A stretch of 60,553 nt of DNA, filler included, from Asterionella formosa (Eukaryota), in NCBI GenBank assembly GCA_002256025.1. It is 14 parts of 14 records of this genome, joined end to end, with 100 filler letters (N's around TTAATTAATTAA, not from the genome) between each part and the next. Parts side by side here need not be neighbours in the genome. Positions count along the whole stretch, not along the records: positions 17,402 to 21,647 come from NKIB01013637.1; 13 more parts are not named here. One strand, 5' to 3'. The position numbers were made by a program, and so were the translations under genes. The notes below the pieces were generated by a model, which was given only the letters and a program-made list of their open reading frames with translations, did no database searches and was not told the DNA's origin. Below are positions 1 to 60,553 of the stretch, piece by piece. The first letter of the stretch is position 1. Every line of letters starts with the position of its first letter.

Positions 1-714
1 ATCTCCCGCATTTGTTTCAAATACTTCAGCAACGCCTCCAGTGGAAATACCCAATGAGTTTCCCTTTTCCAGTACTTTCCGAGCAACATGTCTCGATGCG
101 TCGGTGACACCCATGCTTCGCAATATTTGCTTAAAACCGGGTACTCGAAGGGCACTACTGGCTGCTAGACCGCGGAATGGAAAACCAAACACAGTTGGCC
201 AACAAATCATGGCGAGGAGGTTTCCATAAGGGAAAACACCATGCGGAGGTGCCACGAGGATTCGTCGTTGGTTGGGTAAGAGCTGTTCGTCGGTGATGAA
301 TCTAAAAGAAAAATACTTGCTGACAGCGATTGCCAACCACGATTGAAGAACGGTAGGTACAAATGCCTGGGGCATAATGATGAGGGGTAGAATGAAAAGG
401 ATGAACACTAGAAAGGTGACCTGGATGCTCCCTACAACAAAATATCCGAAAGCGCAAAGAATTGCTGGGATCGTGAAAATTCCATTTGGAACCCCAACTG
501 CCAGAAATGCAACGCATGCAATGTGTTGCAGCAGCGTCATATGCTCGAGGTGCAAAATATCCTCTTTTGTGACTTTCGAAGCAGGAATTTGGATTTTCAT
601 CCGATCGCCATCCGAGGCGCCGGCAAGGCGTCGCATTTCTTGCTGCGAGAGTCCACAGAAGTCGATAAACATCGGCTCTTTGTGTTGAATCGACGAAGCT
701 TTTCCCTTCGACAT
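1..714 (-). CDS. DGAT2: Diacylglycerol acyltransferase type 2 (DAGAT family), 3'-truncated by the window edge
   Basis: Uninterrupted minus-strand ORF from ATG at 714 to base 1 (238 codons), absent from the ORF track: MSKGKASS..., hydrophobic segments, KYFSFRF, ILVAPPHGVFPYG, FRGLAASSALRVPGFKQIL, DASR, SLGISTGGVAEVFE. The PHG and GGxxE motifs are in DGAT2 order. Confidence 0.9.
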   Translation of the reverse strand, partial: MSKGKASSIQHKEPMFIDFCGLSQQEMRRLAGASDGDRMKIQIPASKVTKEDILHLEHMTLLQHIACVAFLAVGVPNGIFTIPAILCAFGYFVVGSIQVTFLVFILFILPLIIMPQAFVPTVLQSWLAIAVSKYFSFRFITDEQLLPNQRRILVAPPHGVFPYGNLLAMICWPTVFGFPFRGLAASSALRVPGFKQILRSMGVTDASRHVARKVLEKGNSLGISTGGVAEVFETNAGD

Positions 715-1644
715 GTTAATAGTTAATGAGTGATATGAAGAACGTCAGGTCGAGCGGATCATGAGGGAGAAAAACGTGAGGAGGTGCGAGAGAAGTTATC
801 ACAGGTTTAATGACGATGAAGTTATTCTTGTTTGAGTGCTCCTTGATGTTAGTTCGCTATATATATTTAGCTAATATGTACCGGTGGCTATTTATGTACT
901 CTATCAAAGAAGGCTATTGCAAGTCACGATGACTGAGGACTCGACTGTAGTCCAATGAAACAAATGATGCACTCCCATGTCAACAATCTTGTTACCAAGA
1001 CTGATCATTTCCATCAATGAAAAGAAGGTTTTATGTCAACAGAAGGCTCTAGAATCGGTTGCAAAAGTGTGATGTGCAATGCCAAGGATGGGATTAAACT
1101 CAGAGTTTATTTTAGCTAATAAGCTCATAGAAAGCTAAACACTATGGTAATTAATGAACAATGAAAAAGAAGTGACATAGTAAGGGCACTAGTGAAAACT
1201 AGGGAGAAGGGCTACATAGCAACAAGAGATAACAGTACCAGTACCAGTAACAGTAACAGTAACAGTGCCAGCGCCTGTACTGGTGCTTCGATCCTGGAAG
1301 GTCCAGCAACACACGTTGTATGTGCACCTGTTAAGTTTCGACTTTCTCCCAATGATTCATGCCTCAGTTGATAAATAACTTATTTTACATATTTTGCTTC
1401 GATTATTCATGTTATTGATTCAGTCTTAGTCTTATTTTTTTGCAGCTAGTACTGTGAGAGTTTCAAATCTGCGCATATGTACATAGACTGCTTCTCGAAT
1501 TCGCTAAACGTATATATATAAAAATCCACATCGCTCTATGTATATATACTCTATCTCTATACTCCGATCAACAATCATTATGTATCATGCAACCCAGCGG
1601 TTTGGCGCACTCTGCCCATTCTTTCGTCTTGTGTATTCTACAGC

Positions 1645-1870
1645 ATCTACGCCGCGGATTAAGTGAAGTGACATTCACGTCAATAAGCCTAGCTGCTTTT
1701 GAATGGATCACATGAATTAGTTGAATACATCAAAATGCGCTCTTGAATATATCAACTACATTATCTGAATACATCAGGTTAATTATTTGATCAGCGAATC
1801 ATGCATGCATTCCTGATCATCACTATATTACATGATCATCTTCACGTAATTATTTGAAACACTTCACGTA
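1645..1870 (+). repeat. Dispersed non-coding repeat family R1, copy 1
   Basis: Aligns by eye to 51585-51810 (ttttgaatggatcacatgaattagttgaatacatcaaaatgc...catgcatgcattcctgatcatcactatatta). Confidence 0.85.
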
Positions 1871-2389
1871 AATATGTGATTTAGTTAACGTAACCTTCAA
1901 ATTTCGTTGACGTAGTGTATCAATTCTGTTCACGTCATTCCATAATTTAGTTCAGTTTATTTTCCGATGTTCATTCAACTAATTATTCAACTAACAATCA
2001 GAGGGTCGTTCAACTATTTATTTGAAGGTTGTTCAATTAATTTAGAAATTGATAGATGTAGTTGACTAATTCAACTATTTCACTCAACATGGGGACAAAT
2101 CTCGACATGCAATCAAGGCTGTCCTTTCAGAATGGAATCTTCAGCTCTTGGAAAGGCAGGCATTATGGGACGTCTCTATGGACAATGCAAGAACAGAAGA
2201 CGTTCATTCAGAATGGAACAATTTTCACTCTTAAACAGGCATCATTGTGCGCCATCGTTGCAACAAGAATGCACCACACTGGCTTCCTTCTTTTCTTTGA
2301 AACGCCTTCTTGTTCATTGAACTACACAGATTGCCATAGCAACAGTGTGGCATGAATTTATTCGATAGAACTAGCTACAACAGAAAGCA

Positions 2390-2452
2390 ACACATACACA
2401 CACAGGCCACACACACACACACACACACACATACATACATACATACATACAT

Positions 2453-2487
<35 letters not shown>

Positions 2488-2502
2488 TATATATTTATAT
2501 AT
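2390..2502. repeat. Compound microsatellite (CA)n-(CATA)n-(CA)n-(TA)n
   Basis: Directly visible. Confidence 0.97.
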
Positions 2503-2559
2503 GCGCCATTCAACTGTTTCATCGAGCCATTCAAAATGACAGCAACACACCAGCATCAG

Positions 2560-2990
2560 TCCGAAAGCACCAAAACTCACTCCATATATTCAAAAGAATG
2601 GTCCTGTTCTGGAATGGCCTGCCAAAATGTCAAATAAATGTAGAGAACAATAACAGATTAGTGTGAGTTATCGCTCCCTTTGCTGATATGATGACAAAAA
2701 CTTGAAAAATAATCTTACCTTAAAAGCCTCCATTGCTGATCTTAATGTTGCATCATTTCACCTTGTTCTATCGCTCCTGCTTTTAAAAGAACTATCCTTT
2801 TCTGAAAAGAACTGTTCAAATGTCAAATGAATATAGAGAACAACAGAAGATCAGCATGAGTTATCATTCGCTTGGTGATCATATGATAACAAAATATAGT
2901 AAGCAAATTTAACTTACCTTAAAATCATCCAGTGCGGATCTCCATGTTGCGTCATTCTTCAACCGTCTGTTGGTACGACAAACAGAGTAT
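2560..2990 (-). pseudogene. Decayed spliced gene of unknown function with a duplicated exon-intron module
   Basis: Introns 2812-2917 and 2619-2718 (AAG|GTAAG...CAG) resemble each other. The exons end NDATWRSALDDFK and NDATLRSAMEAFK. The 93-nt middle exon 2719-2811 has an in-frame TGA. Confidence 0.5.
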
Positions 2991-3439
2991 GAGTTGATGA
3001 AGGATTTGTTAATAGTGAGGCAGCTCAAAAGCAGAAAGGGGACACTGGTTGTCAGGGTTGTCTCCATGTTAAAAACATGTTGTTCACTGTGGTGTTGAAT
3101 GTTGTTTCTAAACTCAGATGGTCGAAAATCCTGGGGCAGCCATGATTTCTTCTTTGTATCACAACAACGTACAATCTACACGGAAACAACTGGCACAGTC
3201 TTGCAAACAGTTTCTTCCGGACCAATTTTTGAGGCTACAAGAATGACTCTGAACAAATATGGCAAGAAGGAGAGGGCACAACCAATGGTTACTCAAAATG
3301 GCCTAAGCACTGGATGACCCACTAGATTTCTATTAGAAAAACAACCTGTGCGATTCAAACATCTCTTGGCATATGCTATACACGACAAGATTTGACATTT
3401 GTAACATGTCGGTTTACTGGTGAGGGATGACAAATGCAT

Positions 3440-3909
3440 AAATGATTCTGCTTCCGATATTTTGGGGATTATTGAAAATCCCGATTTTGTTGATTTTTTG
3501 GACAATTATTGCTCAACATTAGCTAGGTCTAAGGATTATTAAATACATAGATCATTTCTATATAGCGTCAGAAGTTTACTTCTGGCAAGAAACTGCAGAA
3601 TAGAACCTCGGATTTTTACTATGCCAAATAAACTTATTTCCCCCAAATTTTCAAGTCTTTATAACTAGTTTTAAAACCAAAGTTTCTTTCTGCAGTTTCT
3701 CGCCAGATCCTATCATATCCTGATATTCATTAGAGTTGACCTATACCCATACTTTAACCAATTATTCTATCTAAGCATATGGAAAGGGTGTCCAATGGTG
3801 AAAGCTCCGTTTAGCAATATACATATATATTTTACTCCCAATAAGTGTTTGTTTGATTACTCTGACTCGATATTATTTTTAAACCCTAGTTCAAATGCAG
3901 GAACCTTAA
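3440..3909 (+). mobile_element. Non-autonomous TIR transposon family A, copy 1 (possibly PIF/Harbinger-like)
   Basis: 3440-3706 is homologous in inverse orientation to 30409-30680. It carries the internal inverted repeat gaaactgcagaa...ttctgcagtttc and ends ttcaaatgcaggaacct|taa, as at 31358. Confidence 0.65.
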
Positions 3910-4170
3910 GCAAATTCTAGTGAAGCACAAATGGCACAATAAGCAAAACTGATTGGTTTCATTATTTTCGGCTAAATCAGATGAAAGCTAAATATAATCT
4001 GTTGGCTTATTCAATGGATATCAAGGAGATACACAAGTATCAATTTGGAATTGGAATCATTATCATTAGGTATTTTCTGGACGACGACGTACGTTGGAGC
4101 AATAGATCTATGTAGCAAAACTCCCAAAACTTGCAGGTAGTGCGTCAGGCAACATCTGTAGTACCTGGTA

Positions 4171-4252
4171 CCAGCAAGTTGCAATCATGTCGCTTAAATA
4201 ATCAAATTAATATTGGATAAAGATAGCTAACGTTTTAGCTTCAGCACAATTA
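4171..4252 (+). mobile_element. ~95-bp MITE family B, truncated by contig end
   Basis: TA|CCAGCAAGTTGC...gcttaaataa...gatagctaa...cttcagcacaatt; homologous to 32817-32900 and 35893-35988. Confidence 0.7.
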
Positions 4253-4352
4253 NNNNNNNNNNNNNNNNNNNNNNNNNNNNNNNNNNNNNNNNNNNNTTAA
4301 TTAATTAANNNNNNNNNNNNNNNNNNNNNNNNNNNNNNNNNNNNNNNNNNNN
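4253..4352. other. Artificial contig spacer, first of 13. The others start at 8604, 12954, 17302, 21648, 25979, 30309, 34612, 38939, 43263, 47585, 51907 and 56228.
   Basis: Identical N44-TTAATTAATTAA-N44 blocks with stops in all six frames, separating pieces of about 4.2 kb. Confidence 0.99.
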
Positions 4353-7334
4353 AATGGTCTGGTTTCTGCAACCATGCGCATCGCTGTAGTAGCCTGACAC
4401 CAGTAGCAGTATTTCCGCCACAGTCATTCCTCTCCGCTGCCCACCAAACAAGCAACCCTGATCATTCCATTCTGAGCAAGCGTGATCGCCACGCTGCTCC
4501 AGAACTATTGACTCTCTCTAGCTGAGTATTCATGTAGCTTCTGATACGAACTCGCAGTAGAAATGTAGCAAAGCGCGTTAGTACAAGAAAAGCATTGCGT
4601 GGCGGCAATATTGACATCATTGTCAACGACTATACAAATCAACAAATACGATCAACAACGGCACAATACCACATCTTCAATGAGTAGTCATTGATTAATG
4701 CATTGGTTCTTATGTAGATATGTACAATCGAAACAAAACGATAGTGCGTAACGACAAATAACGATGGAAGCGATCAAAACAAACCACGGAAGCAATCAAA
4801 TCGGAAAGTCGATAAATACGATCTACAATCCACATTCAGTGTTTCACTGTTGTACTTACCAATCCGCTTCAACTAGCATAACAAGCAGCAGACGATGGGA
4901 TAAAAGAAAGACGAACGTTGCCTATTGCAAGCCCGAATAGAGCAAAGGCAGGCAAGATAGAGTGAGAACTATATTTGTGAGGACGAAATCGGGCATACGG
5001 TACGTAAAATCAATGAATATGTGAACGATATAATTCAACATTTCAGGTCTCGTAAAAATAATACCAAGTCTACAGAGATATTATTATAACGTGTTCAAAG
5101 TAAGCGTTAAAGCATGCATGGTTTTTTTAGTAACACGTACGTATGTAGACTAGAACACTGCCGGTACCATCACCGGTAGAATATCCGTTGAGCATCATTA
5201 CATACATGACCGGAGCAAAAACTTTCCACCAACATCAGATGTATCGATATCATCGTTCGTCCGACGAAATATGGACGATGCGACTACATGAATACCTCGA
5301 GAAGACAAGTAATCCAACAATCAACCGCATCCGTTAGACAAAGAATCGCTACTGGCGTCATCGCGGAACTGATTTCGCTTCAAACCGGTCATGATGGACG
5401 ACGATTGGCATGGTGAAAGGTGAATTGCCGGAGTCCATTTTTCAGGAGACGAACAAAAACGAGGTGAATTCTAGATATAAATTATTAGAATCTGTATAGT
5501 ATATAAAATGGTTTTCTTAAGTAGACCCCTTGCCGATTTCGGCAATCCCAGGGCTGGAAAACCGAGGGGCAATTGGCGTCTGTTGTCTTGCCAAAATGCG
5601 AACATATGAAATCTATAAAATATATTTTAGCGATGGGCAATATCGGACCTTTGGCAATTTTCGAGGTGAAGATAGGAAATATCCAAAATACATTTTATAT
5701 GATGGGCAATAGTAGGCTAAAATTGACATTTATGCTAAATTTGTGGGCAGTAGGTAAGCGAATGACGCTACGATAGCTAGAGCGGGAATTGCCTCAACAA
5801 TACCCTTCTCGGCGGCTACTTGCCTTCTCGTATACATGTGTACTCGCAGGCAAGAGACCACCTCGGGCGTGTATTGCCTTCAGCAATTCTATAGTGTACA
5901 TTTGCCTGCCTACTATGTATGGTGATTCCATTTCCAACCTTAAACAAGTGTACCTAACGTGTTATTTTTTGACCATCCCAGCTGGTTTGCAGTAGAAACT
6001 ATAATTGGCAATAGTCTGACTTAGCCAAAATTATGCATGGAAATCAAATCTATTTTGGCTATCATGGCATTTGCTTCCATTGATTTCGCTCAAAGGAGGA
6101 CTGCTTTGCACAGTACAGTTCTAGCTTGTAGCAATTTTGCTTATTTATGGCATCACAAGCCTCTCATTGCCCCAACTACTTGCCATAACAACTGATTTAA
6201 CAGTACCATCTAAGAACATCATGTGAGAGCCACTGTTTTGAAGATTTTGAACAAAGGATCAATGCTATATCGAATAAATTCACATTTGGACTAAATAGTA
6301 TGCTTCTCCCTGCCTCTTTTCAGCTATAGTTGCAACAATTCTTTTAATCGGCCTGCTTGATCCACGTCCTTAAAAGAAGCCCTCTGTAGAAGCAATATGG
6401 ATTCTCTATGCAAGACGATGCAGGCGACAGGTGCATTGGTTAGATTAGTATATTTAGGCGAGTATAACGCTAAATAGCGATACGTGTGCATTGGTTCTAG
6501 TAGGGCTATTGATTTTCGTTGGCCAGCATACTGACCACCTGTATACTATGTGTGTGTGATATCGCCACGCAATTACTAGCTACGCAAGAGATTCTGCTAA
6601 ATAAACTATAAAGCATGCGTTTCTGGACCAAAAAAATCTTCTTACAGATGTCGAATAATATAGCTGAAGTTTTGTGCAAGCACGGATTTATGACAAGTTG
6701 GCCATGCATGTAGTCAGTCTCATCAGCAGCCTCCCTTTTGAGGTTGCGAAATGAGCAATCGGCAATGTATTGTCACTGTTCCGGTGTTATATCCTTCTTC
6801 TTATGTCTATTGAGCGAGTAATGAATGGTCAACGAAAGGGGGGGGTCTGGAGCAAACATTCCAATTGAGGCGCAATTCTACAAAAAACGCGCCAAAAAAT
6901 CGAGGTCAGGTTCACCAAATTCTAGATTAGTACTTAGAACATGTATTAAATACACCATTATGTTCGGAAAAATATATAAATTTTAAGGGCTGTTGGCCGG
7001 AGAATCATCGGAGCTTGCGCTTCATCATTCGGCCAAGCCGCAAAGTTTGGTTGCAACTATACTAGTTGAACAGAGGGAGTATACTTTGAACAATCTTACT
7101 CAAGCAATGCTAAAGTGATTTATATGATAGCCAGTCATCTTTCTTGTGCTACTTAACATAAATAAGTGCAAAGGTTGCTGTCAACGAGAAATGGAGTGAA
7201 CAGGCAAGCTAAATTCATGAAGCAGGCATCACCATTTATTAATATGTAAACATACACAATTTTGTCCAGGCACTCCAATGTAAACAAAAAAGAAACTAAG
7301 CTAGTACTATGACAGCAATGCTATTGGCACTGGT

Positions 7335-7632
7335 TGACCTATGATGGTACAGTATGTACCATACCAGCCGAACTAAATTAGATGGTATAAGCCCTTTACA
7401 ACGTTAACCAGCCTTATACTAGGCTCTTCTACATAGATTATTCATGTTCTTACTCTCACCATAGAGGGTTACATAATACTCAGTGTATGGTGTATATGTC
7501 AACCCTAGTACTAGCGTGTAGTTCCTATTACATATTGCATTATGTACCCAAGACAATATGACTGCTCCCGTATATTATAACTATTGGTACATAATGTACC
7601 TATAGAATAGATGTAGTAATGCTAGGCTAAAT
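7335..7632 (+). mobile_element. Solo LTR related to the Gypsy LTR at 59984-60376
   Basis: Collinear blocks tgacctatg, ggtacagtatgtacca, attagatggtata, aggctcttcta, gtcaacccta, acatattgcatt, tagaatagatg, aatgctaggctaa. Confidence 0.8.
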
Positions 7633-9133
7633 CCTAGTTCTAAGTAGAGTACAAGCTCACGGACCTAGATTCCAAGAAGCTCCTAGTACACTTGAGACCA
7701 CCTAGTATATACACCTCCTATTATGGCCGTTGTGAGTCCCCAGTGATTCCCATTAACCATGAGCTAATTTAGAAAAACTAATCGTTAAGCTCATAATTAC
7801 CAATTCAACAACAAACAAGCATCTACTTTAATCCTGACAATCCGAGGGCAGTGCTCAGCTGATCCTTTCCAGACAGGAGCCAACCTTTAAAGTTTCTTTT
7901 AAAAAATTTCGAAATGGCGGCCAAGTTAGTAAGATTATTAAAGTTAAATTAGCCTTTTCCAATGCAACCACTTTGCACATGCTTAGATACAGTCATTCCT
8001 CGACTAAAGGGTATGATCTATATTCAGATATGGTAAGGACCTCATTTCTGGAGAGAAATGGCAGTTATCCCTTCTGGAATCGTAACTATCCAAAAAATAC
8101 TCAAAAAAGGGGGCCATCAAGCTTTCAAAAAAATCTACGAGGGATAACTGCCACTTCTCTGCAGAAGTTAAATCCTATTCTTATAGAGTACACGGCTATC
8201 TATTTCAATTTACATGAAACCCCGTAGATGTAGAGCAATCCTCCTCCAAAAAGTCGACCCGATTGGCTTTTTCAACAGTCACCTAAATATTGGAATCAGA
8301 ATTTGTACGTGCAACAACGTTCGTATACTTGGAGTCTTGCGCATGTATGTTTCGCTGAATAATTCTCAGTCCGAAAAGACTCCAGGGTAAGTTCCCACGT
8401 CACTACACATATTCTGATTGGTTGAATTGAATTTATTCACCTGCTTCAGATTCGCTGAAGTATCCCGGTCTTGTAAAATCTCGCCAGCCACACTTGAACC
8501 ACACGTATTAGATGTACTGAATACAGGTTGGTAAAGTCAGTACCGGTACTTCCAGTAGTACATCCTGTCCTCCATCATGATGAACCAATATTGTGTACTA
8601 CCTNNNNNNNNNNNNNNNNNNNNNNNNNNNNNNNNNNNNNNNNNNNNTTAATTAATTAANNNNNNNNNNNNNNNNNNNNNNNNNNNNNNNNNNNNNNNNN
8701 NNNAAAACAAAATGACAACTGAAAAGAATGCATCCCATAACTGCGCCGACGAGGTTTCGAACAATCCAGAGGAGACTACATACGGTAATAAGAACCTGAG
8801 ATTGATTCCCACATCATAAGTAATAATATATTGAGCCGTGTTACCATGTGAAGTACCGGTATCTAACTAGAAGTGGTAGTATTTGTTGAATATATGAGCT
8901 TATTAGTTTATCCTTGTTTACAACTCATTCTCCAAGTCGACACCAAAGTATACAATAAGGGTTACCGGTAGTCGAGTTCTTTCATTATATCGAGTTCTGA
9001 TGTATATGACAGAACACTAACCCTATATACATCTGTATTGATGCGCAAGATCGCTCACTCTCCCACACCAAGGGAAAACCTTTTACCTTTTAAAAGATTT
9101 GATGCAATAAATATTAATTCGTCCTGTAGTATC

Positions 9134-9370
9134 TAGCAGAGGATTATTACAATGTACCTCTGGTGGAGTCATTCTATTGTTAGCAGAAGCAGTATGGTGG
9201 AGATACATGTGATCAATATGTATGTAGGTATGTCCTGGAACTTGAACCTATGGATCTAACTGCTACCAGGTACCAGGAGTATATCCAACAGGGTATGAAA
9301 TAAATTCATATAGCAGTGCAAACAATAGTATAATATTATTTGGTAAGTAGTTTCTCTGTGTCCGGCGGCA
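9134..9370 (+). mobile_element. Solo LTR (TAGCAGAGG...GGCGGCA)
   Basis: Highly similar to 10357-10592. Flanked by TATC/TATT, an imperfect 4-bp target duplication. Confidence 0.75.
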
Positions 9371-9753
9371 TATTGTTAAAGTGAGCTCATCTACGTAGTT
9401 ATGACTCGGAGTCAAACGATTCGAATGAGTCATCTTTGATATCTTTGATGTACCAAGCTCTCATCAACCACACATTATACCTTGTTACTCCGCCTATAAT
9501 GAGCCAGACGATATAAGCTATTTCGGAAGACCGATAGTTTGAAAATGAATGATCATGGTTACAAACCTATGGGTCTATCTATGATTGTATGTTTCTAGAA
9601 ATGCAAACAGCATTTGGAGAATAGTTCGTTTGTTAGTTCAAACAGAACAACCTAAACTAGCTAGATTGGTAAACTCACAATAAGAATATAGAAACGGAAA
9701 GAGAAATGAACGTCTCTATCTATAGTCTTCTTTGTCGAACGATATAGATCTAT

Positions 9754-9853
9754 CAAAAAGTTAATACTTTAACAGCATATGGTATTGTCGTGATTGTGTC
9801 AACCAAAAAGGTAATACTTTAACAGCATATGGTATTGTCGTGATTGTGTCAAC
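9754..9853 (+). repeat. 50-bp tandem duplication resembling the 3' end of the adjacent Gypsy integrase
   Basis: caaaaag(t/g)taatactttaacagcatatggtattgtcgtgattgtgtcaac twice; compare gcatatggtatcatcgtgattg at about 10590. Confidence 0.85.
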
Positions 9854-10347
9854 AGGTGTTATATATTTCGCTTGCTAGTTTATCAGACCTTACCACTCTC
9901 GTGTACCCCCGCTCCTTGGAACATCATACCCCTGCGAAGGGCTCGCCCCCTACAGTGGCGCCTGTCGACAGAACAAATCGTCGGCCGTTGAACGCCGCAC
10001 AAGTACAGTTGACCGTTGAACGTCTTTTTGCTTGCATACCCACCTTCCTTGATTGCTACCTTCCCATCTCTCAAGCATCGCCGACCCCTGGCTTACCGAT
10101 CCTCAAATGGGGGGGATATAACCTGCAATGGTGGATCTAGCCTACACAGATGCTCAGAGGATCACAGATAGGGGAGACATTTCCCTTGGCAGCAGAATAG
10201 CAGAAAGGGGAGATTATTGCGCCACACCAGTAACCGATCATATGAATTGATGTGAAAATTCTTCATATTTGCTCAAATTTTATGATTGATTCCACAGCAA
10301 ACCTGGGTAATCTTATGGCACATATACCTTGGTTTAACAGCTTGAAT

Positions 10348-10592
10348 GAAGGGGAGTAGCAGAGGATTATTACAATGTACCTCTGGAGGAGTCATTCTAT
10401 TGTTAACAGATGCAGTATGGTGGAGATACGACATGTGACCAATATGTATGTAGTAGGTATGTGCTGGAACTTGAACCTATGGATTTAACTGCTACCAGCA
10501 GTATATCCAGCAGGGTGTGAAATAAATTCATAGAGCAGTGCACACAATAGTATAATATTATTTGGTAAATAGTTTTTCTGTGTCCGGCGGCA
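10348..10592 (+). mobile_element. Polypurine tract plus 3' LTR (same family as 9134-9370)
   Basis: gaaggggag immediately precedes TAGCAGAGG at 10357; the LTR ends GGCGGCA at 10592. Confidence 0.7.
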
Positions 10593-11700
10593 TATGGTAT
10601 CATCGTGATTGTTTTATATTTTGCTTGCTAGTATGCATGGTTTGTTGCAAAATAAGTATACCATTGGCATATACTTGAATATTAGAATAAGGACCTCGTC
10701 CACAGTAATCCAAGGTAGTAGGATTATCCAATAGGATTAAAATCTCGTCACCAAATTTGTAATCACAAGAACGATGATGGAAATTATCACGACGTAGGCA
10801 TTTGTCAATTATCACTTGTCGACATTGATATCCCAATATTAATTGCATATCTGTAAGCAAAGGAATATTTAATATCATATCATGTTGGAAAATCCAGCCA
10901 TATTCCTGGTGAAATACGCAATGTACTATAAATAGTAGCTCGAGCTGCATAGTATGATGCAGCTGCAAAACATGTATCCAAGATATTCTGAGCTTGAAAT
11001 TCCTTGATTGGAGGATGAGCCTTTAACATAACTCGTAGACTGTTACTGATAGATTGATGTAAACGTTCACAGATAGCATTTGTTTGCGGATTCTTGACGG
11101 TAAAAGTCCCATTTTTTATTCCATTCAACACTAACATGTGTATGAACGGAATACTAGGAAATTCACCTCCATTGTCATGTATACAACGTTCAGGATGGAG
11201 ATATCTGTCTAACCAATCATTTTCAAATTTCATCGCAATATATTCTGATGTCTTATTATTGATATGATGTGAAATTTCTGGTAAATTGGTGACATCGTAA
11301 ATACAATGCATTCCTTGGTGGAAGTTCACCAAAAACCTGCACCAGGTAATTTTGTACGTTTTGACATGTTTCACATATGCTTGCAATATGTTCCACTCTT
11401 GCTTTTAATGGAGGGTAATATAAAATGTGTAGAAATTGTAGCATTTAATCTTGTCATACCCACATGATCTAACATCTGATGATACCAATTAATAATAGGA
11501 TCCAATAGTGATGTAGGAATAGCAATACGCCAAGTATCGTCGAAATCATACATTTATGTATATAGACATATTGACCAAAATTCATATGGCCTACCGGTAG
11601 TACTGTATAATTGCTGGTAATTACTTCCATCATGGAAATACCACAATAGTGCAGCGGAAAACTGAATATGCTCATGTGTTTAGGATCATTTGATCATATT
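10593..11700 (-). mobile_element. Degenerate Ty3/Gypsy integrase (zinc-binding domain, rve core, C-terminus), frameshifted
   Basis: WRIAIPTSLLDPIINWYHQMLDHVG, ICETCQ, FENDWLDRYLHPERCIHDNGGEF, KNPQTNAICERLHQ, DYKFGDEIL...GPY...VYANG, spread over several frames. Confidence 0.9.
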
Positions 11701-11904
11701 TTTAAGATCAATTGATCCTGATTCTTGAAAATAAATGTTGATTGTTCATTTTCTCATCAACGACACCGTTCATCATTTGATCAATATGTTATGATCAAAG
11801 GTATAGGATAAACGAATCTAAATTCATTGATTAAAGATCATAGTTTATACCGGAGTAGTTGCTCATGCATGCAACCCCTTCCTCCCCCTGCATCTAAGAC
11901 GCCG

Positions 11905-12280
11905 TTTACGGCACTTTTTCGAATTTATGTGTAAAGTGACGTATTTATGCTACTTTTTTAAAATATTATGTTACTTTTCTAAAATATTATGTTACTTTTT
12001 TGAAATATTATGCTACTTTTTCCCTAATTTATTCGGGTTAAACAAAAATTTATTTCACTTATCGAATAATTATGTGATCACACCAATAATTATGTGTGTT
12101 CGTGACAATATATGTTGACCAACTAGCCATCGCAACAGTTTAAAAGCGAAATTATGCTGCTCTGCCGCAATATTATGCTGCTTTCACCATATAATGAACG
12201 AAAGAGTCGCCAATTCCGATACACTTATTATTTTTTCCGCTCCGACATATCACTTTGATCTGAACTGGCAAAGAATAACA
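11905..12280 (+). repeat. Dispersed repeat family R2, copy 1, with ~21-bp internal tandem units
   Basis: Homologous to 52345-52680 (gcactttttcgaatttatgt, atcgaataattatg, gaccaactag, ttattattttttccgct). Unit aaatattatg(t/c)tactttt repeats at about 11945-12020. Confidence 0.8.
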
Positions 12281-12439
12281 CATGCAAGAGGAAGATTCAC
12301 ACTGTAGAATTCAGCACACGTAGTAGTAGTAGTTGATGTTGTAGACACATAATTAAGTCATTGTTGATTGTAGAGATTACAATAGCCTGCCAGATTGGAA
12401 ATAAAGCACTGTTGGTCCTCGTTGAGCATCGTTTAGCAT

Positions 12440-12953
12440 TGCATGTCGCCGTAGCTAGTGAGTCAAAATTGAGATGCGCCGCAATGGCCTTCTCCGTTTC
12501 GGAGCAGCTACAAATAGTCTGCAGCAATAAGTCGAGCAAGTACAATATAGAAAAAGAAGGAAAGGATGCTGAGTAGCTCACAATAAGGAATTGAATCCGT
12601 TATTTCGTTAAGAAACAGCTGTTGCATATTTCAACCTTGGATGTCGCCGTAGTGAGTCAAAATTGAGATGTGCCGCAATGGCCTTCTCCGTTTCGGAGCA
12701 GCTACAAATAGTCTACAGCGATAACTCTAGCAAGTACAATATAGAAAAAGAAGGAAAGGATGCTGAGTAGCTGACAATAAGGAATTGAATCCGTTATTTC
12801 GTTCAGAAACAGCTGTTGCATATTTTAACCTTGCATGTCGCCGTAGTGAGTCAAAATTGAGATGTGCCGCAATGGCCTTCTCCGTTTCGGAGCAGCTACA
12901 AATAGTCTACAGCAATAAGTCGAGCAAGTACAATATAGAAATAGAAGGAAAGG
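12440..12953 (+). repeat. 194-bp tandem satellite, at least 2.6 copies, running into the contig end
   Basis: agtcaaaattgagatg recurs at 12461, 12655 and 12849. Confidence 0.93.
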
Positions 12954-13649
12954 NNNNNNNNNNNNNNNNNNNNNNNNNNNNNNNNNNNNNNNNNNNNTTA
13001 ATTAATTAANNNNNNNNNNNNNNNNNNNNNNNNNNNNNNNNNNNNNNNNNNNNTTTTTCCAGCGGCAAACCGCAATGATGAAGGACAATTGTCCCTCTAT
13101 TGATGAGGATGACACAGACACCGACTTTTACAGGAGCAAACAACAATGAAGAGACCCACTTGTCGCTCTATTGATGTTAACAAAGATGCGTACAAGTTCA
13201 ACAGTGAATACAAGAACAACATACCAATGAAAACAAGTCGGCAGTGTGTACAAACAAGTCGGCAGTGTGTATGCACACGCCAAGCAGGTTTGAGGCAACA
13301 GACAGTTCCAACAAGGAAATGACGATACGGATATCAAATTTTTCCTACGAGCAAACAACAATGAAGAGAGCCACTTGCTTTCGCTCTCTTGATAGTCTCA
13401 AAGATGCGGACAAGTTCAATAGTAAATACAAGTACAGCATGCCAAATGCAGAAACGAGCGACATGAAAAAGAAATTGTAATCAGAATCATTCTATAACTA
13501 TAGCTATGTGGACAGTAGCCTTTTACGCACATTTTCGTATCTCCTTCTATGCTGAATCTCAATAGTAGATGTAGTATCATCTGAGAATTGAAAATGTCAA
13601 CGAGAACAAGTAGAATGTGTTTGTTTACGGGTTGATTGGCGAAATTGTA

Positions 13650-13975
13650 ATGCTGGTGGTTGACGAAACGAATTTACAATGTGCACTGTGTGCGGAACCA
13701 TTACAAGTTCAAAAGATTTCTTCTCTGTAAACTCTTAATTGAATGATTATGAACATAGGTTCACTGCACATGACTATTACTCGAAGATATAATGATCACT
13801 TGACCAACAATTGAAGACGTCATTATCGCAAACAATCATTCCACTTGTCATCGCTGGTATTTCGTTTGTTGTTGCAAAAATCAGAGTGATGACGGATGGA
13901 AATGATGAGCCAAATTACATTACTTCAGTTGGTACATTATCCTACCAAGAAATTCGAATACAGGAATCAAATAGA
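13650..13975 (+). pseudogene. Degenerate member of an unidentified multicopy coding family
   Basis: FVVAKIRVMTDGNDEPNYITSVGTLSYQEI matches minus-strand VVVARIRVRTGEDDEPNHITFTGTFSYQEI at about 50790-50890; DNA similarity extends about 300 bp. Confidence 0.6.
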
Positions 13976-14136
13976 AACAATACATATAATAATTAAATAT
14001 ATGTAGTCAAAAGGGTTACTATTTAAATTACAAGGGCATTTATCAAAATTATTAGATGATATAACGAAAAGTTATGATCAGATGATCACAATCCTATGAT
14101 GCATCATGGAAATATGATAGTTTTATTTGCAGACGA

Positions 14137-14818
14137 ACTACAAGTCTAGATTAGTTGGTGCAACAAACCAAGCAACCTCAACAAAGAATCAAAAGAGGAA
14201 TAAAGGAACATTTGCAGAAAAGGCAGTTGGATGCGTCAGTAATCGAGTCGAAGTATCTTTTTTAGTATTACAAAGGAAGTAAACAGTGGATGAGCATGAA
14301 GCGTGCATTGAAACTGCAGAAAAACAGGAGAGATTGTAATATATTGTTGAGCAACCACGGGAGCCAATTTAAAAAAACCTATCAAAAATTGAAGATGAGG
14401 TTTGAAAGCAAGCAAGCAAGCAACATGTAAATCATGCAAGAAGAAGGTCATGGAAGAGTCGATCTGCCAGAGAACAACCATGCAGAGGGTTCAAGGCAGA
14501 AAGCTCACAACTCTGCAAATTAGCTTTTGACAAAAGCAAATCATTGATCACCAAGCCTTGCAAATTTATAGACTTTAGATAAAAATTCACCCACCTAAAC
14601 TCCCACCCACGGCTTATGTGCAAAAACTCGACTGCAGTGATGGGAAACCCGGAGGAAAGGAACTACCCAAGCTACTTAAAACCAAATTTAAAAATCCAAC
14701 TACGAGTCTAGATTAGTTGGCACAACAAATCAACCTCAACAAAGAATCAAAAGAGGAATAAAGGAATATTTTGCAGAAAAGGCAGTTGGATGAGTCGGTT
14801 ATTGAGTCAAAGTATCTT
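14137..14818 (+). repeat. ~122-bp direct repeats (14137-14259 and 14698-14818) flanking a ~440-bp core
   Basis: aactac(a/g)agtctagattagttgg...caacaaagaatcaaaagaggaataaaggaa...gcagaaaaggcagttggatg...aagtatctt twice. Confidence 0.85.
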
Positions 14819-15784
14819 CATTCCCGTAGATGTTTAATGCCTGATCAGTGCTCAAACTCGATTCGACGAAATGGTAATCACGCGTACTTTACAATATGTA
14901 CGCAAACTTCGGAGACGAACTCGCGACTAGAGTTTTGAAATAAATTTGAAAAAGATCTGTGCACGATTCACATAAGGAATTTTCCACGAAGTGAGGAAGT
15001 ACGGAGTTTCCCGTCCATACCTCCAAGTAAGCGAACCTCGCAGAAGGACGCGAGACCTGAATTTCGCATGGTCGATTTCATGCTTGGAAAATAAACCGCG
15101 AGGTCTGGTCACTATAGCTACCGGTATGCAAAAGGAATTTTCAACATAACGGTTGCGAGGAAGTACGGAGTTTCCCGTACCTACCATGTACGAGGTACCG
15201 GTACTCCAGTTGTCGGAGCACCGGTGTCTGGTAGGAGTACCAGGTACCAGCACGAGCAAGTTTCTGTAGATGTGCTGTAGCTGACTACTGGTATCTGCTT
15301 TTTCCAAAATGACCGGAACGTGCAGATTTGATACTCCATCAATTCCTCCTGTACTCGCTTGAGCTAAATACAACGTCGTGCCTTTGCGCACACAAGAACC
15401 AAATATAATGCAAATGATCATGCAACATTGCTCATGTCGTAAAATTATAGGTGGTATATATTGATATACCGGTATGTCAGGTGGTTTGGACGATTCTTCA
15501 TTCACATCGATCGGCTCAAAACATTTTCAGGGGGTTCTTTTTGGGAGAATCGCAACGCTTTGACCATTATTCGAAAAGAACATCTACCGGTTACCAAACT
15601 TGGAACCTCAGCAAGAAGCGAATCATTCGACAGTACCTACATAAAAATCATCCAAAGTATCAGCATCAGCTTCAGCTGTCAGCATCCCAAAGTCCTCTAC
15701 AACGGAAAGGGACGGAGAACATAATCGAAGCGCGAGCCATCGAAAGAGATTTCATCCACCGAATCAGCAACACAACGAAGCAAA

Positions 15785-16951
15785 ATGGATATTTTTGATG
15801 TAGCCAGTGAAACTTCTTCTGATGATCGCATCTCTACTCCAAATGGAGACGTAAGGCTGTCTCTTTTCAATATGATTTGTGCTGATGGCGAGTATGAAGG
15901 GGAATGGAATCAGTTTGGACAACGAGAAGGGCGCGGGATCATGACATATCTTGATTCCTCGTCCAGAGGGTAAGGGGAATAGCTGCGTACTCGTATTTGT
16001 TGCATTGAATTTTAGCAGCTCACTTTCCGCTCGCTTGTTTTTTTCTGTAGAGATGTCTTCGATGGAGAATGGAAAGCCGACACAGCGCATGGAAGGGGGA
16101 AAATGACGTATGCTAAGGGGTAAGTGGGTTTGCAATGAATGCTGCTTCTGTGCCGTGGTGTCGAAATGTGATCCTAACAATCTCCTTCATTATCATGCCG
16201 CACTTTTTTCATAGCGATGTTTATATGGGTGAATTTGTCAAAGGTTGTTTCCACGGATATGGGGTCTACACCTATGCAAGTGGTGACAGGTATGTTGAAA
16301 AATATTGCAGCCACATGATACTCATAGAGAACATGTCAGCTCACATTGATTTTGTTTAGATATGAAGGATACTGGGCAAGCGACTCGTTTGAGGGCAAAG
16401 GAACATACTCTGATTATCAAGGCTCTACATACAATGGAGAGTGGAAACAAAATGAGATGCATGGAAAAGGTTCTTATGTTGATGCGCAGGGCAATACATA
16501 TGAAGGGTACTTCCATAAAGGAAAGTTCCAGGGCCTTGGCCAACACATTTGCATCAATGGTGACTACTATGAAGGGGAATTCATTTTCGGAAAGAAACAT
16601 GGCTATGGTGTACTAAAAGATATTGATGGCAACATTTACAGTGGTGAATGGAATGAAAATATTCGCTGTGGTTATGGCACTTACCAAGATGTGCTGGGCG
16701 GTATCTATAAGGGACAGTACAGAACGGATGTACGCAATGGTCCTGGTTATTACTACTGGCCTGATGGTAAAACTGATGCCGTTATGTGCAGTAATGATGT
16801 TCGCTGTGGAAATAGCATTGGCTGGAGCCGAGACAGAAAGCAAGCTTGGCTCATGATTGATGGGGAATTTCAATAACATGTCACTGTTGATGAAGGAAAA
16901 ACTATCACTGAGAATTTAGGTCTAAAGGTGCCAAAGAAACCGCCACCCTGA
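15785..16951 (+). CDS. MORN-repeat protein. Exons 15785-15969, 16051-16118, 16215-16289, 16360-16876 (or to 16951 if the TAA at 16874 is premature).
   Basis: Repeated YEGEW...HGxG.Y MORN units stay in frame across three phase-2 GT-AG introns. Confidence 0.88.
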
Positions 16952-17517
16952 AAACAAATCCAAGTTTAAACATCCAGCTCACGAAATGCAAGAGAATGCA
17001 ACCTACTGGTCATCCTGTTTCCTTGCTGCAGAGTAGTTTCATTGTCCGATGATTCAAATGATGCCATTGCGCAAGTCGTTTACAAGTGATGAAAAGCATT
17101 ATTCCATGAGTAGCTAGAGATAATAATAATTGCTGCTGAGAGAGAATCCCTCCTCCCAAAATTCATTTCTGTTGTTGCCGTTAGAAATTAAAAATGGTGT
17201 CTTTGTTGATTAATTTAATTACATGACATATATAAAAAGGAAAAAGATATTTCGTCCCCCTATATCGATATTTCGTCCCCCTCTTTTTGATAAACCCTTA
17301 ANNNNNNNNNNNNNNNNNNNNNNNNNNNNNNNNNNNNNNNNNNNNTTAATTAATTAANNNNNNNNNNNNNNNNNNNNNNNNNNNNNNNNNNNNNNNNNNN
17401 NCCTACATAATATATAGTATTTACATTATTTGTTTACAACCTCATAATTTGTTATCAACTGTTTTATGTAGTGCTAGCTAGTTCCATAAATTGCATTTTA
17501 ACATACATTACTAGTAA

Positions 17518-17988
17518 ACCAGAGAGGAGGATACAACAAGGGATTTCGGAGCAGATTCTCCGCTTGTGTTGAACCCGACAGATGCCATTATTGATGAAGA
17601 AATCTTGAAATCAACTCAAGTGCAAAACGCATGGGGAAAGATCAAAGCATACCTGAATGGTGTACCTTTAGTCAAAATGAAAGCTGCCTTGGAGACGGAA
17701 CCGCAAACGGATGTGGGGCCCTACTTGCGCAAGGAATTTGACTCTGTGGCACTCCGAACGTCGCTCAATACAAGTCAATACAAGTCAATCAATTCAGCCT
17801 TTGATGAAGACACACAGCGTGGGACGGATCGTTTGATTCGAAAAATTATGCAAGATATTACGGAAGGAGAAACAAGCAATAGACAAAAGCCAGGAGTGCC
17901 TAGAAGTGACATTCGATTGAACATTATGAAAGGCAAGCTCGACAAGTTGGCCAAGGCCTTTGGAGATTATTTGGCGTTTCCATCATAA
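17518..17988 (+). CDS. 3' part of a helical protein recalled as a conserved diatom hypothetical (possibly plastid-targeted); no ATG, so a last exon or truncated copy
   Basis: Open frame DFGADSPLVLNPTDAIIDEEIL...AFDEDTQRGTDRLIR...GKLDKLAKAFGDYLAF; contains a small caatacaagt duplication. Confidence 0.55.
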   Translation, partial: TREEDTTRDFGADSPLVLNPTDAIIDEEILKSTQVQNAWGKIKAYLNGVPLVKMKAALETEPQTDVGPYLRKEFDSVALRTSLNTSQYKSINSAFDEDTQRGTDRLIRKIMQDITEGETSNRQKPGVPRSDIRLNIMKGKLDKLAKAFGDYLAFPS

Positions 17989-18377
17989 ATCAGATAATGC
18001 GGGAGTGAAGGAATATGTTACTAATTGCGATTATGAACAAACGAAGCTCTAGACACGTTAGAATATTATAACCCAAAGTAATAACCACAGAAAACATGCT
18101 ATTAATCAAGCTTGTACATTTAATTATCAGGTAAAGCTGCGAGTCAAATGAATAATTCATTCATAGAACCACCTGACTAGGAGCACAGCAGGAGGCGCTG
18201 ACGAGAGCCAGAGCTTTATCATTATATCATCGTGAGGGTGAGTCCTAGTGATGCACGAACTCGAGAACCGCGAGCACCAGCACACAATCACCACTGTATA
18301 AAGTTAGTGGAGTGGAGTGCTGATTGAATGCAAGGCTTGTCAGAAAGCCATCGCAATGGTCAGAAAAACTACCGTCT

Positions 18378-19283
18378 CTACCAGTTGGAAGGATTCAACA
18401 TTCTCTTGAACAAAAAGATATTCACTCTGGAGTTGATCATTTCTAGGAATATTGGAGAATCCATAAGAGTTTTTTGCTCATCCGTTGACTTCTCGGCCCA
18501 TGGTAAAGGAAGTATACCAGCTGAACAGAATGGGCTCCAATTTTTTTCCATCACAGATTTTACCAAGTTTGATTCCGTATCAGTGCATACATATGGAAAC
18601 GATTCCATCTCATTAATTATTGATGAGAGGAATGCAGAAACGGTTTTTGTCAACCCGTAAAGTTCTCCTAGCTGCAGCATGGTAATGCAATGCTTCAAAT
18701 GTTCTTGTGATTTGACCATTTCCTGCTTATAAGAATCATGATAATACTTGCTTTGTTTGAGTTCCATTTTAGAGGTGCCGAAACCTAAGACTTTGTAGAT
18801 TACAAATTCTTTTAACATTTCGGATTTCGTCGTCGTCATCGTTTTCTTCTTGGGGGGGACAGTTGCTGCAATGAAAGCATCACATTCTTCCACACGAGCA
18901 TTCATCTCGAGTCGATGAAACAATTGCAACAACCTGAATACATTTTCGTCATTGAGCTTTTCAGTAGCCTGGGTCTCGGGATCAATGAATTTATAAACTT
19001 CTCTCCAGTCGTCAGGATCAAGATCGGCAAAAATCACTCGTTTCTCGTTTTTCTCAATCATGTCATGGGAGAACATCCTGTCAAAGTACTCGCAATTCAA
19101 GACCAGAATCAAGGAATAGTGAAGAAATGATGTATCGCCAACTTGTACTGTAAAGTCCCGCTCCATCGATCGGGCAGCCTTGCCTAGCACAATGGGTGTG
19201 TCTTTGTTGCTTTCAACATCGTCGCTCTTTCCCTTTCGTTTTTCTCCCTTGTTCCCCGCGTCTGTCGTTGGAGTTTCAGCCAT
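18378..19283 (-). CDS. BTB/POZ domain protein
   Basis: 301-aa intronless ORF with DFTVQVGDTSFLHYSLILVLNCEYFDRMFSHDMIEKNEKRVIFADLDPDDW. Confidence 0.88.
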   Translation of the reverse strand: MAETPTTDAGNKGEKRKGKSDDVESNKDTPIVLGKAARSMERDFTVQVGDTSFLHYSLILVLNCEYFDRMFSHDMIEKNEKRVIFADLDPDDWREVYKFIDPETQATEKLNDENVFRLLQLFHRLEMNARVEECDAFIAATVPPKKKTMTTTKSEMLKEFVIYKVLGFGTSKMELKQSKYYHDSYKQEMVKSQEHLKHCITMLQLGELYGLTKTVSAFLSSIINEMESFPYVCTDTESNLVKSVMEKNWSPFCSAGILPLPWAEKSTDEQKTLMDSPIFLEMINSRVNIFLFKRMLNPSNW

Positions 19284-19767
19284 TGTTGAGGTCGCAAAGT
19301 CCGAGTCGTTCCTTGCAATAGCAAGAAGGGAATTGATGAGAGGAAATTATGTATATGTTGTTAAATATACTGCGGCAGGCGCAAATTCATATTATGCCCA
19401 TTTCAATGACTTGTTAAGCTTGTTGCATTGGACAAGATTCAATCAAACACCCCTTGCCGTTAGGAGCATCACCTCAAAGCCCCATTTTTTGCTTAGCGGT
19501 ACCGTACTGGATGGATAACAATGTATGGTTACTTCAAATCCCCATTGTTCACGTCAGTCCTCACTTATTTGGAATGTGTCAGTCATGTGTGGTATCGGTA
19601 CATCGAGAAGCTTGCTTAGTATCAACTAAAATGAGTATTGAAGACTCTAAGTAACCCTTTGTGCTATGGATTTTTGGAAGTGTCCATCACGTTCCCAGTC
19701 CCGGGAGCCGTACCAGTTCTTTGTTTTCCCACGTATTTAGCTTGCAAGAATAAATCATGTGCGGGTA

Positions 19768-19844
19768 CCTGAAAGGTCCAGTAAAACACGGTGTTTACTT
19801 AAGTTAAGGTTCAGCTAAATAGCTCGCCTACTGGACCTTGCTGG
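19768..19844. mobile_element. 77-bp MITE with 16-bp TIRs and TA target duplication
   Basis: TA|CCTGAAAGGTCCAGTA...TACTGGACCTTGCTGG|TA (14 of 16 TIR bases match). A related partial copy lies at about 1293-1340. Confidence 0.75.
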
Positions 19845-20114
19845 TACCGGTTAATAGGACCGGTACCAGGTAGTCAGTCTAGTGATGAAGTGTGACATAG
19901 ATCTAACGGACGAACGGGCACGAAAATCCCGGAACGGTCAAATGACATCAATGTGGTAGGAATAGCTGGCACCAGGTACCCCTGGTAGGTACCAGGTATC
20001 GTCAACCATGTACTACATGGTACGGTACCAGGTACGGTTCCCTGGTACCAAAATGCGCCAAAAATGAAACGAAGTCAGATTCATCTAATTCTAGACTACT
20101 TTGAACATATATTG

Positions 20115-20265
20115 TCTTCACCATTTTGTTCAGAATAATTTTTAAATAGGAGGGGCTCCTAGACAGAGAATTATTGGAGTTCGCGCTCATTATCTTCACC
20201 ATTTTGTTCAGAATAATTTTTAAATAGGAGGGGCTCCTAGACAGAGAATTATTGGAGTTCGCGCT
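20115..20265 (+). repeat. 78-bp tandem duplication
   Basis: tcttcaccattttgttcagaataat...ggagttcgcgct at 20115 and 20193. Confidence 0.93.
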
Positions 20266-20332
20266 TCATGTAAGGCAGTGACCTAGAGGTTGGTTGCCAC
20301 TATACTGAAACAGTGGGAGTACATATTTATTC

Positions 20333-20640
20333 TTACTCCCTCTCCATGCAAAAATGACTCCAAAGCACATTTTGAATCAGAGTTCTTCCTCTAATCACAT
20401 CACCATGCACCGGAATAACAGTTGTTGGATTCCATTCTTCCAAAATGTACTTTGCAATTTCTTGGATTCTCGGTTGGTCTTTGACATGGTCTTTGACCAT
20501 AAAATTCATGTAAAAAGGGGCAAATAACTTGTCCATACCTTGCTTCCACAAGCTACTCCCAATGGGGATCTTGTCTACTGATGGGCGTGAGTGTCGTCCC
20601 CAGACGATTCGATCACCCCGTCGTGCTGTACGATCCTTGG
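20333..20640 (-). pseudogene. C-terminal fragment of a DUF4336-like (metallo-hydrolase fold) protein
   Basis: WKQGMDKLFAPFYMNFMV...EEWNPTTVIPVHGDVIRG; no coherent upstream coding region found. Confidence 0.5.
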
Positions 20641-20944
20641 GTAAGTTGGAGGGAGTTGGCCTTTTGAAGCAGAGCTTGGCGGATCGAGACAGGAAAGGAA
20701 TCTGGAGCGCTTGACATGATTGTCCATGATAACGTAGGATGTAACAGGCATAGTATTGAAACCAGTGCAACTGGAGAGGTGGTCAGTGTCATCATTTGCT
20801 TTATCAGCTCGAGGATTGATTGTACTTTGAGACATATCGTGTTTGCTTTGCATGTCAATCAGGGTTTTGTTGAATTTCTTACTACCAGGTACTGTATTCA
20901 CATTGATACCGTAGGATACCGACTACCGGTACCAGGTACCACTT

Positions 20945-21647
20945 AAAAACTGTAAGCCACCGCTACGGCGACTTTTGAACTGTAAGCCACCGCTAAACGG
21001 AGTAAACGCACGGTTTGAGCTTAGTTTACAAGATACGCTATTTATTGTCACGAACGAGTTGTTCAGATTTATATAGCGAGTAAATACTTCCGTACTTGTA
21101 TTGTTGCATTGTGTACATTGTTAATTAGGTATTATCGCCCAAAGGTTGCTGTCGACGTGAAATTGCGAAAATTGGATATTTTCACGTTTACTCGATTGAG
21201 CAAGCATCACATTTTATATACGTATTCAGCTATGAGAATATTCCTCCGCTAGAAAACTAATTTAGTATCCTCTAAAATTTATTTAATATGGCTACGACGT
21301 CATTGCGCTTTCGCTCGTGCGCCATAATAAAGAGATAAATTCACTAATGGAAAACGTCAAATAGGAATTCCTGGCGCGCCCGAATTATGAGTACAAAAAT
21401 TAAATGCAAACACACAACAATCACCCATCACCCATCACAACACCAACACCATGACCTCGAAAGCGCCTCGACAAGGCAATGCCTTGCCTCGAAAGAAATT
21501 GTCTCCTGAAGAATTGGTCAGTGTTCAGATTTGTCTTAACAATGTGATTAGGGAGCTAGAAGCTAAGAAGGCTAACAATGGTGGAAAAATGCCTTATGGT
21601 GCTATTTCTAGGACAGTATCAGCTAAGCAATGCATTTTCCCTTGGAT
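20945..21647 (+). mobile_element. Probable left end of a pogo/Tc1-like DNA transposon, with transposase N-terminus from 21451
   Basis: 18-bp direct repeat aactgtaagccaccgcta at 20948 and 20978. ORF ...NNGGKMPYGAISRTVSAKQCIFPW resembles N-termini recalled from diatom DDE_1 transposases. The catalytic domain is not in the window. Confidence 0.45.
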
Positions 21648-21990
21648 NNNNNNNNNNNNNNNNNNNNNNNNNNNNNNNNNNNNNNNNNNNNTTAATTAAT
21701 TAANNNNNNNNNNNNNNNNNNNNNNNNNNNNNNNNNNNNNNNNNNNNGAATGTGTGATTAACATTTAGTGATGTCAATCACAACGAACTCGAATGGAAGA
21801 AAGCGACGATGAAAAAAGTACGAAATAGGAACGTGCTATGGCTGATGTGAAAAATACGATGTAAATCAATCAATTACAGACACGCGACAGACAGGTACAA
21901 CGTGGGCACCAAGCAGCTGGTTGACATCTGTTGGAGAACTCTAGAAGGTCCATGGTACCAAGCCACGCAATACATGTCACTCCGAAGATA

Positions 21991-22350
21991 TCACAGCTAA
22001 ATGACTCGAAATTGTCATGACCTCAGCTGGGGGCAATAGGGTCAAGAAATCATTTATGGACTCAATCGACAATAGAAACGAAAGGACGATGAGATATCGT
22101 TTCTGGACGGGACCCCATTCTTCCTCCTATTTTGACAATGGCTTCCCAATGGTCAACAATAATAGGAGGTTGTATTCAATGCATCGCGAAAGCAAGGGGG
22201 ACTCGATCAATCGAGGAAAACTCTTAGATTCTGACGGGTTCAAGGAACCTACCCGAGATGGCGTCAAGCAGCAAAGAATCTGAAATCCATTCGCCATTGT
22301 CTTCTTACCTCTCCGTCGCTGTCGTCGAAATCTCCATATGGATCACTCAT
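21991..22350 (-). CDS. Possible first exons of an unknown gene divergent from RPS28
   Basis: ATG at 22350 gives MSDPYGDFDDSDGE|GTAAGA; an acceptor near 22127 continues EEEWGPVQKR. Downstream structure is unresolved. Confidence 0.3.
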
Positions 22351-23290
22351 ATTCCTTATATTGGCGTTGTTGTGTATTGCTGTTGAAAAGGGGAACTGTA
22401 ATTGGTTTGCTGATCTTCTCTTATTCGTCGTTGTGTGCTGCTGTTTCGCTGTAAGAAGTGTGTATTTCTAGTACATATTCCGCCGTGAATTCCTTCCTCA
22501 CCGTTTTGTTAAATTACTACCTGGTGTATCTACCAGTATGTAAAGGAGAAGAGCAAGACTGTTGGTTGCTGCGATCTAATCAGTTTTCGTAACTGGTACG
22601 AAAGGTGCGTGGAGTACTTAGCACGTAAAATGTACCCGTAGGCAGGATGACATCCCGTAAAAGCGCACTACATACTGGTACCAGGTACCGGTAGATAGTT
22701 ACGGTAGTATCTTCGATATTCCACTACGTTGGGTGTTGGTTCTTTTATGTTGACAACCGGTACATAGCTAATGTTGTGAATCTGTTTGGTCCACCATGCA
22801 CGCTATGAAAACTGGAAACATTATGTAGACTTTCACTCGTGACCCCGAAGAGTACCATATGTACTTGCACCGTTCCCCTTGCCTACCGCTAAACTGACTA
22901 CCGGTACCGGTACCTGTAGAATTTGAGACTTCTAACAATCCAGGTACAGCCGGGTGCTTCCGGTAGATACTGGACACACGAAAAAGGTGACCTAGCTGTC
23001 CCAGTACCCAGGTACTTTTTTGGAGTTGTCTACCTGGTAGGAGTACCAAGTACCGTACGTACCGGTACTGTAGTCTTGTTGAGACTTGTTTTCTTGTTGT
23101 CGGTGTCATTTTTGCGAAAGTCAATCATCAGCTGGCTGTGCCCGACAATTTATGTGCCATATGGAATGATGGAAGGACAGAAGGCTGTGTTACCATCGTT
23201 CAGTTGAGACCACAAATCATCATAAATCAACAAAATAAAAAAAGACCAGTAGTCTCTCATTTTCCTTCTTCGTTGCTCGCTTTGATAATC

Positions 23291-23682
23291 ATGGTGAGTC
23301 CATCGTCAGCGGATAGATGATGCAGTTTGATCTTTTGGAAGCGCACGAGAAAGGTGACGATTTTAACATTGATCATGGCGATAAACCTTGCATCATACTT
23401 TTACGCAGGTTTCTACGATGATGGTATACTCACTTACTGCTTACTACCTACTACATAAACAAATTTTAGGATCAACCTGTCAAACTGGCCAAAGTCAACC
23501 GTGTCTTGGGAAGAACAGGAAACACTGGTAATGTAACGCAAGTGAGAGTTGAATTTTTGGATGCAGATGGTGGTGGTAGTGGAACTGGACGTTCTATTGT
23601 GAGAAACGTGAAGGGACCTGTCCGTGAAGGTGACATTTTGTGCCTTCTTGAATGGGAACGTGAGGCTCGTCGTCTTCGTTAA
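23291..23682 (+). CDS. RPS28: 40S ribosomal protein S28 (eS28). Exon 1 is the ATG alone (23291-23293), intron 23294-23469, exon 2 23470-23682.
   Basis: ATG|GTGAGT...TTTTAG|GAT gives [71 protein letters not shown]. Confidence 0.97.
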
Positions 23683-24119
23683 AGCTCTTCGCAGAGGATT
23701 AAAATAAAGATGTTGAAAAGAAATGAACAGCATGGAATTGGAAGTGCTGAATGGCCACACATTTATTGATTTAAACAGAGTCGTCGCTTCCACCAAGGTT
23801 GAATTATCTACCACCGCCACTCTCGACTCAGGTCGCACGGCATCTAGGTCCAAATTGGGAAGGCCTCTCCATTTACGTTAAAATGTTCCCCGTACCAATT
23901 CGTTTAGTTTGCTGCTCTTGGTTTGTCAGATGAATCAACAACCTAGATCTTTGCCAACTTTTGATAGTGCATGCCGTGTTCTTCAGATGCTGTACTTTCA
24001 GCACCCCAACTTTCAAATGTAGTTGATACGGTTGCATTTTCCCCCTAAATAAACCAGGAAGCATCGAGTACTGCCTGTTATAACTCAATGAGTTTTTAAA
24101 GTACTGTACCTGGCACCAG

Positions 24120-24470
24120 GCATCATTGTCATGCTGTAGATATATTCGTTTTTGGTCATCAGGCCACTTCTCATTGATCACAGGTAAAACATTGTTCATG
24201 ATCATGTCAGCATGTGTCTGCATGGGTAACTGGAAGGGATTTTGTTTCCATTGTCCCTGCTGGTCGATAAATGAAAGTCCTTTGGGCTACCAATTGGTGA
24301 ACAAATGGCCAAATACCAATTTTACCGTCAAACACACACACTTTGTTGTCGTCGAAACATGGACAAGTTACAGCAGAAAGGAACATTACCTTTTCGATAT
24401 GATCTTTAGTATGTCTTTTTCGCTGTGTGGGAGCCTCCTCTCCATGAGCCAGATATATCTTCAATTTTCC
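24120..24470 (-). mobile_element. Degenerate plant-type (DD39D) mariner transposase fragment
   Basis: HIEKVMFLSAVTCPCFD...FDGKIGIWPFV...RPAGTMETK, a frameshift, then VLPVINEKWP...IYLQHDN. Confidence 0.88.
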
Positions 24471-26239
24471 TTCGTAGCAACTTCAGCCTTTCCCACCAGT
24501 TCATCTACAACACTGAAGTTGCCTTGCTTGTGTAGAATATAGTATTCCAAAGGTAATTGGTAAGCTCATTGCAGAGCCAAGGATATCAGCATCACCTGGT
24601 CCCATTCCGGCTTTGTGACAACCCAAAATAAACTACTTGTCTACAGCTGTTAAACATAAAATAAATTTTTTATGCTGCCAAGCAAGGCGAGGAGCGAGCT
24701 ACATTCTATACCAATAGAAAATGCAAAATGAGCGACGCATTACATGCCATATAGTATGCATGTGGTAGGAAATACTGGTACTGGTAAATAGAAATATACT
24801 GGTTTCTAATTGGCACATATATAACAAAATCATACCGACAATAGAAATGCATATACACGTTGTCCCCACTGTTCTAGTCGCGTAAAGGACAAGCAGTGTA
24901 AACATTTATGTCTGCAACTGTCTATATTTACTTCAAAGTGACCTGCTCAAGATTCCATAGAAATATTGACCACGACAAATAGTACGTACAGCCATGATGG
25001 TCAGTACAAAATTGTATACTGAGGTATTTTCTTGCATTTTGAGATGTTGCACCCTCTCCGAGATTTCTATTGCTCGATTTTTCTCATCTTTTTTACAAAA
25101 TAAAGAACTATTTATCTAATAGAAGTTATCAAGCTAGTCATCGCTCACGGACTCAACTTTGTCTCGTTTTTGCTCGTATCCTCAAAACTGATGAGGAAAC
25201 GACGACGAAAAAAAATTCTAGCGGCAATTTCTTTTTTGTCAATACTTGTGGAAACTTTTTATTTTTGAACGATTACTTCATCTATGTTAGTATGATACAT
25301 GTTCGAAATGGCAGTAGTTCATATTGCTCGATATTATTTTTAGTAAAAAAATGTCATTTAAAATTTAGTTGGGAAATTTTCTATCCTTGATAGAAACAAT
25401 TATTGATTTTCTAGATATTTCGTCAAAAAATTAAACACGAATTCCCTGGACTCATTCATTGTGCATTTTCGGACTCTTTTGTGCAACGAAGGTAATGGAC
25501 CTTGTTTGCAATATTCTTTCTTTACAAATGCACAGACACAACTTTCGCAACTTACATCTTCCTGCAGCAATTTCTACACTGAATGATAGTCGATTCTATG
25601 ATTCCTGTTCAGGTGAGAGTCTGGTTCAACCATTGATGTGATTGTTGTGGGGGGAGGGAATGGGATTTTAGAGGACCACCAATTCTGATTTTCATCGCTG
25701 ATTATATTTCGTCCTCCAACTCCATTTTGGATCAAGATAGTCACCATGACTGGAATGTGGCATGATCTTCTCTTTTGTTGATGTTGTTGTTTTTTCGGTT
25801 GATTCGTTAGAACGTGTAAAATAAAATCATATTAGCTATTTAATTATCAATCCAAAGCTCATGCCACCTGATTTCTAAAAGAAATTGAATCAATATACAT
25901 ACATGATGATATGAAGTAGAAAACTAATGAAATGAATGATATTAGTGAAAAATCTATCCACAAATAGATTTAGAGCGTNNNNNNNNNNNNNNNNNNNNNN
26001 NNNNNNNNNNNNNNNNNNNNNNTTAATTAATTAANNNNNNNNNNNNNNNNNNNNNNNNNNNNNNNNNNNNNNNNNNNNTACACCGGTGATCAGACCAAAA
26101 AAACCGTTGGTGATACACAAAAAAAAACCAAACCGCCATTTTTGTATCATATTTCGGCGATGATACACCAATGACAACAAATAACAGAATGATAAGAACG
26201 GCCCTAAACGTGATTGAGGGTACACGTTATATCACGTAT

Positions 26240-26923
26240 GTGGCATTGGTATCTTTTGGTGATGAAGGTGACGCAATAACACTTTCTCGTACAAACAAGG
26301 TGACATTGGTATTTATGTCACCTCGTACTCAGGCCACAGCGCGTTCTTGTACAGATAAGGTGACGACGTTGGTATCTATTGCTGATGGAGGGGACGCAAT
26401 AACACGTTGTTCTCGTTAAAACAAGGTGACATTGATATCTATTGTCACCTCGTACTTAGGTTAAAAGTAAGATCAAACGAGCTAAAAGTTGGTATCTGTG
26501 ATCTTATTTAATGGCAATCATATCTAACCAGAAAGTATGATGTGTAATTTTTTAGTAGTAAGATGTATTTATGTTAAAAGTAAGATAAAAAAAGCTAAAG
26601 ATTGTTATCTGTGATCGTATGTATTGGCAATCGTATCCAACCAAAGTATGATCTGTAATTTTTTAGTAGTAAGATATGTTCATGTTAAAAGTAAGATCAA
26701 AAAAGCTAAAAATTGTTATCTGTGATCTTATTTATTGGCAATCATTTCTAACCAGGAGGTATGATCTGTAATTCATCTACTGGTAAATATTTTATGATTT
26801 GTACCATATGAAAAATTTCGTATGACTCCCGCTAATTAAGGGGCTTAATTAAATTACTTTCTTGTAGGTACAAGAATTGATGCAAAAATTAAATTACTTT
26901 CTTGTAGGTACAAGAATTGATGC
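26240..26923 (+). repeat. Cluster of tandem repeats: ~125-bp x2 (26240-26460), ~112-bp x3 (26460-26780), 40-bp x2 (26847-26923)
   Basis: gttaaaagtaagat at 26460, 26573 and 26684; gacgcaataacac...gtcacctcgtact twice; aattaaattactttcttgtaggtacaagaattgatgc twice. Confidence 0.88.
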
Positions 26924-27759
26924 GGAAAAATTCAAAAACAGTATATCAGGTCCTGGAAAACGATGATATCCTCATGCATTGTATATATTTGAATTATGTA
27001 TAAGCTCAATTGATGATAGTATACACATTATGTGCATATATTTATATGTTTTCAAAATTTTAAAAAAATAGACATAGCCTATTTATTCATTTGAAATCAT
27101 GTTTAGAGGTTCCTTGTTATGCATACCGGTAACACATGATTCTGAAATGAAAGATCATCTCTGCACTGTGACAAGGAAAACTGAAAGAACGACGCTTCAA
27201 CGCACCCAGCAATGATGATAAACCTTGCGGCTTAGAAGGATTGAAAATGGAAAAGTGAACTGAATCTGGCTATGCTATGTCAAGAGTAAATGCCAAGGTG
27301 ATCAATTGTTGGGTTCACAAAGACTAAATGATTGCCTCCTTCCCTAGCAATTCAAAAGCACATTTCGCATTCAGCGGGATACCACCAATGTCGACCAAAA
27401 AATTGTAAATGCTCTTGTTGAATCAATGAACCACTGTTAGAACATCACTGACTCAAGTTTGTTTTTCAATCTTTTAGGATAATTTTGATCAAAGACTGTT
27501 GTTGTAAGTTATAAATGAAATTGCTAAAACGCTTTATTGATTTGTCCCTATGTGATCATTGACTGACAAAATATAGAATTATGCGAAAACTTCATAGATT
27601 TCTGGTAAGTGGAGCATGCTAAAATGGGACCGCAGTGTTGAGACATAAACAAAACATGGCTAGTAACGAGCAAGTAATTCCTTCTCATTGTTTTTATAAT
27701 TAGGAAATCAAAATAGATAAAACAGAATCGGATCAAAAGGAAATGGGATTTGCAGCATG

Positions 27760-30182
27760 TAGACGGCGATGCATTCCTTCCTTGGAAAAACCTCAAGGCT
27801 CGCTATGTTCCTAATGCTACAAGTGACCTAATCTAACTGTCAGGACAGTTCAACAAGTGCATCTGTGAGGGGAAGACGCAAGACCCTGACGAATGGTTCA
27901 TCCAACTCGAATTGTTGAGGAATTGAATGGCGACAATTGATTCTGCCTACGAAAAGAAGGATCTCAAGATGATTGCCCACATACTAGACAAACTACCTAA
28001 GGAGTACTCAGAAGTGGTAACAATGGTTGAGGCTATGCCCTCTTCAACACTAGAATACCTTAAGGCCAAGATATGCGCATTCTTCAAACGCAAGTTTAAG
28101 AACGAAAAGTCGGATGGCGAACTTGCTCTTGCTGCCTTTGGAACTAAGTTCAAAGGACTCTGTCGCTCTTGTGGGAAGCAAGGACACAAGGCAGCCGATT
28201 GTCGAGTCAAGAACTTCTTGACTTGACGATAAAGAACAGGCCTCCTCCGAAAGGCTTCAAGTGTTTCAATTGCAACAAGCATGCCGTACATATCGCAAAA
28301 GATTGCCCCGAACCCAAATGAGAATGTACTACAACGAAAGAGACCGGCATGTTTGCTGGCATGTGAAAGATTGACTACGAAGAAATCGAAGTGAACAAAA
28401 AGAAGCAAGATACGAATGACAAGTACAACAAGAACGACGATAAAGAATGGACCTTCTTCGGTATTTGCCAGGAATTTATTGATGATTGTGATGAAAAAAT
28501 TAATAACAAATGGTTTTGTGCTTCTGCTGTTGCTCCTCGCTGTATCGCCCTACAGGAGAATTGGCTCGCTGGTGATACTGGAGCTACTGCCCATATCACA
28601 ATGAGTGATGTCGGTATGACAAATGTACGCACAGTTAGTGTCACAGTCGTCGTCGGCGATGGCTCGGAAATTAAATGCACAAAACGCGGTGACATCAAGC
28701 TCACCAACGGAGAAAAGACCATGATATTGAAGGATGTCCTGTATAAGCCTAAGTTTCACAAGAACATCGTCAGTTTGGGCATCCTAATCCATTGTGACGG
28801 TTTTGACTTTCAGTCACGGGGTCTACAATTACAGTTAAGAAAGGTCATGGAGGACATATTTCATTTAACAGAGAGACCAATGGAGTTCTCTATTATTTTA
28901 AAGGAAGTCGCGCAAGTTATGCCGATGTCGTATCCATGGTTATTGCCCCATTGTCCCAGGGGGCCGATAGTACCAAAAACTTGTCTACAAACACCCATAC
29001 AGTTATGAGTGGGGAGGACAAAATGAAGTCACACGGACATCAACGAGGCACTTCATATCTACGGGCATATCGGGGAAGCCACACTAAGAACTGAAGATAG
29101 AACTTACTGTTACCATCCGGACCTGTGACGGATGCTCTAAGGCAAAGGCGAAAGCGAAGGCAGTTTCAAAAGTGTCGACTGTACAGGCTGTACTACCCGG
29201 TGAACGGATTTTCGTGGACACTACAGGGCCGTACAAAAAGTGCATTGTTGGAAGCAATTACTGGATACTTGTGGTTGATCAGTTCTCTGGAAAGTCATGG
29301 AGCTTCTGTTTTAGGAAGAAGAATTTAATATCCGAAATTGTGGACGAGCTACTTATCAAGCTATTTGCAGCAAATTATGTCATCAAGTATCTATGATGTG
29401 ATAATGCTGGTGAAAATCTCGAAAATTTGTCATCTGTATGCACCAAGCATGGTATTTAGATTGAATACACAGCACCAAATACACCTCAGCAGAACGGTGT
29501 TGTTGAGCGCAAGTTTGTCACCATATGTGATAGAAGCTGTGCTGGTGCTATGATCAATGCAAAGCTAAATGATGAATTTTAAGGACTTCTTTAGGCAGAA
29601 CGTGCCAACACAATGACTCGAGTGACAAATGTGGTTTCGAATTCAAGAAATATCAAGTGTACTGATTGGCTATGGTATGGGAAACAACATACAATATATG
29701 AACACTTGATCCAATTTGGACGAATTGGATATGTCACCATAAGAATCCCTGTGAATAGGCTTGATGATGAAGCAATTAAATGTATCATGATTGGATACTC
29801 TGAAAATCACTCAGGTGATACCTACCAACTCCTTAACCCTATAACAAAGAAGGTGATTCAGAGCCTTGATGTAAAATGGATAGAGTGGCATGGAGAAACA
29901 AAACCTACCGATGATTTGACCATGTTCAAGACTGGGATTGATGAAATTGAGTTTGAGGAACTTGACCGACCTGTTGCACCAACTCTGACTGTCATCCCAG
30001 ATGATGAGACTGGAACAATTTCGACTCTTAATGACTTGCTGGTCGCTGAAGCAGGGAGGAATGAAGCTTCAAATACTTCACAGCCTGCTATTACAAGAGC
30101 TGAACGAGAGCTCAAGAGACTTGGTCATGAAACTGCTCCAATGATGTCTACACTACATTCTGGAAGATCATATACAATTTTA

Positions 30183-30258
<76 letters not shown>

Positions 30259-30308
30259 ATGATGATGATGATGATGATGATTATGATGATAATGATGATA
30301 ATAATAAT
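27760..30308 (+). mobile_element. Degenerate Ty1/Copia retrotransposon: gag, protease, integrase (RT not in window)
   Basis: DGDAFLPWKNLKARY...DPDEWF; zinc knuckles CRSCGKQGHKAADC and CFNCNKH..HIAKDC; protease WLAGDTGAT; integrase PGERIFVDTTGP, YL*CDNAGEN, TAPNTPQQNGVVERKF; KCIMIGYSENHSGDTY. Protease-then-integrase order is Copia. Confidence 0.93.
30183..30308 (+). repeat. (GAT)n microsatellite grading into (AAT)n
   Basis: Directly visible; reaches the contig end. Confidence 0.97.
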
Positions 30309-30408
30309 NNNNNNNNNNNNNNNNNNNNNNNNNNNNNNNNNNNNNNNNNNNNTTAATTAATTAANNNNNNNNNNNNNNNNNNNNNNNNNNNNNNNNNNNN
30401 NNNNNNNN

Positions 30409-31358
30409 GCGAGAAACTGCAGAAAGGAACTTCGGTTTTTTAACTATGCTGAAAATAGTGGATTTTACCGGGCTAACTCGTTTATTTGGCCTAGTAAAAA
30501 AACCGAAGTTCCTTTCTGCAGTTTCTCGCCGAAAGTTAACTTCTGGGGCTATATGAAGATTACCTATGTACTTAACTCTTCTTCAAACCCTGCCAACGTT
30601 GAGCTATCGTCGTCCAAAAATTCGACAATATCGGCCTTTTCAACGGTCCCCCAAACGTCGGAATCAGAATCACTAATCGCCGAAACGTCATCATCGGAAT
30701 GGTAGTCTTGTGCTAAAATTTGTAGTCGTAAAATCTCGTGTACAAAAAGTTCCAATGTAATTGCCCGCTGTAATAATCATATTCTGATTGGTTATCCTTA
30801 CATCCGTTCGATTGGCACGGTTTGCGAGGTCGTGCAATCCCACGCCGGCCACACTGGATACACATGAAGCATTTTCTTGGGTGTTGGCCGATCCTACCCG
30901 TATGCCGGTATCGGGTAGGTTTACCCGTATACCGGAATCCGTACGGAGTAGGAATACCGAGTACCGGGTAGACCTACCGGTTCCAGGTAACTGATCATCA
31001 TTCGTCATAGTAAATGGTACTGCACGCTAACCAGTACCTTAGTACCGATAGTTTGCACATTCAAATATGTTTTGCAGCCGCCGGGTCGTGCATGTGAAAC
31101 ATATTAATGATACGAGTAGGTATACTATCGGTAGAGTAGCAATATAAAACATTCAGCGATGAAGAATCTATCTTTACATATTTTATGCATTTGAAATGGA
31201 ATCTATATACGTACGCGCAAATTTCCACTCATTTGAATTTTTCAAACGGAATCATTGATATTCAAATTAGCACATAAAAGTTCTTAGTTCCAGGGAATTT
31301 CGGCAACCCTAAGCAATTTTTTAATTTTTGCCTAGGGGTTCAAATGCAGGAACCTTAA
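30409..31358 (-). mobile_element. TIR transposon family A, copy 2, with internal palindrome and short acidic ORF remnant
   Basis: gcgagaaactgcagaaaggaacttcggtttttt...aaaaaaccgaagttcctttctgcagtttctcgc at 30409-30529; homology to 3440-3706; terminus ttcaaatgcaggaacct|taa. Confidence 0.65.
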
Positions 31359-32816
31359 ATCAGCCAGTAGTATTGTAAGCATGAGATACCTGAGTCAAAG
31401 CGTCTTGATAAATGTCTACAGTCTGATTCTTGACCAGTTACGCTACTATCCTATCCATAATTTTTCACAAAATCAATCTAATTTTTCTAAGCCTTGTTGC
31501 AGCTCTCCCGGAGCAATATATATGCCTTTGTATTCTTGTTTTTGTAGGTCTGTACCCTCTTGCTGTAGGCATCATGATCGGTATTTTGTCATGATTGGCC
31601 TTAAATTCGATTTCATGTTGGCGATTCTCTGCAGCACGATCTTCATCTTTAGCTGCCAAGCTCATCTGCATTCTTGGCTTCCATGTCAATGTGATCATTG
31701 GTTCTAGTAACTTGGATCGAAACAAGCAAACAATGTCAATACAAGATCATTTCAGCAATAACATCTGAGCAAGGCAATAACAAAAAAAATTAACAGCATT
31801 ACAACATCATAAACAACGTTTTTTATAGAAATGCAATTCTACTACTTGATGTTTATAGTTATATCATGTAACATCTAGAATTCAAACGCAACTTAACAGG
31901 AGATTAGAAAAAGCAAGAGAATATCCAAACCTGATTTGAAACGTCACATGAATCAATCAAGTCCATTCGCTGTTCCAGTGTTTAGCTGTTAACTTTAGCT
32001 GTATAATGAAGAAAAATGAGCATAACAATAAGATAAAATTATCTTATGATTATAATGAACTAATTATTATGAGGCGTTGTTATTTTGAAACATTACATAA
32101 CAAATGTATCTTTTACAGCAATCATACAATGATAATGATAAACAATCTTCATTATTTAATATTTGTTACTCAGACTTTGTCAGGTCTTTTTTTTATATTT
32201 ATTTTTAAGAAAACGATCAAGAATGTTTTGTATAATTTTTCCGTGAACGAGGCATCTCAATGTACGCCAAGGGTTGATAACGAAAGTAAGATTGAACGAT
32301 CGCATGCATATCTACCCCCAAGCATTGAATCTGGTCGTAGCATGAGTGTATGCAGCCATGTTTGTAGGGTGCTTGAATACCAAATAAATGCATTGGCGTG
32401 TATACAACAGTAAATCGTTGTTCTACCAGAACGCCTTGATAAAACCCGACAAATTTTCCTCGTCCAAACAAAGAACCGTTCTTTCACTTTGGAACGGTGG
32501 TTGCGTCAATAAATCTTTGATGTCCAAGAGGGAAAAGGTACAAATGGATAAGGTTGTAGCTCACTTTTATACCCAAAAGATGTGCATTTTTCTCTATGTA
32601 CAAGAAAATGTTGAACGAAATATTCATTCAGATGAATGCCTTGCACTTTCTTGGACAACCAGGAAGTAGTTGCTTACATTGATACATAAGGTGTGTTCCA
32701 TCCCCTTTTGCTTTGATGTTTGAATAGTTTTTTCTCGTGATGATTCATGAACACTAATGAAAATCGATAGTATGCATCATGACAAAATGACCATAACATT
32801 TCATCATATAGTAGTA

Positions 32817-32900
32817 CCTGCATGTTGCGGTCATTTGGCTTAAATAAACAATTAAATATAGCATGAAGATAGCTAAAATTTAAACTTCAGCACAATTGGG
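32817..32900 (+). mobile_element. MITE family B copy
   Basis: TA|CCTGCATGTTGCGGTCATT...cttaaataaacaatt...gatagctaa...cttcagcacaatt. Confidence 0.7.
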
Positions 32901-34176
32901 TAGTACATAGGATACTGAAATTTTCACTGGGCCATTGATCGCGATAGTCCCATATGATTAGCATTACATGATACATACATAAAGCAAAGAAAGTCATGCA
33001 TGCACCATCATCATGCCTGCACCTCTACGATGAATACGAAAATGATCACCGGGCTACCAAAATTATGCACCTTGTAGGATTATCCTCATCAACTATAGAT
33101 TATGGAAGAATAATTAAACCACTGACTTGTAAATACAAGAATTGTAACTGAAAAAATTCAAACAGTAATTAGGATTATCCTCCTCACATAAAAGTATTTA
33201 CCAACAATTGTACCTCCAGAATGAAAATTCCAAATGGAAGATAGCCAACCAGCGGGTATATTACGTATTATAACGAGTAATGCATGCCATCCACCCATTG
33301 TGGTCTTATTTCCTGTAAGAGTGTATACTAACCGGTATATTAAAACTAATTTCTTTAACAGAGACTACCAGTATACATGTATGCCAATGGGAGACATGTA
33401 AACACCTTGTCCTCAATGCGTTGACCATGGTGTTAATCACGAATTTAGTATCCATCAAAATGGCAAATGAGTCATGTGCCTTTGAGGTCTAATATGTCAT
33501 AGTTTGAATGATACAATAGAAAAATAATCATAAATATACATTTTGAATCGTGTAAGAAACTACAAATCTACAATGCGAAAAATATTTGTCAATTTACAGG
33601 AATACAAACAGAACTATTGATTTGTTTCAGCAATGACTGCTGGAGCCATGATATAGTACTACCACTATGGCAACAATTAAAACTATCATATGACGAGAGG
33701 GCAATCAAAAGTTGTGTGAATGTAAAATTCAAATTATAAACACCAATAAACCAATCGAATTGCAGTAGCAGTGTTATCTTATTGGACGACCCATGTGGTT
33801 GATTTTCAACAGCCAACAAAATAAATTGCAGTTGGCATAATATCAATGTGATGCAGGAGTATGGGACTATAGATTTACCGCAGGAACTCCAACTCCCAGT
33901 GTACTGTTGTGAATATTGGTACCTGATGGTACAGGTATTACTGTTACCGGCAATAGAGGATCATAAAAAATGATGATCAGGAAACATTACAAAGGAACAA
34001 AGCAAACGTCATGTGCGTCTCACCATGTCAGGAACAAAACAGCATCATACTAGCCAATAAATCTTCCTCCTCCCACCAACTAACCAACCAGCTATACAAC
34101 AACTGCCGTATAGCTATAACTAACGAACTGGCTGACTGACTAAATATCTTTCTTACTAATTAAGTAAGATTATTCG

Positions 34177-34449
34177 ATGCCTCATACAATGGAGCAGCAA
34201 GTCTTCTCGGCCGCCTCGGCCATGATTAACCCCAACACAGACAGCCAGACTCGGTCTGCCGCATCGTTGTTTCTGGAACAATGGACGCAAACGACAGAGG
34301 CCTGGACTTTGTATTTAGCATGGCTGCAGTCCTTTTCCTTTTCGGAGGAGGGAATGCCGTTGCTGTGCCTAACTTTGTTGCAATCGAAAATTAGACAAGA
34401 CATTCATCGACAAAACAGCAATATAACAGCAACTACTCGGCACAGCTGA
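34177..34449 (+). pseudogene. N-terminal fragment of an importin-beta family karyopherin
   Basis: QTRSAASLFLEQWTQTTEAW...LCLTLLQSKIRQD fits the IBN_N pattern. It stops after 90 codons with no convincing splice donor. Confidence 0.55.
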
Positions 34450-34711
34450 CATTACAAGGTCAACTCTAGATTCGTAAATCTTTAGATATTTAGGAACCAC
34501 AGTCAAGACAAAATATACCACCTCAAGAGTGGTGGATGGCATCTGTAAAATCGGTGAAAAAATCTAGGAGTCAGGAGGGATCAAGGCGATTAGGGACACT
34601 GACAAAATCAANNNNNNNNNNNNNNNNNNNNNNNNNNNNNNNNNNNNNNNNNNNNTTAATTAATTAANNNNNNNNNNNNNNNNNNNNNNNNNNNNNNNNN
34701 NNNNNNNNNNN

Positions 34712-35436
34712 GTGTTGAACTCGAATACAGTCGCTGTGATATTCACTTCGGCATTTGATTTACTTTTGGCAGCTGGAAGGGGTTGCTCTTCAGTAGCATT
34801 TCGTGCAATGATCTCAATTGTTGCTCTCCCACTGTTTTGCTAACAAAGTGGAGATAACGAGCAATGTGAGAGGACAATAGTGAACTGGAGTATCTCAATG
34901 AGAATTCACATTATAAACTAATTCTTTGCCAATCTTTTCCCTCTTACCTTCCATTTGCAATTATGGAATAATATACGCATGCGTGGTAGTGGCTCCACTT
35001 CTATTATAATACTACTTTTGGTCGATGACTCGAAGGTAACACCCTCGATTAGGACAGTGAGATTGTCACGAGAGTGTATATGTATATGTGATTCGTTAGC
35101 AGCATTCCATACACATACTTGCAATGGATCTAAGCAGGTAACGGTCAACATGTTCTGGTTTTCGGGGAGCTCCAGTGGCTCAGCCGTTTCGTAGTCGATT
35201 CCAGGGCAAAGCAGTAGTGTTGTCGTCTTGTTTTCTGCACGATCTTTCAGATAGGAGGTAATGTTTGGATAGCCAGATAGGCCAGATGTATTCTCACAGG
35301 CACTTATTCGCAAATCTTTGTTATTTGATTTTGCAGAAAGAACGCGATATGCTCCTGTTTCAGACTTGGTGAACGAGAACATACTAACTAGAGAGAGGCT
35401 CCAGAGATGAGTCAGTATGAAAATGAAAGCCTTCAT
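34712..35436 (-). CDS. Secreted protein, possibly beta-helix/pectin-lyase-like; 3'-truncated. Exons 34948-35436 and 34712-34839.
   Basis: Hydrophobic N-terminus MKAFIFILTHLWSLSLVS; LLLCPG...VTC...C...H...VLIEGVTFE...LFHNCKWK|GTAAGA; TAG acceptor at 34840 continues QNSGRATIEII in frame. Confidence 0.72.
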
Positions 35437-35892
35437 GACGATGCGGAACGAATTAAATATAGGAAAGAGTTAGCCTTCTTGCTTGTCTTCGCCTTTTTCT
35501 ACAGCCTGACAAAAGGAGTCTAATGGAAAGATCACGCTAATGGTCGTCTATATACTCTGAGCCAACATCTAGGATAGGGCTCTGAAAGAAATGCAGTGTT
35601 GTACAAATGACCAAATAGAACATCGTCACATTACCGGTACCCTGGTATATTTTCCGATGTGCACAAAATATAGGCTAGTGGTGTACCCTGGTACCTGGTA
35701 CCCTCGTAACGGTAATCGCACCATCGGTTATAATGCTGTGACTGTTTATCATGGTCCATGTATGTGACACATGTACTCGGGGTATTGCTTGCAGTTTATC
35801 TGGAACAAGTACGAAATGGTACTCCTGGTAGACTACCGGTAACCTGGTAATAATAAACCTGTAATCTGTGACCAGGTACCTGGTATCATGTA

Positions 35893-35988
35893 CCAGCACG
35901 TTGCGGTCATTTTACTTAAATAAACAATTCGATATGGGATAAAAATAGCTAACTTTTTAGTTCCAGCGAAATTACCCCAACTTGCAGG
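35893..35988 (+). mobile_element. MITE family B, complete 96-bp copy
   Basis: TA|CCAGCACGTTGCGGTCATT...AATTACCCCAACTTGCAGG|CA; imperfect 19-bp TIRs. Confidence 0.72.
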
Positions 35989-38900
35989 CACCATGACACC
36001 ATGGTACCTGGTACTGGTACCCGTTAGCACTGCCCATGCACGAACAGTATCATTCAATGCAGCATATTACAGCACATCTCAGCCAAAAGTAAATGCCTTG
36101 CTTTTGTCAAAATTTTACTTCGTGGAAAAGATGAAAAATAAAATAGCCGTCGTGGTCATTCTTAATTGTAATTTAACCAAATGTCTGCCTTGCTTTTCTA
36201 TATTGCCAAACATTCTGAGACCCACCACACAACGAAGGACGAGATCAAATTTTTAACAATGGTACCTGGTACAAGGTACCCGGTACCAGATACCAATAGA
36301 CCGGTTAGCGGTAAATGATAAAATATATGGAATCCAACAAGTTGAGGATCGATATATTCAGTGATTAGAAACCAAGGCGTGCAATATGTTTACGGGTATA
36401 TGAATCACTGTCCAATCATGACGTAGATTCATGTGTCTGTCTGTTTGTCTGTGAACGCCTGTCGTGTGTTCTCGCCATACTCTCTTTCTTTACCATACTC
36501 CAATCACTCTTTTGACATAACCCCTTCAAACCTCCTATTGAGCTTGTCAGGTTAGTTAATTGACTCACATTACTCTCCTCCTTCATCCTCGTCATTGTTC
36601 GCTACTGTTCCCTTTTTCACTACGGGTTGTGAGCCCAAGCTGTTTTGTTGAAAGAAACGAAATTGTTGATTGTTAATTCGATCTCACCATCAGCACTGAT
36701 CACAAAATCTCATTTGCATTCAATTGTTTTCACCTCGTTCATTTGTCTGCTACATCTGTCTAGCTATATACTACACTACACAGCAGCAGTAGACAATTGT
36801 ATTGATTTGTCTTTTTCAAACAAGTGTTATTTGGCATTCAGTGGTCGCCTTCTTTCTTTACTAGTTTGCAATACATTGTCATCAGTGTATTCTTTTTTGT
36901 CGTGAATCATTTTCATACCATCACACTATTTTGGGTACGAAGATACTCCACAAAAGGATCATCTGCGCACGAGTGTTTTATAAGTACCAGGTACCACAAT
37001 ACAACTTCTACCGGTAGTTTGTTCTCATTGAATCAGATCTCTTCCACTATCGATTTATTTCACTGTGGCTGGGTGCAAAGTTTGAGAAGATTGGGTAGGG
37101 TCATGTAGACATAGTAGTACAAACAATAACCATAACCCTTCTACTGAAATAATTATCACGCAAAAGTACTTGTTGTTTTGTCTTGACAATGGCCTTAACC
37201 GACTGTCGCTTTTCTTTGTTCCTTGCTATGATCTCGCAGATTCATCACCGGTTTGAGCATTGTAAAATTTTGAACTAATAGAATGAGTTGGCTGATGGAT
37301 CCACAAGGGCATTTAATTCCTTTGAGTATTTGCCTTTTTTGCATTTGTGTGATCATAGGCACTAGCAAATGACTTGCTATTACTAAGCAAAATGCACAGG
37401 ACATTTGGTCTATGGTGGAGCAATGGACCATGAGAAGTATGAAATACCGAAATACATTGTGTTTGAGATACAGTCACCCAGCTTCTTATGCTTTCCTCCA
37501 AAGATGTTCATGAACAGAAGTATAGCAGTATATATATGTCTTCAGAACACGCAAGTGCAGAATATATATAAATATCTTCTGAACCATATATTCAATTTAA
37601 CTAGGAAAAGGATGTTAATGTACCAACGCCTTATGCCATCAATACTTCCGAGCAGATTTCAGAGAGAGGGGAGCTAAGTGTTAGTCGAATTAATCAAAAG
37701 AATGGGATAAAACAGTGGGTCAATGCAGTTTTTTACTGGTACCTGGTACAATAGTTATGTCGGGTACCAGGGGTTCCCTGGTAACCACTACATAGTTGTT
37801 CTGTATGATGATGCTAGAATGCAAATATTTCAAATAATTATTGTAATCAATATTTTCGTGTATTTGGCCGGAAAAGGAGAATCAATTTGAGTTTGGAGAG
37901 AAAAGAGCAACGTAAGCAAGACTTGCTTACTTTTGCTTTGGGCCACCCCTCTATTGCCCCAGTCACTGTCATTTTCTTTTTTTCAGACATTTGCCTCGCT
38001 TTGATGTTTCCATTTTCAGACGAAATAATTATTTCATCACTAACCTATGCAATTCTCGCCATATGCATAACAAATTAATAAATATACATACTTATATATC
38101 TACACATCAGACATGTCATTGTCAGACGATATCAAAAAGAAGTCACAAGAGAAGAACAATACTTCCTGATACTCTGTATGCGTAGCTAACACCCAGTGCT
38201 TTTATACTTTTAATTTCATCTTTAATCGACTTCATCTCTTCTTTTACTTTCTTTTGCTCCACTTAGCCCCTTCATCTTTCGCCCACCTCTGAAAATTAAT
38301 AATTATTTTCTCATGGTTTGCTATCATGGTTTGCTATCATGGTAATGGGAAATTTCTTATTTTCGATTCATGAGTGATTGCATATAATTACATTTACATA
38401 CCAGGTGGACAGAGAGCATACCGGTGTATCGGTTCTGTATATATAATAAATATACCTGTGTGTGAATGTAGTGCCTGTGCCCGCATCTGACGGAATCTAT
38501 CTTTGCTCTCCGGTAACCCCCCTTTTTTTTCGGATTGGGGGAATGAGTTTGACCCTAAAATAGTTCCTGCCAAATCAAATTCTATCATAATAGTGTTCAA
38601 AACGATCATGCCACGAATGAAAGATAACCGTTTTCCGAGCTTGTCAGATTTTAGTATTGGATCTACAGGCGTATAAATCCGAGATGTCGAAATCGTCATT
38701 TCGGCAATTTTACCGCAAGTTGCTGGTACGCTGGTACCTGGTACAGCCAACCTGTAAATATGTACCGGTATGCATGTTCTACGTGGTACTCCGTGGTACC
38801 CACCTGGTACATGGTTGCCTGACTCCTTCCTTCTCTTCCTGGCCTCATGTAAGAGGTAGCAGCCAAGCATGAGGAAAAGCCGAATTTCCTCCTCGTCGCT

Positions 38901-39038
38901 CATTGGCCAATTCACGACACGCACCAGGCATTCTCGCTNNNNNNNNNNNNNNNNNNNNNNNNNNNNNNNNNNNNNNNNNNNNTTAATTAATTAANNNNNN
39001 NNNNNNNNNNNNNNNNNNNNNNNNNNNNNNNNNNNNNN

Positions 39039-39905
39039 ACCACTAGCCAACTTTCCGTGAATGTCTCGTCGTGGTTGTCAACACAAACGACAGTGGCAGA
39101 ATTCTGTCAACACGTCATGGAAGAATTGATCCCTGGTGATTGGTTGTTTCCCATTTATTCTTTCTTTGGTAGTACTCGACTCTTGTTGACGTATGGAGTA
39201 TTAGGATTAGTCCCAACTCTACTATATCATAGTCATCATCGCTGCGATGATAGTAACTACAACAACGACAATGACAACGAGGCAGTAGTAGTTTCAGTTT
39301 GTATGAGCATAATCGGCATGCAAAATCGTCATCGTCATTGCAATCGCAACGACAATGAACCCTCCAATATGAGATTAGAACAATCCATATGCAGTGCCAA
39401 TCAATCCTTGCACTCACTCCTGGAGGCTGTAAAAAAGTCACAACATTATTCATCAATGAATTTTGGTTCTACAAATGACAACGAGGATAATAATTATAAT
39501 GATACTATCGGTAGTCAAAATACAATACAGGTTGCTATTAGGCCCATTACGACCATAGTCCAATGGATGGAACAACCATCATCTTTGAAGGCTATCAATA
39601 CTACTACTGCTGATACTACTACTTCTAATCATAATAATAATATTGGACAAGATCGTTCCATGAAATGTATCAATGTGGCAGAGTATAATGGAAATCATCA
39701 TCAACAACAATGCCAGGACAATCGTCAGTCAGTATTGGTACTTTCATCATCATTGTCAGCTCTGAACCATCCTCAATTACATACACCATCATTATCATCA
39801 TCATCCATCAAGAATCATAATATGGAGATTTCGATACCAACACCCATCCATCAAGCATCATCAGCATTTAGTAGCACTACAGTACTACTACAACTTCAAA
39901 CATGA
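39039..39905 (+). CDS. Low-complexity Asn/Ser/Thr/His-rich hypothetical ORF, 5'-truncated, possibly decayed
   Basis: Open for more than 280 codons, with one hydrophobic segment and no recognised domain. Confidence 0.4.
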   Translation, partial: TTSQLSVNVSSWLSTQTTVAEFCQHVMEELIPGDWLFPIYSFFGSTRLLLTYGVLGLVPTLLYHSHHRCDDSNYNNDNDNEAVVVSVCMSIIGMQNRHRHCNRNDNEPSNMRLEQSICSANQSLHSLLEAVKKSQHYSSMNFGSTNDNEDNNYNDTIGSQNTIQVAIRPITTIVQWMEQPSSLKAINTTTADTTTSNHNNNIGQDRSMKCINVAEYNGNHHQQQCQDNRQSVLVLSSSLSALNHPQLHTPSLSSSSIKNHNMEISIPTPIHQASSAFSSTTVLLQLQT

Positions 39906-40425
39906 CGACAAGAATGATTCACAGCACAAAACCAATGCCATCAGGAGCATCAGTACGCTTCACCAAGGAGGAATTGATAATATTGGCCAAGGCTTTTTTA
40001 GAAGAAGACGAACCAGAGGACCCACAAAAATGAATTTACTCACTACAGACGAACTACTGATTCTATAGGTCAAGTCTTTCAACAACATGAAACAGGCGAG
40101 CGTGGATAATTATCACGGAATTCTTGTGTGCAAATATAGGGACATTTTGAATGGTACCAATAAAATTAGAAATTAAAAGTCTCACGTATATTCATTTAAT
40201 GAGTTGAAACAAAACAAAATTGCAACTTACGATACCATCCTATTAGTCAAGCATACAATGGGTCTTACATGTAACCGTCTATTGACATGGTCCCTCTATT
40301 ATTGGGTATAGGTGATGATTGCATCGGGTTTAAATCATGTACGTGGGCACTTATTATTATTGAAGTCAACAAATGCAATGTAAGTGATCTTGCTCATATC
40401 ATAAGTGCTGTTTCAAGAAAAGGTC

Positions 40426-41859
40426 TTACATAACTTCATCATCAGGCCATTCATGTCCCCAATCTAGCATACGTCTCCACTCATTGTAGCCCAATGTCCG
40501 ATTTATGCTAAAGGGATGATATCTGAGATAAAGTTGCGCTGCCTGTCGCAGTGATACTGGCTTTATTGATGGTTTGGTCGTATTCCGATACAGGTCCATG
40601 TATGTGCGTTTAAGTCGAGTATACACAGCTGCCATGTGTATAATAAAATGTCCTGGTTGGTACACAAATTGTTCGGAATTTTTCAATTTGTTATATACCT
40701 CCATTGGGTATGTATTGAGTGCACACTGTGTTGTCATTCGAATTCGTTTCCGCAACGATTCTGTTGAGTATGTTTCTATTTCATTGGTATAGTCATTCAC
40801 AATATCATTCCATCGTAAGGTTGGATTGGAACTGACCCAAATTTTGGTCCTCATCATTAAATGTATTGCATTCTGTTCATACCATGACGGCATTACTACC
40901 TTGGTTCCATTGGCTACCAAGGCAACAGCAACTGACTTCCAAAGTTCCAATGTTTTCATAGCAGTCTTGGATGTGCAATTGACAATAAAGATCCCACTAT
41001 TCAATCCAGGCCTGTCAGTAGCAAACAACATATCCAAACGATTAGATACGTCTTGATGATCATGATCAAGATGATCCATTATATTTCGATTGGCATGATA
41101 GGCCCAGAGGAACTCCACTCGGGCATATGGGTCCATGATGCATGTGTCGCCGTCCAAGAAGAATACAAAGTCGTAACTGTGACCATCAGTAGTACCATTC
41201 GTACAATAATGTCGGATGGCATCCATTTTCCAAAATGCTGGACTCAGGGGATGATTGTTACTAACAAGGTCGGCAGATGTTGGTTCACGGATAGGGGAAG
41301 ATGTAATGCTGTGTGGATGCAGCATATCGGAGTTGTGTCGAAAGTTCCTCTCCATACTTTCTGTATCAAGTGGATCGGAATACTTTCCAACCAATTGTAT
41401 CATATGCAACTTCCATGATGGGGGCTTTGACATGTTCAGTACGAACTCGGCACCTTCAATCAATTCACGGCAAAAGCCAGTTGTAGGAGGAGGAGGATTC
41501 ACATTGTTGTAATTAATAAAATCATGTTCCGCTTTCCAGTTGTTGCCGAAACCGCTAGGGTTATCGATATTAGTTAGGACTGTTGTTGTGTTAGAATGAT
41601 TCCACCACACTGCCAATGCTATTACTATAAAGGAACAAGGGACTAGAACAGCGACAACATAGTAATAAAAATGTAAGAAACGTCGTTGCTTCGTTTTCGT
41701 TTTTGCTGCTGCTGCTGCTGCTGCTCCTGATTGTGCTTCAATTCTGTTTGCGAAGCGCCTCGTCGTTGTCGTCGTTACTTCTTGTTCATTCGCGGCATTG
41801 CTACCATTCATATTGTTGCGTGTTCGTATTACATTTTCTGTTGATGAGCTACTGTTCAT
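40426..41859 (-). CDS. Type II membrane glycosyltransferase, GT34-like (GMA12/MNN10 family)
   Basis: N-terminal TM helix; FWKMDAI, YDFVFFLDGD (DxD), DRPGLNSGIFIV, WYEQNAI, LNTYP, YQPGHFIIHMA; 477 aa, intronless. Confidence 0.85.
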   Translation of the reverse strand: MNSSSSTENVIRTRNNMNGSNAANEQEVTTTTTRRFANRIEAQSGAAAAAAAKTKTKQRRFLHFYYYVVAVLVPCSFIVIALAVWWNHSNTTTVLTNIDNPSGFGNNWKAEHDFINYNNVNPPPPTTGFCRELIEGAEFVLNMSKPPSWKLHMIQLVGKYSDPLDTESMERNFRHNSDMLHPHSITSSPIREPTSADLVSNNHPLSPAFWKMDAIRHYCTNGTTDGHSYDFVFFLDGDTCIMDPYARVEFLWAYHANRNIMDHLDHDHQDVSNRLDMLFATDRPGLNSGIFIVNCTSKTAMKTLELWKSVAVALVANGTKVVMPSWYEQNAIHLMMRTKIWVSSNPTLRWNDIVNDYTNEIETYSTESLRKRIRMTTQCALNTYPMEVYNKLKNSEQFVYQPGHFIIHMAAVYTRLKRTYMDLYRNTTKPSIKPVSLRQAAQLYLRYHPFSINRTLGYNEWRRMLDWGHEWPDDEVM

Positions 41860-42240
41860 GAGGAGGAAGTTCTTCTCGTGATGTGGATCACAAATACCGG
41901 TCGAGGTAGTAGATTTGAGATTTTGATCAATGGCACACTTTTGGCATTTTTTGCTTTCTTTTAGCTAATATAGCTACAGTATGTTTTTATGCTTGCAAAA
42001 ACATGGTTATAGCTATGAGATCAGACACATCCATGCCCAAATATTTTTCTCGTGTTTCCTTTCTGATGAGCAGTCTAAATACAACATTATACATTTCCAA
42101 AAAATGCCTGAATACCATTCAAATAAACTAGGGTAAACGCATAACTTTCTTTCTACCCCCCATGCTATTACATAATGATCAACAAGTGGCTGGCATACTC
42201 CATCATGGCACATTGCAACAATTCCATTTTAACTAGTTAG

Positions 42241-43260
42241 TCATACCATCACTACAACATCTTCATCATTTTTCTTGTTGTCCATCATGACCAACAACTT
42301 TTTATTTGTTGGTAGTACACTGTAGACAATTGGAACAGTGATAAAAACACAGGGCCATAAGAGAGCCACACCCATGGGAATTGTATAGAACCATGAAACA
42401 ACAATACCAACAACTACTGCAATTCCAAATGCATACATGAGGGACTGTTGGACATGTTTCTTAGAACTGCCAGGAGCAGTATACCGTTCCTTGGATTTCA
42501 GTATCACACCTGCCATTGCCAATAAGAATGTACTAACAACAAAGAATCTCATTAATGGATGATCCAGATGCCAGGTTCCAATGAGTGTATATGACATGGG
42601 GACAAACCAGCGTTCTATCCATGGGGTGTATCGTTTCACTCCATAATACAACGCACAATAGGTACCATGTGCCAACCCTGATCGTGCTTGACCCATAACT
42701 TTGACATGACATCTCCATTTGGCAAAATCAACATTGTGGCCCAGGTACAGCTGAATTCCAAGAGTATCTTGATACCGCTGTAAGACAGGTGCCAGCAATA
42801 CTTGATCTCGTAAATGGCCACTAGAAAACAACTCCTTACTCCATGCTTCCATCATTTCACGCACTTTTGGTGTATGTCGACGTATCATAAATGATGTTTC
42901 ATATTGAGTGGAAGTGATGGGATCAAATGATTGTGTCAAAGCATAGTGGTCTCTTGTGGCTTTATACAAGGAACAATCATGTGGGTATATTTGACAAAGA
43001 TGTCGAATTTCGGCTTCATAGTTGTCAAGGAATGGATGCCTCACAAGACCTAGTGATGCTTTCGGTACCAGCCTATCCACCAAGTCAATAGGAGATTTGA
43101 GTAAGTCTACGTTGGCATCGTGTTGTATACTTACATCACATGCATCCCATAAGTGCTTGGGAGGAAGGAGTTTGTAATGCCGTGCATTCTGACGAGGGTT
43201 CGTATATGGTAGGTCGTGAAGGGTTATTTTCTGGTAGGGAGCTGGAGGGTCTCCTTGAGC
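42241..43260 (-). CDS. DUF616 (TOD1/MUCI70-like) glycosyltransferase-like protein with C-terminal membrane helices; 5'-truncated
   Basis: The frame is open 59 codons upstream of the tracked ORF: LPYTNPRQNARHYKLLP...SIQHDAN, RHP, ETSFMIRRH, W..E, RDQ; then about three hydrophobic segments. Confidence 0.78.
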   Translation of the reverse strand, partial: AQGDPPAPYQKITLHDLPYTNPRQNARHYKLLPPKHLWDACDVSIQHDANVDLLKSPIDLVDRLVPKASLGLVRHPFLDNYEAEIRHLCQIYPHDCSLYKATRDHYALTQSFDPITSTQYETSFMIRRHTPKVREMMEAWSKELFSSGHLRDQVLLAPVLQRYQDTLGIQLYLGHNVDFAKWRCHVKVMGQARSGLAHGTYCALYYGVKRYTPWIERWFVPMSYTLIGTWHLDHPLMRFFVVSTFLLAMAGVILKSKERYTAPGSSKKHVQQSLMYAFGIAVVVGIVVSWFYTIPMGVALLWPCVFITVPIVYSVLPTNKKLLVMMDNKKNDEDVVVMV

Positions 43261-43362
43261 TTNNNNNNNNNNNNNNNNNNNNNNNNNNNNNNNNNNNNNN
43301 NNNNNNTTAATTAATTAANNNNNNNNNNNNNNNNNNNNNNNNNNNNNNNNNNNNNNNNNNNN

Positions 43363-43746
43363 TCGTACCCTGAGTTGAACATCAGTATGCAGTTCCTGAA
43401 GCATTGAGTTTCGAATTGCCAACAGATTTCCAAGGTTCTCATTGTTTAGCACCTTTTGGTTAGAGAATTCTTTATCTTTTGTTGCTTCCGTGTCTTGCTC
43501 ATTTCCCAACAGCTCCAACTGCTTTCTGTAGAGCTCTTCTCGTTTCATCGAGGCGGCTAACTGAGTTTGTAGATCGTACCCATGTTCTCGATGGTAAGCA
43601 TTTTCTGCTTGGAGCTTCTTTACCTTCGTCATATACTCGCTTAGTGAACATCTGTTAGACACTCGGAGCTGGTCAAGCTCATCTATGAGGGCTTCTTCCT
43701 GCTCGGTTCCTTCAAAGAGACGCAATTGGCTTGTTTGTTTATTCAT
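43363..43746 (-). CDS. Coiled-coil protein N-terminus, 3'-truncated
   Basis: ATG at 43746; E/K/Q/L-rich heptad-like frame open to the contig end. Confidence 0.6.
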
Positions 43747-44031
43747 CTGAAGTTGAAAAATGTCGCGAAATAAAAGTTCCGACTACCTGAAACTTCTCGT
43801 ACCTTCGTGGTCTGTTGCCAGTAAAAGCAATTAAGACTATCATACAGCTGATGCGCTAGACTAGGTCCAGGGCACTCGGAGTACCTGGTAACCTGGTACT
43901 GCTCTGGTCGTAATCTCAAAAAATGAACTACCGGTACATTAATTACTACACAAGTCCGTGACAATTTGTTCTCGTGTAGCCTTCTCAAATGACCTCTTTT
44001 TAAATGTCATTTGACCTTTCTGACAGATCGG

Positions 44032-44642
44032 TGATCTTGTTATTCCAATTCTGTAATAAAGAATTCATCAAATGCCGGTAATAGCAGGACTTCATGCAAC
44101 AACTGGGGTCATCCCCCTCGACGAGTCATATTGTAATGGTTGGTCCCATATTTGGTCTACATACTACCGAATACAGGATGATCGTTTGCTCAAAATGTCA
44201 TTAACTCTTACCAGAATGTGACAGTATGCCTGATGACATTTTCATGTTCTCTTGCTGGCTCATCTCCATGAATAAGCATTCTATGTTGCCGACCAGCTAC
44301 ATCTTCTGCCTAGCAGCAACTTATTTTACGATGCGATAGCTAGGGTGGGGAATGCATATTCATGGAGATGAGCCACATGCAAGAGAACATGAAAATGTCA
44401 TATGAGGCATACTGTGCATTCTGGTAAGAGTTAATGACATTTTGAGCAGACGATCATTCTGTATTCGGTAGTATGTAGACAATGATCATGCAATATACTG
44501 GTTGTACACGCAGTCCAAAAATATGGGACCGATTATTACAATATGACTCGTCGAGGGGGATGACCCCAGTTGTTGCACGAAGGCCTGCTATTACCGGCAT
44601 TTGATGAATTCTTGAATACAGAATTGGAATAATACACGATCA
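44032..44642. repeat. Long inverted repeat (foldback): arms 44032-44281 and 44350-44642, 68-nt loop
   Basis: Arms are reverse complements along their length (e.g. caactggggtcatcccctcgacgagtcatattgtaat); ~34-nt extra segment in the right arm at 44481-44514. Confidence 0.95.
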
Positions 44643-46017
44643 GTGTATCTTTAAGGTTGCGGCCCTCGGCTTAACCCTAATTTGGAGAAAACGCCGCTAG
44701 GGTTGTAAAAATGGCATGGAACAGGGAGTTTGCTGCTATGAGTTCCCATGATTCGAGCGTCCATTCGAATATTTGAATTAAATAGGAGTCGGCGCCAGAA
44801 AGGCAGAGTTCCATATTAAAGAAACAAAAATGATATTTAAAAAAATCTACGTTGCTGAATGTAGACATAATTTTGTTCCACGCCATAACACATATATAAA
44901 ACACGAGTATGCCTAAATGTATCCTCATTATTTTTTTTATCCGTTTCTACCGGAGTAACGGTGTACAAGGGTACCTGCAGAATGAATTTTTTTCTTTTTT
45001 GTGTCATTCCCCCACCTGACAGATGCGTTCCGATTCGGCAGGTTTTGAGAAATCTTAGTTCGAAACTTATATCGGCTGGCACCGCCGGCCAAAATAAACA
45101 AACAAGACTATGCAAAATTCGATATTTTCAGATAATTCAGAAAAAACAGATTTGACGAATCGTCATTTCGGGTTAAAGTAATGAAGGACTATTTAATTTA
45201 TGCAAATGGGCTCTACTTTAAGCAAAACTACCGGTACTTTAAGCAATATTTTGCTTAAACTACCGGTAGAAGTCCTTAATTAAAATTCTGGCTGCTAAAA
45301 CTATATACCGGCCGGTAGACAAACACACCTATCGGTATACTGGCGAACCTTATTTCCTACTGGTATAGCTGCCTGCGTCACTACCGGTAATAGAGAAGGA
45401 AACTAATTTACTGGCTATGGTACCAGCATTGCAATTCGAGACTTCGGCTTTCTATTCTGGTGTCCCTACATCATCACAACTTCTAAGTTGTGGTATTTGT
45501 AACATTCTTGTTGTTGACATTGGTACGTTTACCGCTTTAACTTATGTTACTGTCGCGAACGCGTTTGATGGAAGCCTGTTCTTCGACAGCCAAGTTTGCA
45601 TATTGCCAACACATTCTGCTCCATCATGCTGTGACCATCATTTTTTCCTCATTTCGTTTTCTCTTGTTCTTCGTGTTTTGGATGGGTACATAGTGTTCCA
45701 ATGCAGCAGGGTTGAAACTGTAAGTTGAAATACTTGCACCATTCTCGATGACCTCATGTTGACTCTTTCCACCCTGCCCATGTTTGTCATTTTCTTTTTG
45801 TTTATCAGGATTGAGCATAGAAGATTCCAGATGCTGTAAACCCGAATCATTTGGTATCCCATCCTCATTGCCATGGTTGTTGATAGACGAAAATGGCCTG
45901 AGAGTTTCATCAGTAGAGCTGCCTGGAACCAAAAAATCCACTAGCAATGGATCAATGAATGCCATTCCTAATAGTAATGAATGAAAGAAAGTTAGTATCA
46001 TCATTTCTTATGTAGAA

Positions 46018-46592
46018 TCACTTCTTTCCTATCACCATTCTAGACATACAGTTGTGGGCTTCTGTAAGGTTGTCTTCATCAGAAGAAATCTCGAGCTTTT
46101 CAAGCTGCTTGACCTCTCCAATGATAATCAACTTCCACATTTGAAAGGACATAAGTTGTTTCAATGGAAGTTTTGAGCCGGTATCATTAGAGATAGGCAC
46201 TTTCAACATCCGGTACCTCGCTTTCAACTTCGCTGCAACATTGAAATGCTCGAAGAAGCACTTGATTCCATCAGGAAAAAAGAAATGAGTGTGCTTTTCA
46301 AAATGATCATCTTTGCTTCTAATCTTTGTTGCAGCAACTTTATGAGCACGCATGGTACGTTCGCAAAGCTCTGATTCCATGTCAAGAAGTGATAAATCTC
46401 GTTCACCTGCTGAACCATGAACATCGGCACACACGGCTCTGTGATTGTGATCCCACCTCCATTTTCATGAAGCACCGCCTTGACCAACTTGGAATCACGT
46501 TCATCGAATAGTGGTTTCAGGATGGTCAAAATGTCTTTCAAATCGGATTTCACACCGATTTCGTTCACACGAAATGCGAATGTTCCACCTTG
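46018..46592 (-). mobile_element. Frameshifted accessory ORF adjacent to the Harbinger-like transposase
   Basis: Overlapping ORFs 46224-46568 and 46018-46434 join directly to the transposase end on the same strand. Assignment rests mainly on position. Confidence 0.5.
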
Positions 46593-47577
46593 ATTGTTCC
46601 ATCACACAGACGGCCTCAAACACCACTTTGTGTTTGTCGACCCCATGACAAAACCTTTCATCAAGAATTCCAAACTTCTTAATACGGCCGTTGAACGTTT
46701 CATGGCGAGCACGAGCTCGTTTTTAAATGCCTTCACCGCTGTAGTGTCTATTGCATTGCGGACACTAATTGAAGGCTCACCTCTGTATCCTTCATACCCA
46801 ACAACCCTTTTCCCAGCCGGAATCTTGCTCTTGAGGCCTCCTTCTTCACGGAAGATTGTGACGTCGTGTGTCTCAGCAGGAAATGTACCATTAATCCATA
46901 CTAGCTGGTTTCTGAAAATCGAAATACCAAGTTCATAAGCCAATCCAGGCTTGTTGTACTTCTTGAAGTACCATGAAGCGCTAGGGTGGTTCCTAGGCTC
47001 ATTGATGAGACAGTGTGTTCCATCAACAGAGATAATAAAGATTTCCTCGCAATTATTATCAGCTGCATGGAAGTCCCAAATAATCTAGAAGAGTCAAAAC
47101 AAACAAAAAACCATTGTAAGTATGTGTTGAAGTACCTTTTGATAGTTGTCAATGTCCATGTTTTTCACTTACCTTTTCCGCCTTAAGCGCTTGTATTGCA
47201 AGTGCATACTCCCAAATACGCTTATGTATGGTCTTCTCCACCATGTTGTAGGATCCGGCCAATTCCTCTTCAGTCTTATAAGTACTCAACCAATCCATAG
47301 TGATCAAGAAGAAAAGAGGGTCGGGCTTGTTAACTCGATCTGCACCAATATGATCCATTGACTCCAATGCAGAAAATATCTTCATACAACTCTGTGGACT
47401 GAGACCAAAGAATGAACGAAATCGTCGAAGTTTCGTTGCATTGCAAGTTCTTTCATCCCTATTCTCATCAAATCCTGCATGAAGAAGGCCCAGATCAAGA
47501 AAATCGGAAGCAGAGAGAGGGAGCATGGTGTGTTGGAAGGAAAGGACAGGCGATTTTGTTTGGTTCAATTTGTTCAT
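46593..47577 (-). mobile_element. PIF/Harbinger-like (DDE_Tnp_4) transposase pseudogene with intron 47085-47172
   Basis: RRFRSFFGLSP...IQALKAEK|GTAAGT...TAG|IIWD...ISVDGTHC...WY..K..KPGLAYELG...LVWINGTFPA..HD...GYEGY; after a frameshift, RARARHETFNGRIKKF. Confidence 0.88.
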
Positions 47578-47684
47578 GGAATCANNNNNNNNNNNNNNNN
47601 NNNNNNNNNNNNNNNNNNNNNNNNNNNNTTAATTAATTAANNNNNNNNNNNNNNNNNNNNNNNNNNNNNNNNNNNNNNNNNNNN

Positions 47685-47939
47685 GATCGATTATTTTCGT
47701 CTCCTCGTGTGGATTTTTCGTTGACAACATCAATAGCGGGAGTAATGCCAAAGGTTGTGGCAACTCAAGTGGATTGCACTTCTGATGCAGCAGTTGAGAG
47801 AATCATTCAAGCGTACCAAGCTGTGACGGAAAGGGAGATTGGTGTTGGAGATTCCTTGGTGATTTTTGTGATGCAGAAACATGCGGAAAGCGGTGCAATA
47901 GTTTGCAAGACAATACGAGTGCCATTGAAGCAACATTAA
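47685..47939 (+). CDS. Proteasome beta-type subunit C-terminus (beta6/PSMB1-like), 5'-truncated
   Basis: Open from the contig start: DRLF...AVERIIQAYQAVTEREIGVGDSLVIFVM...VPLKQH. Confidence 0.7.
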   Translation, partial: DRLFSSPRVDFSLTTSIAGVMPKVVATQVDCTSDAAVERIIQAYQAVTEREIGVGDSLVIFVMQKHAESGAIVCKTIRVPLKQH

Positions 47940-48126
47940 TTATCACTGTACTGTGATACAATATACATTCGGCAAAGAGTAAATGATACGAGTCAAACAC
48001 TAACATAGACAATAGAATCAAACACTCCATGCAAATAGAAAATTGTCATGGTTGACACTTCTATCGAAAATACAATGGTTCTTGTACAATAATTTAGTCC
48101 ATAGCTTTGTATAAATATATAATACA

Positions 48127-48445
48127 TCATCTAACAATCACCACATCGCCTTCCAAGTTCACATTCCTTTCTTCTTCCATGACCAATAGCGCTACATGCT
48201 TCTCATCGTATGCTGCGGTGGATCCCACCATGGCAGAAAGGATAACCGTCCACATTAATCCACAGAGGGAAAGAAAAGGTATTTGCAGGCCATCTTCGAC
48301 AAAGCCAAATTGCACAAACTGAACGGGGATCCAAAATAAAAGGTTTCTCTTCATGAGTGGAATAAACTTCTCCTTGGCCTGTTCCACAGTTCCCTCTGCA
48401 GACAGACCCTGCACCACTCCCGTCAACGCAAAGAATGCCGGATGT
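48127..48445 (-). pseudogene. Mpv17/PMP22 family C-terminal fragment
   Basis: PAFFALTGVVQGLS...NLLFWIPVQFVQFGFV...QIPFLSLCGLMWTVILS; N-terminal half not found. Confidence 0.75.
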
Positions 48446-48736
48446 TGAAATTGCGTCCCGAAGCCCTCTATTGCTTTCTTGTATCGTGTAAGGACAAGTC
48501 AGGGACCAACTAGGCTGTAGATATGAACAACGATGTTGCAGTAATCGATTGTAATCATTCCTAAGAGTTTTAGTAGAATTTTGGGTTTTACTGGCGATGT
48601 AGATTGTTTTCGAATTCTAAGTTTTCTCTAGTACCATTTTTTTTGATTTTTGATTCATTCGATTCAACATGTAGTAGGTAATAATTCATACCGGGATTTT
48701 TCTTTCCTAAAATAATTTCTGCAAGACCGGATAATA

Positions 48737-49813
48737 CATAAACGGCACAACGCCCAGTTGACTGGCCAACGTTCGCTCCATGGCAGCAAAATAGAAGGGG
48801 TCGGTTGACGCTGCCAAGACAGGGCTGATGGAGGCAGATGATTCCGAAGCCAGGAGCAAAGGATCTAGTGGCAAAGGATCAAGTAAGGGCAGTAAAGGGA
48901 GTAAGAGCGTAAGAGCACAACTCAACCTGACAAGTGTGATACTACCGGTAATCCTCCTTCATTAATGCCTATTCCTTTGGATGTAACACCGCCACCAACA
49001 CCGGGACCAACGCCATGGCCTATCCCAACGCCAGGTCCAACACCAGGACCAATGCCTTCTATATCCACTTCTCCACCACAGCCTGAGATAGAAAACCCAA
49101 GACCAACAGCTTTGCCAACACCTACACCTGGTGTGCCAAGTTATTTTCCAATCATGAGTGTAAATCCAAGCACATCACCTAGCAGCTTGCCCATTGCGAC
49201 AAAAGAACCAACTGCTGGACCAACATTGGCACCTACTCCAGTTCCAACAGGTTCATCACCATGGCCGATTGCCAAAGATAATGTTAATCCTACTAGTTCC
49301 CGCCACCTACTGGGGACTGTGCCACATGGTCTCGGTGCTTCAACAAATGCAAAATTAAATTGTGAGTCACAGTCAAAGTCCACGGAAATACACGATATTC
49401 CTGTTGACAATTGCATTAAGAAAATGACAGTGAATCCAATCAAGATCATGTCTCAAAATGGAGGTACTATAACCTTTTCTGTGACCCAAGATTGTAAAAG
49501 TGAGTGGCTAGCAACAGACTTCATTGCTGCAGACAACAAGCTCATTTGTCACCAGACCCTTAAGTGTGGCATTCCCAATGAATATATTGCTATGTGTGTT
49601 GATGGTGCTACGATTGTAGATCTGTATGCTTATGGGGTTTCTTTTGGACAGGCTGATGGATCACCAATAGTGATTCCTGAGGCTTGCAACAGCATCGGAA
49701 ATGTTTCTCAATTTTGTCACTTTCGCTATGATTTGAAGTGCAATCCCAGCAAATGCGATGGAATTTCAGTTACCAGTGAAGGAAGGAGACTTCGGGGCTC
49801 TCCAAATCACTAA
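48737..49813 (+). pseudogene. Cell-wall/frustule-like protein (Lys-Gly-Ser tract, PTPxP repeats, Cys-rich C-terminal domain), disrupted upstream of 48965
   Basis: SKGSSGKGSSKGSKGSKS joins ORF 48965-49813 if the 8-bp duplication gtaagagc (48901-48916) is removed. Confidence 0.62.
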
Positions 49814-49954
49814 TAAATGTTTGTAATAAGTCTACGACAACCAGGTTGAGCCTATACAATTAGGGATAGGGTCAGGGGATGACACCTTCTATGTAAGTAA
49901 AGGAAAATGTGGATGATTTTCATGAGAAGTAATTTGTAGAAATTGGGTTCAATT

Positions 49955-50778
49955 TTTGTACTTCCCTTGTCCTGTTAGGGTGAGGCTGTTGAACTTGACA
50001 CAACGGCTGCTGTCATCAGGTGTGGCACACTCACGAAGGGCAGCAAGTGAGGGAGCATACTGCTGCCAAAGCTGGTGGCAGGAGGAAAGCACAGACTCAC
50101 TAATAAAAGCGTTTCACGAAGGAAGGTCATGGTGCAAAAACAACTTAAGTCGCCCTTTCTATGGCCTTGTCTTGTCACATGCTAGAGTAGGTAAGGAGGT
50201 TGTACGTGGGTACACAGGTGTGGGTAGTTTTGGCTTTACTAGACCAAATCCGAGACTGGTATGTTGGTCTTGGCACCCATTTTTAGGCCATACTGGTAGT
50301 TGTGTTGGTTAGGTTGGGTAGGCATGGTGGCAATTTCCTGAAGGAGCCGGTAATTGCCGCCTGCCAGCATGAGTTGAGAGAGGCCTGCCATAACAGGATG
50401 GCACTGGATGTGGAAGTAATGGATCATAGCATCCGAGCGCCAACGCCCAAGCAGCTTGATGAGTGAGTAGGCTGTCCACTCCCCTGGAGAACAGAGCCAT
50501 AGCGCTGCTAGTGCGGAGGGAGCGGCACTCAACTTTGGTAGGGTCCACACAGAATCCCGGATTATGGGTCATAGCTGGGCATAGTAGGACGGTGGTAATG
50601 TCTGATGATTCAATGTAGTGGAACCTGTTGCTGGCGTCATCAAAGTAGCAGGAACAGAGTGGTTGTTGGTGGGAGCAGCATGCACCATGGGCAAGCAAGT
50701 GCTGTACCTGGAGGGCAACTGCGTGGATGGGACAGAGGGTTGTGGAAGTGGAGCAGCCATGCCCAATTTTTTCACCTT
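49955..50778 (-). mobile_element. 3' remnant of a tyrosine-recombinase (DIRS-order) retrotransposon
   Basis: GEKIGHG...LCPIHAV...RSLRTSSAMAL...VDS, a frameshift, then IKLLGRWRSDAMIHYFHIQ (the xSLR and GRWxS...Y boxes), followed by a GC-richer non-coding tail. Confidence 0.82.
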
Positions 50779-50782
50779 AGGT

Positions 50783-51100
50783 TCCTTTATTTAAATTTCT
50801 TGGTAGGAGAATGTACCAGTGAAAGTAATGTGGTTTGGCTCATCATCCTCTCCAGTCCTCACTCTGATTCTTGCAACAACGACAAAGCAGCCATGTCGAG
50901 AGGAACGAGATTTTGTGATAAAATCTTCATTTGTCGTTCAAGTCATCATATGTCTTCGATGAATCATCATCTACATTGCACAGTATGTTTGTACTATGCA
51001 ATCCGTTAAGAGCTTGAAAAGAAATCCAATGAAAACGAAATGGCTCATCACACAAGACGAATATTTCCGTTTTGTCACCAGAGCATCGGTCAGCCAGTGT
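50783..51100 (-). pseudogene. Second degenerate member of the family at 13650-13975
   Basis: Shared LCxEP and VVAxIRVxT...DEPNxITxxGTxSYQEI. Confidence 0.6.
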
Positions 51101-51584
51101 TACAACCTCAATCATAGTAGCTAGTAAGCAACATCCATTATAGAACAGCACAATCTACTTCTCCGTAACATCGTCTCTCTAACAAGAACGTAATACATCT
51201 ACAATTGAAACGCAGCATACTAGCAGGCGATATGCACAAAGAAGCATTAGACTGTGCCGTCTATTTATAGTAACAGAGTGATTCTAGTTTCGTAATTTTC
51301 ATGTCTCATTAGATTTTCTTTGTCATCGTACTAGTTCCTTACCTTTGAAGACAGGATCGTAGCTATTCTTTGATGTATCTGGAATATTTCAATGGATGGC
51401 AGCAGTTGGATTTAGACACAAACCTCGACAAAAGCACTAGTACCTTGTCGATGTTCATGAAAAGCGAGACACTTTGCTTGGCCTATCGCCCACCAGCCAG
51501 TCTATAATGCAAAAATGCAAGAAGCACAAGTTGAATGCTGCCCATTTATAGATTCAAGTTTCAGTAGTGCAACAATGTAAAATA

Positions 51585-51906
51585 CATCTAAGCCGCGTAT
51601 TACGTGAAGTGACCATCACGTAAATAAGCCTAGTTGATTTTGAATGGATCACATGAATTAGTTGAATACATCAAAATGCTTACTTGAATATATCTATATA
51701 TTATCTGAATACATCACGTTAATTATTTGATCAGAGTATCATGCATGCATTCCTGATCATCACTATATTACGTGATCACCTTCACATAATTATTTGAAAT
51801 ACTTCACATAATTATTTGAAATACTTCACATAATTATTTGAAATACTTCACATAATTATTTGAAATACTTCACATAATTATTTGAAATACTTCAATTAAT
51901 TCTGTA
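51585..51906 (+). repeat. Repeat family R1, copy 2, with an amplified 22-bp minisatellite
   Basis: Matches 1645-1870, then ttcacataattatttgaaatac five times from 51781. Confidence 0.9.
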
Positions 51907-52344
51907 NNNNNNNNNNNNNNNNNNNNNNNNNNNNNNNNNNNNNNNNNNNNTTAATTAATTAANNNNNNNNNNNNNNNNNNNNNNNNNNNNNNNNNNNNNN
52001 NNNNNNGTGGTGATGGCAGACCTATATTGGAAGCCCTTCAAATAATGGCAAAACTTCGAATTCACAAAATCTTGGAAAAGAAGCAAGAAAAATTGATCTC
52101 ATAGTATTAGAGACTTAATAATAAAACGAAGATCGTATGTGAGTTGAGGCCTGTCGGAATAGAATATTAACGGAGAAGAGGTAAACAATAGAAGTGAGTT
52201 GGTCAAAATTGAGACTGACTACTGCCTCCCTGGGTTTGAGTTCGTTGTCAAATGACCAGAATTCTCTTGGAATGTACCTCGAGCTGGAAAGCAAAGGAAA
52301 ATAGGGTTGAAAAAGCCAAGCAGTGTGCAAAGGCAAAAATTCAA

Positions 52345-52680
52345 GTGCACTTTTTCGAATTTATGTCTCAGTGACTTATTTATGCAACTTTTCTAAAACA
52401 TTATGCTGCTTTTTCGGAATTTATTTGGGTTGAACCAAAATTTATGTGTTCTCAAAATAGATTTATTTTACTCATCGAATAATTATGCGATCAAACCAAT
52501 AATTACAATATCCACTGACCAACTAGTCATTGCTACAGTATAATCGCGAAATAATGCTGCTTTGTGTCCATATTATGCTGGATTCACCACATACCTAAAT
52601 TAAGAGCTCCCAATATCGATCAAATTATTATTTTTTCCGCTTTCATATTTTTTTGGTATCAACTCCCAACGAATAACACA
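52345..52680 (+). repeat. Repeat family R2, copy 2
   Basis: Homologous to 11905-12280. Confidence 0.8.
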
Positions 52681-55627
52681 TTTGTTGGCGCTGATATCTG
52701 CATCTGCGATAAAACAAATTGCCGGTTCAATCAATCAATCTATTCTCATTTGATAAATGTCTATTCTCACATAATGTATTTCAAACAATCATATTATTGT
52801 GATAGTATTAATGTCATTCATTATTCAGCTACTATGAAAGTGTCAATCCCTTAGACACATCGTCGTCTTCGATTGCGCATTTCTAAATTAATTACATGAA
52901 AAGAGGTGCCATCTGCTACTTCAGTTTTCGTTGTCAATGTTAGTGTTATTACAATTATTATTTTACTATTGTATTTTCTTTCTCGTGTTTTAGATAATTA
53001 CCGAAAAGGAAAGTGTCGTTCTCAATTTTCGTTGAGATTTCCACTATTTTCGTCATGGTCATGGCTGAGACGACATGATGAAGGATGCACCAGACAATCA
53101 CAACGACTACACTGTATTGTTTTGTATGTACAAAAAACGCATTATATCAGCTAAATATTTTTTACTAGTGTTTATGTGGGCTATCTGGGGTACCCTGAGC
53201 ATGAATCCAGCCATACTTTTTTGTAAAGGGTGGTAAAATTAGAGGCCCTCACGGTAGACGGGCGGCGCATACAACAATGCAGACCAAGCCAGTATTTTTG
53301 GGTGTTCATTTTACAGGAGTCTGGTACAGCGTAATAGGGAATGATCACAATATACATGGCTCATATTTGATTAATTATAGACTGGTTCTCTGCCTATCAC
53401 CATTCTTGCACCGCAGACATAATTATATAATCATAGTACCGAAATCAAGGAAAACCGCGATGATGATGGTGGTTGCCGCTGCATGGTCAGTTGGATGTGA
53501 TTGTTATTCATTTAAACGTATACTTCTCACACCTCTACCTCCTTCCTAAATAACAGTCTCGCATTAAAAAATTCAATATTCAATGAAAAATTGAGGTCGT
53601 TGTCAAGGTTCGTTCCTGGCGCTTTCCATGGTTTGATCTTGTTTTTTATTTCATTTATGTATTGCATTCTGATCATTGCAAACACTCACACAAGTAATAT
53701 AGCTTGTATATCGGAAACTGAAATACTTTATGAAAGCTCCATTATAAAATAAGGTAAGAAACAAGATGATTTGTGTGTGCGCCTTGCCATTGTTATCTAT
53801 TGAGCAACTCTAAAATATTTATCTCTCTCCTATTTGCAGAAATCATTGTTGCTTCGCCTCCAACAATCAGCCATCACCACCAGATACTGGTGATAAAGAA
53901 ACTAACAATACTTTGATTGAAGAGAAGGTTGGTATGCTACAATGAATGCTGCTAGAAAATTGATTTAAAGAATTCCAACGCAAGAAGCAAGCAGAGCAAT
54001 GATTATATATCAGCATGCTGTTCAGCGATTTTGGCAACTACTAGTAGTAATGCTCCTAGCTAGTCAATACAATGTAAATTATATTTGCGGGAGATATTAC
54101 AACAGCATTAATCTTATTGCAATAGCATTTTCGTTTAATTTTTCCCTTCATAGAAAGTATAGTTGATTGCTGCGAGCAATAATTGTGGTTGTGATACAGA
54201 AATTATAGGATCAGGAATACAGAAATAATGTTAGGTTGTCCCAAAATTTATGTGGGTTGGTTGCTTTAGAAAATAAAATATGCCAGTTGTCGAAACTATT
54301 TTAGTTCACTCCAATCTTATATACTATATGATGCAAATTTTATATTTGATATCATACCCTTAAATTATGAACATTGTGCAATTAATCATATTGGGCCACC
54401 AATATTATTAATTTGGGTGATCATATTTAGTTTTTTCTGGTGGCTGAACCAATAATCGGCGTTGTCGACATTAGAGATAGCTAGTAGCTAGGGCAGTCTT
54501 GTTGGGAATGGCAGATTCCTTGACATCAACAGTCCATCCATCAACCATCATAATGATAAACCTGGCTGGTGGGATTAACACCATAAAGATTGACTGTATT
54601 GGGATTGTACTAATAGGTCACCAGGACCTTGCCAAGAAACCTGAAGCTGACCACAAGATTGCCATCCTCGTCATCTCGCATTGCAAATAATATTTGTAAG
54701 ACAGCCATCCAGGCGAGAACGATATCAGTCTTCGAATGTCAGCTCTATGAGAAGTAACAACAACAACTTATGCATGTTGCAGTAAGCGATGAACATCATA
54801 ATTACTACAGGAGTAGCAAAAATACTTACTGTTGATCCCTCTCCCGAAAATCACTTCTGTTGTTACCATTAGGGATGAAAATGGTGTCATTGCTGATTAA
54901 TTTAATTACAAGACGTATATTAATTATAAATATATATTGTTGCTTAACGCTGTATCTGCAGAGATCTTGTGCAGATATCATACATTTTGGAACAGCAACA
55001 AAATGTTGCTGGAAGCAGCATATCACCTGGACTTGGGATATAAAAAAATATTGCGACAAAAACATGTTTCTCTGCCTCTGTTAAGAGATGTGGACTTTAG
55101 GCATTTATACTGTGATGGCAAATTTTGGTGGCTCGAGTCATGAGGACTGTGGACTCAACATACTCTAACAAGCCAAGTCATGCGCTGTTACGCCAATCAG
55201 CTGGTTAACAAGATCGAAGATTGATGACTTCTATAGATATAGAATTCCAAGTTTTTTAAGTGGACATTCAATGTGACCTTTATAATGTCTTGAGAAGCAA
55301 AAGATGCACATGAAAGAAAAAATAGTTTAGGTCAGTAATTTAAGAATTTACAAAACAATAAAGTAGTAAACAGTGTTAATTGGTGGGGAAAAGGTCCATT
55401 AGTTTTTCTTGCAGGGAGGCTAAAAGAGAAAGTAAAGGCTAGTAGAGAATGTAAATGTTACAAGTGAGTACTACTACTAGCAAGCGAAATTCCAAGTAAA
55501 AGGTGCAAGCCCCCCCCCCCTCCCCAAAGCACCAGGCAGGCAGAATTACGATACCTTCAACAAATATTTAGGTATGTGTTTCAAGTAGCTACTAATATCA
55601 TGGAATATATCTTTCCTTAAATGTAGG

Positions 55628-55870
55628 AATGGGTAATGGCTTAGTGGTAAGCCCATATGTTGCGGTGGCAGGTTCGATTCCTGCATTCTTCACCTGTCTT
55701 TTTCGTGTAGTTCCTAGGGTTCCGGGGGGTGCGGCTGACGAAAAGACAGGTCCCGTTGTACTGTGTGGACGATTAAAACCGGTAATTATTGTGTCCATTT
55801 ATTCATTTGTTTGACACGAGTGCGATTATTAAGTAGCTTTAACATACTATAAGATTTGATTGATAATTAA
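55628..55870 (+). mobile_element. Candidate tRNA-derived SINE
   Basis: A box tggcttagtgg, D-like stem ggctt/aagcc, T arm gcagg-ttcgatt-cctgc (B box), no anticodon arm, AT-rich tail, flanking repeats tttccttaaatgtagg / ttttcttaaacgtagg. Confidence 0.68.
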
Positions 55871-56789
55871 TTTTCTTAAACGTAGGCACATCGACTCAGT
55901 AGGTGTGCTGTATACAGTAGAGGTTGATGCGCTATGCATTGGAGGTGTTGAGCAGGAACGCCATAATGTATCAGTAAGGTGATATGATGGTATAATTCAT
56001 TCAGGGTATTTGAAAAGGCAATAGTATGTGACCATCTGTTTTTTTTTGTTGTTGCTTCGACATGGCAATGATTGGTTTTCATTGAATGAGGGTTGGAGTG
56101 TGAAGGTACGCCGCTTGGAAGGAGCGAACTGGGAAAAGAAATCGTAAAATGTACGAGATTTCAATGGAATCACTGATTCTATTTTACTGGCCAATAGCAT
56201 TTGCATTTTTCACGTCCACAAATACAANNNNNNNNNNNNNNNNNNNNNNNNNNNNNNNNNNNNNNNNNNNNTTAATTAATTAANNNNNNNNNNNNNNNNN
56301 NNNNNNNNNNNNNNNNNNNNNNNNNNNCCGCTTCTGTCGTGGAGAGGAGACATTGGCTGCTGGGGATGAAGTCTCATGCTGAAGCATCCAATGCTCGTGA
56401 AAATCGGTGCTTTGGAATGTTCCAGAGCTTACATATCCTTATAATACGTGGTAACAGCTTCAATGCATTTTTCCCGAGAATCAAATGTGACTTGATCCAT
56501 TAGATTGACGTCGGATAAATTTTCATCTCCCTCCTCTGTATTGTCCCCAATAGGTTCTGACAGCTTTGGTTGAGGAGGCATCAGAGTCAATTCGAACACA
56601 ATGATGTGCATGCGTTAGCACGGCAGTGTCGTGGAGGAGTCAACTAAGACAATAAAGTCTGGATTTCACTTTTTGTCAAGTGAAATCCAATTCATGATGA
56701 CAATTTATTAACAAAATTTGAGGGACTTGTCAATCTAAAAAAGAACTGTATTCACTAGGTCAATACTGACTTGACTATAGAAGAAATTA

Positions 56790-57190
56790 CAACAATTATG
56801 CCTTCTATGATGATGATGATGATTTCTTTAGTCAATGCTACTGGGCAAGAAGAAGGTCTCATGAAGCTTCAGAACTTCGTTGTGAAAAATGACAATAATA
56901 AGTTGATGATTGTTAAAGAAGGAGGTATCACTACAGTTTTGTCTGCTATGGAAGAACATCCAAAGATTGCTACTGTGCAAGAATATGGTTGTTCAATACT
57001 TGGGAACTTGGCTGTGAATTACAACAACAGAGCAACAATTGCTGCAAATAAAGGGATCACTATGAAGAATCTGATATCAAATGAGAATGATACTGTGCAG
57101 TACTCTATGCTTGCACAGCACATCGGAAATTGGTTGTGAATACTGCCCAAACAAATTGAAGATTGCTGCAGAAGATGTTATCACTACAAC
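56790..57190 (+). pseudogene. Armadillo-repeat protein fragment
   Basis: NNKLMIVKEGGITTVLSAMEEHP...VQEYGCSILGNLA...IAANKGIT, then frameshifted CPNKLKIAAEDVITT. Confidence 0.78.
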
Positions 57191-57432
57191 CAACCTAACC
57201 CTAACCCTTACCCTAGCATCAGACGAAAAGCAAAATACCAGAAGTCTCATTACTTTTTGGCAAGTTAATTTGTCACCTCATCGTCATTGGATAATCGTCA
57301 TTGTAGCTCCTTCCTTTACCTAACCCTAATTATTTTGGTATGTTTCGACACATAAAATGGACAGCTTAAAGTGTTTACAACCACTACAGCCATACAAAAG
57401 ATGAGAGACTAGTCATAATGTTTGCATTCTGC

Positions 57433-58253
57433 CTACTCCAAGCCAAAACCAATGCAAGAAGTGGTCACAGCCAGCCTTAGTTTCTCTTCAAGCTCCTTCT
57501 TTGACTGGTTGTCAGTTTTGTCAAGGCGATTGAAACATGTATGTGCCCATGGGTAAAAACAAGAATTTTTATCCACTCCATGAATGGCAAACTTTTTGAT
57601 ATTTCCATCATTTCCTTGCAATACAGACATTCCAGTGACAAATTGCAGCAATCGAGCCTTGGTTTCTTGATCAAAGTCATCTCGTAAAACCACCTCGCAG
57701 AACCAGTTCACAATGTGATTGTTTTTGCTATTTTTGTCTTCGTAAATTCCAGAATAAATTGTATTTGCTTCCCAATCAGCCATATCTAGGTGAGGGAGAC
57801 CACAAAGTATGAGCTCTAGCTCTTGGTGATCGAAAACAGACAGAGCTGGCTCAGGAATGACATCAAAGAACCCAAGAAGGAGACGAACTCGATCCAACAT
57901 GCGATACTTGAGGTTAGCTTCCAAGTAGTTATAAATGTTTTCATTTGTTACTTCTTTCATAGAACCACCAGGAATAAGTTCTACCTCCTTGCGGATACCA
58001 AGAGTCTCTTCAGTAGCAGTGAAATCAAGACATGTCATTGAAACATCCTCCATATTAGAGAGCTTCTTAAGAGACTTGTAACACTCATCATCCTCATGCT
58101 CTAAATCTTGAAAGGTAATTGGCAAGCCCATCAGATGTTTGTAGAGATGACGGACCAAATGTCCTTTCATAAGTTGCCGATCAAAGAGTGCTCAGCCCAT
58201 GACACGGCCAAGGAATCTATAATAGACAAGGTAATCATCATGGCAGGATATAT
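57433..58253 (-). pseudogene. NEDD4-like HECT E3 ubiquitin ligase, terminal exon, disabled
   Basis: YYRFLGRVMG*ALFD (TGA at 58192-58194), ELELILCG, KARLLQFVTG with the following conserved residues apparently deleted, AHTCFNRLD, FGLE. CAG acceptor at 58254; no upstream exons found. Confidence 0.88.
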
Positions 58254-59019
58254 CTGTATCATGGGAAGGAGGATTTATTTATGATGTGAATAATAGCAAA
58301 AAATTGATCCAAAACAACATAGCTACAACCATGACTCACTGTTTGGTGGATTAATGGTCATGCACACTTGATTGTGTGCCGAGGACAACCATTACCAAAA
58401 AGTGCAGTCCCTCCCTTTTCTTTGGCTGCTCGGTTGACTTCCATTACTTCTGGAGCTATGGTTGAAGCTCCTCTTCCAGCCAGATAATCTTTTGAAGCCG
58501 TGAGTGAGGCTCCTGGTTGTAACGTTTCCGAGGGTCTCCATTGATGACGTCGTCTCGTTGAGCCCAGGAAGATGTATCCGATTGTGAGTGACTGGATGGT
58601 TCTGCTGCTACGACACTGAGGCGACCGTGAGATATCAGGAGTAGTTGCTTATTTGCGCTGGTGTTGATGAGTTGCATTTCAGTTTTACCGGACACTGAGG
58701 TCGGTGGTGTGTTCCGTTACAAATGACAAATTCTCACTCGAGTAGGTATGCAAATTGAGAAACGGAATCCAGAATCAGCTTGGATGTAATGCTTGATGTC
58801 GAAATCGAGCATCACATCATCAGCATATCACTCACACCGGGAGCGGTTTACTGTGCCACTATCGCCAACCCTGTAATTCGTCCGACGGATTGTTGCTCAT
58901 CAATCGTGGTTGCTGAATAGCTATGTATGATACTTCAATTTAATTGGTGTACCTGTTGGCTTCGCTCTTTCCCGGACTGTCATTTCATTCTGTGACGCGT
59001 GACCCTAAGGACAAAACGG

Positions 59020-60376
59020 AATCATCCTTTCTGTCGACGGAACAAACACAGTTCCCGATTCATACAGCACTTATTGCATATGAACAAACCAAGGACACAG
59101 TCCTAACAAATAAAATGCAGGCGGACAAATCCTCCTGCTTCACCAAACGTGTGATTGAAGGGAATGCAGTCATTATGCACAGGGGAAAAATGTATGTGCC
59201 CCATTCTCTTACACAACACACCTTGGCATGGTATGATGAATACCTATGTACAACACTCTCTGAGTGCCTTAACTATGATTGATCCGGCCACTGGCTGGTT
59301 CGAAATCAAAGCAAGAACGGACAAAAGTGCAGCTTCCATAATGGACCGTTTTGATAACGAATGGATGGCGCGCTATCCACGACCACAAAGCATTATATTC
59401 GATAATGGTGGGGAATTTAAGAACTTATTTAAAGCTATGTGCGATAACTACGGGCTTAAATCTACACATACCATGAGTTATAACCCGCAGGCCAATTCTG
59501 TCCTCGAACATGTTCACCAGGTATTAGGCAAAATGTTGTGCACGCAACGCATTGCTGATACTATCTCGGTTGAACAACCCTGGGTTAATTTCCTTGCCGC
59601 GGCTGCCTGGGCTATTCGCAGCACGTACAATACGACTCTTGACGCCACTCCCGATTTAACTGGTTTTTGGGCGTGACATGCTCCTCAATATTGCCTTTAA
59701 GGCGAATTGGGAGGCCATCCGCCACAACAAACAGGTCAGCATAAATGCTTCGAACGCCAAGGAAAACAAATCTTGTATTCCCCATACGTATAAGATCGGT
59801 GACCAAATCACGGTCATCCGTCCAGGACTCCTCCCGAAATTGATGAGCCCCACTGATGGGCCACATACTGTCACACAGGTATATACAAATGGCACTGTCC
59901 AAATACTCCGTGGCATCGTGTCTCAGCGTCTTAACATTCGCCGTGTCCACCCGTATTTTGCCTCGGCAATTCATGGGGGCAAGTGACCTATGGTACAGTA
60001 TGTACCAAGCTAGAAATACTATATTAGATGGTATACCGGTAAGTCCTCTATAATGTTAACCTTATAGGCTCTTCTATACAGACCATATACTTGTTTACTC
60101 TCAATGAAGAGATTTACACAATACACACTGTGTATGTATACCAGGTCAACCCTAATGAAAGGTGTACCCTTTCATATCACGCACATGACTACCATGGTAC
60201 CCATATGTGGTACACATACATGTACACGGGATTGATCATGATTAGCACGTGATGCTGTATACTAGCCCATAGTACATATTGCATTTTGTACCCGCAGCTA
60301 TTTATGCTACGAGATAACTATTGGTAAATAGCTATGTACCTCTAGAATAGATGCACGTAAGAATGCTAGGCTAACA
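59020..60376 (+). mobile_element. Ty3/Gypsy 3' end: degenerate integrase, polypurine tract, 3' LTR 59984-60376
   Basis: LTMIDPATGWFEI, WMARYPRPQSIIFDNGGEF, YNPQANSVLEHVHQ, GRDML, GPHTVTQVYTNGTV, RLNIRRVHPY; gggggcaag|TGACC...GCTAACA. Confidence 0.92.
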
Positions 60377-60378
60377 TT

Positions 60379-60553
60379 TTTGAGGACTCTCCCACTGCAG
60401 ACGAAGCCTTATACAATTCTGCAATTGAAGCCCTAAACAACCGGTTCATACCTTTAGATGGGCTCTCTAAGCAGAAAACTTATATGCGTTATCAATTAAG
60501 ACTATGTAACGGCGGCATAAAAGCCTTCGTAGACCGTCTAATTGAAGTAAATA
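60379..60553 (+). mobile_element. Gag-like fragment directly after the LTR
   Basis: Open frame FEDSPTADEALYNSAIEALNNRFIPLDGLSKQKTYMRYQLRLCNGGIKAFVDRLIEVN resembles the QKxYMR...RLxExN motif recalled from diatom Gypsy gag. Confidence 0.55.

Follow-up and report, generated by a model that had tools for sequence, protein, structure and literature searches.

The genome of the freshwater diatom Asterionella formosa is crowded with two short palindromes, TACCGGTA and TACCWGGTA, which are probably best explained by three layers of mobile-element activity: CCGG scars left by pogo transposons, CCWGG scars left by a second agent, and MITEs that duplicate CWG and use the scars as landing sites. Assays have made excision footprints familiar; to our knowledge, they seldom dominate the words of a genome. 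The first-pass annotation had ascribed both motifs to a single TA-targeting transposon family with CCWG ends. The enrichment, the insertion at TA and the derived state of the motifs held, but the CCWG MITEs did not hold as their source, and the two scar classes differ in flank bias and chaining, so that a single family does not explain both.

The window analyzed here is a stretch of 60,553 nucleotides composed of 14 contigs of ~4.2 kb each, joined by 13 artificial spacers; an excess of TTAATTAA and a 4.3-kb periodic repeat within it are artefacts of the N44-TTAATTAATTAA-N44 joins (4253-4352 and 12 others). Genome-wide counts refer to an assembly of 68.4 Mb in 15,436 contigs, in which near-duplicate contigs somewhat inflate absolute numbers. 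About 0.89 Mb (~1.3% of the genome), enriched for mobile elements, was inspected in detail. Public sequencing runs that contain the window come from algal and freshwater samples, and one transposase fragment has named diatom relatives, in keeping with a freshwater diatom host.

Abundance and derived state of the motifs

In the window, TACCGGTA occurs 23 times against 0.64 expected under an order-2 Markov model, while TACCAGGTA and TACCTGGTA occur nine times each (0.33 and 0.30 expected); the first is the most frequent word of the form TA-N4-TA and the other two are the most frequent of the form TA-N5-TA. Over the 68.4 Mb we counted 28,528 copies of TACCGGTA and 26,886 of TACCWGGTA, against 1,718 and 902 for the respective reversed-pattern controls, so the earlier description of the motifs as pervasive is confirmed. 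The combined density is ~1 per 1.2 kb and, with 6 and 7 added bases each, the two motifs amount to ~0.36 Mb or ~0.5% of the assembly (background not subtracted). Just one of the 41 motifs of the window falls within its 13 chosen long ORFs, where 6.9 were expected. Metagenome contigs of other samples (L272-L274) carry TACCGGTA and TACCWGGTA chains too, so the motif signature is common to these and to the diatom studied here, as members of one species or of closely related ones.

To compare homologous copies we paired homologous stretches of 223 non-redundant sequences, 787 kb in all, and collected 1,937 distinct, cleanly flanked indels; this set was drawn from TE-rich loci, and some entries are one site repeated across different paralogues. 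The change from TA to TACCGGTA makes up 28 of the 104 distinct 6-bp indels (24 non-tandem and 4 tandem copies), and the gain of CCWGG at TA makes up 7 of the 60 distinct 7-bp indels (5 non-tandem, 2 tandem). A CCG unit was gained in 5 of 65 distinct 5-bp indels and CCAG in three indels of the same set. Other stereotyped gains at TA are a single C or G (62/406 three-base indels) and GC (17/210 four-base indels). The units in the window that were compared or listed individually are the following (no strand assigned):

60034..60041, TACCGGTA, where a related repeat near 7389 has a plain TA
9264..9272, TACCAGGTA gain relative to a repeat near 10494, ambiguous because a tandem copy is possible
19500..19506, TACCGTA (CCG unit), missing in the paralogue in contig C5830
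20883..20891, TACCAGGTA, missing in the C5830 paralogue and not a tandem copy
19864..19872, TACCAGGTA unit, from the motif listing
19990..19998, TACCAGGTA unit, part of a chain with indel differences to the C5830 paralogue
20026..20034, TACCAGGTA unit, from the motif listing

Two of these had previously been put forward as extra bases after a TA. The CCGGTA at 60036-60041 is indeed extra with respect to the repeat near 7389; the seven-base gain of CCAGGTA at 9266-9272 is also real, but it may be a tandem copy.

Fourteen of the 36 site keys have at least two, and up to 15, empty homologues. Filled copies are outnumbered at every one of these 14 (12 CCGG and 2 CCWGG), which indicates, in line with the earlier proposal, that the motif-bearing state is derived. 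Motifs are also found within MITEs and dead elements, and one copy of the MITE that we call family B holds an internal scar-type gain. At homologous sites CCGG is paired with CCAG or CTGG, and these pairs represent CpG decay of scars. We found no homologous site that pairs CCGG or CCAG with CCWGG, among just 13 CCWGG comparisons.

Pogo elements and the probable CCGG scar

The inserted CCGG bases match the terminal CCG...CGG bases of two resident families, P1 and P2, whose ends read TA-CCGTA...TACGG-TA. P1 is 2.46 kb long, with nine copies that are 99.4-100% identical over the assembled 1.95 kb, and complete P2 elements measure 2.2-2.7 kb; some pogo copies are young. Both families have short TIRs and a TA duplication, and one P1 and two P2 complete elements have empty paralogues with a single TA, one of the P2 sites (the L212 locus) being empty also in public contigs, which are repeat-dominated. 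Elements that duplicate TA and end in CC...GG, as the first-pass annotation supposed, thus exist in this genome, with CCGTA ends. The P1 protein matches Pfam DDE_1 (E 1e-21; 100 genome matches for this domain), with a DD35D catalytic spacing by hand count on P1 and weak, under cut-off matches to BrkDBD (E 0.0067) and HTH_Tnp_1 (E 0.0004). A second, convergent ORF of ~145-150 aa without a Pfam match is present in P1 and P2 (L199:3348-3782, L212:1380-1838). Judged by sequence features, both families fit a Passer-like pogo (DDE_1, DD35D).

Excision of such an element would usually leave TACCGGTA. Cuts a few bases inside each end would produce CC or CCG overhangs, and end-joining, with CC meeting GG or with two CCG overhangs paired at CG, would give TA-CC-GG-TA or, less often, TA-CCG-TA; the CCGG scars would then lose their CpG and become TACCAGTA or TACTGGTA. 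The base before TA is G at 7 of 28 P1 and P2 ends and at 283 of 866 CCGG units, so that the flank bias is weak at both and the two match. Among eight complete P1/P2 elements, and in four public sequencing runs at one locus, there was no site at which one copy has a complete pogo element while a second has TACCGGTA; as such a pair of alleles was not seen, we infer the excision step, the element structure, the TA duplication, the gains and their polarity being direct observations. The ~28,000 scars set against ~100 transposase matches count against a pogo origin, which demands many hops per copy. With this taken into account, TACCGGTA is very likely the usual excision scar of the Passer-like pogo elements.

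Other transposases were considered as the source and rejected. Pfam DDE_3 had no genome match, a plant-mariner-like family (52 matches) has TA-CTCCC ends and not CC, and the Tigger-like pogo elements end in TA-CAGTG. Two transposase fragments lie in the window:

24113..24482, minus strand, transposase fragment with DD39D-type motifs, which we take to be plant-mariner-like; a full copy with TA-CTCCC ends is found in the related contig C12319
46605..47084, minus strand, PIF/Harbinger-type transposase fragment (Pfam DDE_Tnp_4), with no link to the CWG elements described below

The window also includes a 590-bp element at 44040-44632 with 114-bp inverted arms (94%) and inner inverted repeats, as well as fragments of Copia-like/Gypsy-like retroelements at 27761-30197 (many copies, ~90% identity), 10600-11404 and 59155-59676.

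CCWGG units and the CWG-bordered MITEs

The CCWGG units differ from CCGG in their surroundings. G precedes the TA in 677 of 845 cases (80%), and still in 315 of the 436 isolated units against a background of 25%. They are also chained: 99 of 537 CCWGG units (18%) are followed by another, compared with 15 of 560 CCGG units followed by CCGG (2.7%) and 1.7% for any TA. The W bases of adjacent units are the same in 39 cases and different in 35, which points to separate events and argues against slippage. CCWGG, likewise gained at TA, would then be the work of another agent, with a preference for G-TA-C or GG-TA-CC, and each unit would supply fresh GTAC sites, so that chains could grow by repeated independent events in the manner of a ratchet. 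The maker would most likely be an element that targets TA and ends in CCA or CCT, the W arising from a mismatched or A:T-paired central base. We consider it rather likely that TACCWGGTA is the scar of this second, GTAC-preferring agent, even though the ~0.89 Mb examined contains no TA-CCA or TA-CCT family other than family B.

Decay of TACCSGGTA by CpG loss was ruled out as the origin of CCWGG, since its mirror product TACCCAGTA does not exceed background, with 10 copies against 7 expected. Within CCWGG units there is a strand-biased one-base gain (TACCAGGGTA 61 versus TACCCAGGTA 4), possibly a footprint of the CWG elements. Plant-type mariners insert into these CCWGG chains as well; their ends follow CCWGG in 13 of 27 cases, about the share that a GGTACC preference predicts (667 of 1,712 GGTACC sites), and TACTCCGAGTA, found 10 times against 0.2 expected, may be the scar of these mariners.

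Family B is the sole abundant element bordered by TA-CCW. It has an 88-bp core and longer relatives of 0.36-1.4 kb with common ends; its one-end pattern has 655 exact matches in the genome (control 0). The element at 19768-19844 belongs to a second family, A, related to B through hybrid ends. The copies and ends present in the window are:

19772..19840, plus strand, core of MITE family A, 69 bp, ends AAAGG/GAAGG ... CCTTG/CCTTC, 15 genome matches
19769..19771, plus strand, left CTG, proposed 3-bp target duplication, direct repeat with 19841-19843
19841..19843, plus strand, right CTG; deleting the core and one CTG restores TACCTGGTA
35894..35987, plus strand, complete MITE B, with the 88-bp core at 35897-35984 flanked by CAG and CAG
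4172..4252, plus strand, MITE B, left CAG and core, truncated by the contig end
32818..32897, plus strand, MITE B, left CTG and core, right end lost
15254..15325, plus strand, degenerate B-type element flanked by GAG and CAG
38472..38725, minus strand, one end of the 1.4-kb non-autonomous B-type family that we call family i

The letters reported earlier for the elements at 19768-19844, 4171, 32817 and 35893 are present, but the parsing of their ends as TA-CCWG...CWGG-TA is not supported, since W belongs to a direct repeat and CWG is present just once at the empty sites. If the ends were true inverted repeats, W would be inverted between the two sides, and of 77 complete copies 65 have the same W, 5 the inverted one and 7 another combination, so W is a direct repeat. 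Two empty sites have a single CTG (L117 versus L120, and L268 versus L112, in which second pair the MITE-less paralogue carries a variant motif). At L055:1410-1430 and L035:1625-1640 a lone CAG separates two neighboring B cores, as is expected of a shared target duplication. The 19768-19844 element would accordingly read as CTG, a 69-bp core and CTG. Sister families tied to B through hybrid ends have CWG on both sides and no TA (L208, L127, and most of 18 ends of a 450-bp family). It is thus highly probable that the CCWG MITEs and their relatives of 0.4-1.8 kb are non-autonomous PHIS/NuwaI-like elements that duplicate CWG, although a 1-bp duplication of W with G...C ends fits equally; scars with a double target site duplication (TACCWGCWGGTA once, TACCWWGGTA four times) are too rare to separate the 3-bp from the 1-bp version. 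Family B would land in the middle of TACCWGGTA, so that the scars would serve as its targets.

The transposase that moves these MITEs was sought among candidates flanked by CWG-type ends, and none was found. None of 35 inspected loci among the 150 genome matches to DDE_Tnp_4 is enclosed by such ends; this holds for four DDE_Tnp_4 loci other than the young Harbinger-type family below and for the locus beside a family i end, and a master element is absent from twenty contigs picked for lone B ends. A very young Harbinger-type family (L226-L245; 39 equal-score matches at contig ends, 99.6-100% identical) was rejected as the CWG mover on account of its different ends and TNA-type flanks, which are often followed by G in the orientation as printed. 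The same applies to an IS630/Tc1-like family of 1,000 aa (123 genome matches, no Pfam family), represented by a fragment (L269:220-1258) and marked by a very long insert ahead of the third catalytic residue, since the adjoining B-type end in L269 belongs to a short MITE; metagenome relatives of this family have TA-CAG ends at 4 of 16 loci and on one side at one more.

With B the only TA-CCA or TA-CCT family in the ~0.89 Mb examined, a CCWG-ended MITE is a minority candidate for the source of CCWGG. In this alternative, B-type elements target TA and have CCA...AGG ends, their 3-base overhangs pair A:T to give TACCWGGTA, and later inversion of the core randomizes W. It offers a neat account of W, and B shares the flank bias of CCWGG (G before TA at 78 of 106) and has TA at 70-73% of its ends. 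At locus L037, moreover, three CCWGG units and a B MITE occupy a place where most paralogues have one GTAC, one paralogue having only a CCGG unit and none having CCWGG. The B copies not chosen by likeness to the window copy are skewed, with A in 17 cases and T in 9, which speaks against the CWG reading. Yet the conservation of B falls off outside CWG (C 87%, next C 76%, A and T 73%), unlike the TA kept at 88-96% of P1 and DD39D ends (78% in P2 and 62-69% in the Tigger-like elements, both small and noisy samples), and the sister families with CWG but no TA, together with the two empty sites with one CTG, go against it. It also requires frequent core inversion. The CCWG MITEs are seen in both orientations. 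On a poorly resolved tree of 24 copies of the 1.4-kb family (27 were found, and 3 without A or T were omitted), W changes 10 times, against a mean of 8.3 in shuffled data, with 487 of 500 shuffles as low; W is unclustered on the tree and is therefore not inherited with the element. We regard this origin as unlikely.

Less probable still is that the units were written by host repair or slippage, as templated or untemplated insertions at TA or GGTACC breaks, without transposon ends. The chains do resemble tandem repeats, 4 of the 28 CCGG and 2 of the 7 CCWGG indels are tandem, and a CCWGG donor was not found in the ~0.89 Mb examined. Most gains, however, are non-tandem and of fixed sequence in unrelated flanks, the W's of adjacent units are independent, and the CCGG unit equals the ends of a resident young pogo. 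A third proposal, that CCWGG derives from CCGG scars by CpG decay and one further base that a CWG element left behind, or by direct insertion of W, is very improbable: a biased one-base gain of the kind described above does exist and decayed CCAG sites serve as targets, but the 13 CCWGG comparisons include no site paired with CCGG or CCAG, and direct TA/CCWGG indels (7) exceed TA/CCAG indels (3). Finally, palindromes of ancient origin with a function in protein binding or methylation, which selection maintains and deletion between two TA's removes, would match the depletion in ORFs and yield the same two alleles by deletion between direct TA repeats, but hardly seem credible with the filled state in the minority in 14 of 14 informative keys, motifs inside MITEs and dead elements, and CpG decay.

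Comparison with known systems and implications

Enzymes of the Tc1/mariner type cleave a few bases into the element, so that its outermost bases stay behind between two TA's (PMC6943129). The Sleeping Beauty footprints described in that source are alike in consisting of TA, terminal bases of the element and TA, with A or T as alternatives at the center. The diatom differs in having ~55,000 intact natural copies, CCGG units that keep the bases of both ends, and two scar classes with different target bias, all read as a genome signature and not from an assay. Passer elements, as presented in PMC9976928, resemble P1 and P2 in DD35D, short TIRs, TA duplication, a length of 2.2-2.7 kb and a transposase of ~420 aa, and their footprints measure 0-4 bp. 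Passer has a Brk/HTH-type N terminus, to which the P1 matches are weak and under cut-off; P1 and P2 also depart from it in having an extra convergent ORF in place of a single ORF, and in their diatom host.

NuwaI, of the PHIS superfamily, is defined by its CWG duplication, shown by paralogous empty sites, and in that survey it was found only in 16 animal genomes, with TIRs that usually begin with GGG (PMC4482050). The CWG elements share with it the CWG target duplication and short TIRs, but their ends are CAAG, GAAG or GGAG (one family has GGGAG on a single side), all copies seen are non-autonomous, whereas an autonomous NuwaI element would have DDE and Myb/SANT ORFs, and TACCWGGTA is the target of the most abundant family. 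We therefore suggest a likeness to NuwaI by analogy, and do not claim membership. In rice, MITE excisions were also read by genome comparison from natural events, and 8 of 94 left a clean site, deletions or filler being the usual outcome (PMC4423477); here the products are highly stereotyped. A literature search, with subscription journals and Repbase outside its scope, did not turn up any diatom study that describes these motifs. What is added here is the CWG duplication, the split of the scars into two classes and the chaining numbers.

The scars constitute a countable archive of past excisions, datable through CpG decay, and contribute a large share of the small indels outside coding sequence. 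For annotation, abundant MITEs would otherwise be placed in the wrong superfamily and blamed for the scars that host them. Should the CWG elements prove NuwaI-like, the range of NuwaI extends to a diatom, where it depends on the scars of another element. A more ambitious reading, on which we lean slightly to doubt, is a two-tier ratchet in which TA scars of one transposon class breed their own targets and are now the main landing site of the unrelated, CWG-duplicating NuwaI-like group and of plant-type mariners. If this ratchet is true, scars would build the insertion niches of other transposons genome-wide, over ~0.5% of the genome's length.
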